A stretch of 63,779 bases of DNA, the filler included, from Octopus bimaculoides (taxonomy: Eukaryota), in the NCBI RefSeq assembly GCF_001194135.2. It is 8 parts of 7 records of this genome, joined end to end, with 100 filler letters (N's around TTAATTAATTAA, not from the genome) between each part and the next. Parts side by side here need not be neighbours in the genome. Positions count along the whole stretch, not along the records: positions 52,743 to 58,907 come from NC_069009.1; 7 more parts are not named here. One strand, 5' to 3'. Under the pieces are notes generated by a model. That model saw only the letters and a program-made list of their open reading frames with translations, was not told the DNA's origin and ran no database searches. The position numbers and the translations under genes are program-made. This document shows, piece after piece, positions 1 to 63,779 of this stretch. Every line of letters begins with the position of its first letter. Position 1 is the stretch's first letter.

Positions 1-290
1 ATATATATATATATATATATACATACATATATGTATATATATGTATATATATATATGCAGACGTGTGTATGTTTGTGTGTGTGTGTGTGTGTGTGCGTGA
101 ATAAAGTTAAAGCGACACTCACAGACGCGCCAGTGTGCGCTTGTGTATGTATCGATGTATATATGTGTGTATATATGTATGCATGTACGTACGTATGTAT
201 GTATGCATGTATGTGTGTATGTGTGCATTTACGTATGTACGTACGTAGATATGTATGTATGTGTGCACGTATGTATTTTTTTGCGTTACT
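1..290. repeat. Compound (TA)n/(TG)n/(TATG)n microsatellite, representative of dozens across the window
   Basis: Directly visible di- and tetranucleotide runs; most N-gaps in the window are flanked by such runs. Confidence 0.95.
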
Positions 291-1252
291 CCAATATTAT
301 GAAGAGAAACATTAAGAGAAGTAGGTTTGAAGTTTGAGTCAGAGAGGAAACGTGGAGTTGAATGAGGGAGAGAGTATATAGGTGAGTGGTTCAATCGGTG
401 AATGAACAAGAGAGGTGAGAACACAGATAGCAGGGAGTGTGGAGATGGCGACAGTAAGGGAGGGGTTGCAGAGCAGCTCTGCCATTCGGTTAATGGAATT
501 GCTTTTGAAAAGAAGCGGAAACCATCTGTTGACTGTGACTGGCTGTGAATTGTATGCGTTTTATTACTGTAGATGGAGCACAAAAGATCAAAGATAGTGT
601 AGAAAGCATTTGACACTGTGAAACAGGACTTGCAAGAGAGGAGGGTAATACGGTGGTATTGGTTGGCAGAGGGGACGGCGGCGGCGGCGTCAGTCCTGTT
701 GGTGATGGCGGTGCTTCTGGAATTTGTGGGAGAAAATATTGAAATGGATAGAAAATATTCAGATATATAGCATAGAATATATTGAGAGAGACGGAGACAC
801 TGGCNNNNNNNNNNNNNNNNNNNNNNNNNNNNNNNNNNNNNNNNNNNNNNNNNNNNNNNNNNNNNNNNNNNNNNNNNNNNNNNNNNNNNNNNNNNNNNNN
901 NNNNAGACAGACAGACAGATTGATAGATAGTTACATGCATACATGCAACCATATAACATACGTACAAACATATAACGTATATACATACATACATACATTG
1001 ATACGCTGATTTTTCGGTCTTGGATTATATGCATTGTTGATTCTTCATTTCGTCCCCAATATTGCAGACGTGCAGGCGTATATACAGCCTGGCTCTTAGA
1101 TAGCTTTACCATTATGCATGCAATTTAATAAATAATGGTACATTCCTTTAAATACAATCCTGCATACAAGGTAGATATTATATTTGAGACCCCCCCTCTC
1201 TCTCTCTCACTCTCTCTCTCTATCTATCTCTCTATCTCTCTCACTCTCTCTG

Positions 1253-1289
<37 letters not shown>

Positions 1290-1294
1290 GAATG

Positions 1295-1330
<36 letters not shown>

Positions 1331-1700
1331 NNNNNNNNNNNNNNNNNNNNNNNNNNNNNNNNNNNNNNNNNNNNNNNNNNNNNNNNNNNNNNNNNNNNNN
1401 NNNNNNNNNNNNNNNNNNNNNNNNNNNNNNNNNNNNNNNNNNNNNNNNNNNNNNNNNNNNNNNNNNNNNNNNNNNNNNNNNNNNNNNNNNNNNNNNNNNN
1501 NNNNNNNNNNNNNNNNNNNNNNNNNNNNNNNNNNNNNNNNNNNNNNNNNNNNNNNNNNNNNNNNNNNNNNNNNNNNNNNNNNNNNNNNATATATAAAACA
1601 CAGTTATATGTATGTATGTAGGTGGGAGGTATAATTTTATTTTTAGGACTGGTGCGCAATAAATGAAATTGTTATTATTATCATTGTTATTATTATTATT

Positions 1701-2226
1701 GAGTGAGAGAGCAGCGCATGCCATCAAAGTGATACTGGGACACAGATATACGAAACTCAATGTACACGTTGTGACTACCCATCTAATAAGGTTACACAAA
1801 GTACACGTGTCACAACCATTTGTGCGCAACTTCGTTATTTCATATCAATATACATTGAGCATGACGTTGCAGGTGGTGTCTAGTTGGAATTTTCTTCAGA
1901 TCAAGTAGCACATCCCGCTCAAAAGGTCCCTAAATAAGTGTTGTTTAAGGATGATGAACGAAACACACGTTTCCAGATGTGAATTATTCAAACCCCAAAG
2001 AAATTCACTTTACACATGGCTATGATGCTTCACCACTACTCCGGCTCATGGTCTGAGATTGACATATCGTCAGCCACTAAGATGCATGCTTTGCAAATTA
2101 AGATCAAGCAACTGACAAGCAAACCTGTGGAATTGATATTTGTTGTAGCACGTCTTTTACAATAAGACAAAGTATGTGCATGATAATATTTCCATTCAGC
2201 TAAAATCAGAAGCCATGAGAGCCACT
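1701..2226. mobile_element. ~550-bp non-coding interspersed repeat (family E), copy 1, next to an (ATT)n tract
   Basis: Colinear with 51958-52508 and 61369-61574 (gagtgagagagcagcgcatgccatcaaagtga...agccatgagagcca). Confidence 0.85.
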
Positions 2227-2399
2227 ACATTGTACTTGTTATGCCTCAAATGCTACTGCTATCTATCACCTTCGGATCTCAANNNNNNNNNNGCTACTGC
2301 TATCTATCACCTTCGGATCTCTACTCAACCGCTACACAACTGCTACTCGACTGCAGCTCAACACTCCTACCACGGCCAGACTACCTCTATTTATATGTC

Positions 2400-3840
2400 T
2401 TGGGAAATCCTAATTCTTCGCCTGGGGGCGTCTACACAACAGTACTGCATCTAAGACTCGTTGGCGCTGGAAAAATTGCTGGCCTTATGCAAATTTTTCC
2501 CTTCTGGTCGTTAATGCTCCCGATGCCCCTACAACTACTGGGATGATAATAATTTCCTTCATTACCCACATTTGTGCATTCACATATTTTTCTACCTTGT
2601 ACTTACCAATCTTTTCTAGTTCCTCATAAATCACTCGTACATCCCAAAATATGGCACATCCATGATCTTGGTTTTCCTTCATCATTTTATCAGCTACAAC
2701 AATGTCTGATTTCGAAGCATCAAGCACTGGATTACATTGGATTGTAAAATATCACAAGATCGTATATATATATATTTTTTTTGGTGACATATTCTAATTT
2801 ATGCTCGTACCATTTCAATGTACTTTCAAGACCGTACTTCTCATACAATCTCCAATGAATATACTGAGCAACGTTATGCTGCCTTCTTTTGTATTCCTTT
2901 TGAGCTACATTTCCACACACAAAATATATTAGATTGTTTCATTTGTGATACCACACGTCATACAAAAAGGCGATTCATTACCCTTACCTATTTGGAACTT
3001 GGTGTAATTATTTATCAAAATTTGTTCCTGAGCGCTGCGTATCAATGCCTCAGTGCATCATTTCAGATCACTTTTCCTAAGCCACCTGCAAGAGTTGATC
3101 TTTTTCTCTTCCATTTCTCTAAGGTATAGCCCATGCATCACTTTCATATTCCAATTGTTCAACCTTGCTTTCCATTTTGTTTTAGAATTGCTTTTAGGTA
3201 TGTCATATCTTTACTTGGTTTTATGTTACTATTTCTAACAGCAACAACCAAAGATTTAATCTGCTCTTTCACGTATCATACCAGACCCTTTACCCCATTG
3301 ACGTCATAGACCTTACATCATATGAGACCTCATCCTCCCTAGTTTCTATCTATAAATAATCTATCGACGTCGCTTTTAGATTGCAGTTGTTTGTTTATTC
3401 TACTGTTTTATATTTACATTGCCTTTCGTTTCTTGGTTTTCCCACCAATTTCTTCATTGTCTTTAGTCAACTAACAACACTTGCGTCCTATCGCATTAAA
3501 TGGCAGCCCAAGTATTCATTACTCTGATTTTGATTTTTTTGTTTTTCCATTGTGTCTACACTTATTAACTTATTAACTTAATTTTCTTGAGTTATTCTCA
3601 CCTAAAGTTTTCCTTCATGTGACTTTCTTCGTAATACTCCAAAATACCCAGATATTTGTTACCTATCTATCTCGATATCCTTAAATCTTTTGCCGTTGGA
3701 CAGTTATACACCATTAGATGACATTACTTACTCTTTCTTTTTATGATAAGTACACCAGACGTATTAATTCCAAATTCTTTGCTGATATCCTTACTGGGTC
3801 ATCCATGTACATGTGAGAACTTTTCTCCACTTTTCAGGAT
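2400..3840 (-). mobile_element. Decayed R4/Dong-clade non-LTR retrotransposon (RT, zinc knuckle, restriction-like endonuclease)
   Basis: Minus-strand translation: YMDD at 3798-3809, SKDISKEFGI, AQKEYKRRQHNVAQYIHWRLYEKYG, and RLE-like DASKSDIVV...IIPVVVGASG; many stops and frameshifts. Confidence 0.85.
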
Positions 3841-3844
3841 GTAC

Positions 3845-4345
3845 CATTTCGGACCCGTTTTCAGAGGAAGGTTTGCTGCAATGCACCGCGGCACCTGCTC
3901 CGAACCGTTTCGCATCACATCTGAGGTGAATTATTCAAACCCCCACCTATCCAAACCGTTTCGCATCACATGCTCGGTCTGTCAATGCTTCTCGTTTTCA
4001 TCTCTTCTGTATGTAATTGCCCTGAGGTCACTGCTGCGGAAGTTGGAACAGTTAAGGGGGTATCCCTTTCGAACTGGGACGCGTGAGCGAAGTGTCATCG
4101 TACGCAGACGACGTCACCGTCATGGTGTCGGAGGCCACCGGACGCCAAAATCAACGCCGACAAGTCAGTGGGTTTGCGGTTGGGAACCTAAAGAGACAGG
4201 CCAATACCGGCGGACGGCGTCGTTGAATGATGAACCGATGGACCATTTAAACTGCTCAGGTCGTGTTCGGTCCTGGCCTCCACGTGGATAAGAACTGGGA
4301 AGAGGTAACTAGCACAATGGCTAATTTTACTCAGAAATATCGAAA
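3845..4345 (+). mobile_element. Tx1/L1-clade LINE reverse transcriptase fragment
   Basis: HLSKPFRITCSVCQCFSFSSLLYVIALRSLLRKLE (degenerate RQGCPLSPLL motif), then in shifted frames YADDVTVMVS, KINADKSVGLRLG and GPGLHVDKNWEEV. Confidence 0.8.
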
Positions 4346-4520
4346 GGCGGCGATCTGGCAGAAACGTTAGCACGTTGGGCGAAATGCTTAACAGTATTTC
4401 GTCTGCCTTTACGTTCTGAGTTCAAATTCTGCCGAGGTCGCCTTTGCCTTTCAACCTTTCGGGGTCGATATATTAAGTACCAGTTACGCACTGGGGTCGA
4501 TCTAATCGACTTAATCCCTT
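4346..4520 (+). mobile_element. tRNA-derived SINE, family B
   Basis: ggcggcgatctggcagaaacgttagcacg...gagttcaaattctgccgaggtcg...ggggtcgat; more than 12 homologous copies in the window. Confidence 0.85.
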
Positions 4521-4793
4521 TATCTGTCCTTGTTTGTCCCCTCTATGTTTAGCCCCTTGTCGCAATAAAGAAACAAGAAATATCGAAATTACCCATAAAT
4601 TATGTATGTGTGTGTGTGTGTGCGTGTATGTGTGTACGGGTGTGCATAAGGCGTATACACAATGTTATTGGTTCACTGCGAGGCAGGAAAAACCATTCCA
4701 TAAATGTGAATATCGAAATCTTACATTTTTTCAAAAAACTTTTGTTGACATCTATCTCCACAACAGATCGAAATTTTCTATATGCTGTACACT

Positions 4794-4893
4794 NNNNNNN
4801 NNNNNNNNNNNNNNNNNNNNNNNNNNNNNNNNNNNNNTTAATTAATTAANNNNNNNNNNNNNNNNNNNNNNNNNNNNNNNNNNNNNNNNNNNN
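4794..4893. other. Assembly spacer 44N-TTAATTAATTAA-44N (artefact)
   Basis: The same 12-mer sits inside N-runs at 4838, 12329, 18946, 23832, 52687, 58952 and 61070; it encodes stops in all six frames. Confidence 0.9.
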
Positions 4894-5130
4894 TACTAGA
4901 ATGAATCTAGATTTCGTTCATCAGCACAATACTGTCCCAAAAATATATATAAATAAACAGAATTCTCACCTCACCAAAACCGAACAACTACGTATCCGAC
5001 AGAGTAAAGGGAATGAAGTTTATCTGTATATATCTTCATCAAAGAAGCGGGAAATACTTCCGGGTTGTTTTTGGGTACCCATGTGGAGACAGGAATAAAA
5101 AATTCAACATTGAATATATGTATATATACA

Positions 5131-5289
5131 CGACGGGCTTCTTTCAATTTCCGTCTACCAAATCCACTCACATGGCATTGGTCGGCTCGATGCTATAGTA
5201 GCAGATACTTGCCGAAGATGCCACGCAGTGCGACTGAACCCGGAACCATGTGGTTGGGAAACAAGCTTCTTACCACAACAGCCACGCCT
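5131..5289 (-). mobile_element. tRNA-headed SINE, family D (CORE-like central motif)
   Basis: Minus strand reads aggcgtggctgttgtggtaagaagcttg...ggttcagtc...gcatcttcggcaagtatc...ggaaattgaaagaagcccgtcg; other copies at 12404, 37898 and 40618. Confidence 0.8.
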
Positions 5290-5298
5290 ATATTTTGT

Positions 5299-5356
<58 letters not shown>

Positions 5357-6496
5357 GACTTGCTAGTTATATATATATATACATATATATATAAGCAAAA
5401 TATCTGGTGGATGCCTAAAATTCGCCATGTACTTTTGACTTCTCTTTGTTTTTTATATATCGTAGCACAAAAGCGTAAAGACAGTCAAGAATCACTTCTC
5501 AATGGTGCCAATAACTTGGAGTCATACGTGGGTTTAAAGACAGTCATATCATTACACTATATGACTAACGAAGCGACTCCCTGAGCTTATAGCATGGTCT
5601 GAGTTGACAAAAAAGTGAAAAAATGATTAATGAAATCACAGTGTTTTAGGAAGAAACATGGAGATGACACATCAAAAACGAAAGAGTTTGTATGAGGCAC
5701 AAGGATGGTCATGTACGGTGCTTCTAGCAGAAGTATGATCTCGTGGGTTTAAAACTACACCCGTTAATGCCTTGCTTGGCTGAACAGGGATTTAGGAAAT
5801 ACAGCAGAGCAGAGATTTTGCAAAGCAGAAATTGTTTTTCCATGAACCAAACCTAAGAGCATGGAACAAAACATCATCGCATAGCAAAACAAAAGCAGTT
5901 GTTTGGTTTTTATTTGGTTTTAGCTGCAGCTTGTTTGCTGCGGTGGTTGCATGATGTCGGCGGTAAAAAAAAAAATGCAAGCTGTAATGTGGATCAAAAG
6001 AACCCGGATATTCTATGGTAGCATCAACGCAGCACTGCATCACTGCATCGCTGGATATCGTTGAAAGGTGAAGAGGGAAACCTTTGATCTCCAGTCAATA
6101 GCTGATGAAGTGAGTGTCCCGCTGTGTAATCCGTATAAGATGCAATATATGTGTATGCATGTATAGACAAATACATGCATAGACAAATACATATATGTTA
6201 ACGTGTGTGTATTGATGTGCATGCATATGTGTAAAAAATATTCTTACGTATACACACATACACTCACAGACCCACACCCTACATACATACATACACACAT
6301 ACATATATACATGCATACATACATGCATACAAAGTAATAATAGAAATCTATACCTCGCAAACGTTGCGAAGCATTTCTATTTAAAGCATCTTAACGCAGA
6401 GGTCGATAAACATGTAATGAATCCATGTATATCAATTATATTATATTATATCATATCATATCATATCATATATATATATATATTTACATACATGCG

Positions 6497-6527
<31 letters not shown>

Positions 6528-6735
6528 NNNNNNNNNNNNNNNNNNNNNNNNNNNNNNNNNNNNNNNNNNNNNNNNNNNNNNNNNNNNNNNNNNNNNNNNN
6601 NNNNNNNNNNNNNNNNNNNNNNNNNNNNNNNNNNNNNNNNNNNNNNNNNNNNNNNNNNNNNNNNNNNNNNNNNNNNNNNNNNNNNNNNNNNNNNNNNNNN
6701 NNNNNNNNNNNNNNNNNNNNNNNNNNNNNNNNNNN

Positions 6736-6774
<39 letters not shown>

Positions 6775-7284
6775 TGCATACGTGCATAATATACACATAT
6801 AAGCTTATAAATATTTATGTAACTGTGTGTGTAAATACCTACATACCGAAATGCGTACATACATACATACATTAATGCATTAATACCTACATATAAATGT
6901 CAAACTTTATATTGGCAGGATTGGTTTGGTTTTGTATTTATAATTCCAAACGTGTAATTTTAAACTAGTGAATACGAAATACGAAATTGAGAAAATCTAA
7001 ATATATTCTCCCAGTTGGCCATAAATGTCGAAGTTGCATTTAGCGTAACAACTTTGGTAAAACATATTCTTGGCTTCGGTATTTGGCCCCATTCTGAGCC
7101 ATGAGACATGAGAACATTTTGAATAGAGCAATGGAATAAGAATGGAAAAAGATAAGCGATAAAAATATGGAACTACGTTTGTTATATTGCCAAAATTCTG
7201 AAGATATTAAGTGTGATAAATTCTGATAATTGTTTTAAATGTTGGCATATTGTCAGTAATTGTATGGGGAGGCATTATTTGATT

Positions 7285-7660
7285 ACAACAACCTTAGTAC
7301 TTCACTGGTACTTTATTTTATCGACCCCAAAAGAGGGAATGGCAATGTTGACCGCAGCGGCATTTGAACTCAGAATGTAAAGAGCCGGAAGGATTGCCAC
7401 TAAGTATTTTGCCCGATGCGCAAACGATTCTGTCAGCTCGAAACCTTTAGACATATTCTAATAATCATTTTTACTATAGGCACAAGGCCTGAAATTTTGT
7501 GGGGAGGGGTCTAGTACATTACATTGATCCCAACACTCACCTGATACCTATTTTATCGACCCCAAAAGAATGAAAGGCAAAGTCAACCTTGGCGGAATTT
7601 GAACTCAGATCCCGCTAAGCATTTTGTCCGACGCACTAACGCCTCTGCCTACTCGAAGGC
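7285..7660 (-). mobile_element. Two adjacent family B SINE copies
   Basis: Both carry ttttatcgacccc...ggcggaatttgaactcag (reverse complement of 4346-4520). Confidence 0.75.
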
Positions 7661-7734
7661 TTCAGATATATTTGAATAATAGCAAATATGTATGATGTCT
7701 ATATGATTGTTTATCCCCAGTTTAGTTCGGATCG

Positions 7735-8118
7735 GTGGAGCGCAATGATCCAGTGGTTAGGACAGCGGACTCAAGGTCGTAGGATCGCGGTTTCGATTCC
7801 CAGACCGGGCGTTGTGAGTGTTTATTGAGCGAAAACACCTAAAATTCCACGAGGCTCCGGCAGGGGATGGTGACGAACCCTGCTGTACTCTCTCACCACA
7901 ACTTTCTCTCACTCTTACTTCCTGTTTCTGTTGTGCCTGTAATTCAAAGGGGCCAGCGCTGTCACACTCTGTGTCACGCTGAATCTCCCCGAGAACTACG
8001 TTAAGGGTACACGTGTCTGTGGAGTGCTCAGCCATTTGCACGTTAATTTCACGAGCAGGCTGTTCCGTTGATCGGATCAACTGGAACCCTCGTCGTCGTA
8101 ACCGACGGAGTGCCAACC
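7735..8118 (+). mobile_element. Full-length SINE, family A (~380 bp), with 11-bp TSD
   Basis: tRNA-like head (cagtggttagg...ggtttcgattccc), 3' end gagtgccaac, TSD agttcggatcg at 7724-7734 and 8119-8129. Confidence 0.9.
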
Positions 8119-8460
8119 AGTTCGGATCGAGCAAACTTTATAAAGAAGTTCCAGTCGTGTAATTCCCATCATTGTCTTTTTGAGACAGCTTTTCGTTGAC
8201 ATCATACAATTTTAAAAATTCATTTTGAACTGGTAGATTGCGATTTGATGGCAGTTTTGGCTGTCATTTCTTACAGGTCGAGCAACTATGTAGGACAACG
8301 GTGAGGAGCCTCTTTTTTGTAACCGAGTCGAATTGTAAGCGCTCAATACTACGTGCGTGTACATCTGTACTAAGAAAAAACGATGATGCTTTAATTTTAG
8401 AAATTCATAACTATACATTCCATCATGTAATGCCAAAGTAATTAAAAGACTATAAAGCTT

Positions 8461-8538
8461 TAATTAATCAGGTAGATATAATGCTGTAATTAATCAGGTA
8501 GATATAATGCTGTAATTAATCAGGTAGATATAATGCTG
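8461..8538. repeat. Perfect 26-bp tandem repeat x3
   Basis: taattaatcaggtagatataatgctg at 8461, 8487 and 8513. Confidence 0.95.
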
Positions 8539-11500
8539 GAACATTGAAAACGCAACTGATCATAATACATCAAATTAAATGAAACCCTTTGGTTCTGCTT
8601 TTCATTGGAAAGATCTGTAGGACTGTCGATGTAACAAGTCCTAATTGGTTTATATGATTATCTGTATATTATTAGGCGATGAATTGGCAGAATTCTTAGA
8701 ACACTAGACACAATGCTTCACAGTCATCTGCTCTGACTCTCTGCACTCTGAGTTCAAATCACGCCGAGATCAACTTTACTTTTCATCTCTTTCGGGATCG
8801 ATAAAAATGTACCAAGTTAAAATGGTATATTGGTAGAACTGTAAGAAGTTCAGACCAGATGCTTTACGATATTCGTTCAAGCTCTTTGTGTTCTGAGTTC
8901 AAGTCCAGCCACGGCCTACTTGGGCAGTAGCGATAACTTGTCACCTGGTTTAAATACCGCAACTTGGTACATTAGGTACAGTTAGCAGAATTCATTCTGT
9001 TGCAAACCTCTGGGCTAGGTTTCCGTTTTGAGGACACTTTCCTTCTCCACTCGACCAGTTTTAGAGGTCCCGTAAAGGGTCATAGCCACTGTCCTCTTAA
9101 CTAATAGGTATATGAAACATGTTCCCAATGTGAAAATGATTCTTGACTAAATTTAATGCCGAGGTAAAAAAAAAAAAAAATCGCATCGCTATTAGGAAAT
9201 GGTGATGCAATTTTGGTGCATGATTCCTCAAAAGGGGATGCTTTTCTGTATTTAGACAAGATTTATAACATTTCAGAATACACAAACTGTTTAAGTTTGG
9301 ATATGAAAGTATTCTCCAATCATATTTCAACATACATTTGTAGATGCAGTACTTGGACATATCGTCAGTATTTAACTTGAACTAAGTTGATCAAGCTTAA
9401 GCTTTGTCTAAACGGCATTCTGCTAATCCCAAAAGCAAGCTCTTTTCCAGCGAGAGTCATCCTAATACATTCTCAGCAACCTCTATGTTGTTTTTGATAG
9501 CTTTTCTGTTCATTCATGTATTATTAAACATTTCATAGGCCTTACTCAGGGCTCGATCTCCCAAACTTCGACTATCAACCTCCATTAGTAAACATATCAT
9601 TCCCCAAACATTCTTGTGCCAGACCTCTACCCACTTCTGATACCTAGTTCTCTTCATTTCATGTACCTCCTCCATCCTTTCCGCTCAGGGCACAGTTAAC
9701 TCCGGTGGGGTTAGCTGCTTTGTTGTCTCGATTCTTGATCTTTTATGTGGCCAGTGATATTGATAAAAAATACCAACTCATATATTCACCGTCTTTTTCT
9801 TGTTTCAGTCTTGGGATAACAGCCATGCTGGAACACTATATTGAAAGGTATTTTTAGTTAATCAAATCGATGACAGTATTTATTTTAAGCCTGTACTTAT
9901 TCTATTGATCACCTTTCTACCGAACTGCAAAATTATGAAGATGTAAACAGGCAGTCGTTAAGCGGTGAGAGATGACAAACACACATACACACGTACATAT
10001 ATACATATATGTATATGTATGTGCCAATGTACATATGTATCTAAGTTTGTATGGTGGGCTTCCATACAGTTCACTCACAAGACCTTAGTCGGACCGGGAC
10101 TATAAAAAGATACTTGCCCAAGGTGTTGCATAGTGGGACTGAACCTGAAACTTCTTAATTATATAGCCATGTCTGCGCCTATAATATATTATTTTTTACC
10201 TTTTCTCATTCAATAATGAGGTTGTCTTTAATAGTCATGAAGACGTTCACTTCACCTTTCAGGTCATTGAAGTTCTTGAGCGTGCGACCTTTGCTTAGCC
10301 AACGAACCACACAATGTTACTATATACCACGATATTTTGCTTTAAGGTCCTTCACAAGTCATTCAAATTCTCAGTTGTCGAGACATTGTTTGTATTCAAT
10401 TAAAACATGTTAGAAATTTATCCAGATAAAAATGTATTCATAAATTTTGTTAGCAAATAAGACAGTAGTGTGGTGATAATTCGAAGCCCTAACCGCTAGA
10501 TAATCGGTCAAACACCATGAATGAACCTCCACAGTTTCACGTGGTGGGTCTATTAAGTCAGCGTGAAACTGTGGCGTGATGCGGTTTTCTAGAATGTTCT
10601 TTCTTGTACCTTGTAAAAGATCGTTTTACCGCTCGATTAATCGTAGAATGTTGAAGGCGGCTAAATGATATGTGCCTCCGTTCTTGCCAGCAGATGGCCA
10701 AGAGCAGACAGCAAATGACTTCTCTCATCATGAAGATTTGCGCAGTTGGCTTCGTATGCTTTTGGGTCGACTGCATGTTGTCACGTAGATAGCTTTCTGT
10801 AATTTCCGAGCAGTTTGTTTCTCTCTCTCAGTCATCAAGCATTTACGTGGTTCATTGTAAATAGCTAACATCAAATGTCTTTATGTCCGGTAATGAATAT
10901 TTTAGTTAAATGTTCGTGAGTGTGCTTCAGTTATTATTCTTTCAGCCAACGAAATATATCTTTATTTACCAGTTCCACATTGCACCAACCAACACCACCA
11001 TTTCGTCTGTGGCATTATTTAGATAAGAAAATTCTGTTGGCAGTCTTCCAATTCTTTTTGGATCAAAGCAACAAATGCTTTTTAAAACCGTATCATTGAT
11101 GCTACCACGAACATAACTAAACATTTAGTTTTATCATTGGCTAAATCGAAATGAAAAGGCTAGCTTGTCTAAAAGTAGACCATATTTTTGTATTTCTTAT
11201 TGTTTATACTTTGTCAATTAATTGCAATCAAGATCGTATTTTTATGAACAGCAACCAAATTTCTATTAATAAAACACAAATTTTCTTCTTTAAAAATTAT
11301 CTGCTATTATATATATATTTGCAATTTTTTCTGCAGCATTTATGAAGTCTATTAGCACCAGCTACTACAGAAGAGGTTAATTTTAGGCATTTTACCATAC
11401 AGATTTTAAAAAAATCTAATAAAATTAATCTAACGTATGTATGTATATATACATGGCCGTGTAATTCAACGGTTCGTTTCGTCTTCAAGTGCTTCGATTC

Positions 11501-11912
11501 CCAACAGGGTACAACGGGCACGTTTTTCTTCAATAATTTCTCATCGACCCAAGCTTTTGAATAAAACTGCATAAACGGAAACTGTCCGGAAGCTAGGCAG
11601 TGTACTGTGTCCGTCGATAGAAGTAATAGATTTAGTTCGTTTCCTAGTTCAGCTCCTGCGTCTGTGATCAGGCCATTAGACGGCTTTAGCAGAGTTCAGC
11701 TTTTACAAGTATTTGGATCAGTTCTCCGGTTTAAGTATCTTGATACGATACACTGATTCTAACCTAGAAGTTGATGAAGTTTTTTCTCTCCCCGCCATCA
11801 TCACCAGTCCATTGTAGGCCCTGCTAACAAGTAACGTACGATGTCATCCTACTTTTAATATAACCATGCAAGAAAGATGATACTTATGTAGTTCTGGAAA
11901 TATTTATTATTA

Positions 11913-11995
11913 ACTAGCAGAAATACCCGGTGTTGCCCGGGTTAAAGAAAATAATGAAATCTAAAAACGCCGTCTAGACTACGCATCATCTTTAT
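11913..11995 (+). mobile_element. Short Helentron/HINE-like element terminus
   Basis: actagcagaaatacccggtgttgcccgggtt (ACTAG plus CCCGG..CCGGG palindrome); inverted homolog at 56845-56922. Confidence 0.55.
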
Positions 11996-12403
11996 ATATA
12001 GAGATGTATATACACACACGCACCCAAACACACGTATATATATGTATATCAATATAAATATATGAAAGTCAATGAAGTTTCGTAAAAGAAGGTGATCATG
12101 TACATACTTTCTTGCTGTTGTGATTATAACACCTCGTTGTAAACAATGTTCCTTGTTTTCCCTTGTGGAGCATATACAAATAGGTTTTTTTTGCTGCCCA
12201 CTCTTGAGCAGCCAGCATACAGTTGTCCATGTGAGAAGCAGGGCTCTTCCAAGAGAAGACCAGCTACAGACAGTGTTTGACCCTNNNNNNNNNNNNNNNN
12301 NNNNNNNNNNNNNNNNNNNNNNNNNNNNTTAATTAATTAANNNNNNNNNNNNNNNNNNNNNNNNNNNNNNNNNNNNNNNNNNNNATATATATATATATAT
12401 ACA

Positions 12404-12567
12404 CGACGGGTTTCTTTCAGTTTCCGTCTACCAAATCCACTCACAAGGCTTTGGTCGGCCTGAGGTTATAGTAGAAGACACTTGCCCAAGGTGCCACACA
12501 GTGGGACTGAACCCGGAACCATGTGGTTTGTAAGCAAGCTACTTACCACACAGCCACTCCTACGCCT
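12404..12567 (-). mobile_element. SINE family D
   Basis: Colinear with 5131-5289. Confidence 0.85.
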
Positions 12568-13399
12568 ATATATATGTATGTATGTATAATTTCTTGCTTA
12601 TTTTCATATTGCAGTTTATATGAAGCTTATAATGCTTGTCCAGATAAAATCAGTCAAGAGCAAATGCTGAATAACATTAAGGCTGGAAAAAATAACAGGT
12701 ATTTACTTTTTTTTTTATTTGGTTTTTTTTTTTTTGACTAGTTTCAGTTATCATATTGTGACCTTGTCGGGGGGCCCCATCATCTGGGTTTTAAGTTATT
12801 GGGTTGTCTGGAAGGTTTGTGCCAATTTATAGTAGCTTACCTTTCGACTTAGGTCATAGGAACATAAACTTTCTTCCACGAAAAGATAGCTTAAACTGTG
12901 CTCTAAATGGAGGTGTTGTCAAATCCTATTTTATGGACTCAACCATGTTCTAAAATGTGTTAATTCTGTAACCCTTTAAAATGGAAGATAAGAAAGTTCA
13001 TTTTCGGCACTTGGTGCTTTTCTTTTTCCAGACAACCCAATATTATATCCCCACCTCTACCCACCGTTCTTACGTTAGTCTACTGTTTATTTTATTGAGT
13101 AGCTAAGTTACATTTTATGATACAACACAGGATTTCTAACTGGTAGAGTTACATAAACTCAAACTCATAAATATTCACCATGTTCGGATGGTGCTTTTTA
13201 CATGCTACTGGCACAGGGAACCAGTCAGGCGGCTCTGGCAGTGACCCGCGCATGAATGAATGGTGCTTATCGTGTGCCACCAGCATTGGGAACAGCCACA
13301 ACTACAATTTCCGTTTGATTGTGATTTGATTTGATCTTGATTTACTTGACTCAATAGGTCTCCTCAAGCACGGAATGTTGCCCGTAGATTCAAAGGTAC

Positions 13400-13602
13400 T
13401 TTTTAAATGGGCTGGTTATGTAACACAGGTGTAGACTATATCTGTGATCTCACTTCCCTTGCCGGGTCTTCTCAATCACATCTCCAGAGGTCTCGGTCTT
13501 TCATCATTGCCTCTGTGAGGCCCAACGTCCGAAAGTCATTCTTCACCACCTCATCCCATGTCTTCCTGGGTCTCCCTTTTCCATGGGTTCCTTCCACTGT
13601 TA
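13400..13602 (-). mobile_element. RTE-clade LINE 3' end (RT C-terminus)
   Basis: TVEGTHGKGRPRKTWDEVVKNDFRTLGLTEAMMKDRDLWR, the typical RTE GRPRKTW...DR..WR motif. Confidence 0.8.
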
Positions 13603-13614
13603 GGTATATATATT

Positions 13615-13653
<39 letters not shown>

Positions 13654-13799
13654 ACATATATATATGACGACCAAAGCCTTGTGACTGGATTTGGTTGAGG
13701 AAACTGAAAGAAGCCCATTCTATACATATAGACATATACATGTTTATGCATGTGCATTTGTGTCTCTATATGTCTCCCCCCCCCACACACACACACACA

Positions 13800-13975
13800 A
13801 TCGCTTGACAACTAATGTTGGTGTATTTAAGCCCCTGTAACTTAGCAGTTTGGCTGAAGAGATTGATAGAATAAGCACCATCTTACAAAGAATAAGTCCA
13901 GGGGTCGAGTTCTTCAACTAAAAGGTGGTGCTCCAGCATGGCCACCCTCAAATGACTGAAACAGGTAAAACAATA
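13800..13975 (+). mobile_element. Interspersed repeat family C (SINE-like)
   Basis: gtaacttagcagtttggc...gatagaataag...ggggtcga...ggtgctccagcatggcc; homologs near 9800(-), 18440, 40790, 41760(-) and 63120(-). Confidence 0.75.
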
Positions 13976-14400
13976 AAAAACTATGCCATTTTTCTTCCCA
14001 AGGAATGCCAGGTATCTCTGCTAGTATATTAATAAAGTAAAGCAGTAGTCCAAGTGATTTACCTTGGTCACTTACCTCACATGAACGATAACAGTTGTAT
14101 CAAAGGTGCTAATCTCTAATTGGAGAGGCAACATTTGGAATGGGTAAGCATCTGGCCCAGGTTTCTAATCTACAGTCTTTGAATGTTCTGAAAAATTCAT
14201 AGGCACCACTTTCCATGCCCTAAACTATTTAAAGTCATCATCATAACCATTAATGTCCATTTTCCATGCTGGCATGGGTTGGACAGCTTGACAGGAGCTT
14301 GCATGGCCAAGGACCACACCAGGTGCCATAGTTTGTTTTGGCTTCGGTTTCTACAGTTGGATTCCCTTCCTAATGCCAACCACTTTAGAGAGTGTACTGG

Positions 14401-14600
14401 GTGCTTTTTACGTGGCACCATCACCAATGCTTTTTACATAGCACCATCACCAGTGCTTTTTATATGGTACCATCACCAGTGCTTTTTATATGGTACCATC
14501 ACCAGTGCTTTTTATATGGTACCATTACCAGTGCTTTTTATATGGTACCATCACCAGTGTCTTTTACATGGCATCAGCTTCAATGCTTTTTACACTACAC
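14401..14600. repeat. 26-bp minisatellite, about 7.5 units
   Basis: Unit gtgctttttatatggtaccatcacca starting at 14401, 14427, 14453, 14479, 14505, 14531, 14557 and 14583 (partial). Confidence 0.95.
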
Positions 14601-14764
14601 ATTGATGTGATAAAAAGTGATAAAAGGGGGAAAATGGAGGCACAAAAACATTTGTCAAAAATTTATATTATGTAACAATTGAACAAAATTTGTTTCAGTC
14701 AAGCATTTCTAATGTTCTTGTTCAATTTTATCTTGCAGAAACATTGGTCCTGTTCTGAGCAGAA

Positions 14765-15410
14765 AAATTCAACAATTTTACTGTCCAGATGATAGATAAT
14801 ACTTGAATATGTTGACGATGAAGATGATAACCTCCACATCTGTGAATTATATTGTACAAGTGATTTACATATACTATACCTGCACAGGTGATTGATATAT
14901 ATCATACCTGCACAAGTGATTGACAATATCAGAATATATTGATGAAAATGGCAACTTCTACATCTTTGGAATATATTCAGCAATTTGTACTGTACAAAAT
15001 GATCGATATTATTTGAATGTACCAAGAAAAAAGTGGAATGTCTACATAATTCAACAATAATGCTGTACAAGTAATTGATAATTGAATATCATGTTAAAAA
15101 TAGTAATTGCTACACCTCTGGATTATAGCCAACAATTGTACAGTAGAGTTACAGATAATTGATTTATTTGAATATATTTCTGAACCTGGAAACATTTACG
15201 TTTATGAATTATATTCAGCAGTTGTACTGTACAAACAATTGATATTTTCAATATATCAGGGAAAACAGTAACATGTACAACTGTGAATTATTTTCAATGA
15301 TTGTACTGTACAGGTTATTGATAGTATTTAAATATATTGATGAATATGGTAACTATTACAATTCTGGATTGCATTCAATAATTCTCTCAGAATTATAAGT
15401 GTTATAATTG
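14765..15410. repeat. Degenerate ~80-bp tandem array, 7-8 units
   Basis: Recurrent gaatatattgatgaa.atgg.aac...ttgtactgtaca.g..attgata; anchors at 14805, 14932, 15015, 15084, 15170, 15249 and 15330. Confidence 0.75.
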
Positions 15411-15664
15411 GACATCATTCAAGTATGAGGTCCAATTGAACCTCATTCAAATATGGAATAGAAATTGAAAACTTATACAGTTGCTTTATCAGACTGTTGC
15501 CTGCGAAAAGTACTCCTCTGTACAAGAGATTACAATAGAAATTTTAATTTTATCTACTTTTTTAGCAAGAAACCAAAATAAATATTTTATCGATTTTTTT
15601 ATCCCATTTTGTATCCTATTTTACAAAAGTTTCTGAGATTCTCTTGTACTAAATAATGGTTTCA

Positions 15665-15860
15665 AATGTTGGCACAAGGCCAGTAATTTCAGGGGAATGG
15701 GTAAGTTGATTACATCAACCCCAGAATTCAACTGCTACTTGTTTTATTGACCCTGAATGGATGAAAGGCATAGTCAACCTTGGCAGAATTTGGAATCAGA
15801 ATGTAAAGATGTACAAAATACTGCTAAGCATTTTACCTGACATGCTAAAAATTCTACCTG
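15665..15860 (-). mobile_element. SINE family B, CpG-decayed copy
   Basis: Same layout as 39520-39725 but with CpG changed to TpG/CpA throughout. Confidence 0.75.
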
Positions 15861-16449
15861 CTTGTTGCTGCCTTGTACTAAATTATGAGCTTCAGATTAT
15901 GTCAGGATAAACCTCACAGGATTGATTTATTTAAAGTTGACAAGGTCAAGGACAATTTGTTATCAAGTGTGTACGTATACAGTAAGCAGGTATCAGTCCA
16001 TCATGTTGAGTTCTAAGCAGACCCTTTGGCAATCAGCAACAAGCAGTTTATGATAATTTTTTTCTCCAACAAAAGACAGGAGTTAGCCTTATGATCCCCC
16101 TGATAATTTTCACTGTTTACACTTATATTCTTCATCTCCACTGACCATGCTCCTTGCCCTCATTTTCTCTTCCTTCGTCTTTAACCATGTCTTTCTTGAT
16201 TATCCCTTTCCTCTCACCCAGTCATTTTAATTCTTTCTCAGCACATGATCCAACCACTTCATCCCATTTTTCTTTACAACCTCCATCTCTGGTTCTATTG
16301 TCATTATCCATTGAAATGCATTTTATCATCTTCCTCTCTCTCTCTCTCTCTCAGCAATACTCTGCTCATCCACCAACCTATTCTTTTTTCTTTCAAGTCT
16401 TCTTTGCTATTCTACATTCATTACCCGTTCTGCTAGGTTCCTCACAGGC

Positions 16450-16939
16450 AAAGAACACAGGTACAAGATTTTCTGGGCAGGGAACACTGACAGGGTCAGG
16501 GACATGGGTATACTTCTTGCAGAGAAATGGGTTGATAAGGTAATCAGAGCATGCGACAGAATACTTAAGATTAGATTAGTGCTTCATCATGGGTTAGCAA
16601 CCATTATCTCGGGCTATGCCCCTCAACCAGGGCTACCTGATGGACAGAAAGACCGATTTTATGACACCCTCTTGCAGACTACCTCATTGACAAATGACAG
16701 GGACCTTCTCTTTGTGGCTGGTGACTTCAGTGGACATGTTGTACAACATGCAGGGGGGCTTCCATGGCATACATGGAGGCTACGGTTTTGGTTCCTGCAA
16801 TGAGGAGGGAACCAGGCTGCTGGAGTTCTGCAATGCAAATGATCTGGTTTGCAACACTAACTTCAGGAAGCCTGCCAGTCACCTAGTCACCTACCGTTCT
16901 GGCAGGCACACTAGCCAAATTGACTATATCCTCGCCTGA
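16450..16939 (+). mobile_element. RTE-clade LINE apurinic endonuclease fragment (frameshifted)
   Basis: GILLAEKWVDKV...IISGYAPQPG...FVAGDFSGHV, then GGYGFGSCNEEGTRLLEFC...NTNFRK...SQIDYIL. Confidence 0.9.
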
Positions 16940-16964
16940 AAAAGGGAAAGATGGCAAAAATGAG

Positions 16965-17150
16965 TTGTAACTCTGTTTCAAAGGTCCAGCCTTGTCATAT
17001 TCTGAGTTGTACTGAATTTCTCTGAGAACTACATTAAGGGTATATGTGTCTGTGGAATGCTCAGCCACATGCACATTAATTATTTCATGAGCCAGCTATT
17101 TTGTTGCTCAGACCAACTGGAACCCTTGTCACTGTAATCAACAGGGTGTC
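16965..17150 (+). mobile_element. SINE family A 3' fragment, CpG-decayed
   Basis: gagaactacattaagggtatatgtgtctgtggaatgctcagcc matches the 3' half of family A. Confidence 0.75.
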
Positions 17151-17167
17151 AGGTTATATATATATAT

Positions 17168-17645
17168 ATAATTAAAAAGAAATGTAAAAATACATTATGA
17201 AGGATATACCATAAACAATAATTATTTATGAATATATCAATGGCCGTTTATAGTTATGAATAAATCACAATTATAATGGAGAGGGCTGCAAAAACCCTTA
17301 CATGTTTAGAAATAGCAGTCAAAAACCACTATTATCACTCATATTTTATCTCCTCACAATAAAGCTGTCCGCGAGCAACATGACATACAAAATCCACAAT
17401 TTAAAAATAAAAGGTTGATTCTCTATTGCAATTTCGAAGGTAGGAACATATTATACAGTATTGTAAAATAACAGAGATAAACAATATAACAGTTCCTCTC
17501 TGTTATAATTGTGATTTATTCATAATTATAAACCCTGTTCTTTCATGCAATTTATTATTACATGTTTGGTCACTGATATATTCATAAATAATTAATAATT
17601 GTTGATGATATTTCGTAATGTATTTTTACATTTTTTCTTAATTAT
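17168..17645. mobile_element. AT-rich foldback/MITE-like element with long imperfect terminal inverted repeats
   Basis: ataattaaaaagaaatgtaaaaatacatta.. vs ..taatgtatttttacattttttcttaattat, with inner inverted pairs 17217-17277 vs 17502-17600. Confidence 0.7.
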
Positions 17646-17852
17646 TTCATTTCCTCCTGTCTTTTCTCATAAACGCTGTGCATGACACTGGAATTCAGAA
17701 TCTGAATGTGTAGATAGAGGTTGACACATTATTCTTGCCGGTCGGGATACATGTAAGCCCCAAGGTATGACTTTGTATCAATTTGTATCTATAAGAATAG
17801 CACTGTTATTTTGTTTATATCCATTATTTTACAATATGTTATATAATATGGT

Positions 17853-18234
17853 GTGGAGGCGCAATGGCCCAGTGGTTAGGGCAGTGGACTCGCGGTCATA
17901 GGATCGCAGTTTCGATTCCTAGACCGAGCGTTGTGAGTGTTTATTGAGCGAAAACACCTAAAGCTCCACGAGGCTCCGGCAGGGGATGGTGGCGAACCCT
18001 GCTGTACTCTTCCACCACAACTTTCTCTCACTCTTACTTCCTGTTTCTGTTGTGCCTGTAATTCAAAGGGTCAGCCTTGTCACACTGTGTCACGCTGAAT
18101 ATCCCCGAGAACTACATTAAGGGTACACGTGTGTGTGGAGTGCTCAGCCACTTGCACGTTAATTTCATGAGCAGGCTGTTCTGTTGATCAGATCAACTGG
18201 AACCCTGGATGTCGTAACCGACGGAGTGCCAACA
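17853..18234 (+). mobile_element. Full-length SINE family A with 12-bp TSD
   Basis: TSD atataatatggt at 17841-17852 and 18235-18246. Confidence 0.92.
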
Positions 18235-19114
18235 ATATAATATGGTATAATAGGTTCCTAACTTCGAAATTGCAATAGAGAATTAACCATTTATATGAGT
18301 AATAATAGAGGCCTTATAGTGGTTTTTGACTGCTATTTCTCAACATGTAAGGATTTTTGCAACCCTCTCCATTATAATTATGATTTATTCATAATTATAA
18401 ACACACTTCTTATATATGTGTGTCTGTGTGTCTACACCATTGCATGACAACTGGTGTTGGTTTGTTTATATCCATATAACTTAGCAGTTTCAGTAAACGA
18501 AACCAATAGAATAAATAGCAGACTTATTGGGGAAATAAGTACTGGGATGGATTTGTCCGACAAAATCCTTCAAGGTTTAATACCCCAGCATGCCAACAGT
18601 CCAAATAACTGAAACAATGAAAAGATAGAAGAGATATAAAATGGAATTAAATCAAACATTTAAAAAAAAAAATAATGAAAAACAACAGTCAGGTGTACTG
18701 CTTCCTATCAAATCCCTTTTTATTAAGCCTTATGTACAAATTTACAGGTGTGTAGTTTCTTTTGAAGTTCGTTTTTGTTTTTGTTTTTTTTTGCAGGGGT
18801 GGGGGGTTCATAACCTTTATTTTTCTGAAATTCATTATTATTGTACATGTTTTCGAAACTGTCCAACCAATTTAACATTTTTCTCATATTTTTTTTTTTT
18901 TNNNNNNNNNNNNNNNNNNNNNNNNNNNNNNNNNNNNNNNNNNNNTTAATTAATTAANNNNNNNNNNNNNNNNNNNNNNNNNNNNNNNNNNNNNNNNNNN
19001 NCTGCAGTGGCTGCCGCATATATTATGCCATTTAGTTCAGTGATATTGCCTGTTGTTTCTGTGGTTGTTAGTTCCGTGACGGCCAGGTTTATGCTATTTA
19101 TTATTGATGTTGTT

Positions 19115-19164
<50 letters not shown>

Positions 19165-19184
19165 GATTGTTATTATTATTATAC

Positions 19185-20270
19185 ACTCAACAGATAAAAC
19201 TGCTGGAAAAGAAAAATTCCTAACATCAAGCTAGAACAAGTAACCTTAGATGCCAAGAACCCTCCTAAGTATCCTAGTTGTCACTAATAACACTCTTTTC
19301 TGGAGTTGTATTAAACTGGGTTTTATGCCTAGTTCCTCTTGCCATCTTTTCAAATCTTTAGGGATAGTTCCTAATGCACCTGTGTCTACTGGGATACATT
19401 TTACCCGCACTTTCCATAGTCTCTTTAATTCAATGGATAGGTCCTGATACTTTGCTATTTTTTATACCTCTCATATTGTTGTCTTCATCATTTAGGACGG
19501 TAAAGTTAATTATCTGCCACTTTGTATTCTCTTTTATCTACTACTACAAAATCAGGCCTTTAAACTTCTATTATTCTGTCAGTCTGAATGTTAAAGTCAC
19601 ACAACTTGTATTTCTTGCTTTCTAGTACTTTACTAGGTTCATGTTCATACCATTTATTAGTATGTTCAATTCCTAGCTTTCTATATAAATCTCAGCGGAT
19701 TACTCTCCCTAGGTTATCTTGTCTTTTCTTGTATTATTTTTGTGCCAGCATGCTACATTCACTTACTATATGAGTAACGCTTTCCTCTTTTGATTTGAAA
19801 AACCTACATTGGGAATCTACTTGGTTTTTTTTATGTCTTGGCTTTTATTCAATTTGTCCTAAATGCTTGATCTTGCGCTGTTACTAACAAACTTTCTGTC
19901 ATTCTTTTCAGCCTTCCTTTTTGCGGCCATATCCATGTCTCATTACTATTATTTGCTGCAACTATCTTTGGGAAACTACCATGCAAAGCCTTCTCCTGCC
20001 AGTCAGACAACTTCTGTTCTTGTATCTGGTTGTTATCTTCGTTTAGGTTTTTGGTTTCCCTATGTTTTACTGTGAATCTAGCATCTCTTAGTAATATTTC
20101 TTCACTATTACCTACATAGTAGTCTATATCTATTCTAGCTAACTCCACGCACTCATCTACTGATATTATCCCTCTTGAACCTTCCTTTCTAGGTAAGTAT
20201 AATCTTACTACTCCTGCTCTTAGGTGGAGTCTTCCATTCCTTCCTAGTTCTTCTGTCTAGCTTTATGGTG
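19185..20270 (-). mobile_element. Decayed R4/Dong-clade retrotransposon, 3' part, ending in a (TAA)n tail
   Basis: RLYLPRKEGSRG, WQEKALHG, TESLLVTAQDQAFRTN, LQKRVLLVTTRILRRVLG, followed by a (TAA)n run at about 19110-19180. Confidence 0.85.
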
Positions 20271-20277
20271 AGCTTGA

Positions 20278-21385
20278 TATCTGGTCGTCTCGTTTCTATG
20301 ACTTGGTGGCACTGCATGTTAAAATCCTAGAGTATTTTGTAATGTTCGTTTTCCATAATTCCCTCTGGGTTGTGTTCATATCATTGCTCGGATCTCTCGA
20401 GGTTTGCTTTACCGCATAACAACCAGTGGACATATCTGGCCACATTGTTGTGTTTCCTTTTGCATTCGTGCTGTGCCAACGTACACCACTCACTAAGAAT
20501 ATGGCTTATACTTTGCCCCTTCTTAGAGCACATCCTACATTATGGCGAGTCAGTGCTTTTATCAATGTGACATTTGGAATAGTTTGTTCTGAGAGCCTGT
20601 TCTTGAACGCTGCACACTAATGCCTCGGTGGGCCTTTTTAAGTCTCCTTTCTGCAGTCATTGCCAGTTTCTATTCCAATCAATCTCATCTTCATTCTTCA
20701 AGAACTGATTGTGCATTTTCTTGTTCTACCAAATTTTCTTCATCTGCTCTCTCTCTCTGGCCTTTCTTAAATCCTGTTTGATCTACGACCTCGTTCACTT
20801 TTAAGGTTATCTCCATTTTCACTGCTTCAATCATTTCTTCTCTACCAAACCAGGCTATTCTCCTCTTCTCTTACACAACCTTCACAACAGACCAATTCTC
20901 GTGCTCCTTCTTTTCTCTTTACCTATAATCTTGACACATCACTCTGGGGTGCAGTTCCTTGTTCGTTGTCATTAATTTACGTGTTCTATCTCTTGTAATT
21001 CTATCTCTTGTAATTCATACTTCTTCCAAAATACTATTCTTGCCCCCATATTTCATCAAAGCATCCCCACATGTTAGTTGCTCTAATATTATAGCAGCCA
21101 TGTAGCTTCGATATGAGTACCAGCCAATTTCTCCTCAAATACTCTTTCTTGTACATTTCTTTCATATTATCTTTTTCAATGACACCCATGTAACTATATC
21201 CTTCCTTCCCGACTTCCTTTATAGTTTCACCACTTCCCAGCTCGATCCCATGGCTTTAATGATTTTCCCTCCTTTTGAGAATCCTTACACCACATTTCTC
21301 GATCCCAAATTCCATGCCAATATCTTTGCTAATCATCTGCAGAGTTGTCGTCAAATACTCACTTTCTTTCGCAGTCTTAAAGATT
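20278..21385 (-). mobile_element. Decayed R4/Dong-clade retrotransposon, internal part
   Basis: SKDIGMEFGIEKC, TEALVCSVQEQALRTN, CRMC, KHNNVARYVHW, VIETRRPDI. Confidence 0.85.
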
Positions 21386-21459
21386 AGCTTGTTGTTGTTG
21401 TTGTTGTTGTTATTATTATTAGTAGTAGTAGTAGTATTTTTATTATTATTATATGTTTA

Positions 21460-22545
21460 ACTTTTGCTTTGTATTTATACAAGTTGACTCTAAGTCTCAC
21501 TCAGAGACTCCAAGAGACATCAAGTTAGAAGAGCGACTTGGTATTATGCCTAGGTTGCCATATATTTGGTTTTGCACATAGTATTGTTCAGGAGAATGTT
21601 TAAGAAACCAAGAAAATTATAAGTTTGCTTTACATAAACAGTATATTTTACGTAGGATATGGGCAGTTCTCATGATCACTATCTTTTGAATTTCTGCCAT
21701 TTTGGTGTTTGTCTTGGTGTCTGAGCTAGGTAGGAATCAGCACCTTTTGCTATCATAACTAGGGCACCTATGACAACAGGTGTTGTTTTAGTCTTCAGGT
21801 TTCACATTTTACCAATTTCTATTTCAAACTCTTTATACTTGCTCAGTTTTTGGTAAGTCTTGACATATATTTATGTCGCTTGGGACAGTCATATCAATGA
21901 GGAGGCATGATTTTTGTCTGAAGTCATTCAACATAATGTCTGACCTATTCGCATCTATCTTTCTGTCAGTTTGAACGGTTAAGTTCCAAAGGAGTGAGAT
22001 GTGATCATTTCCAAGCACTGGAGGTAGTTTGTGTTCCCAACAGTTTTTATCATGGAGCAGGTCCAGGTTTTTGCAAATTACCCAGTAAATATACTGTGCT
22101 GCTATATCATGCCTGTTGAGATACCCTGTAGGCGCAAGAAGACTGCACTTGGAGACAATATGATCAATGGTTTTATTTTGTTGTTTACATACACGACATG
22201 TTGCGCTACTACCGTTCTTTAATATGTTGGCTGGGTAGCTCCTTGTAGGTAGGCATTAATCTTGGGCTGCTATGATAAACCCTATGATAAACCCTTCTGT
22301 TTCTAATTTTAAACCAGAAAACACTAACCATTAATTGGTAAGGGCTTTGTCAACATAGGCATTATTAGCTCTCTTTAGGTATTTGCCATTGAGAGGTTGT
22401 CTTGCAATTTATAAGTAAGACTATCTTAGGCAGCAGTTTTATCACGCTTAGCTTTTACTGAGCTCGTTTCTAGTACGTCTAATTCAGGGATTTGTTGTAT
22501 TTGGAACTCACTTAGATATTCCTTTGCATGTTTTGTTACTGAGTA
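21460..22545 (-). mobile_element. Decayed R4/Dong-clade retrotransposon, 3' part, ending in a (TAA)n-rich tail
   Basis: GLKLETEGFII..AAQD, LLWNLTVQTDRKIDANRSDI...LIDMTVP, EIQKIVIMRTAHILRK; tail at 21390-21450. Confidence 0.85.
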
Positions 22546-22590
22546 TGATGCTTTCTTGTTTTCATGCTATATTATTATTATTATTATTAT

Positions 22591-22656
<66 letters not shown>

Positions 22657-22799
22657 CAGCATCATGACTATCATTATTGTTTTTTATGCCTTTATCACTG
22701 ATAGTACTTTTATCATAATTCTTCCGGTCCTTATTGCTAAACTTTTTTATTTCTATCTGAGTTACTTTAGTTTTAAAATTTTTTTATTCTGTATTCTCT

Positions 22800-23110
22800 T
22801 AGTCTACAGGCGCTGGTATACGCTGTTATTTGTGTTATGCTTTCTGTTGTACAGAACGCAAATTTTACTGAGCACTTGTTAAACAATTTCCCGTGTCGGC
22901 TGAATGGAGAGAAATGCTTCTCGAAAGCGGCGAAGAATTTCCTCGGGGTGTTTATTACAATTTGCACCCCGAACAGACCATTGCACCAGACGACCTGCTT
23001 AGATTTAGCTTTCTTATTTTCATAGTGAGTATATTCAGCTCTATTTCTCTTCGCCAATTGATTCAGTTTGGTCTGCTCCCATCGGGATATTCTTCTAAAT
23101 ATTTTCGTCG
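22800..23110 (-). mobile_element. Penelope-like element fragment (post-RT region)
   Basis: KSKQVVWCNGLFG...RKFFAAFEKHF...KLFNKCSVKFAFC resembles the PLE motif R.IIWFNPPFS...KHFP...KIFNRNTVKVSYSC. Confidence 0.6.
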
Positions 23111-23433
23111 ACAACATTACTTCAATAAAGTGAATTACACACGTAATAAATACAATTTACAAATCTTTTATATATAAAACATTTATTCCTATAGAGATTT
23201 AGAAGAAACATACATATTTTATTGAAGAGATTGATACAAAATCCAGAGAATTTTAATAAAACCCATAGAAAGAAAGATATCAAGTGTATCTTGAATCTCA
23301 AGATTTGCTAATGAGATTCGAAGGGATTTACTAGTACCGTTTTAGTGCTATTGTTGATTTGCATTACACAAATTGGTTTTAATATTACATATTGGTTACA
23401 GTTAAATTTATGTAAACTACCTTACACTGCAGG

Positions 23434-23787
23434 ATGCATATAAAATCCCGAATTAATCTGCCATTGTGTATGCCTGTGTTATTGGAATCAGCAGACCATA
23501 AACCCAACTTCCTTACAGACACTAAAGTTAGATTAATATGCCCTAATAGATCAGACCTATGCAAATTAAGTAAACTAATACTTGATAAGCACATCCCTAC
23601 GCTAAAAAGTAGACTATCCCTCGAATTATGGTCTAACACATATGAGGCCCTTAACTGGTTCTCCAAAATACAAAATACTAGTAACTACAAATTCATACAG
23701 ATAGATATAGTAGACTACTACTCCTCAATTAACCCCACGATATTAAATAGTGCCCTAATATATGCCAAAAATAATTCACAACTAACT
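23434..23787 (+). mobile_element. Penelope-like reverse transcriptase fragment (open, truncated by gap)
   Basis: KPNF..DTKVRLICPNRSDLCKLSKLILD...WSNTYEALNWF...KFIQIDIVDYYSSI matches the PLE RT motif RLINP.KS..G..SK.IL / W.NT..V..WF / F..FDI..FYPSI. Confidence 0.85.
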
Positions 23788-23887
23788 NNNNNNNNNNNNN
23801 NNNNNNNNNNNNNNNNNNNNNNNNNNNNNNNTTAATTAATTAANNNNNNNNNNNNNNNNNNNNNNNNNNNNNNNNNNNNNNNNNNNN

Positions 23888-23932
<45 letters not shown>

Positions 23933-24059
23933 GCATGCATATTCTGAGCACCTTCATTACTTTTCGTTTTCAAAATTTTAACTTCTAATCCCGCTAATGA
24001 TTGATCTAGAAGCGATAATCTCCTTTAGAATACAACGTGTTCGAAAGTTAATTATAGTT

Positions 24060-24500
24060 TTTAGAATGCATTATTCAGTTGATGCAAAGAGGGTGTTGGC
24101 TGAAGTAAAAATTGTAGTAAAAATAAGAGAAGGAAGCACATACTAAAAGGTTGACTTAAGGTACTGAATATCTTTACATATACACATACCGCGGGAAGTG
24201 AATGCGTGTGTAATTTGATGAAGAGCCTCTGTGCAGGCACTTGACTCATCTCAATAGTTTAGAGACCTATGAGAGGAATACAATTTATCATACCTGGAAA
24301 TGATTAAGACGTGCAACTTCATTTGCAACTTCACATACACCAAGTTTAAGCTGATGATTGGCACAGCATCAAATAGTTGTATCATGAAAACCTTCAAGAA
24401 GTAGTTTTCTAGCCTTTGATTTCCGTTCTAACATTACTAGCATTTCTGATGCTTCGTCTCTTACAAGAGATATCACATTTACTTTTAGGTAATGATTTGA
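24060..24500 (-). mobile_element. hAT transposase relic (KIAA1586-like subgroup)
   Basis: SLVRDEASEML...KLLLEGFHDTTI*CCANHQLKLGVCEVANEV..LNHF, then DKLYS in a shifted frame; resembles the hAT motif SDGASVM...WHC.NHRLEL. Confidence 0.6.
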
Positions 24501-25364
24501 AATACCAACACTTTATATGCATTACATATACGCGCGCAAGTGTGCGTGTATGTGTTTCTGTGTATGTATGTACATATATATATANNNNNNNNNNNNNNNN
24601 NNNNNNNNNNNNNNNNNNNNNNNNNNNNNNNNNNNNNNNNNNNNNNNNNNNNNNNNNNNNNNNNNNNNNNNNNNNNNNNNNNNNNNNNNNNNNNNNNNNN
24701 NNNNNNNNNNNNNNNNNNNNNNNNNNNNNNNNNNNNNNNNNNNNNNNNNNNNNNNNNNNNNNNNNNNNNNNNNNNNNNNNNNNNNNNNNNNNNNNNNNNN
24801 NNNNNNNNNNNNNNNNNNNNNNNNNNNNNNNNNNNNNNNNNNNNNNNNNNNNNNNNNNNNNNNNNNNNNNNNNNNNNNNNNNNNNNNNNNNNNNNNNNNN
24901 NNNNNNNNNNNNNNNNNNNNNNNNNNNNNNNNNNNNNNNNNNNNNNNNNNNNNNNNNNNNNNNNNNNNNNNNNNNNNNNNNNNNNGAAAATAATGATAAT
25001 CAGAGTACAGAAAACACACAAACCACATAGAGAACATTTTCCTTCATCAGCTACCCCCGTTTTAACACCGGTGTTTCGAAGAGCTGGGTAGGACGCATCG
25101 TTAAAACGGCTCTTCCCATGGACCGCAAATTAAATTTGTATACACAAATTAAACCTTGCCATGGAGGTATGTAGTGGCGGACAAAAAACAAGACAGAAAA
25201 ACAAACGGAAAAGGCTATACGGCGAGACGGGAAAAATTATGTGTGTATGAACGCTGTGAGGCACGAACTTGAAAGTGGGGACGAAGTAAGTTCGCGTGTT
25301 TGCTCGGCGATATATATGCATACATACATACATATATGTACATACTTACATATATATGGATATA

Positions 25365-25700
25365 TGGGTACAGGACGTCATAAAACGTAAACAATATGAA
25401 ATACGAAAGCAGCCCAGGGTATGCGAACAATAGAAATAAATAGAAAACAAGACAAGTAAAATTGAAAACGACCCTTCATCAGTTGTCGGCTGTTTATCTA
25501 CTCCACATTTCGAGCAATTCATGACAATATGTGTCTTCGAGAAACGGTTGCTTCCGCGAACCACAATAAAATTTGGGATTTGCGGAGGGCCAAAGCTGGT
25601 AACAAAAACAGGACATACAACAAACCAAACCAAACGAAAACAAACGAGGTAAGGTGGCGAACGCTGGAAGAATATTCTTTGATAAGAGGAAAGATAGGAG
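25365..25700. mobile_element. Interspersed repeat family F
   Basis: Begins gggtacaggacgtca, as at 45100 and 63367; the interior is the reverse complement of 63480-63690. Confidence 0.65.
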
Positions 25701-26002
25701 AGGTGATATAAGAATGCGTCTGGTCTGTGCGACAGACTGAAAAAAAAGAAAGATGATTACGTGAGGAAAAGAAAGATGGACGATGGTCACGTGTGAGCAA
25801 TGAGAGAGAGTAAAGGAAGAAGAGAGAGAGACAGATAGAAAACGGTGAAGGGGAGAAAAAAGAATTAGAGAAAAGATGAGAGAGAAAAACACGAAAGGAG
25901 GAGAAGGAGAGAAAAAAGAATTGGAGAACGGAAGAGAGAAAACGAGAATGGGGGAGAGAGAGAACAGTACAGGGTAGAGTCGCATCAAAATTATTAAGAT
26001 AA

Positions 26003-26119
26003 ACTTACTTGGAAATGGATGCGTGGCGTTCAATCGTATAATAATACAAATATAATATATATAGATATGCATATTTACATTATTATACGATTGAATGCCA
26101 CGCATCCATTTCCAAGTAA

Positions 26120-26121
<2 letters not shown>
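26003..26121. repeat. Near-perfect inverted repeat: 43-bp arms, 1 mismatch, 33-nt spacer
   Basis: acttacttggaaatggatgcgtggcgttcaatcgtataataat at 26003-26045 vs its reverse complement at 26079-26121. Confidence 0.9.
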
Positions 26122-26171
<50 letters not shown>

Positions 26172-28737
26172 GCACACACACTGAGTCTCATTCTAGGCTG
26201 ATCGCAACTATGATGAGCCAAACTCAAAGTTGACTGTCATAGTGTTCAGGATGTGGTCGTGGCTGAGAAGTTTTTCTTAGCGGGTGGTGGTGGTGGTCTG
26301 TTTACTGTTTAGCTTGTTTGGGTTTTTGCTTGATTAATTAAGTTCTATTAATTATTCCAGGAACTAAGGCGACGAGCTGATCGGTATTTCACCTGTCGCT
26401 CTGTCCTGGTTCAAATGACGTCTAGGTCGGCTTTTCCGTTCATCCTTTGGGGGTCGATAAAATAAGTACCCGTTAAAGACTGGAGTCGATGTAATCGACT
26501 CATACCCTCTCCCAAAAATTGCTGCACTTATGGCAAAATTTGAAACCATTAATTATTCTGGAAAATATCTTAAATTGTGTTATTTAATTTACTCTGGAAT
26601 GAATCTGTATTGAGTCCTCTTTAACTGAGAGGTAATAGAATAAAGTGCAACTGAACTGTAGTTGTATCTGTTGCAATTTTGACACTGCGAGCTTTCCATA
26701 GTTATTTTACACAAGTCTCTCGTTTACAACTCAGTGAAATCTATATTAGGTACAGAATGCAGCAGCAAGAAAATAAACAAAAAAAAACAAAAAAATCCCA
26801 CATTTCACAGATTGACAAACGTTTCAACAGTAAGCATTCGGTATGCAGAGATCCAAAACATGAAGGTAACTGAAAACGTTATAACATTAGCTACACGAAG
26901 ACACCATTGTTACCTTCCTAACTTTGCTAGCCCCACAATGATGGCCATATAAAGTATAGGCGATTTTATCTGTGGCATCCTGTATGTAAAGATTTTGACT
27001 TCTGTTCTATCTGGCCATCAATTACATCTGCAACCGAGACTCTTAAACGGTATCTCATGGGCTAGATCCTTTCCAAATATAACTTTGCATACATACATAC
27101 ATACATACATACATACATACATGCATACATACATACATACATACATACATACATACATACATACATTATATCCATATGGATACACATTCTATTGTATTTC
27201 TTGACACCATCACTTCATGCCTTGCAAGTCAAACTTTCTGAACATTCTGCTGTTAGATGTAGCATTTTCCATCTTCTCATTTCAGTGTTTACATACACTT
27301 ATTTCACTTCTCTTTTCTATGGGAAGCATCGTAACCAAACGAATGATACAGACTGGCATCCACAAGTATCCGTTAGATATGTCTCCCTTTATAAAATGCT
27401 TAATTTAGCATAATTTGTCGGTTCCAGGTTATGTTATACTGATGATTTCTAATAAGAATGAAATGACGCTATACGTTATTACTTAAGACTAGAAATTTTA
27501 AGATCTTTGAAATGAGTTAGAAAAAACACATGAAGTGTGTATCTTCTGTGTATCTCCTTCTTTGGTCTTCGATTTAAAATTCTAGCTTCCACTTACGTTA
27601 AGATTTGTCTCGAAATGGTTATCTCCCTTACAATAACTGGCCACTAGAGCACATATCATATTACCTGAAATAACCCAACAAGACTAATATTTCTGCTTCA
27701 TTAAATACAATATAATAGTTTCTGACTCAGAAACGAGGCCAGCAGTTTTGAGGGGAGGATGTTTGTCGAAACTATCGGCCCCAGTACTTAACTGGTACTT
27801 TATTTTATCGAATCCAAAGGGATGAAAGGCGAAGTTGACCCCGACAGTGTTTGAACTCAGAATATGAAAAAAAAAAAAAAAAAAACTGGTACAGATATCG
27901 CAGCACATTTTCCGACGCTCAAACGATCCAGCAAGTTCAGTGCCACAAATATTGGTTTTAGATTTTGGCGCAAGGTTAGCAATTTTGAGGGGTGTGAGCA
28001 AGATGATTACTTCGACCGACCCCAGTACTTGACTCGTATTTTATTTTATCGGCACCAAAAGGCAAAGTTGACCTCGGTGGAATTCAGAGCCGGGAGAAAT
28101 GCCGCTCAGCATTTTGTCAAACGCGCTGACTTTTCTGTCAGCTCGCAGTCTTTGCTTTTAATATAATATAACACTATACGTTTGGTATCGAATACTGTTT
28201 CTACTTACTTCTTGTTTATTCTCATATGTTTGCATACACTCAGCACAGAGAATGGGGAGAGGAGAGTGAGAGACGTGGAAGGGACAGGGAGAGATGGAGA
28301 GAGTGATGAATTAAGGGCTAATATAAGTGATATTAGATATTATAAGCACCAATTTGTTTCAAAAAAGGAAAAAAAGCATCTCTGACGTCATCCTATTTCT
28401 GTATCAAATTGGCGGTTACGATATTTAATATCAGACAAAAACACACGTTTATGCAAGTGCACACATGAAATTACACGCATACATACACACTGACACACAT
28501 ACAAACACTAATATATTAACGGCTGAGATTCTAATTTAAAAAAACAAACCTAAAACGTTATAAATAACCACATTGTAACCCATACATGGTCGTGTGGTCA
28601 AACAGTTTGAATCACACGCTATTGCGAGGTATGGGTTCGATCGAAGTGTACAGCATTTGTCTTTTACTTCAAACTCGAGTTACTCCAAGCTCTAAGCAAA
28701 AAGAAATTGCACATACACACACACAAACACACACACA

Positions 28738-28804
<67 letters not shown>

Positions 28805-29199
28805 TCATAAAATGATTCTTCCAAGTACAATAACACACACACATACGCATTCTCTCACATGCATGNNNNNNNNNNTGTGTGTGTGTGTGTGTGTGTGTGT
28901 CTGTGTGTGTGTGTGTCTGTATTTGTATATGTATGTGTGTCTATATATATGTGTGTGTATGTATGTATGTATGTATGTATGTATTGCCCTATTTCAGTGG
29001 TTGTTGTTGTTGTGATTGTTGTCGTAATATTTCTAAAAACTGTCCCTGTGTCACGTCACTTGATTGTGATTCTAACCAACTAATCAAATCTGGAATGTTC
29101 TTTACTGAAATTACCACTGATTCAATGGCACAGATAGTCTTTCAGAAACGCAATTAAGGTTCTCCCACCCGCCTTTCGTCCGTCTCTCTCTCTCTCTCT

Positions 29200-29239
<40 letters not shown>

Positions 29240-30606
29240 NNNNNNNNNNNNNNNNNNNNNNNNNNNNNNNNNNNNNNNNNNNNNNNNNNNNNNNNNNNNN
29301 NNNNNNNNNNNNNNNNNNNNNNNNNNNNNNNNNNNNNNNNNNNNNNNNNNNNNNNNNNNNNNNNNNNNNNNNNNNNNNNNNNNNNNNNNNNNNNNNNNNN
29401 NNNNNNNNNNNNNNNNNNNNNNNNNNNNNNNNNNNNNNNNNNNNNNNNNNNNNNNNNNNNNNNNNNNNNNNNNNNNNNNNNNNNNNNNNNNNNNNNNNNN
29501 NNNNNNNNNNNNNNNNNNNNNNNNNNNNNNNNNNNNNNNNNNNNNNNNNNNNNNNNNNNNNNNNNNNNNNNNNNNNNNNNNNNNNNNNNNNNNNNNNNNN
29601 NNNNNNNNNNNNNNNNNNNNNNNNNNNNNNNNNNNNNNNNNNNNNNNNNNNNNNNNNNNNNNNNNNNNNNNNNNNNNNNNNNNNNNNNNNNNNNNNNNNN
29701 NNNNNNNNNNNNNNNNNNNNNNNNNNNNNNNNNNNNNNNNNNNNNNNNNNNNNNTGTCCATTGTTTGTTTGTTTGTTTGTTTGCTTGTTTCTTTCTTTCT
29801 TTGTTTCCTTCTTTTTTTTTTTGCTATTATAACTGATTCTGATTTAGAGGTATAAGACCAGCGATTTTGAGAGGAAGGGTGAGTCGATATCTTTGACCCC
29901 CACCCAGTCCTTGAATAGTACTTTATTTTATCGACCCCCCGGGAAGATGAAAGACAATTTACACTTCATCATAATGATTATACTTTGATCATTAATTAAT
30001 GCAGTGTCAGTTCAATTCCCAGCTGACCGATCATTAAATTCTTTAGATTAATTTTCCTCTTCTCTGAAGGCAGCGAGCTGGTAGAGTCGTTACCGCACCA
30101 CAAAATGCTTAGCAGCATTTCCTCTGGCTTTTAACGTTCTAAGTTCGAATTCCCCCAAGGTTAACTATGCCTTTCAGAACCGATAGAATGCGTACCAGTC
30201 ATTCACTGCGGTCAAGGTGGTCGGCTTCCCCTTTAAATTGTTTTGTCTTTTTCCAAAATTAGTTTTTTCGCGCTTTTCTGTCTTTCTTTTGTGTTCTATA
30301 TTTTCCTTCATAACATTCTTCTTTCTTTGTCTTCTTCCAGTTCAGCGCCGGTGGGGTTCGAACGTCGTTCTTTGTGCAGAGAACATAAATAAATACCAGC
30401 ATTTTAATATTTAGCTATGTTCTTTTAGAAATGGAAGTGTGCGCATGCGCTTGTGTAGTGTATATATATGTATGTATGCGTATATGTATGTATAAATGTA
30501 TATAGTTATTTCAAAAAACGGAGCAAAGGACAAGAAAGAAACAACAACGTGAAGACGTAGCACATGCAAAGTATTAATAAGATACTCGGAGAAGGAAAAG
30601 AGTGGT

Positions 30607-30643
30607 TGTTTTACGTTTCGAGCATAACTCTTCTTCAGAAACA
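30607..30643 (-). ncRNA. Minimal type I hammerhead ribozyme motif
   Basis: Minus strand: ugUUU-CUGAAGA-A-gag(uuaug)cuc-GAAA-CG-UA-AAAca; 5-bp helix I, helix II hairpin, ACGU palindrome in helix III, GUA cleavage triplet. Confidence 0.65.
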
Positions 30644-30826
30644 GGAAACATTAGAAAGTCCAAAGGAAAATGAAGAAGGGGGAAAAATCGTTAGTAGTCC
30701 GCGTGTAGTTACATTTCTGAAATCACACATACATATATGCATATATGTATGTGTGTATGTAAGCATGTGTGAGTATGCTTGTACGTAAGTATGTATATCT
30801 TCATATCTGTACACATGTTAAATATT

Positions 30827-30868
<42 letters not shown>

Positions 30869-31439
30869 TGGCCTGTGTACGTATGCATGCACGCATACAT
30901 ACACGCACAAACACACTCACACTCACACACACACACGCACACATATACATGCACGTATACATATATGCATAGATATGTGTGGACTCACACACAAACATAT
31001 ATACACTAACATCAATGGTGATAATGGAGAAATGTTTTAGCCTAGCGTGTTGAAAATTCTTTATTAATCCTATTATTAAAGTGCCACTTATATACATTTA
31101 AGTATTATCTATAAATGTATGCAGATAAGCTTTTTATTGCACGGAAACTTGTTTTCAATGTCCATCGTGTGCCATTTAAAACCCATGGCATGCTATTACT
31201 GACACGTGTGTCATCGGCCAATCATCACTGATCTAGGATATTGATATTACTTTTTAAAATAGGCTTAAGGCTCTAAATTTAGTGGAAGGTGGGTGGAGCT
31301 ATATTTGATAGCATTAATTTTTACTACTGGTTCAAGTCCATGAATATGGTGGGAGGAGCTATAGATGATGATATCAACTGATCAAAAATTTGGTGGGAGG
31401 TTCAATAGTCGATTTATATTAATAATGTTAATTCAAGGA

Positions 31440-31650
31440 TAGGCCGCGAACTGGCAAGATCATTAGTTACGCTGTGCAAAATGCTTAGTAGCATCTCATC
31501 CGTCTTTATGTCCTGAGTTCAAATCCCGCCGAAGCCGACATTGCCTTTTATCCATTCGGTGTTGATAAAATAAGTACCAGCTGTGTACTGAGGTCGATGC
31601 AATCAACTTGCCTCAACCCCGAAATTGTTATGCCAATATTTGAAACCAAT
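31440..31650 (+). mobile_element. SINE family B
   Basis: ggccgcgaactggcaag...gagttcaaatcccgccgaag...ataaaataagtaccag. Confidence 0.75.
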
Positions 31651-31972
31651 ATTAGTTCAAGAGCTTAAATTCGGTGACGATTATATTAATTTTTAACGTA
31701 AGCACAAGATCCTATATTGGGTGGGCGGGGCCTTAAGCGATATTGATTTTTAACATAAGCTCAAGGCCCTAAATTTAGTGGGAGGGGTTATAGGTGATGG
31801 TATTAATTTTTAATATAAGTTCAAGATCCTAAATCTGCTGGGAAGGCTACACGTAATGACATTTATTTTTAATATGGGTTCAAGGCCCTAAATTGGGTGG
31901 GAGGTACTACAGAAGTTCATCATTTGCATTATTTACTTTTAACGGATACTTGTCCTCATCTTGTTCGTTGTT

Positions 31973-32018
31973 AACACAACGTTTCGGCTGATATACCCTC
32001 CAGCCTTCATCAGGTGTC
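31973..32018 (-). ncRNA. Minimal type I hammerhead ribozyme motif, intact core
   Basis: gacac-CUGAUGA-A-ggcug(gagggtatat)cagcc-GAAA-CG-UU-guguu; helix I gacac/guguu, palindromic AACGUU helix III. Confidence 0.7.
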
Positions 32019-32085
32019 TTGGGGAAATTTCGAACCTGGGTTCTCATTCCTAAGGTATTTTTCGATGTTGTTGTTGTTGTTGTTG

Positions 32086-32160
<75 letters not shown>

Positions 32161-32325
32161 TGACTATGCTATATGCTTGAGGGCATAAGGTGGTGGGAGA
32201 AATCAAAAATCTTCTTGATTTGGTTTCAAGTCAAGAGACTGCATCGAGACTACCTCAGGTTCGAACCCAGGTTAATAACAACAACAATATCGAAAATGAG
32301 AACCCCAGGTTCGAAATTTCCCCAA

Positions 32326-32371
32326 GACACCCGATGAAGGCTGGAGGGTATTTCAGCCGAAACGTTGTGTT
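32326..32371 (+). ncRNA. Hammerhead motif, inverted twin with a core mutation (CCGAUGA)
   Basis: gacac-CCGAUGA-A-ggcug...cagcc-GAAACGUU-guguu; a U4C change in the conserved core probably inactivates it. Confidence 0.55.
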
Positions 32372-32985
32372 AGCAACAAACAAGATGAGGACAAATATCC
32401 GTCAAATGTAAATAATGTACATAATTCCTCATCTCTTAAATATAAAACTGTACTACAGAAGTTGTTATTAATTTTTGTTATGGTATCAAGTCCCTAAATT
32501 TGGGAAGAAAGATTATAGTCGATTACGTCGAAGCCAGCACTTTATTGATATCAATTATATCGCTCTCTTGAGAATGCAAGGCAAAACCGACTTCGGTTGA
32601 AAGCGGTCGATCGATCACACACGCTAGACTGGGCAAATAAGAGAGAATTTACGCGGTTGGTGGACCTGTTAGAAACACCAGCCACGTCATCAGTAAATTA
32701 CACCCTAGCGTCACACATAACGCACATTATATAACGATATAAATGTTCTCGGACGAAACTAAAAGGAAAAGGCAATAATAGTAACAATATCCACTCCGAA
32801 GCCACCGAGAAAGTCTCCATGCAGTCTCTTGACTTGAAACCAAATAAAGAAGATTTTTAATTTCTCACACCACCTTATGAGTGATACATATGCCGAAACA
32901 CAGCAAATTTGCCTGCATTCCCTTCATCATATACGCGGTATTCATATTCGGTTAAAATGGCTTGTTGATGTGTTTTGTTTCTTTT

Positions 32986-33074
32986 TTCCCCCTGATGAGA
33001 TGATTACATTGCTTTACATCATTTTATTCCCTCAGGAATAATACGAATGTTTTCTTCGAAACATATGTCGGAAG
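32986..33074 (+). ncRNA. Hammerhead candidate with an extended helix II and palindromic helix III
   Basis: CUGAUGA at 32992-32998 and GAAAC-AUAU-GUC at 33058-33069 (ACAUAUGU palindrome, GUC triplet); helix I is weak (2 bp, or 4 bp with a bulge). Confidence 0.45.
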
Positions 33075-33114
33075 TATAAAGATTTGAATAACAGCTGCGT
33101 TGAAGTCCACTTCA

Positions 33115-33153
<39 letters not shown>

Positions 33154-34394
33154 ATATATATATATATATATATNNNNNNNNNNNNNNNNNNNNNNNNNNN
33201 NNNNNNNNNNNNNNNNNNNNNNNNNNNNNNNNNNNNNNNNNNNNNNNNNNNNNNNNNNNNNNNNNNNNNNNNNNNNNNNNNNNNNNNNNNNNNNNNNNNN
33301 NNNNNNNNNNNNNNNNNNNNNNNNNNNNNNNNNNNNNNNNNNNNNNNNNNNNNNNNNNNNNNNNNNNNNNNNNNNNNNNNNNNNNNNNNNNNNNNNNNNN
33401 NNNNNNNNNNNNNNNNNNNNNNNNNNNNNNNNNNNNNNNNNNNNNNNNNNNNNNNNNNNNNNNNNNNNNNNNNNNNNNNNNNNNNNNNNNNNNNNNNNNN
33501 NNNNNNNNNNNNNNNNNNNNNNNNNNNNNNNNNNNNNNNNNNNNNNNNNNNNNNNNNNNNNNNNNNNNNNNNNNNNNNNNNNNNNNNNNNNNNNNNNNNN
33601 NNNNNNNNNNNNNNNNNNNNNNNNNNNNNNNNNNNNNNNNNNNNNNNNNNNNNNNNNNNNNNNNNNNNNNNNNNNNNNNNNNNNNNNNNNNNNNNNNNNN
33701 NNNNNNNNNNNNNNNNNNNNNNNNNNNNNNNNTATATATATATATATATATATATGGATCTAAGACTTTTCGTCTAAAACACTTTTATCTAATGCGCTGA
33801 TCTAATGGTCTGAAGAGCTTTGGTCTAAAGTGACTTTTGTATAAATACACTATAGTCTAAAGGCATTTTTGTCTAAATGCTCTTTAGTATGAAGACATTT
33901 TTGTCTAAACTCACTTTGGTCTAATAAATATTTTGTCTATAGAATCTTTTAAAAAAATGTAAAAGGTCTAAATAATACTCTAATCCTTTTTCTCTTTAGA
34001 CGAACATGCTTTTGGAGCAAAGTTTCTTAGACTAAAGTGGTTTAGACCAAAGCATTTTAGACCAAAATGTCGTATCGCTTATATATATACATCGTCAGTG
34101 GATCATATATCTGAAAAAGAAACTCACTCTAAAAGTTAGAGCGGACATATATTTAACTTCATATGTGTGTATGTAGTGTGCATGTGTATGCATGTCAATG
34201 TGTGTGCGCGCGTGCGTATTGTGTGTGTTAGTCTGTCTGGGTGTGTGAGAGTAGCATTGGTTGAAAAAGCAGAACATTGAAATAATATTATTACTATTAC
34301 ATTTCATTAAGTATTTTCTTCCTCAAAGGTGATTAGGGAGCGGAGAGTTCAAATCTCTTCCAAGAAGGGGATTGGGTGAATGGCTATAATGATG

Positions 34395-34416
34395 ATGAAG
34401 GGGAAGAGGAGAAGGA

Positions 34417-34498
<82 letters not shown>

Positions 34499-34514
34499 AG
34501 TAATGATAATAATA

Positions 34515-34555
<41 letters not shown>

Positions 34556-34569
34556 AATAATAATAATAA

Positions 34570-34600
<31 letters not shown>

Positions 34601-35480
34601 AAGAAGACGANNNNNNNNNNNNNNNNNNNNNNNNNNNNNNNNNNNNNNNNNNNNNNNNNNNNNNNNNNNNNNNNNNNNNNNNNNNNNNNNNNNNNNNNNN
34701 NNNNNNNNNNNNNNNNNNNNNNNNNNNNNNNNNNNNNNNNNNNNNNNNNNNNNNNNNNNNNNNNNNNNNNNNNNNNNNNNNNNNNNNNNNNNNNNNNNNN
34801 NNNNNNNNNNNNNNNNNNNNNNNNNNNNNNNNNNNNNNNNNNNNNNNNNNNNNNNNNNNNNNNNNNNNNNNNNNNNNNNNNNNNNNNNNNNNNNNNNNNN
34901 NNNNNNNNNNNNNNNNNNNNNNNNNNNNNNNNNNNNNNNNNNNNNNNNNNNNNNNNNNNNNNNNNNNNNNNNNNNNNNNNNNNNNNNNNNNNNNNNNNNN
35001 NNNNNNNNNNNNNNNNNNNNNNNNNNNNNNNNNCGGTGATGGTAGTGATGGTGGCGGCGGCGGTAGTGGTGGTGACGATGTTGGTAGTGGTGGCGGCGGT
35101 GACGGTGGTGGTAGCTGTGGCGGTGGCGGCGGTAGTGGCGGTGACGGTGGTGGTGGCGGTGGTGGCCGTGGTGGTAACGGCGGTAGTGGCGGCATTAGTA
35201 CTAATTGTAATTGTTTCGTCGTTGTTGTTGATTATATGATTGTTGCCGTTGTTGTTTTAACGGTGTTGGTAATTACTGGTACTGTAGTAGTTGTTAGCGT
35301 TGTTGTTGTAGTTGTTGTTAGGGGTGTTGAGGATCGTGTTATTGTTGTAGCTCTTAGTACTGTTGTTGTTGTTAATGTTCTTGTAGTTTTTATTAGTACT
35401 ATTGTAGTTGTTAGTGTTGTAGTTGTTAGTGTTATCATAGTATTATTAGTGGTATTGCTTATAGTGGTGTTGTAACCGTT
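34395..35480. repeat. Compound trinucleotide array (GAC, GAT, AAT, AAG | gap | GGT/GGC, GTT/GTA)
   Basis: Directly visible; it generates homopolymeric ORFs in several frames. Confidence 0.9.
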
Positions 35481-36546
35481 GTTACGGGTGGCGGTAGTGA
35501 TGATGGAGATGTCATAAATGTTGTTGATGTTGTTGTTTTACCATAGGCCATCCCTGATGAAGCCGACCAATATTCAGAGAGATTCTAGTAAGAGTAACTC
35601 CACTCTTTCCTTATGCCCATGAAACAAAGAACGTTACAAAACACGTCCTCTGCAAGATAGGCTGTGATATGAGGAAAATTTGATGGCTATTTCTAGTACA
35701 TCAGGCGACTCTCTAGAGGCTCCTTCATCAACGCATTGTCGATGCTTGTCACTGGCGATGGTTTTGGTGATGACGGTAATAGTGGTAGTGTAATTAATGG
35801 TAAAGTACAAGTTGTAGTTTACCCCCAGGTCGGTCTAATTCAGTAGACCTACGGCCAAAAGCACCTCACCAGTGACCAATCCGTCATTTTTTCACTTATA
35901 TATCTAATACTATGTTAAACTTGTTGCTTAGATTCAGAGATTCTCTTACAGATATGGTTCTTATACAGAGAGTGATAGAACCAAGAAAGAAAGAAACAAC
36001 AATGAGGTTAGAAGAATCGCAGTCAATGAGATATGTCGAGAGCAAAATGTATATTCTGGTGAAGAAGGGCTGGGAAAGAGTGATTCAAAATGGGTTATAA
36101 AAACAAAATTTATGTTTGTACAGTTTACGAGTTAAGCTTTTGTGTTCGCCAATTTGTTCTTCCAATTCATATTTAATCTTTCTCTAGTCTTTCCATCTTC
36201 CGCTCAATATATCATCTCATCTTTCCATCTACATTCCAAATGTGCAACAAGAAAGAAAAGAAAATCAGTTGCTTGGTTTCCTGTATATTGCGAGCTGGAG
36301 CGAATTACTGCTATTTCTAGCGGTCGGGTGTTCTCCACTGACGATGGGCATAAATAGCCCAAAACTGTACAATCTGGTGATCCCGTCGTCTGCTAGAAGA
36401 TGGTAGGAGTTCGTTCCCCTGCTTGCAATATATACTGGGTGCAGATTGCATCGATAACCAGCTGGAGGAGGCTCTTTCTGGGGTTAAAAACGGTAGTAAC
36501 GTCGGTTCCTATGGAACAGCCATATTGATATGGCGATAAAAATTAC

Positions 36547-36580
<34 letters not shown>

Positions 36581-37897
36581 TGAATATATATATTCGCATG
36601 ACAACAACTGCGAGTGCCATACGTAACATCATCTATCTCTAGATCTTGCAACCCTCTGAGTGTGCGCGCACGTGTGTGTGCACGTGTATGTGTGCGCGTG
36701 CTTGTGAGGACATATGAGTTGGTAACCCAACTTCTATTACTCATATACATGTATGACACCACGTATGCATGAATGCATATTATGTCCGCTATTTGTATGT
36801 ATACATGTATATATACTTCATGTATACATGTATACATGGAGTTATGTATAAACATCTAACAAGCTGCCTGACTCCGATCGATTGTACACGCATATGTGCA
36901 GATGTGTGTGCGTGTGTCTGTATGTGTGAGTGTGTGGGGGTGTGTGAATAATGCTATTGAAAAATTGCTTAATGCAGTGACTGTTAGCCTCACTAAAATC
37001 AGTCCTGTACTTCAAAATGATAGACTTTTCTTTTATCCCTTCTCGTCCCAACACTTCTTTTATTTCTTAACCTTATCCTCTCTCCCTCTCTTACATTACT
37101 CTCTCCCAAATTAATTTTCATTCTCTCCAATGACACCTCTCTCTTTGACCATTTTCTTCCCAAGATTACGCAACAATTTATTCTCTGTCATCCCCTGTCA
37201 GTCTCTTCTGTGTCCACGCTTTCAAGGACTACGGACAAAGAAAACCTTTTCTCGCTTGTTGAAAAAACCCAAAAAAACAAAGAGACATTGCCCGAAACGT
37301 TAAAACCTTTTCTCTCAACAGCATACGAGCTTAAGACGCCATCCCAATAAATGTTTCTGTTCTCCTTTCGTAGTTCCTTTTTTTCCTTCCTTCCTTCCTT
37401 CCTTCCTTCCTTCCTTTGTTTCCCTTCTTCCTTTCGCTTTGGCTTTTCCCTCTGTCGTTGTTCAGAAAATATTTTGTACTTACAAGAAATTTCTTTATCC
37501 TACTTTCTTTTTCTCTTGGTCTTTCTCTTTCTCTTGGTCTTTCTCTTTCTCTTAGTCTTTCTCTTTCTCTTTCTGTGACATTTTCCCTTTCACTCTCTAT
37601 ATAGGATTTTAAGCCAGCATCCGTTTCTCTTTTATGTAACTTCCTTCTTTTCTTTCTATTAATTTATCTTTCTTGACATGAAGTGTTACGCTTTGCATCT
37701 TTGACAGTTATAGAATAACCTTTATTGGGGAGAATAGGTGGTTGAGTGCTTCAGTGGCTGATCAATCATTCGTTTATTCACTCACATCTAATCTAAGGCC
37801 ACAAAAGAGAGAAAAAAAATGTCCAAATAAAACAAAAGCATTCACCAAAACCCCACCGACTTAAATACACCGCTTCACTTTAAACATACTACACCAT

Positions 37898-38049
37898 AGT
37901 GGGTGTATAGTAAGAAGCTTTCTTCCCAACCGCAAGGTTCCGGTTTCAGTTCAACAGAGTATCTTGAGCAAGTGTCTTCTACTATAGTCTTGGGCCGACC
38001 AAAACCTTGTGAGTGGATTTGGTAGACGGAAAATGAAAGAAGCCCGTCG
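37898..38049 (+). mobile_element. SINE family D
   Basis: gtaagaagctttcttcccaacc...tcttgagcaagtgtcttctactatag...gaagcccgtcg. Confidence 0.8.
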
Positions 38050-39012
38050 TATATACATATATATATATATATATAGGTGAAGTATATTTGCCACTTAAAT
38101 GTGGCTGACCCCTAAGGGTGGATGTTACTGTTGCTTTTAGCCCCAGGAGAACATCTCCTCCAGCTGGCTATCGACACACATCTGTGTCCTGTCTGTATTT
38201 GCAAAGGGAAGTTATCCTTCCCATCTTGATCTGCGATACGTACGGACTCGAGTTTCTGGGTATTTTCCCGTCCTCAGCGTNNNNNNNNNNNNNNNNNNNN
38301 NNNNNNNNNNNNNNNNNNNNNNNNNNNNNNNNNNNNNNNNNNNNNNNNNNNNNNNNNNNNNNNNNNNNNNNNNNNNNNNNNNNNNNNNNNNNNNNNNNNN
38401 NNNNNNNNNNNNNNNNNNNNNNNNNNNNNNNNNNNNNNNNNNNNNNNNNNNNNNNNNNNNNNNNNNNNNNNNNNNNNNNNNNNNNNNNNNNNNNNNNNNN
38501 NNNNNNNNNNNNNNNNNNNNNNNNNNNNNNNNNNNNNNNNNNNNNNNNNNNNNNNNNNNNNNNNNNNNNNNNNNNNNNNNNNNNNNNNNNNNNNNNNNNN
38601 NNNNNNNNNNNNNNNNNNNNNNNNNNNNNNNNNNNNNNNNNNNNNNNNNNNNNNNNNNNNNNNNNNNNNNNNNNNNNNNNNNNNNNNNNNNNNNNNNNNN
38701 NNNNNNNNNNNNNNNNNNNNNNNNNNNNNNNNNNNNNNNNNNNNNNNNNNNNNNNNNNNNNNNNNNNNNNNNNNNNNNNNNNNNNNNNNNNNNNNNNNNN
38801 NNNNNNNNNNNNNNNNNNNNNNCTGTATGTATGTATGTATGTGTGTCTTTATGTCTGTGTTTCTTTGACTAAAAAATCCTTTAGGGCGGTGCTCCAGCAT
38901 GGCCGCAGTCAAATGATTGAAACCAGTAAACCAATTAAAGACTATTAAATACACCATACCACACTACTTTAAACCCACCAACACTATCAAACGCACTGAA
39001 AAAGACCCCCTT

Positions 39013-39178
39013 GGGCACTAGCGTAGCTGGCTGTGGGGGGTGGATGCAGGGGCAGTCCGCCCCGGGCGGCACTTTTAGGTCTGCTGTAGGCAATATGTGT
39101 TTTTTTTTTTGTGGGGTCCAGGGTCAGCAAACGGAGGGGCTGCCCCGGGCGGCACACACTCTAGGTACCTTAGTGCCC
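39013..39178. mobile_element. GC-rich 166-bp MITE-like element
   Basis: Termini gggcactagcgtagctgg and ctaggtaccttagtgccc are imperfect inverted repeats; gccccgggcggcac occurs twice internally. Confidence 0.55.
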
Positions 39179-39519
39179 TTCGGTCATGAATGACCATGGA
39201 ATTGAACCTAGAAAGTTCATCTCCGAGTCACAAGTCCAGGCAAGGTTGTTTGTGGGAGACCAGCAGTCGCCCATGCATACCATTTTCTCCTCCCCACACC
39301 ACCGATGTTGTCCAAAGGAAAGGCAAAGGCCGATACAGCTTGGCATCAGTGAAGGTCCATGGGTCAGTGGTTAGAGCGTCGGGCTTAAAACCGTAAGGTT
39401 ATGAGTTCGATACCCAGACCGGGCTGTGTGTTGTACTCTTGAGCAAGACTTTTTATTTCGTGTTGCTCCAGTTCACCCACTTAAGCACACTATTACATTC
39501 TCAAATATTCCTTTACTAC

Positions 39520-39725
39520 TCTTGAAACAAGGCCCGAAATTCTGAGGGAGGGAACCAGTCGATTAGATCGATCCCTGTATGCAACTGGTACTTAATTTAT
39601 CGACCCCAAAAGGATGAAAGCCAAAGTCGACCTCGGTGGAATTTGAACTCAGAACGTAAAGACAGACGAAATACTGCTAAACATTTCACTCGGCGTGCTA
39701 ACGTTTCCGCCAGCTCACCGCCTTC
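39520..39725 (-). mobile_element. SINE family B, CpG-retaining copy
   Basis: Reverse complement of 4346-4520, with the 3' extension. Confidence 0.85.
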
Positions 39726-40617
39726 CACGTTAACAACATTACAATACGTTAACATTATACAGCACATTAACATTATACCATGTTAGATACACCACAAGAA
39801 AGGCGCTGTCTGCGTCAAACACACGAAATCAAGTCAAAGATACCATATTGATAAATACATTACATCAACTTAAACACACTACACTACGTTAAACGCATCA
39901 CGTTAAACACACGATCTTTGAGATACTGCAACAAGCCAATCACATCACAGTAAGCACACCATCCTCGTTTAAACAGCACGCTAGGTTAACTACATTCAAC
40001 CGATACAAGAAACCATCATAAAATGATGTCGTCAGTTAAACGTGGTTTACGATCGTTATTGAATTCATGGCTCACGGAAGATCAAGAAAAAAGTTCATTG
40101 GCAAACTTCGTTATGTAAAAGTTAAATGTTTTCAAGTCAAGAATTCAGAAACTATTTTTAAAACTATTTCTTATCCGCTTAGTCAATTCTGTTCTTCTAC
40201 GATCTGTATCCTTATATGCGCATGCGTTTGTATCTCTGTGTGAGCATGTGCGTGTATGTGTGTGCGCGTGCGCGCGTGCATACGCGTATCTGTGTGTTTC
40301 GCATGCGTGCTTATGTGTGAATATATGGGGTTGCGCCGTTTATACTGTCATTATCGTTATCGTCGTTGTAAGCGGAGCAGGAGCATACACGAGGACGGAA
40401 AGTGTCGCTGAAGAGGTCACAGATGTGTGACGAAAGATTTCCGGACATTGGACATCTGTTAAAATAAGAACGGTAATAAATGAGTGAATAACGAAACAAA
40501 TAAATAAATGCCCATCTCGAAATATAATAATATTTGTTTCAACACACGGTTTCACATCAGGAATCCGGCAACAAAAATTCATGAGCGTATTTCTTATCTT
40601 GATTTATTTATCATGCA

Positions 40618-40772
40618 TGGCCGTGGTGTTAAGAAGTTCGCTCTCCAATCACATGGTTTCGGGCTTCGTCTTCCTGCGCGGCACCTTGGTCAAGTGTCTT
40701 CTACTATAGTCCTGGGTCAACTAATGCCTTGTGCGTGGATTTAGTAGGTGGAAACTGCGTGGAAGCTCGTTG
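40618..40772 (+). mobile_element. SINE family D
   Basis: ggccgtggtgttaagaagttcgc...gcaccttggtcaagtgtcttctactatag. Confidence 0.75.
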
Positions 40773-42182
40773 CATATGTGCGCGTGTATCTTTGTGTTTG
40801 TGTCTCACCACCGCTTGAAAACCGGTATGGGTTTCTTTACTTCCTTGTAACTTAGTGGTTCGGCAAAAGGAACTAATAGAAAAATATTAGATTTAAACAT
40901 AAGTATTGGGATCGACCTGTTCGATCAAACCTTTCAAGGTGGTGCCCTGAATCAAGTAAAAAGAAAACGATTAAAGATATGAAAAAAAAAAAGATCATGA
41001 ATGCCATGTTTTTCAAAACTCTCATGCATTTAGAATTCATTTTTAAAAATCACGAATCGTATTTTTAAAGATCTGCAGTGTACCGTGATATCCCTCGGGG
41101 CGTAATTTGAGAGCGGCTGCGTCAAACATTACATCACGTTACCCTTTCGTTCCCATATTTCTGTTAAAACACACTTTGTTTCAATTAATTTTTAAAATAC
41201 TGAAAAATTTAGTAAAATGTTTCTGTCGTTACTACGTCCCTGTTTGGAACACATTAACACGAAATTTTAATGGTGGATTTTGATTCAGATCATTAAAACA
41301 GGAGGTTTGTGTCATGGAATCAGTGGTGGTCTCAATCGGTTTGACATCAAAGACTTAAACTCATCATACGGCGTTGAATACGCCACAACACAACGCACGA
41401 CACCACATGAAACGAGTCTCACTATTACACTATTATAGAAGGTACACACTAACACACATTGGCAAAATGTGGGCCCTGCCATTACATCCCTTACAACATA
41501 TGCGAGTGTTTAGCGTATATCTCAGTATGTATACATGTGAGTATGCAAGCGTACGTGCGTGTGTGCGTCTGTGTGTTTGTGTGTGTGCGCACGCGTGTTA
41601 TGAGCTCCCGGAATTGTATATTTATCGTCTGCTATTATCACTAATGTCTTGTAGGTAACAGAAAACTTCGTTCATAATGAACCGTTACATCCGTTTGTCA
41701 GCTTTTTTACTGAGTGTTTTTGTACGTGTGTACGTGTTGTACACACTTTTATCTTTTACTTATTACAGTCTTTGGACTGCGACTGTGCTGGAGCATCGCA
41801 TTGAAAAGTATAGTCAAACAAATAGACCTTAGTACTTATTGTATTTATTCCTATATTAAGTTTGGCACTTATTTTATCGATATCTCTTGTCGAACCGTCA
41901 CGGGAACGTAAACAAACCAACAGGCTGTAGTAGGGGATCTTGGTGAGAGGGAAAGATCTCCCTCCCGAAATAACCTACGACTATCGTAAATGCCAGTTGT
42001 TTCCTGTATTTGTGTTATCGGTAATCTTTGCAGCATGCAGAGCAAGTCTTATGCACTCGATATATACCCACGCACCCAGTTATCTTGGAAATGAACGATT
42101 ACTTTCAGTGAAATGATTTGTTCTTGAAGGTTCAATGACGACGGCGGAGTAGTGACATACACAGTTTTAACAGATTGGAAGT

Positions 42183-42543
42183 TGTTGTTGCTGGCACTCC
42201 GTCGCTTACGACGTCGAGGGTTACAGTTGATCCGTTCAACGGGACAGCCTGCTGGTGAAATTAACGCGCAAATGGCTGAGCACTCCACAAACACATGTAT
42301 CTTTAACGTAGTTCTCGGGGATATTCAGCGTGACACAGAGTGTGACAAGGCTGAACCTTTGAATTGCAGGCACAACAGAAACAGGAAGTAAGAGTGAGAG
42401 AAAGTTGTGGCGAAAGAGTACAGCAGGGTTCGCCACCATTCCCTGCCGGGAATAAACACACACAACACTCGGTCTGAGAATCGAAACCGCGATCCTATAA
42501 CCACGAGTCCGTTGCCCTAACCACTGGGCCATTGCGCCTCCGA
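42183..42543 (-). mobile_element. Full-length SINE family A with 15-bp TSD
   Basis: TSD taacagattggaagt at 42168-42182 and 42544-42558. Confidence 0.92.
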
Positions 42544-42754
42544 TAACAGATTGGAAGTATGTAACTTCAGACCTACACATTAGCGCTTCAGTATGTATCA
42601 CAATATCGTTTTGAAACTCAAAGAAGGTGACGACTGCAGCTTGGCAGCACAATCGACAACCAAGCAACTTATTAAGGATAGCAGTGCTTATTCCCAACGT
42701 AAGAAGGAACTAGAAAATGTGTTCTAAACCAGTGCTTCGCCATGTGTGTGTATA

Positions 42755-42793
<39 letters not shown>

Positions 42794-43701
42794 GTATATG
42801 TATATATGTGTATATGTATATGTGCGTGTCCACACACACACACATATATATATCAATGGCAATTTCTGTCTGTCTGTTACCAACTTAATGTCTAAACCAG
42901 TGAACCAATATTCACGAAACTTTGCATACATGTAACACTAACATCCAGTTCAATAATAGGCTAATTGGATTTCAATAAAAATTAACAAAATGTCCCCCCC
43001 ACCACCAGGGGCATGGGGCGAATTATATGATAAAATGAGGAGGCTGCAAAAAGTATAAGTCTGAGGTAGTAACAGAGAGAGAGAGAAGGTGACTTATATT
43101 AGTGAAGGCGAGAACAGCGGTGTGAATAGGATCGCAACATTAATAAAACTGTCATATACATACGGCGCTGCATACATACTTTTGTAAATACATAGATACA
43201 ACACACATACACACACACACACACACACAGAGAAAGGTGCGGGTGAGGAATACGTAGCTTTAAGGAGAGAGGGGGAAAGGTGGCTTTTCTGCAGTCCATC
43301 GCAAAGAACATTTACACACAGACACACACACACATATACATACATACATACCTACATACATACATACATATATCTACTATACACCATTTTAAACTCGTGA
43401 TCACCTGTTTACGTTTGTAAATGTATGTGTGTGTGTGTGTNNNNNNNNNNNNNNNNNNNNNNNNNNNNNNNNNNNNNNNNNNNNNNNNNNNNNNNNNNNN
43501 NNNNNNNNNNNNNNNNNNNNNNNNNNNNNNNNNNNNNNNNNNNNNNNNNNNNNNNNNNNNNNNNNNNNNNNNNNNNNNNNNNNNNNNNNNNNNNNNNNNN
43601 NNNNNNNNNNNNNNNNNNNNNNNNNNNNNNNNNNNNNNNNNNNNNNNNNNNNNNNNNNNNNTATACATACATATACATACACACGTACATACACACATAC
43701 A

Positions 43702-43734
<33 letters not shown>

Positions 43735-43999
43735 CTACTATACACCATTTTAAACTCGTGATCACCTGTTTACGTTTGTAAATGTATGTGTGTGTGTGTG
43801 TTTGTGTGTGTGCGCGTCACGCTCTATAACTGTTTGTCTCTCTACTTTTGTAGAGACTTCCTTGTTGCTGTCACTTATTGTGAAATTTTAAAATTACGTC
43901 AAAATTTTCAAATTTTGTATATTGAAATAATTTTCCACGTTAAATCCGATTCTGTTATCTATTTGTTCCTAACATGCAGTTGAATTATAGGCAAATTGA

Positions 44000-44462
44000 A
44001 TTTCAATAGAAATCTATAATGGGCTCTCTGGGGAGGGAGAGCTGTAGCTCATGTTTACAAATCAGTTACGATAAGCTACGACACGTGACAACGCCAGTTA
44101 CAATACGCGAACTATTTGTCAATGTATCTCTAAATCTATTTATTTATCTAAGTTATTTTACTCAGATGCATATTCGTTTGTTAAAATAATATAGGGACAT
44201 TCCTTATTCACCCACTAATCGTATTAATGGTTTGTAATACCTATTTTTAGCAATGAACTGTTATTTAATGGCTTAATTACACATAACTGATTCCAAAATT
44301 TATATATTGACATAGGATTGGGGATAGGAATGGGAGCGGAACTAAAACAGGAACTGAACAGGGAACGGGATAGGACATAGAACAGTATAATGGGAATAGG
44401 AACTGGAAATAACCCATGCTTTTCCGGGTATTACCGGGTATTACCGGGTAATTCAGCTAGTG
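44000..44462 (-). mobile_element. Helentron/HINE-like element
   Basis: Minus strand begins actagctgaattacccggtaatacccgg; internal GGAA(Y)-type microsatellite at 44320-44410. The far boundary is uncertain. Confidence 0.45.
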
Positions 44463-44907
44463 TATATATATATATATNNNNNNNNNNAATAAGCAACAGG
44501 ATATCAAGTAGTGATGCAGTACGACCGTTTCAAGCGGCTTCGTTTAATTTAACAATGTAACCATTACATCAATTTAAATGCAGTGCCATCTTCAGCATCA
44601 CTACTTGATATCCTCTTGCTTATTTTGATTATGTGTGTGTGTGTGTGTAGTTTGCTTTTCCGTGAAGGTAAGATAGACAAAAATAGTACTCCATCCAGTG
44701 AAAGTTTAATATTGTTTAATGTACACAACATATAGTTATGATTTAACAGTTTCATACATTAGAGATTTTATCTATGCAGGTTGTAACAACACATCTAGTG
44801 TCTCCAAGTGCCTGAAGATTGCATGGAGACATTGAGACATCTCCAGTGTATGAAACTATTAGTAGCTGATGTATACACTGTGTACATTAAACTGCATTAA
44901 ACTGCAT

Positions 44908-45016
<109 letters not shown>

Positions 45017-46099
45017 ATACAAATAATATGTGAGTATATGCATATATTCGTACATGTATGTACATGCCTACATCTACATGTATATATAGATGCATATCTG
45101 GGTACAGGACGTGACAAAAAAAAAACGTGGACAATGAGAAACAGAACATAAACAGAGCACAGAAAACAAACAGGCCACATATCAGTGTGTCTGACAAGTG
45201 GCCTTCAAATCAAGAGTAGAAACGATAGGGATGGAATAAGGCTCGAACTCATGTTGGTGTTGAGTAATTCTGCAAACAAAAACAAACGCGAACAATTATA
45301 TTGTCTTATAGACCAGTTAGTAGTGGCCGCTACCCAAACAGAAATGAATTCTTCCATAGTGATACTGGATTCATTACAAAGGTTCAATTCAATAACGCTT
45401 CGGTGTTGTTATTTAAACCTGTTAAATCAAATAAGGGTTTTCTCTCTGCGTTGCGACAAAACGCTTTCCGTGTGTTTTAGTTTCGCTTGCAGAAAAATAC
45501 ATTCAGAAGCATCATGTGAATACCAATACAGGACCGAGAAAGTCATCAACGATAAAGAATATATATTATTTAGAATATGTGGCATTCATTTCACTATAAC
45601 GATGTTTCGGACTCCCGCTCCTTACATATGTCGAGACAGGAATAGAAACGACAGAGAGGGAATATGGTTCGAACTCATGATACCAAATGTCACCACGCGG
45701 AGGCAAAAGATTGGAAAATACTACCAGTTGACAGGGAAATGTGACCGACATATCTCTGAGAGGGAACGAGGCAGTTTTAAGCCATTTTATTAATTTGTAT
45801 TAAAGAATAAACTAACATTACTAACACATTGAGTGTTCTACACGGCATCGCTTCTTAAATATATGTATGTATGTTTATTAGTGTGTGCTTCTGTGTATGT
45901 TTGTGTGCTATGTCTTTGCGTGTGGGCTCATTTAGATATATAATGTGGAGAGAGAGCGGTAGGAGGAGAAAGAGAAAGACAAAGAGGTTAAACAAAGGAA
46001 ACCACTGAAAGTCAAAAGGCAAACAGGAACACACAGCGAAGCAGACATGCAGTATGACTGACTCAGACAGACAAACTGCCGACGATGATTGAAAGTAAG

Positions 46100-46142
<43 letters not shown>

Positions 46143-47543
46143 AACAAACAAATGCGCCCTCATACACACACATCCATGCACGCTCTCTTACAAAAAACCC
46201 ACACACAAACGCACATATATACGCATGTATAAATATATATAAATAAATATATAGGCATGCAGAAATATATATGTTTAAATGTATTATTATAGGTATGTGT
46301 ATTCTTTTTATGTTTCAGCCCTAAGGTTGTGGCCATGCTGGGGCACCGCCAGTAGTATAGTTATATATTCGTAAACAATATTAATGCGCACATTTATACG
46401 CAAACAAAATAAGTGTGTATGTATATCTACACACATATGGACACATGCACACATGCACACACACATGTATGTATGTATGTATGTATGTATGTTTGCATGT
46501 ATGTATGTATGTACATTTGTGTACATATTTGCAAGAGTGTGTGTGTCCGTATAGGAGATAACTATTTTGGCAAGAGGAAGAGGAAGACATGTTTGGCAAT
46601 CTGAGCTGGCTGTATTGAAGACATTTTCTGACTTCTGATAGCCGGAAGCTGACAGGAAATGAACAATTGTATAAGTTGAATCATGGGATACCATGATACG
46701 TCTTTTGTAAACTGCTAGACTGATTGGACTTCCGATTGTTGATGAGAGATTTAGGAATTAGACTGAAGCAAAACGCAAGTAAGATGTAGTCAGAATGACG
46801 TAGAAACTTTTCATACAATCACGAGTACAATAGAGTGTGTAGGTGTATGGCGAGTGTGAGTGAGGAACGGATAGATGGACGGAGATTAGGAGAAGAGAGG
46901 GTGGAAGAAAAACAGAGAGCGTCAATGATAAGAACAGTAAATCTGAGTGAATGAATATGTGTGCGCGCACGCTTGTGTGTGTGTATAAATTATAGTTAAC
47001 AGATGAGATCCAGAGATTCTCAATATTGAAAAAACTTAGAAGCGCTCAAATGATACAAACTTAAACTTCAATGTCTTTACAGGGAATAAATTCCACAGGA
47101 TAAAGAATAGCTATAAGAGGGATCAAGTTGAGCAGACATGGAGGAAATTATACAGATAAACAAATTTGATATATTTATATCTAATTTTTTCCCCCCGCAT
47201 AATTGCCTTTAAATTATATATATATACATATCATATATANNNNNNNNNNNNNNNNNNNNNNNNNNNNNNNNNNNNNNNNNNNNNNNNNNNNNNNNNNNNN
47301 NNNNNNNNNNNNNNNNNNNNNNNNNNNNNNNNNNNNNNNNNNNNNNNNNNNNNNNNNNNNNNNNNNNNNNNNNNNNNNNNNNNNNNNNNNNNNNNNNNNN
47401 NNNNNNNNNNNNNNNNNNNNNNNNNNNNNNNNNNNNNNNNNNNNNNNNNNNNNNNNNNNNNNNNNNNNNNNNNNNNNNNNNNNNNNATATATATATATAT
47501 ATATATATACATACATAGTGTTGACTGTCGGAAGAAAGAGTAC

Positions 47544-47574
<31 letters not shown>

Positions 47575-48231
47575 TAATTATCAATTTGACCTATGATGAA
47601 AAACATTCCACCAGTGTATTGTTGTTGCTGGTGCTTTTATTTCTTGTCTCGTTGTTCTTCTAGGAGGTATTCTTGATGTTACTGTTGTTGTTGGTGGTAT
47701 TCTTATTGCTGGTAGTTGTCGTTTGTAGTGTTGTTCTTGTTAAAGGTTGCTGTTGTTTAGTTTAGTGCTGGTGCTGTTGTTGATGTTGTTGTTCAGCTCC
47801 CGGTGAGACTTGATTAAACAAATATTTGATCAAATGCATTCAAGTCACGGCCATCATATTTGGTACACCTGAGACTGCATTATTTAACGTGTCCTCTATT
47901 TTCTAAGACAGTAAGATAAGGTTTGAGACTCAAGTCTGCTATTATTAGCAAAACTGGAAAAAGACGTGAGTTAAAACTTTCGTAAACCTACAGATAATGT
48001 AAGTATTGAATCAGAGTTCTTCAGAAAATGTCACCATTTCAACAGTTACTTGCTGAAACACAGGAAAATTACAACTGATTGAATAGACAGATACTTGTCT
48101 GTTTAATTTATTCCAATCGTCTCTATTATTTTCCTCAATTATAATACACACTCTTGAACTATCCTATCTCATACATACATACATACGTACATACATACAT
48201 ACATGTGTATATATACATATGTATATATATA

Positions 48232-48294
<63 letters not shown>

Positions 48295-48598
48295 TCACAT
48301 AAACATATATATGCGGTATGTGCGTGTTTATCTGTGCTTACGTGAGTTTGTATGTATGAGTATGTCCGAGTGTATGTGTGTTTAAATTATATATTATATG
48401 TAGATGATTTTGTTTATATATACGCATATATGTGTGCGTATGCGTGTGTGCGTTTACCTTTAGGTATATAAAATTAAAATCACCTACATTATATATCTAA
48501 TTTAAACACGTACATACAAATACACACACAAGCACAACACTCAAACACATACGCGCGCGCGTGCACACACACATACATACACCACACACACACATACA

Positions 48599-48632
<34 letters not shown>

Positions 48633-50084
48633 AAACATGTATACGTTGAGACCGATAATGGTGTTTTAAATGTACCGGGGAAAATTAATAAACGGAACGA
48701 CAGAAACCAGTTACAAGAAGAAGAGGAGGAGAAGAAAAAGGGAGAGAGATTAAATCTGGATTGTAGGCTTAGTTGTAAAAGGGTATCAGTGAAAGGAGGA
48801 GGGCCTGATATGGCCGAATTCAAAAGAGCAGACGTCAAGGGTTGTTTAGACTACAGTAAATATAGCATTAAAGAAAAGGGAAACTACCATTATGTATGTA
48901 TGTATGTATGTATGTATGTATGTATGTATGTATGTATGTATGTATGTACGTATGTATGTATGCATGCATATGTATACACAGACATTAATATATATACATA
49001 CGTGTGTGTATTTACTCTATCACGTGACCTTATTAGGGGCCGTGATTGGTCAGTTTGCGTTCTGGCGGGAATGGTTCGANNNNNNNNNNNNNNNNNNNNN
49101 NNNNNNNNNNNNNNNNNNNNNNNNNNNNNNNNNNNNNNNNNNNNNNNNNNNNNNNNNNNNNNNNNNNNNNNNNNNNNNNNNNNNNNNNNNNNNNNNNNNN
49201 NNNNNNNNNNNNNNNNNNNNNNNNNNNNNNNNNNNNNNNNNNNNNNNNNNNNNNNNNNNNNNNNNNNNNNNNNNNNNNNNNNNNNNNNNNNNNNNNNNNN
49301 NNNNNNNNNNNNNNNNNNNNNNNNNNNNNNNNNNNNNNNNNNNNNNNNNNNNNNNNNNNNNNNNNNNNNNNNNNNNNNNNNNNNNNNNNNNNNNNNNNNN
49401 NNNNNNNNNNNNNNNNNNNNNNNNNNNNNNNNNNNNNNNNNNNNNNNNNNNNNNNNNNNNNNNNNNNNNNNNNNNNNNNNNNNNNNNNNNNNNNNNNNNN
49501 NNNNNGTATGTATGTATGCATGCATATGTATACACAGACATTAATATATATACATACCTACATGAGTGTGTATGTGTGTGTGTGGGGGGGGGGGATATAT
49601 ATTAAACATAAAACTATAGAAAAAATAACACGACAAAAAATAAATGTGAGCACAATATTTAAGTTTAACTAACGAAGCAAAATTGCTGACTTATCGCATC
49701 TTTTCCGGTTGTTTATAAACTAACGCTAAGTGTTGCTCACAGATAACATGACTGGCAAAAAACAAATAGTACCGCCTCACAAGATGAATGAGTAAATGAA
49801 TGAATGAACGAATGAATGAATGAATATACGAACGAATAATATTTATAGAATGCTAAAATAGCATTAAATCTCTGACACGGTAAAATTGTTTAGTAATTGG
49901 GCATGACGAAAATAAGGAAATGATATTGTGGTAATATGAGTGAAAGTTCAGTGGCGGCGTTGTTTCTTGCGGTCATGAAATAAATGTTATTGAGTTTTTA
50001 AAACAAAACCAACAAAAAAATGTTAATGTAGCTGGCCGAACTGCATATCTCAAATCTGATCAGTAATACAATTATTATTATTAT

Positions 50085-50502
50085 GGAGTTCTATAGGAGA
50101 TTGTAGAGGGAAAGAGCGACAATGTTCTCGGGGAAACTATGGGCCTCGGGTGGGATCAATTAACTGGTCTTCTCCGGAGGACTTTCGGACCGGGGCCTAT
50201 GGATAACTTCTAGAAATCCCTAGCCTGGCAGTGTTACTGGGGAGCTCTGCCGGTTCGAGTCAAGCTCTACAGACACGGAAGTACTGTCAGAGGGACCTGT
50301 CCGAGGTGTGCGCAGGGTGACAAAACCTTCTTGCATGCCCTCGTCCAGTATCTGTGCATTACTGACTTGTGGAGCTTTGTCGGACAGCTGTTATCGCGTG
50401 TAGGATGGATCCAGTTATCAACCGAGTCCATCGTGAGGATCGCCCCGCCGCCTTCCTTTGACCAGGAAGGAAAGGCAGTTTTCTTCTGTCTATTAGCTAT
50501 GG
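50085..50502 (+). mobile_element. Tx1/L1-clade LINE C-terminal zinc-binding (zf-RVT-like) fragment
   Basis: SLAWQCYWGALPVRVKLYRHG...TCPRCAQGDKTFLHALVQY...LW. Confidence 0.75.
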
Positions 50503-50855
50503 CGTGGAGGCGTAATGGCCCAGTGGTTAGGCCAGCGGACTCGCGGTCATAGGATCGCTGTTTCGATTCTCAGACCGGGCGCTGTGAGTGTTTATTGAGC
50601 GAAAACACCTAAAGTTCCACGAGGCTCCGGTAGGGGATGGTGGCGAACCCTGCTGTACTCGTTCACCACAACTTTCTCTCACTCTTACTTCCTATTTCTG
50701 TTGTACCTGTATTTCAAAGGGCCAACCTTGTCACACTGTGTCACGCTGAATATCCCCGAGAACTACGTTAAGGGTACACGTGTCTGTGGAGTACTCAGCC
50801 ACTTGCACGTTAATTTCACGAGCAGCAGGCTGTTCCGTTGATCGGATCAACTGTA
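50503..50855 (+). mobile_element. SINE family A, 3' end lost in gap
   Basis: Near-identical to 7735-8118 and 17853-18234. Confidence 0.9.
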
Positions 50856-51957
50856 NNNNNNNNNNNNNNNNNNNNNNNNNNNNNNNNNNNNNNNNNNNNN
50901 NNNNNNNNNNNNNNNNNNNNNNNNNNNNNNNNNNNNNNNNNNNNNNNNNNNNNNNNNNNNNNNNNNNNNNNNNNNNNNNNNNNNNNNNNNNNNNNNNNNN
51001 NNNNNNNNNNNNNNNNNNNNNNNNNNNNNNNNNNNNNNNNNNNNNNNNNNNNNNNNNNNNNNNNNNNNNNNNNNNNNNNNNNNNNNNNNNNNNNNNNNNN
51101 NNNNNNNNNNNNNNNNNNNNNNNNNNNNNNNNNNNNNNNNNNNNNNNNNNNNNNNNNNNNNNNNNNNNNNNNNNNNNNNNNNNNNNNNNNNNNNNNNNNN
51201 NNNNNNNNNNNNNNNNNNNNNNNNNNNNNNNNNNNNNNNNNNNNNNNNNNNNNNNNNNNNNNNNNNNNNNNNNNNNNNNNNNNNNNNNNNNNNNNNNNNN
51301 NNNNNNNNNNNNNNNNNNNNNNNNNNNNNNNNNNNNNNNNNNNNNNNNNNNNNNNNNNNNNNNNNNNNNNNNNNNNNNNNNNNNNNNNNNNNNNNNNNNN
51401 NNNNNNNNNNNNNNNNNNNNNNNNNNNNNNNNNNNNNNNNNNNNNNNNNNNNNNNNNNNNNNNNNNNNNNNNNNNNNNNNNNNNNNNNNNNNNNNNNNNN
51501 NNNNNNNNNNNNNNNNNNNNNNNNNNNNNNNNNNNNNNNNNNNNNNNNNNNNNNNNNNNNNNNNNNNNNNNNNNNNNNNNNNNNNNNNNNNNNNNNNNNN
51601 NNNNNNNNNNNNNNNNNNNNNNNNNNNNNNNNNNNNNNNNNNNNNNNNNNNNNNNNNNNNNNNNNNNNNNNNNNNNNNNNNNNNNNNNNNNNNNNNNNNN
51701 NNNNNNNNNNNNNNNNNNNNNNNNNNNNNNNNNNNNNNNNNNNNNNNNNNNNNNAATTTATGGATTTCTTTTTTTTTTTAAGAAGACTAAGAGAAAAAGA
51801 TGTTTTATATGACACATTCTACCAGTGTTCCAAGTTTCAAAGTGTTTCGTTAATGAAAAATGTGGCCCCCGTTTTAAAAAAGATCCTTGTATTGTCCCTA
51901 TTTGTTTTGTGTTCGGCCACTGTGGCCAATAAAGAAGCGATTATTATTATTATTATT

Positions 51958-52508
51958 GGGTGAGTGAGCAGTGCATGCCATCAAAGTGATGGGGTAAAAT
52001 ATACGAAGCCCTGCATACACATCATGACTACCCGTCTGATAAGAGTACACCAGGCACATGCATCACGACCATATGTGCGCGACATGGTGATCTCATATCA
52101 AAATAAACAGCGCATGACCTTGAAGGTGGGGCCCAGTTAGAATTTTCTTCAGGTCTAGTAGCCCATTCCTCTCAAAAGGTCCCTGAATAAGGTTTGTTTA
52201 AGGATGTTGAGCAAAACACCCATGTTTCCAAAGGTGAATTATTCAAATCCCAAAGAATTCCTCTCAACACATGGCTATGATGCTTCCCCACTACTTCTGC
52301 TCATGATCAGAGATGCACATATCGTCAGCCACTAAGGGACATGCTCAACTGGTTAAGGTCAACCAACTGACAAGCAAATCTGTGGTATTAAGCAGAATAT
52401 TTGCTGTAGCCCATCTTTTATACCAAGATAAAATAATGTACATGATAACACTTCCAATCCATTAAGATCAGGCGCCATGAGAGTCAGTCTGGTACTGCAT
52501 CCGGGCAT
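51958..52508. mobile_element. Family E repeat, complete copy embedded in (ATT)n
   Basis: (ATT)n tracts directly on both sides; colinear with 1701-2226. Confidence 0.85.
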
Positions 52509-52527
52509 TTATTATTATTATTATTAC

Positions 52528-52573
<46 letters not shown>

Positions 52574-52811
52574 TAGTTTTATTTTTATAACGTGCTTTCA
52601 CTTCACTACCGAGCGCAGCTCTGTGCGCCTTGGGTATGTGCTNNNNNNNNNNNNNNNNNNNNNNNNNNNNNNNNNNNNNNNNNNNNTTAATTAATTAANN
52701 NNNNNNNNNNNNNNNNNNNNNNNNNNNNNNNNNNNNNNNNNNCATACATACACAAGTGAGTGGACAAATGAAAGAAGGTCACTCAACCAATTTATTGGGA
52801 GTTACACATGA

Positions 52812-52965
52812 ATCAAAACAGTTTGATTCAAATTCATTGGTACTCTTGAGTTTCAATCGTGATGCTAGTCATCAGCCATTTTGAATTTGAATACCAAATG
52901 GCGGACAACTAGCATCATGCTTAAAACTCAAGAGTACCAACGAATTTGAATCAAACTGTTTTGAT
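52812..52965. repeat. Long hairpin: 42-bp outer arms (1 mismatch) plus an imperfect inner stem
   Basis: atcaaaacagtttgattcaaattcattggtactcttgagttt at 52812-52853 vs 52924-52965; inner pair tgatgctagt/actagcatca. Confidence 0.9.
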
Positions 52966-53000
<35 letters not shown>

Positions 53001-53275
53001 CATACATACATACAGAGAAAGAGAGAGAGGACTGTATGTGGTTTGTTGATGAAAGATGTTTTAGCTGTGACCATTTCCATGTTTTCCCATGTGATTGTTC
53101 TTCCTTTTCTTCTCTTTTAGAAGGAGATATTGCTAATATTTCAAGCATGTCAAGCAGCCACGTGGAAGCTGTCCTGTTAGATCATTGTCTTTCATTGACA
53201 CTACTGTTGTTGTTGTTGCTGTTGTTGTTAATGTCATTGATGATGATGATGATGATAATGTTGTTTTTCTTTCAG

Positions 53276-53777
53276 TCATGATGACAGTAGCATCCACAAG
53301 AGCCGCAGCAACATGAGTGTGACAGATGGGGCACCGAGTCCCGGCAAGGATCAGTACTTGCCGCCCAGATATGAGGACCAACCCTACAGCCAAAACTACG
53401 ACCCCAACTACGATGATTATTACCAGCCAAATTATGAGAACAACCCTGACACTGCAGAGAACATCAAAGGGGACCAATACTATGGTGACGGTGCCGAGGA
53501 TTATTACCCTGAGGGCACTGAAGGTTACTATGGTGATGGTTACTATGGCGATGGTTACTATGGCGACGGTTACGATGGTGAAGACTCCAATAACTATGGT
53601 AATTACAACTATGATGATGGTGCCTATGAGGAATACCAGCGCAAACGGCAGAGTGGTCTCTCGAATGCTGGGGCCAATGATGTCCCCCTTAAATTCTCAA
53701 GCGGTCATCCGAAAGATGATGACAAAGGGGATGGCTCTGGAGGGACAGGACATAATGTAATGACCACTTTTGTTTAA
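53276..53777 (+). CDS. Terminal coding exon of an L1-family (neuroglian/NrCAM-like) CAM: divergent cytoplasmic tail, 166 aa plus stop
   Basis: Acceptor ttgtttttctttcag at 53261-53275, phase 2 as in the human L1CAM last exon. EDSNNYG...DDGAYEEYQRK aligns to DDSLADYG...EDGSFIGQYSGK, and NVMTTFV* resembles NrCAM NAMNSFV*. Non-repeat coding-like composition. Confidence 0.65.
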
Positions 53778-53784
53778 ACATCAG

Positions 53785-54445
53785 GGGAGGAGAGTATGAA
53801 TGTGCCTTGAGAGGGTGAGTAATCGGTGTGGCAGATAACACCCTCATCTCTTACTCCACACTCCCCAGCCCAACTGTCCCTTAATGTCCCTTTGCCCTCA
53901 TCTGCTATTTTCTAATTACCCCTTCCTTTTCCCACCACCATCCAAGTCTCTCTTCTTTTACCTCTGTCTCTGTGCACAAACACACACACACACATACATA
54001 AACACAATCATCTGCACACATGTTTATGACCTTGTGGTTAGAGTATTGAACTCACAATCTAGCAATCATGGTTTCAATTCCTAGACCAGGTGGTACATTG
54101 CTTTTTGAGCAAAAACACTTCATCTCATGTTACTCTGTGATCACTTCAACACCTGACCTTTGCTACACAGTGCAATGTCAGAGAGGAGAGAATCGGTGGT
54201 GGAAAATATGTGCCTTGAGAGGGTGAGTGGGCAGCCTGGCAGATAGCACCCTCATCTTTTATTCCACACTCTCCAGCCCAAATTTCCCTTAACATCCCCT
54301 TGCTTTCATCTGATCTTTTCTAGATACCCCTCCCTTTCTCACCACCATCCAAGTCTCACTTTATTTTTTATCTTTATCTCTGTGCACAAACATTCACACA
54401 CACACATACATGCATACATACATACATAAACACAATCATATGTAT
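53785..54445 (+). repeat. Diverged ~220-bp direct duplication immediately 3' of the stop codon, with a SINE between the copies
   Basis: atgtgccttgagagggtgagt...ccaccatccaagtctc...ctctgtgcacaaac at about 53800-54015 and 54208-54440. Confidence 0.8.
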
Positions 54446-56844
54446 ATGCACACACACACATGTAATATATAGTTCAGAAATGAGATCCAGAGATTCTCCA
54501 TACAGAAGACAGTAGTGCTCAAAAGATTCTAACTTAGACTCCATTGTCTTTACAAGGGGTCATTCCACAAGGTAAAGAAAGGCCTATAAGAGGGATCAAA
54601 TTGAGTGGATATAAAGGCAATTATGTTGGTAAACAAATTCGACTCATCAGATATATTAAATACATCAAAAACAAAATATGTATATATGTTTACATGCCAA
54701 ATGAGAGAAATCTAAAAGTGGAAACCTTCAGATGAACTTTTATGTATAAATATATAAATTTTATACTGAGTGCAAAAGACAGATAAACGATGTGTCGAAT
54801 TTGTTTATCCACATAATTGTCACTCTCTCTTTCTTCCCCCCCTCTCTCTCACTGGCACCTCTCCCACCCCCACATTCTCTGCTTCCATCCATCCCTCTAT
54901 CCCTTCACACACACACTATATTACCCTATGTCCATGCTTGCTTCTCACTCTCCCCACCACACACAAACTACCACCACTGCCACCGTCTTATGGATAACTG
55001 CCCTCTTCTCCACCTCTTCCATTCCCTCTCCCCCCCCCCATCTTTGTAAATGTGTAAATATGTTAATTTGTCATTTTTGTTTTATACATTCCAGCCTACA
55101 CAGACATATACATATATATATATATACACATATACTATGCACATGTACAATACATATATGTATATACTGCATTATATATAGATGTATATGTGTGTGAATA
55201 TATATATATGTGTGTTTCTGCACACATGTATATACATATATACATTGTATATGTATATATATTAAATGTTGGACTGCTTTATATATCTCAATATTATAAA
55301 ATTACTATCACTACTCCACCCCATTTAAATGAAACTAAACTGTTATATACACACATATGTATAGTGTGTATACACATACATATATATTTACACCTATGTT
55401 TTCTAATGTTTTTATATGATTTTTATATACACATATTTTAACATACTATGGTGTAAAGTGCAGAAGGGTATAAAGTCAGACATTATTATTATCATTTTTA
55501 TTATTATCATTATTATTATGTGGTCAACTTTGCCTTCCCTCTTTTTGGAGCTGACTTACACTTTCCCCCAAAATTACTGACTTTGTGCCAACGTTTGAAA
55601 CTATTATTATTATTTAATACGCTGCACAATATCCAATATCATGATGCTGTGGATTGAAGATATTGTGTCTACCAGGAGTTTGTACTGTCTGTCAAATCAC
55701 AACAAGGACCTCGGACAGTACTTTACACAAAATGCATGCATTTCCAAGTAAGGCCAATTTTTGCAATACACCCAGATTGTACGGCATTTCTAAATTCTTA
55801 TTTGGGTATGTGCTGTGCTTTGTTGTCGTTCTCTTATTTTCCCTGTAGATTATTACTATTATTATTGTTATGCCTTGTATTCACATATTCATGATTTTAG
55901 CAGTAACGGGTTTGTCCTCTCTGCTTGTATTTTGTATACCAGATGAAAAGTAAATATTTTTTAAATAGTTCTGTGTTGGTGTTTTTTTCTTTTTTTGTAT
56001 TCTGTAAACAAAAAATTATTTTTGTGCATGTATTATCATCAGCACAACCACCGTCATCATCGTCATCGTCATCGTTAACATCACCTTCATAATTATCACA
56101 TAATCTATCATAATCAGCATCATCATCATTACCATTATTGTATTATTTTATCTTTTACTTGCATCAAGCATTAGACTGTGGGCATGTTAGGGCACTGCCT
56201 TGAGGAATTTTTTGTTGAATCAATTGACCCTTTCTACTTGTTTTTTTTTTTTTTCTTTTAAGCCTGGTACTTATTCCATTAGCCCCTTAAATCATTAAAA
56301 TATATGTTCAGTAATTAAGGTTTAATCAAAGATTAAATAATTTAATGAGTAACAATATTATTATAGGTTGTGTGTGAGTAAAAGATGGGATGGTCACAAT
56401 TGGAACGTCTGACTGGATCTCGACTGACCTGGGGTTAAACAACAACTATAGCCACTAATACTAATTACTACACTATACATTAAGATAATGTAATCCTAGG
56501 TACACTATGCCTGAATAAAAGATGGGATGGTCACAGACTGAACATATTCGATCATTGGTCTGTCAGGATCAGGACTGACCTGGGGTTAANNNNNNNNNNN
56601 NNNNNNNNNNNNNNNNNNNNNNNNNNNNNNNNNNNNNNNNNNNNNNNNNNNNNNNNNNNNNNNNNNNNNNNNNNNNNNNNNNNNNNNNNTTGTTGACACA
56701 ACAACCAGCATTCTTTAACCACCACCAATACTACCACCACCACCACCACCACCACCACCACTACCATTACCACACTCACTGCTACCACCAGGGACACAAG
56801 AGATGACAGGCATAGGGAGAAATATAGATGTGTCTCAGCCACCA

Positions 56845-56922
56845 GTAGTTGAGACCTGCATAATCTAGATGGCATTTTAAAATTTCTCTTTAACCCAGGC
56901 GATGCCGGGTATTTCTGCTAGT
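56845..56922 (-). mobile_element. Short Helentron/HINE-like terminus, homolog of 11913-11995
   Basis: Minus strand actagcagaaatacccggcatcgcctgggttaaag; it lies about 65 bp upstream of the Ig exon acceptor. Confidence 0.55.
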
Positions 56923-56986
56923 ATCATATATAATGTTACATTTGTTTTTAACCCCCAACTCCTCATGTCTCATTTCTCATTCTCAG

Positions 56987-57192
56987 TCCAACGCCAGAAA
57001 TCCTATGGTTCCGAAGTTCCAAAGTGAGTAGAATGCAAATAGAGCAGAATACAAAGCATCCGTTTTCCAGCTTCAGTCATCAACTCAATATTCTGGATGT
57101 TAGGTTTGAGGATGAGGGAAATTATGAATGCTACGGACGTGTAAGAAGTTTCGACCAGATGTTGCAACGATCCATGACAGTGAAGATTGAAT
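56987..57192 (+). CDS. Nrg: Internal exon of a neuroglian/L1CAM-like Ig cell adhesion molecule (C-terminal half of Ig3)
   Basis: tctcattctcag acceptor and gtaagc donor. Translation x-PTPEILWFR...QLNILDVRFEDEGNYECYG...MTVKIE shows the I-set W and L.I..V..ED.G.Y.C motifs. Phases 2 and 1 match L1CAM (G-F|PTP; VTVE-A|AP). Confidence 0.88.
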
Positions 57193-57345
57193 GTAAGCCT
57201 GAATAATTATTCCGTTATTCCTTCATTCTTTTTCTACTGGTTTCAGTCTTCGGTCTATGGCCATGCTGTAGCATTATCTTCAAGACGTTTGAGTGGTCAT
57301 ATCAAGCCCAGCATTTGTAGACTTGTACATGATGCATATGTTTCC

Positions 57346-57389
<44 letters not shown>

Positions 57390-57478
57390 ATGTATGTATG
57401 TATGTATGTATGTATATAGGTGTGTTTGTTTGTTTATATATATAGGTGTGTATGTGTATATTTATGCATATATATATG

Positions 57479-57524
<46 letters not shown>

Positions 57525-58094
57525 NNNNNNNNNNNNNNNNNNNNNNNNNNNNNNNNNNNNNNNNNNNNNNNNNNNNNNNNNNNNNNNNNNNNNNNNNNNN
57601 NNNNNNNNNNNNNNNNNNNNNNNNNNNNNNNNNNNNNNNNNNNNNNNNNNNNNNNNNNNNNNNNNNNNNNNNNNNNNNNNNNNNNNNNNNNNNNNNNNNN
57701 NNNNNNNNNNNNNNNNNNNNNNNNNNNNNNNNNNNNNNNNNNNNNNNNNNNNNNNNNNNNNNNNNNNNNNNNNNNNNNNNNNNNNNNNNNNNNNNNNNNN
57801 NNNNNNNNNNNNNNNNNNNNNNNNNNNNNNNNNNNNNNNNNNNNNNNNNNNNNNNNNNNNNNNNNNNNNNNNNNNNNNNNNNNNNNNNNNNNNNNNNNNN
57901 NNNNNNNNNNNNNNNNNNNNNNNNNNNNNNNNNNNNNNNNNNNNNNNNNNNNNNNNNNNNNNNNNNNNNNNNNNNNNNNNNNNNNNNNNNNNNNNNNNNN
58001 NNNNNNNNNNNNNNNNNNNNNNNNNNNNNNNNNNNNNNNNNNNNNNNNNNNNNNNNNNNNNNNNNNNNNNNNNNNNNNNNNNNNNNNNNNNNNN

Positions 58095-58131
<37 letters not shown>

Positions 58132-58220
58132 ATGTATGTATGTATGTATGTATGTATATAGGTGTGTTTGTTTGTTTATATATATAGGTGTGTATGTGTA
58201 TATTTATGCATATATATATG

Positions 58221-58267
<47 letters not shown>

Positions 58268-58345
58268 GAATGTACATTTGTGTGCATGTATGCCTGCACA
58301 TATATATATGTGTATGTGTATATTTATGCATATATATTATATGTA

Positions 58346-58381
<36 letters not shown>

Positions 58382-58611
58382 AATGTACGTTTGTGTGCAT
58401 GTATGCCTGCATGTAGGTGTGGGTGTGGGTGTGAACAGAGAACAGGGGTGAGATTTCCTTGTTAGTATGTCTGAAAGAGTACATGTGATGTATATATCTT
58501 CATTCAGACCCATTGGAACTTATGCTTATATAATGTCTCGTGATGGCATTAGATGATGTGTGCGTAGCCCTACAGACCACAGATTATGGTTGTTATTGTT
58601 GTGTGTTTCAG

Positions 58612-58746
58612 CTAAACCTGAATGGACCACAAAACCAAAAAGTATTGTGACCAGTCCTGGCAGTTCAGCTACCTTCATCTGTAATGGAACCAGCAAACCT
58701 CCCATCTACAAGCCCATGTGGTACATCAATGGAAAGAGAATTAACA
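58612..58746 (+). CDS. Nrg: Internal exon of the neuroglian/L1CAM-like gene (N-terminal half of Ig4)
   Basis: gtgtttcag acceptor and gtaagt donor. It joins the previous exon in frame (t|ct = Ser): SKPEWTTKPKSIVTSPGSSATFICNGTSKPPIYKPMWYINGKRIN (P.W...P, C, W.ING). Confidence 0.88.
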
Positions 58747-58857
58747 GTAAGTAGTGACACTAATGATGATGGTGGGGGGGAGTGATGATGACGACAACCA
58801 ATATGAATGAACTTGCGTATATGTGAATACATGCATGTCCATGCACATACACACACG

Positions 58858-58907
<50 letters not shown>

Positions 58908-59209
58908 NNNNNNNNNNNNNNNNNNNNNNNNNNNNNNNNNNNNNNNNNNNNTTAATTAATTAANNNNNNNNNNNNNNNNNNNNNNNNNNNNNNNNNNNNN
59001 NNNNNNNTTTATTAGTTATAACGACATTTTTTTTTGGTCCCTTTCTGGCTACTACAAAAGGCATCAACAACGTTCCACAATCCCCAAATCATTCACAAAT
59101 TAGGGCCAAAAACACCTACAAGCGTTAATGAACATTTAGTTTCAAATTAACACTGACAGAACATAATTCTTTCCTGCCAGGACCACCCTGTCATTTTTAA
59201 CGGTATCTG

Positions 59210-59550
59210 TTTGTCAACCTGACTGCCGTTGGTCAGTTTGGATGGTTAATTGGTTAATTGGCTTGTCTGGTGTATCTGGAATACATTATCTAATTTATCG
59301 TTTTTTTCTTTTTCGAAATTATAGAAATAGATTGAAAGAGATTTAACAGCAATATTTAGCATGATATATGACGACATTCAAGACTTTCTCGTTGTAATCC
59401 AGTTTATATGTGGAGGTCATTTCTGGAAGACTAAATCTTAAAGCAACCGCTCTATTATGCCAGCAGGCATTACCTCACTAGGTGTCATATTGTAACACCA
59501 GACCATCCAGTTAACCATCTAAACTGACCAATGGCAGTCAAATTGAAAAA
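59210..59550. repeat. Inverted-repeat element with ~33-bp core arms
   Basis: gactgccgttggtcagtttggatggttaattgg at 59222-59254 vs ccagttaaccatctaaactgaccaatggcagtc at 59507-59539. Confidence 0.8.
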
Positions 59551-59707
59551 CACGTGACGTTTTTGCCGGTCACGCATGCGAATCCTATGAAGATCATACT
59601 GATGAACGTACGCATGCTGAAAACATGAATAAATGAATACTTATACTTTCACACGTGTATGTACATCTATGTGTATATGTGTGAGTACGTATATATANNN
59701 NNNNNNN

Positions 59708-59752
<45 letters not shown>

Positions 59753-60404
59753 GAGAAGTAAAGTTTCTACAAGTTATTTACATGTGAGATCGAGAAAAGA
59801 TACAAAAATAAACAAAGTTCGAGAAGAGGCCAAATGTTACAATCTTCGACAAACCATGATGTTATCATCCATCGGCTGACACCTTTACCGATTAACCGTA
59901 GCTCCTAGCAATATTCTCTGATGAATTAAATAATTCCAAATATTGGCATTCTTTCGATATTGTTCTAGAAAGTAACGGTGTGAAGAGACAACATCATTCA
60001 TCTTCTTTATGTGACGAGGAAAGGTTGTGTGGGTTAATGGCATCGTTTACCAATATCGAAGGATTGTCCAAATATTTTTTTTTACTGGATCAACTAAATC
60101 GCCACTGATTTTATTCCCTGTCTGACCCCTAGAGTAAGACATGCTTTAATAGTTAGTGTGTTGCACTCCTGATCGCAAGATCATGGTTCCAGTTCCCAAA
60201 CCAGGTGGTACGTTATGTGCTTGAGCAAAACACTTCATTTCATGCTGCCCTAGTCCATTCAGCTGTAAATGGACCACCCTGTAGCGGACTGGCATTCCGT
60301 TCAGAGGGAATATTGTGATCTTATACGCCATAGAAAACGGGTAACCGACCCTTCGAGGCCTAGGACTTGGGTCAGTTATGCCCAAGGGATGATTATGATG
60401 ATAC

Positions 60405-60955
60405 TGGTTCCAAATCTTGGCACAAGGGCAGAAATTTCAGGGGAGGCGCTAAGTCGATTAAATCGACCCCAATGCTCAACTGCTACTTATTTCATCGGTG
60501 AAGGCGCGTGGCTCAGTGGATAGAGTATTCGGCTCACGATCATAAGGTCGTGAGTTCAATTCCCGGCGACGCGTTGTGTCCTTGAGCAAGACACTTTATT
60601 TCACATTCTTCCTGTCCACACATCTGACAAAATTGAGTAGTACCTCTATTTCAAAGGGTCAGCCTTGTCACACTCTTTGTCACGCTGAATCTACCTGAGG
60701 ACTACGTTAAGGGTACACGCATATGCGGAGTGCTCAGCCACTTGCACGTTAATTTCACGAGCAGGCTGTTCCGTTGATCGGATCAACTGGAACCGTCGTC
60801 GTCGTAATCATTTAACTTATTTTATCGATACCCTGAAAGGATGAAAGGTAAAGTCGATCCTGGCGGCATTTGAACCCAGAACATAAGGATGGAAGAAATG
60901 CTGCTTAGCATTTCGCCCGACGTGCTAACGATTCTGCCAGCTCGCTGCCTTACCG
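60405..60955 (-). mobile_element. SINE family B split by a nested SINE insertion
   Basis: The two halves join at acttatt(t/c)atcg, duplicated at 60485-60497 and 60815-60827. Confidence 0.8.
60498..60814 (+). mobile_element. SINE with a different tRNA head and CORE-like box but the family A 3' module
   Basis: ggcgcgtggctcagtggatagag...gtgtccttgagcaagacactt...tcaaagggtcagccttgtcacac...ggatcaactggaacc. Confidence 0.8.
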
Positions 60956-61368
60956 CCTTTTATGGTAATGATGATATTGACATCCCGTTCAAGGGGTACG
61001 TTGCGATCTCTTATACGTTCATTTANNNNNNNNNNNNNNNNNNNNNNNNNNNNNNNNNNNNNNNNNNNNTTAATTAATTAANNNNNNNNNNNNNNNNNNN
61101 NNNNNNNNNNNNNNNNNNNNNNNNNTACCGTGTGACTGGCCCTCTTGCTAGTGGCATGTAAAAAGCACCCACTGCACTCTCGGAGTGGTTGGCGTTAAGC
61201 ATTGCTTTTCATCCTTTTGGGGTTGATGAAATGAGTACCAGTTTACTGCTGCAGTTGATGTAATCAACTAGCACCTTCCCCCAAATTTCAGGCCTTGTAC
61301 CTATAGTAGAAAGGATAATTATTATTATTATTATTATTATTATTATCATTATTATCATTATTATTATC

Positions 61369-61574
61369 GAGTGAGAGCACAGTGCATGCCATCAAAGTGA
61401 CACTGAGGTAAAACATAAGAAGCCCATATACCTATCATGACTACCCGTCTGATAAGGGTACACCAGGCACATACATCACAACCATATGCGCACGACATGG
61501 TGATCTTATATCAAGCTAAACAGTGCATGACCTCACAGGTGGGGCCCAGTTAGAATTTTCTTCAAGTCGAGTAG
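61369..61574. mobile_element. Family E repeat, copy 3, next to (ATT)n and cut by a gap
   Basis: Colinear with the first 200 bp of 51958-52508. Confidence 0.85.
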
Positions 61575-61674
61575 NNNNNNNNNNNNNNNNNNNNNNNNNN
61601 NNNNNNNNNNNNNNNNNNNNNNNNNNNNNNNNNNNNNNNNNNNNNNNNNNNNNNNNNNNNNNNNNNNNNNNNNN

Positions 61675-62110
61675 TTATTATTATTATTATCATAAAAGTA
61701 AAAAGAATTATTGTTGTTGCTGTTGTTATAAAAAACGATAATGACAGTGATGATGATGATAATGATAATGATGACGCCCACGACAATGTAGGCAATGATG
61801 GTAATATGATTGTGTCGGTGATGGTGGTGGTGGTGGTGGTGGTGGTAGAAGCTGGGGGCTTGGGGGTTACTGTTATTGTTGGAAGTGGGGGTAGATTGAT
61901 GGTAGTGGTAGTGATTATGATGGTAAAGGCAGAAGTGGTGGTGGTGATGTTAGTGTTGGAGGTGTAGGTGGTAATGTCATTGTTTTTTTTTATAGTTATT
62001 GTTGGAAGTGGGGGGTGGATCAATGGTGGTGGTAGTGATTATGATGGTAAAGGCGGCAGTGGTGGTAGTGATGGTGGTGGTGGCAGTGGTGGTAGTGATC
62101 TTTGAAGGAT
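61675..62110. repeat. Compound trinucleotide low-complexity tract (ATT, GAT, GGT)
   Basis: Directly visible. Confidence 0.85.
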
Positions 62111-62864
62111 AGTAGTGATGGATATGATGATGACATCAATCAGTGATTGTGATGTTGTTATCAGCAATGATGAGTGCCGATACCAAATGTGACCATTGTT
62201 TGTAATACATACTATGTGACAGATTATCATTTATTATGACAATGATATGTAGGAAGAAACCATATATACTAAATGCCGAAATAGTAACAGGAAATAACAA
62301 GTCAAATTGTTATTTATTTTATATTATTTTCTTAAATTTCATTTTGAAACACACGAAAACAAAAAAAACAAGAAATTAGAAAAGAAAGAAAGAAAAAAGA
62401 AATGGCTTCCCCATTTCTTTTTCCTCATCCTCCTTAGAACTAATAACATTGGTCCTGCCTAAACTTAAGAAACCTTGAGAATGGATGTGTGTGTGTGTGT
62501 GTGTGTGTGTAATGAGTTGGGTAGAAAGAAGGGTATGCATGTGTGAGGGTAGATAATGAAAGAGAAATGTGTCAGCGAGTGAAAGAAGTTATAGATAAGA
62601 CAAACAGTCATGAGATAATAGAGGGATGGATGGGTGGGTGGTCTGTGGAAATATATGAGGTGAGTTAGTAAATTGTTCTCTGTAACGAATAAAAAAAACA
62701 AAAATTCAAAAAAAATTCTTCTTAAGTGAACCAGTTAGTTGTTTGTCATTTTACACCAGCTGCTCCGATAATATTAATGCACATTCTTACACTGTAAGAT
62801 ATAAAGACAATTGTTCTTATGAATCGGCGACCTACTCTGTGAATGCATTATTATATCACTGAGT

Positions 62865-63100
62865 GAATGCAGTGAGCTGGCGGAATTGTTAGAATGCCAG
62901 GCAAAAAACACTTACTGGCATTTTGGCATTTCGTCTGTCTTTATGCTCCGAGTTCAAATTCTATCAAAGTCGACATTGTCTGTCATTCTTCTGGAGTCAA
63001 CAATAAAATAGGTACCAATTGAACATTAGTGGGTGGATATGATCAACTTAGCTCCTCCTCTGAAATTGCTGGCCTTGTGCCAAAATTGAAGACCATAATT
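62865..63100 (+). mobile_element. SINE family B, decayed
   Basis: gcagtgagctggcggaattgttag...gagttcaaattc...ggccttgtgccaaaa. Confidence 0.7.
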
Positions 63101-63119
63101 ATTCTTTTGTTGTTTTATT

Positions 63120-63310
63120 TGTTTCAGCCATGCTGGAGCACCACCTTAAGGGGGTTTTAGTCGAACAAATCGACCCCAAGACTTATTTTTTGTAAGCCTA
63201 CTGCTTATTCTATTGGTCTCTTTTGCCGAACTGCTAAGTTACGGGGACATAAACGCACCAACATCGGTTGTCAAGCGATGGGTGGGGGGAGGGACAAACA
63301 CAGACACAAC
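63120..63310 (-). mobile_element. Family C repeat
   Basis: Reverse complement of 13800-13975 (ccatgctggagcaccacc...gccgaactgctaagttacggggac). Confidence 0.75.
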
Positions 63311-63368
63311 ACAAATATATACATATATATGTAATATTATAAATAATATATATATATGCATATATGGG

Positions 63369-63774
63369 TACAGGACATCAACAACTGTGTAAACAATATG
63401 AAGTATGTAAACAAACAAGTTAAATATGCAAACGAGAGAAAACTATTTTCCTCTTGTTCTAGTCTAACAACCCCCACCTCATGTTTGTTTTTGTTTGGTT
63501 TCCTTGTATGTCTCCACTGTCCTGCTTTTGTTCCCAGCTTTGACCTTCCATAAATCCAAAATTTTATTTTGGAATTTATGGGGGCAACTGTCTTTGAAGA
63601 CTCATATTGTCATTGAATGCTCAAAATGAGGAGTAGATAGACAGCCGACAACTGATGAAGGGTCCTTTCTCTGTGTTACTTGTCTTATTTTCAATTTTTT
63701 TCTCTCGTTGTTTGCATATTTAACTTGTTTGTTTTAATACTTCATGTTGTATACTCAGTTGGTGATGTCCTGTA
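63369..63774. mobile_element. Family F element with ~75-bp terminal inverted repeats
   Basis: tacaggacatca...aaacaaacaagttaaatatgcaaacgagagaaaa vs ttttctctcg..tttgcatatttaacttgtttgttt...tgatgtcctgta. Confidence 0.75.
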
Positions 63775-63779
63775 TACAT

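What the first reader, a model, noticed from the sequence alone, without database searches (positions are those of the whole stretch)
53276..53777. L1-family cytoplasmic tail rewired: ankyrin FIGQY motif lost, 24-tyrosine acidic insert gained, PDZ end kept
Seen: the exon encodes 24 Tyr in a 94-residue D/G/N/Y-rich stretch, including YYGDG x4 (three from a 15-bp tandem at 53523-53567), then EDSNNYG..DDGAYEEY and a C-terminal TTFV. Known: L1, NrCAM and neuroglian tails have the nearly invariant DS..DYG...EDGSFIGQY ankyrin-binding site, regulated by Tyr phosphorylation, and NrCAM ends in a class I PDZ motif. Inference: a lineage-specific paralog that has swapped ankyrin coupling for a multivalent phosphotyrosine or aromatic low-complexity (condensate-prone) signalling tail, potentially a new kind of neural adhesion receptor in cephalopods.
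Basis: partly seen in the sequence, partly recalled or inferred. Interest (0 to 1): 0.72.

Follow-up and report, generated by a model that had tools for sequence, protein, structure and literature searches.

The report
Octopus neuroglian's tyrosine-rich, ankyrin-motif-less tail exon
This is the last coding exon of an already annotated octopus "neuroglian" (L1-family adhesion receptor) gene. Its disordered, acidic, tyrosine-rich tail lacks the usual ankyrin-binding motif, and that feature belongs to an old paralog found across molluscs, not to cephalopods alone.

Summary
Window 53276-53777 (+) is a real terminal coding exon of 166 codons. It has 24 Tyr, all within 94 residues, YYGDG four times, a 15-bp tandem repeat, and ends in TTFV followed by a stop codon.

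The exon is residues 1203-1368 of Octopus bimaculoides "neuroglian(-like)" (XP_014776254.1, XP_052833792.1), a protein with Ig and FN3 domains and one transmembrane segment. It is therefore already annotated and is an L1-family gene.

No isoform, and no sequence in the gapless O. sinensis locus, encodes FIGQY or matches the Pfam model Bravo_FIGEY. The exon is under purifying selection between the two Octopus species (omega 0.29). AlphaFold predicts the tail to be disordered.

- The tail type is not specific to cephalopods. Orthologs in cuttlefish, limpet, vent snail and freshwater mussel form a clade with 100% bootstrap support. They share Tyr/Asp-rich tails without FIGQY, mostly ending in [ST]-x-[FC]-V. 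A separate clade of canonical molluscan neuroglians keeps FIGQY.
- The proposed motif-for-motif alignment to the ankyrin site is no better than chance.

The most likely function is an ankyrin-independent docking tail with a PDZ ligand, a PPxY motif and possible phosphotyrosine sites. This function is inferred, not shown.

The Ig exons further along the piece belong to a neighbouring gene built from duplicated copies of the neuroglian Ig region.

The parts
53276..53777 (+). Terminal coding exon of O. bimaculoides neuroglian (the clade B L1 paralog). It encodes 166 residues, HDDSS...TTFV, followed by a TAA stop.
   Evidence: The sequence shows an acceptor CAG at 53273-75 and the reading frame. 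The translation is 100% identical to residues 1203-1368 of XP_014776254.1. It maps to L001 74638-75139, which is the end of the annotated CDS. The O. sinensis ortholog has the same acceptor, and omega is 0.29.
53277..53354 (+). Ser-rich segment of 26 residues, HDDSSIHKSRSNMSVTDGAPSPGKDQ. It is invariant between the two Octopus species.
   Evidence: 26 of 26 residues are identical, with dN = 0 and dS = 0.16.
53361..53372 (+). PPRY, a PPxY-type motif that is a candidate WW-domain ligand.
   Evidence: PP.Y is also present in O. sinensis, O. vulgaris, cuttlefish (PPSY), Patella (PPSY) and Sinanodonta (PPEY, PPSY). The shuffle probability per tail is 0.05-0.14, so any one occurrence is weak. The recurrence across the clade is what is suggestive.
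53355..53636 (+). Tyr/Asp/Gly/Asn-rich low-complexity region of 94 residues, with 24 Tyr and a net charge of about -22.
   Evidence: Composition is. Omega is 0.22 against O. sinensis, with indels in the repeat array. AlphaFold pLDDT is below 50 throughout. Tyr makes up 8-14% of the tail in all clade B orthologs, against 3-5% in canonical tails.
53519..53581 (+). 15-bp tandem repeat encoding (GYYGD)x3 plus GYDGE. The copy number and unit sequence differ in O. sinensis.
   Evidence: TRF reports 4.2 copies with 89% matches. O. sinensis has GYYGD-GYNAE-GYNAE-GYYDD-GYYGN-DYYGD.
53625..53636 (+). YEEY, the Y-E-[ED]-[YP] motif conserved across clade B tails.
   Evidence: The motif is found 26-86 residues from the C-terminus in 6 of 7 clade B tails. 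It is a candidate SH2-type site (inference) or the remnant of the ancestral ...AEYG... segment.
53685..53699 (+). PLKFS, a possible vestige of the ancestral ...DP[AS]KFNEDG-SFIGQY ankyrin-site flank. FIGQY itself is absent after it.
   Evidence: P.KF[DNST] lies at -25 to -52 from the C-terminus in 5 of 7 clade B tails and at -32 and -33 in canonical Lottia and Ruditapes. The shuffle probability per tail is 0.003-0.02. The Sinanodonta clade B tail aligns SETDS..Y.D..P.KF..G...STFV to canonical tails with p 0.02-0.06.
53763..53777 (+). C-terminal TTFV, a class I PDZ-ligand consensus, plus the TAA stop.
   Evidence: The sequence shows it directly. -[ST]-x-[FCL]-V ends 6 of 7 clade B tails and the 3 canonical protostome tails. 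It is the only stretch that the profile-profile comparison aligns.
56987..57192 (+). NOT part of this gene. This is an Ig exon (second half of Ig3) of a neighbouring gene built from duplicated neuroglian Ig modules.
   Evidence: Pfam matches Ig_3 and I-set. The best solved-structure match is neurofascin residues 263-365, E 1e-18. It is 77% identical to module 3 of O. sinensis hemicentin-2-like but only about 42% identical to the neuroglian gene's own Ig3 exon.
58612..58746 (+). NOT part of this gene. This is an Ig exon (first half of Ig4) of the same neighbouring gene, in phase with the previous exon.
   Evidence: Supported. It is 81% identical in nucleotides to the neuroglian gene's own Ig4 exon at L001 23036-23226.

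Best explanation
Window 53276-53777 is the constitutive last coding exon of the Octopus bimaculoides gene annotated as "neuroglian". This gene belongs to an ancient molluscan paralog group of the L1/neuroglian family, called clade B here.

Clade B keeps the L1-type ectodomain and single transmembrane segment. Its cytoplasmic domain is no longer the canonical one. The KGGKY juxtamembrane box and the FIGQY ankyrin-binding site are both absent. In their place is a long, intrinsically disordered, strongly acidic tail rich in Tyr.

In octopus the terminal exon supplies, in order:
- an invariant Ser-rich segment;
- a PPxY motif;
- a 94-residue Tyr/Asp/Gly/Asn low-complexity region, whose GYYGD units expand and contract by replication slippage;
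- a conserved YE[ED]Y motif;
- a possible vestige (P-x-K-F) of the flank of the old ankyrin site;
- a C-terminal class I PDZ ligand (TTFV), of the same kind that ends canonical molluscan and insect neuroglians.

The most likely mode of action is an adhesion receptor uncoupled from ankyrin and spectrin. It would be anchored and clustered through PDZ scaffolds. It would recruit WW-domain proteins through PPxY, for example Nedd4-type ligases or MAGI-type scaffolds, which carry both WW and PDZ domains. It would also serve as a multi-site substrate for tyrosine kinases and a docking platform for SH2 or PTB proteins.

Shown here: gene identity, family, absence of FIGQY and Bravo_FIGEY, conservation, predicted disorder, and the phylogenetic spread. 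Inferred only: every binding partner and any phosphorylation.
For: **Identity.** An exhaustive phmmer search finds a single hit, 100% identical, at the C-terminus of a 1368-aa protein. That protein is XP_014776254.1 / XP_052833792.1, "neuroglian". All six isoform models end in this exon. The piece is 100% identical to CM046629.1, and the exon is the end of the CDS.

**Family.** Pfam finds Ig and fn3 domains. The solved-structure search returns neurofascin, contactin and Drosophila neuroglian FN3. In an NJ tree the protein falls inside the L1 family, with 100% bootstrap support against a contactin outgroup.

**Loss of the canonical tail.** PF13882 is absent from the exon and from the whole proteins of octopus, cuttlefish and Patella. 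The same model hits the canonical Lottia and Ruditapes proteins at 3e-18 and 4e-20. There is no FIG.Y in any tail. There is no FIGQY-like exon anywhere in the gapless 116-kb O. sinensis locus.

**Pan-molluscan clade.** Clade B has 100% bootstrap support and a topology that follows the species tree. The canonical Lottia and Ruditapes proteins form a separate clade, also at 100%. Clade B tails are 8-14% Tyr against 3-5% in canonical tails, and they share PPxY, YE[ED]Y, P.KF and [ST]x[FC]V.

**Constraint.** Omega is 0.29 for the exon and 0.22 for the Tyr-rich part.

**Disorder.** Mean pLDDT is 44, and the only predicted secondary structure is a juxtamembrane helix.

**Transcription of the ortholog.** The intact 1303-aa cuttlefish ORF sits on contigs of about 4.4 kb without introns, in assemblies of 110 sequencing runs.

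**Precedent.** The PDZ motif of Nrg180 and the FIGQY motif within the terminal exons of Drosophila nrg are described in PMC3627646.
Against: - No binding, phosphorylation or localisation data exist for this protein.
- PPxY and YE[ED]Y are short motifs in a Tyr-rich background, with shuffle p of 0.04-0.14 per tail.
- Positional conservation across the low-complexity region is poor. The C-terminal third of the exon evolves fast, with omega 0.69.
- The Physella ortholog model lacks both the PDZ end and PPxY.
- The Drosophila Nrg180 PDZ motif was dispensable in the assays reported in PMC3627646.
- Octopus transcripts were not inspected directly. Support comes from gene models only.
Confidence: 0.6

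Rival explanations
1. The Tyr-rich stretch has no specific function. It is a slippage-generated low-complexity spacer drifting neutrally between the membrane and a functional PDZ ligand.
For: - A 15-bp tandem repeat with indels and unit changes between two congeners.
- Tails cannot be aligned position by position across classes.
- phmmer finds no homolog of the exon outside the Octopus cluster among 1.84 billion representative proteins.
Against: - Omega is 0.22 in the Tyr-rich part, and the first three repeat units differ only synonymously.
- Tyr enrichment (8-14%) and net acidity are kept in cephalopods, gastropods and a bivalve. This argues for selection on composition.
Confidence: 0.2
2. 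The tail is a condensate-forming sticker-and-spacer domain, in which aromatic residues drive phase separation beneath adhesion sites.
For: - The low-complexity region is 25% Tyr with G/N/D spacers.
- The tail is predicted to be disordered.
- Tyrosines promote phase separation of disordered regions, including the acidic nephrin intracellular domain (PMC5704491).
Against: - The net charge of about -22 over 94 residues should oppose self-association unless a polycationic partner is present.
- Nothing was tested.
Confidence: 0.12
3. FIGQY is not lost. It is carried by another exon or isoform of the same gene, as in genes with alternative terminal exons, and this exon is just one isoform-specific end.
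For: - Drosophila nrg has two alternative terminal exons (PMC3627646).
- The octopus gene does splice cytoplasmic cassette exons alternatively.
Against: - All 6 O. bimaculoides models and all 5 O. sinensis and O. vulgaris models end in this exon.
- Six-frame scans and tblastn with canonical tails find nothing in L001 or in the gapless L002, flanks included.
Confidence: 0.03
4. The exon is mis-assigned, because L1-type Ig3 and Ig4 exons lie downstream of a "terminal" exon on the same strand. That order would suggest a mis-assembly or a different gene.
For: - The Ig exons at 56987-57192 and 58612-58746 follow the stop codon.
- A 100-N gap lies between the stop codon and those exons.
Against: - The Ig exons are paralogous to the gene's own Ig3 and Ig4 exons, not identical to them.
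- They match module 3 of a separate O. sinensis gene at 77%.
- In the gapless O. sinensis assembly the same terminal exon ends the gene, and no Ig exon lies within 10 kb.
Confidence: 0.02

Closest known systems
Canonical protostome neuroglian (Drosophila Nrg180; Lottia LOTGIDRAFT_174928; Ruditapes neuroglian-like)
   Same: - Ectodomain of 6 Ig domains plus FN3 domains, and a single transmembrane segment.
- About 30-33% identity over the alignment.
- A terminal exon that ends in a class I PDZ-type motif: -TLV or -TFV in the sequences read here. The Nrg180 PDZ-binding motif is reported in PMC3627646.
   Different: - Canonical tails are about 100 residues long and 3-5% Tyr. They match Pfam Bravo_FIGEY and contain KR.RG.KY and SETDSMAEYGDVDPSKFNEDGSFIGQY.
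- The octopus tail is 214-257 residues long and 12-14% Tyr. It has neither motif and no Pfam match.
C. elegans LAD-2, the "non-canonical L1CAM" (PMC2213605)
   Same: An L1-type ectodomain paired with a completely divergent cytoplasmic tail that lacks the ankyrin-binding motif. It coexists with a canonical paralog, SAX-7.
   Different: - The LAD-2 tail is only 40 residues long and has no known motifs.
- It arose from an independent, nematode-lineage duplication.
- It has no Tyr-rich low-complexity region and no reported PDZ end.
Vertebrate NrCAM, neurofascin and CHL1
   Same: L1-family architecture. A bird CHL1 read here keeps ...FNEDGSFIGAY.... That NrCAM carries a C-terminal PDZ ligand is from my own knowledge and was not tested here.
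   Different: All of them keep the FIG[QA]Y motif and the KGGKY box. Identity to the octopus protein is 25-27%.
Nephrin intracellular domain (a functional analogy only)
   Same: A disordered, acidic, tyrosine-bearing tail of an Ig-superfamily adhesion receptor, whose tyrosines matter for phase separation (PMC5704491). Docking of Nck SH2 on phosphorylated YDxV motifs is from my own knowledge.
   Different: - The family is unrelated: the ectodomain is nephrin/SYG-2 type.
- The octopus tail has no YDxV motifs.
- The analogy is untested.

Membership tests
L1/neuroglian family of IgSF adhesion receptors | Signal peptide, six Ig domains, three to five FN3 domains, one transmembrane segment, type I topology | tested here: met
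   Pfam finds Ig and fn3 matches in P0001, P0128 and P0009. A hydrophobic segment, LYGMLVALLILVCIAIALYVL, precedes the tail. The O. bimaculoides models lack Ig6 only because of assembly gaps and junk exons; O. sinensis has it.
L1/neuroglian family of IgSF adhesion receptors | The ectodomain groups with L1-type proteins rather than with contactins, sidekicks or DSCAMs | tested here: met
   An NJ tree over 1185 columns gives 100% bootstrap support for L1-type proteins, including the octopus clade, against Mya contactin. Named hits rank neuroglians first (E down to 1e-261) and sidekick or DSCAM much lower. The match to the Drosophila neuroglian FN3 pair, 1cfb, has E 9e-39.
L1/neuroglian family of IgSF adhesion receptors | Cytoplasmic Bravo_FIGEY domain (Pfam PF13882), including the juxtamembrane K-G-G-K-Y box | tested here: not met
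   There is no match at E <= 10 for the exon, E <= 1 for P0001, or E <= 0.01 for P0128, P0009 and P0012. The positive controls, P0018 and P0017, match at 4e-20 and 3e-18. The juxtamembrane sequence is REKISVRRRESYKKNMG.
L1/neuroglian family of IgSF adhesion receptors | FIGQY-type ankyrin-binding motif | tested here: not met
   No FIG.Y is present in any clade B tail. None is encoded in L001 or L002 in an open frame. Actual ankyrin binding cannot be tested with these tools.
L1/neuroglian family of IgSF adhesion receptors | C-terminal class I PDZ ligand. This feature defines a subset only: Nrg180, NrCAM and the canonical molluscan neuroglians. | tested here: met
   The octopus protein ends in TTFV. 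The other clade B tails with this ending have DTCV, SSFV, DTFV or STFV, and the canonical tails end in ATLV or STFV. Binding was not tested.
Contactin family | GPI anchor, with no transmembrane segment or cytoplasmic tail | tested here: not met
   The octopus protein has a transmembrane segment and a tail of 214-257 residues. The tree separates it from contactin. Contactin-2 tops the solved-structure list only because the deposited constructs are longer.
Sidekick family | Six Ig domains plus thirteen FN3 domains, about 2200 aa, and a C-terminal GFSSFV | tested here: not met
   The octopus protein is about 1400 aa with 4-5 FN3 domains and ends in VMTTFV. The sidekick P0024 is 2181 aa and ends in GFSSFV.
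Molluscan "clade B" L1 paralogs (a group defined in this report) | Monophyly with the Patella, Gigantopelta, Physella, Sinanodonta and cuttlefish proteins, plus an acidic Tyr-rich tail lacking PF13882 | tested here: met
   Bootstrap support is 100%. No paper describing this group turned up.

The most novel reading that the evidence does not exclude
Molluscs carry a previously undescribed, ancient subfamily of L1 adhesion receptors that does not use ankyrin. Its disordered Tyr/Asp-rich tail would act as a multivalent hub for phosphotyrosine, WW and PDZ interactions, working like nephrin and perhaps forming condensates.

In coleoid cephalopods this could be the main, or even the only, L1-type receptor, if the canonical FIGQY gene has been lost there. 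Its locus has also spawned tandem arrays of Ig-only modules. Cephalopod neural wiring would then use L1 adhesion without the L1-ankyrin link that is central in flies and vertebrates.
Probability: 0.15. Interest if true: 0.65.

Novelty: new variant of a known kind. Interest (0 to 1): 0.4.

Why it matters
L1-family receptors are usually understood through their FIGQY-ankyrin link, which controls receptor mobility, synapse stability and axon-domain organisation. This finding points to a conserved paralog, present across molluscs, that has kept the adhesive ectodomain and the PDZ end but dropped the ankyrin and KGGKY modules in favour of a Tyr-rich acidic disordered tail.

That makes it a natural experiment on what L1 adhesion does without ankyrin. 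It also gives a concrete and cheap set of testable motifs: PPxY, YEEY and TTFV.

The paralog is expressed in cephalopods, as shown by cuttlefish transcripts in 110 sequencing runs. "Neuroglian-like" genes have been reported in octopus neurons, so the gene may bear on the evolution of cephalopod nervous systems.

The gene itself is already annotated. The gain is one of interpretation, and it is modest until biochemistry is done.

Tried and rejected
- **Word-indexed protein searches.** Searches with the exon and with the downstream Ig exons found nothing. This was an indexing limit, not a true absence: the exhaustive search and a full-length query succeeded.
- **Exact look-up of the 154-aa ATG-to-stop ORF.** Not on record, as expected for an internal exon.
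- **Solved-structure sequence search with the exon.** No hit at E <= 10.
- **FIGQY in the preceding exon.** I first suspected this from a mistaken memory of Drosophila nrg. The isoform alignment rejects it, and PMC3627646 corrects the memory: each Drosophila terminal exon has its own FIGQY.
- **Mis-assembly as the reason Ig exons lie downstream.** The chromosome-level O. bimaculoides record is the same sequence with the same gaps, so it gives no independent check. The gapless O. sinensis locus settled it.
- **Homology between clade B and canonical tails.**
  - hhalign gives probability 1.5% and aligns only the last 7 residues.
  - BLASTP gives E 0.29 for the bivalve tail and E >= 8 for octopus.
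  - Smith-Waterman shuffles give octopus p 0.83-0.93 and the Sinanodonta tail p 0.02-0.06.
  - I therefore call the P.KF / SETDS resemblance a possible vestige, not a demonstrated homology.
- **Look-ups of O. sinensis isoform X2 proteins.** These failed because only the longest product is indexed. The X1 look-ups worked.
- **ARAGORN and Rfam on the piece.** Only sub-threshold microRNA-model hits, in TA/CA microsatellites and in the inverted repeat.
- **Literature searches.** I found no paper describing this molluscan subfamily.
Full report
**1. The observation**

Window 53276-53777 on the + strand begins directly after a polypyrimidine tract and CAG acceptor (...gtttttctttcag|T). In the frame starting at 53277 it stays open for 166 codons, ending in ...NVMTTFV and a TAA stop at 53775-53777.

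The translation has 24 Tyr, 24 Asp and 24 Gly. All 24 Tyr lie within 94 residues (nt 53355-53636), a stretch that is 25.5% Tyr. YYGDG occurs four times. Acidic residues outnumber basic ones 33 to 11. Tandem Repeats Finder reports a 15-bp repeat at 53519-53581 with 4.2 copies. Its first three units differ only at synonymous sites.

**2. What the exon belongs to**

Word-indexed searches with the exon failed. An exhaustive phmmer scan of 1.84 billion representative proteins then returned exactly one hit. It is 100% identical over all 166 residues, at positions 1203-1368 of a 1368-residue protein.

That protein is XP_014776254.1, "neuroglian-like", from Octopus bimaculoides. It clusters with XP_052833792.1 "neuroglian" and four UniProt "Neuroglian" entries. 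All six models end in this exon. They differ only in two alternatively included cytoplasmic cassettes, of 26 and 17 residues, and in a badly modelled region between Ig5 and FN1.

The piece is 100% identical to GCA_001194135.2 CM046629.1, gaps included. The exon maps to the last 502 bases of the annotated coding range. The exon is therefore already annotated, and it is joined to Ig, FN3 and transmembrane exons.

**3. Family**

Pfam finds multiple Ig and FN3 domains. The solved-structure search returns contactin-2, neurofascin and the Drosophila neuroglian FN3 pair, the last at E 9e-39.

I built a neighbour-joining tree on 1185 aligned columns with a contactin outgroup. All L1-type proteins, including the octopus protein, group together with 100% bootstrap support. 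The protein has a transmembrane segment and a long tail, so it is not a contactin.

It also has an RKKR site in the third FN3 domain. From my own knowledge, this recalls the cleavage site seen in L1-family proteins.

**4. The cytoplasmic domain is not the canonical one**

Pfam Bravo_FIGEY (PF13882) does not match the exon (E <= 10), the whole O. bimaculoides protein (E <= 1), or the O. sinensis, cuttlefish and Patella orthologs. The same model matches canonical molluscan neuroglians from Ruditapes and Lottia at 4e-20 and 3e-18.

No tail contains FIG.Y, and the juxtamembrane sequence is REKISVRRRESYKKNMG rather than KR.RG.KY.

I first suspected that FIGQY might sit in a neighbouring or alternative exon. 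Three results exclude this:
- The isoform alignment shows none.
- Six-frame motif scans and tblastn with canonical tails find nothing across the O. bimaculoides locus or the gapless 116-kb O. sinensis locus.
- In Drosophila, both alternative terminal exons carry their own FIGQY (PMC3627646).

**5. It is not cephalopod-specific**

A full-length search recovered orthologs in:
- O. sinensis and O. vulgaris (84% identity);
- cuttlefish, as Acanthosepion pharaonis "NRCAM" plus transcript contigs (48%);
- the limpet Patella (39%);
- the vent snail Gigantopelta (38%);
- the mussel Sinanodonta (37%);
- the snail Physella (36%).

None of these has a precomputed PF13882 hit. Canonical neuroglians that do have PF13882 came from Lottia (30%), Ruditapes (33%) and a wasp (32%).

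In the tree, the first group forms a clade with 100% bootstrap support, and its internal branching follows the species tree. Lottia and Ruditapes form a second clade, also at 100%. A limpet and a bivalve occur in each clade, so the duplication predates the split of gastropods, bivalves and cephalopods. I call the first group clade B.

Clade B tails are 136-257 residues long and 8-14% Tyr, with many more acidic than basic residues. Canonical tails are about 100 residues long and 3-5% Tyr.

The recurring elements in clade B are:
- PPxY, in Octopus, cuttlefish, Patella and Sinanodonta;
- Y-E-[ED]-[YP], in 6 of 7 tails;
- P-x-K-F-[DNST], in 5 of 7 tails, at the same distance from the C-terminus as DP[AS]KFNEDG in canonical tails;
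- a [ST]-x-[FC]-V end, in 6 of 7 tails.

What is specific to Octopus is the GYYGD array. In O. sinensis it reads GYYGD-GYNAE-GYNAE-GYYDD-GYYGN-DYYGD.

**6. Is the tail a "rewired" L1 tail?**

This is not supported:
- BLASTP of the exon against a canonical molluscan tail gives E >= 8.
- Smith-Waterman scores fall below the shuffle mean, with p 0.83-0.93.
- The profile-profile comparison aligns only the last seven residues, at probability 1.5%.

A faint trace of common origin does appear through the bivalve ortholog. SETDSYQGPYEDYQREPTKFDDEG-QPVDTK...STFV aligns with SETDSMAEYGDVDPSKFNEDG-SFIGQY...STFV (p 0.02-0.06).

If this trace is real, the octopus YEEY corresponds to the ...AEYG... segment, and PLKFSSG corresponds to ...KFNEDG. 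FIGQY's position is then occupied by HPKDDD. I treat this as a possible vestige only.

**7. Constraint, disorder and expression**

Against O. sinensis the exon has dS 0.27, dN 0.078 and omega 0.29. By segment:
- the first 26 residues are invariant;
- the Tyr-rich part has omega 0.22;
- the last 46 residues have omega 0.69.

AlphaFold, run with the seven-sequence tail alignment, gives a mean pLDDT of 44 with no residue at or above 70. Its only predicted secondary structure is a juxtamembrane helix, which is consistent with intrinsic disorder.

The cuttlefish ortholog appears as an uninterrupted 1303-residue ORF on contigs of about 4.4 kb, in assemblies of 110 sequencing runs. These contigs are spliced mRNAs that link the Ig, FN3 and transmembrane regions to a Tyr/Asp-rich tail ending in DTCV.

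Papers report "neuroglian-like" expression in octopus glutamatergic-like neurons (PMC9795677) and neuroglian peptides in octopus mucus (PMC11431876). I cannot tie those reports to this particular gene.

**8. Mechanism**

Shown: this is an L1-type adhesion receptor with a disordered, acidic, Tyr-rich tail. It lacks both canonical cytoskeletal-linker modules and keeps a PDZ-type C-terminus.

Inferred:
- The receptor is uncoupled from ankyrin and spectrin.
- It is positioned by PDZ scaffolds.
- Its PPxY motif recruits WW-domain proteins. Candidates are Nedd4-type ligases for turnover, or MAGI-type scaffolds, which combine WW and PDZ domains and could bind the tail at two points.
- Its many tyrosines in acidic contexts (YEEY, YENN and others) are kinase substrates and SH2 or PTB docking sites.

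However, the net charge of about -22 over 94 residues argues against simple self-association. Coacervation with basic partners, as described for the nephrin tail, would be the relevant model (PMC5704491).

A purely neutral low-complexity spacer is the main rival. The conservation of composition across classes and the omega of 0.22 argue against it.

**9. The surroundings**

The Ig exons at 56987-57192 and 58612-58746 are in phase with each other. Their best solved-structure match is the neurofascin Ig3/Ig4 region, at E 1e-18. They are paralogous to the gene's own Ig3 and Ig4 exons, not identical to them.

They are 77% identical to the third module of O. sinensis "hemicentin-2-like". That protein is a chain of three duplicated neuroglian Ig1-6 modules and begins with the same signal peptide as neuroglian.

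In the gapless O. sinensis assembly no such exon lies within 10 kb of the stop codon. The 100-N gap at 56590-56689 therefore hides the true distance in O. bimaculoides.

**10. Comparison and verdict**

The closest known relatives are the canonical protostome neuroglians, which share the ectodomain and the PDZ end but have a different tail.

The closest conceptual precedent is C. elegans LAD-2, a "non-canonical L1CAM". Its 40-residue tail lacks the ankyrin motif, and it coexists with the canonical SAX-7 (PMC2213605).

I found no paper describing the molluscan clade.

My verdict has four parts:
- The gene is already annotated.
- The tail type is a new variant of a known kind and is of moderate interest.

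The key open question is whether cephalopods also keep a canonical FIGQY neuroglian.

Noticed in passing
window 56987-57192 and 58612-58746 (+): Two in-phase Ig exons (second half of Ig3, first half of Ig4) belong to a neighbouring gene. It is the ortholog of O. sinensis "hemicentin-1/2-like", which is really three tandem copies of the neuroglian Ig1-6 module behind the same signal peptide. This points to local amplification of the neuroglian ectodomain in Octopus.
   Followed up: partly
window 56590-56689 (100 N): This scaffold gap separates the neuroglian 3' region from the neighbour's Ig exons. In gapless O. sinensis no Ig exon lies within 10 kb of the stop codon, so the gap hides an unknown and probably large distance.
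   Followed up: yes
window 57525-58094 (570 N), flanks 57353-57524 and 58095-58266: The 172 bases before the gap are 100% identical to the 172 bases after it, and the stretch is a TA/TG-rich microsatellite. This looks like an unmerged contig overlap, so the gap may be an assembly artefact.
   Followed up: partly
window 52809-52968: A near-perfect inverted repeat with 79-nt arms, 87% complementary and 2 nt apart, resembling a miniature inverted-repeat transposable element (MITE), lies in the last intron. It is also present at the orthologous O. sinensis position (L002 103397-103557), so the insertion is old.
   Followed up: partly
window 53800-53959 versus 54208-54366: A direct duplication of about 160-200 bp, 83-85% identical, starts about 20 bp after the stop codon, in the presumed 3' UTR. 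The spacing between copies is 408 bp.
   Followed up: no
L001 55785-55862 and about 68831-68881 (upstream of the piece): Two cytoplasmic cassette exons are alternatively included in the gene models. The 26-residue cassette, DDEVEIFTARQINSFYSFVDRLPKLY, contains YSFV, a YxxPhi-type sorting motif. This parallels the alternatively spliced RSLE mini-exon of vertebrate L1, a comparison drawn from my own knowledge.
   Followed up: partly
P0001-P0006, alignment columns 507-613 (L001 about 33.5-36.2 kb): The O. bimaculoides neuroglian protein models carry junk instead of Ig6. One version is the repeat-derived NEFLQLDALPNANHSESVVGAF, twice; its sequence matches several places in the locus. The other begins KHICF.... 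About 31 kb of the 85-kb locus is N. The O. sinensis model has a normal Ig6.
   Followed up: partly
P0001 residues 844-847 (outside the window): An RKKR furin-type site lies in the third FN3 domain. From my own knowledge, this recalls the proteolytic cleavage site of L1-family members.
   Followed up: no
window 55098-55262, 57321-57524, 58096-58412: Sub-threshold Rfam hits to mir-297, mir-466 and mir-3149 models all fall in TA/CA microsatellites. They are chance matches, far below the gathering scores.
   Followed up: yes
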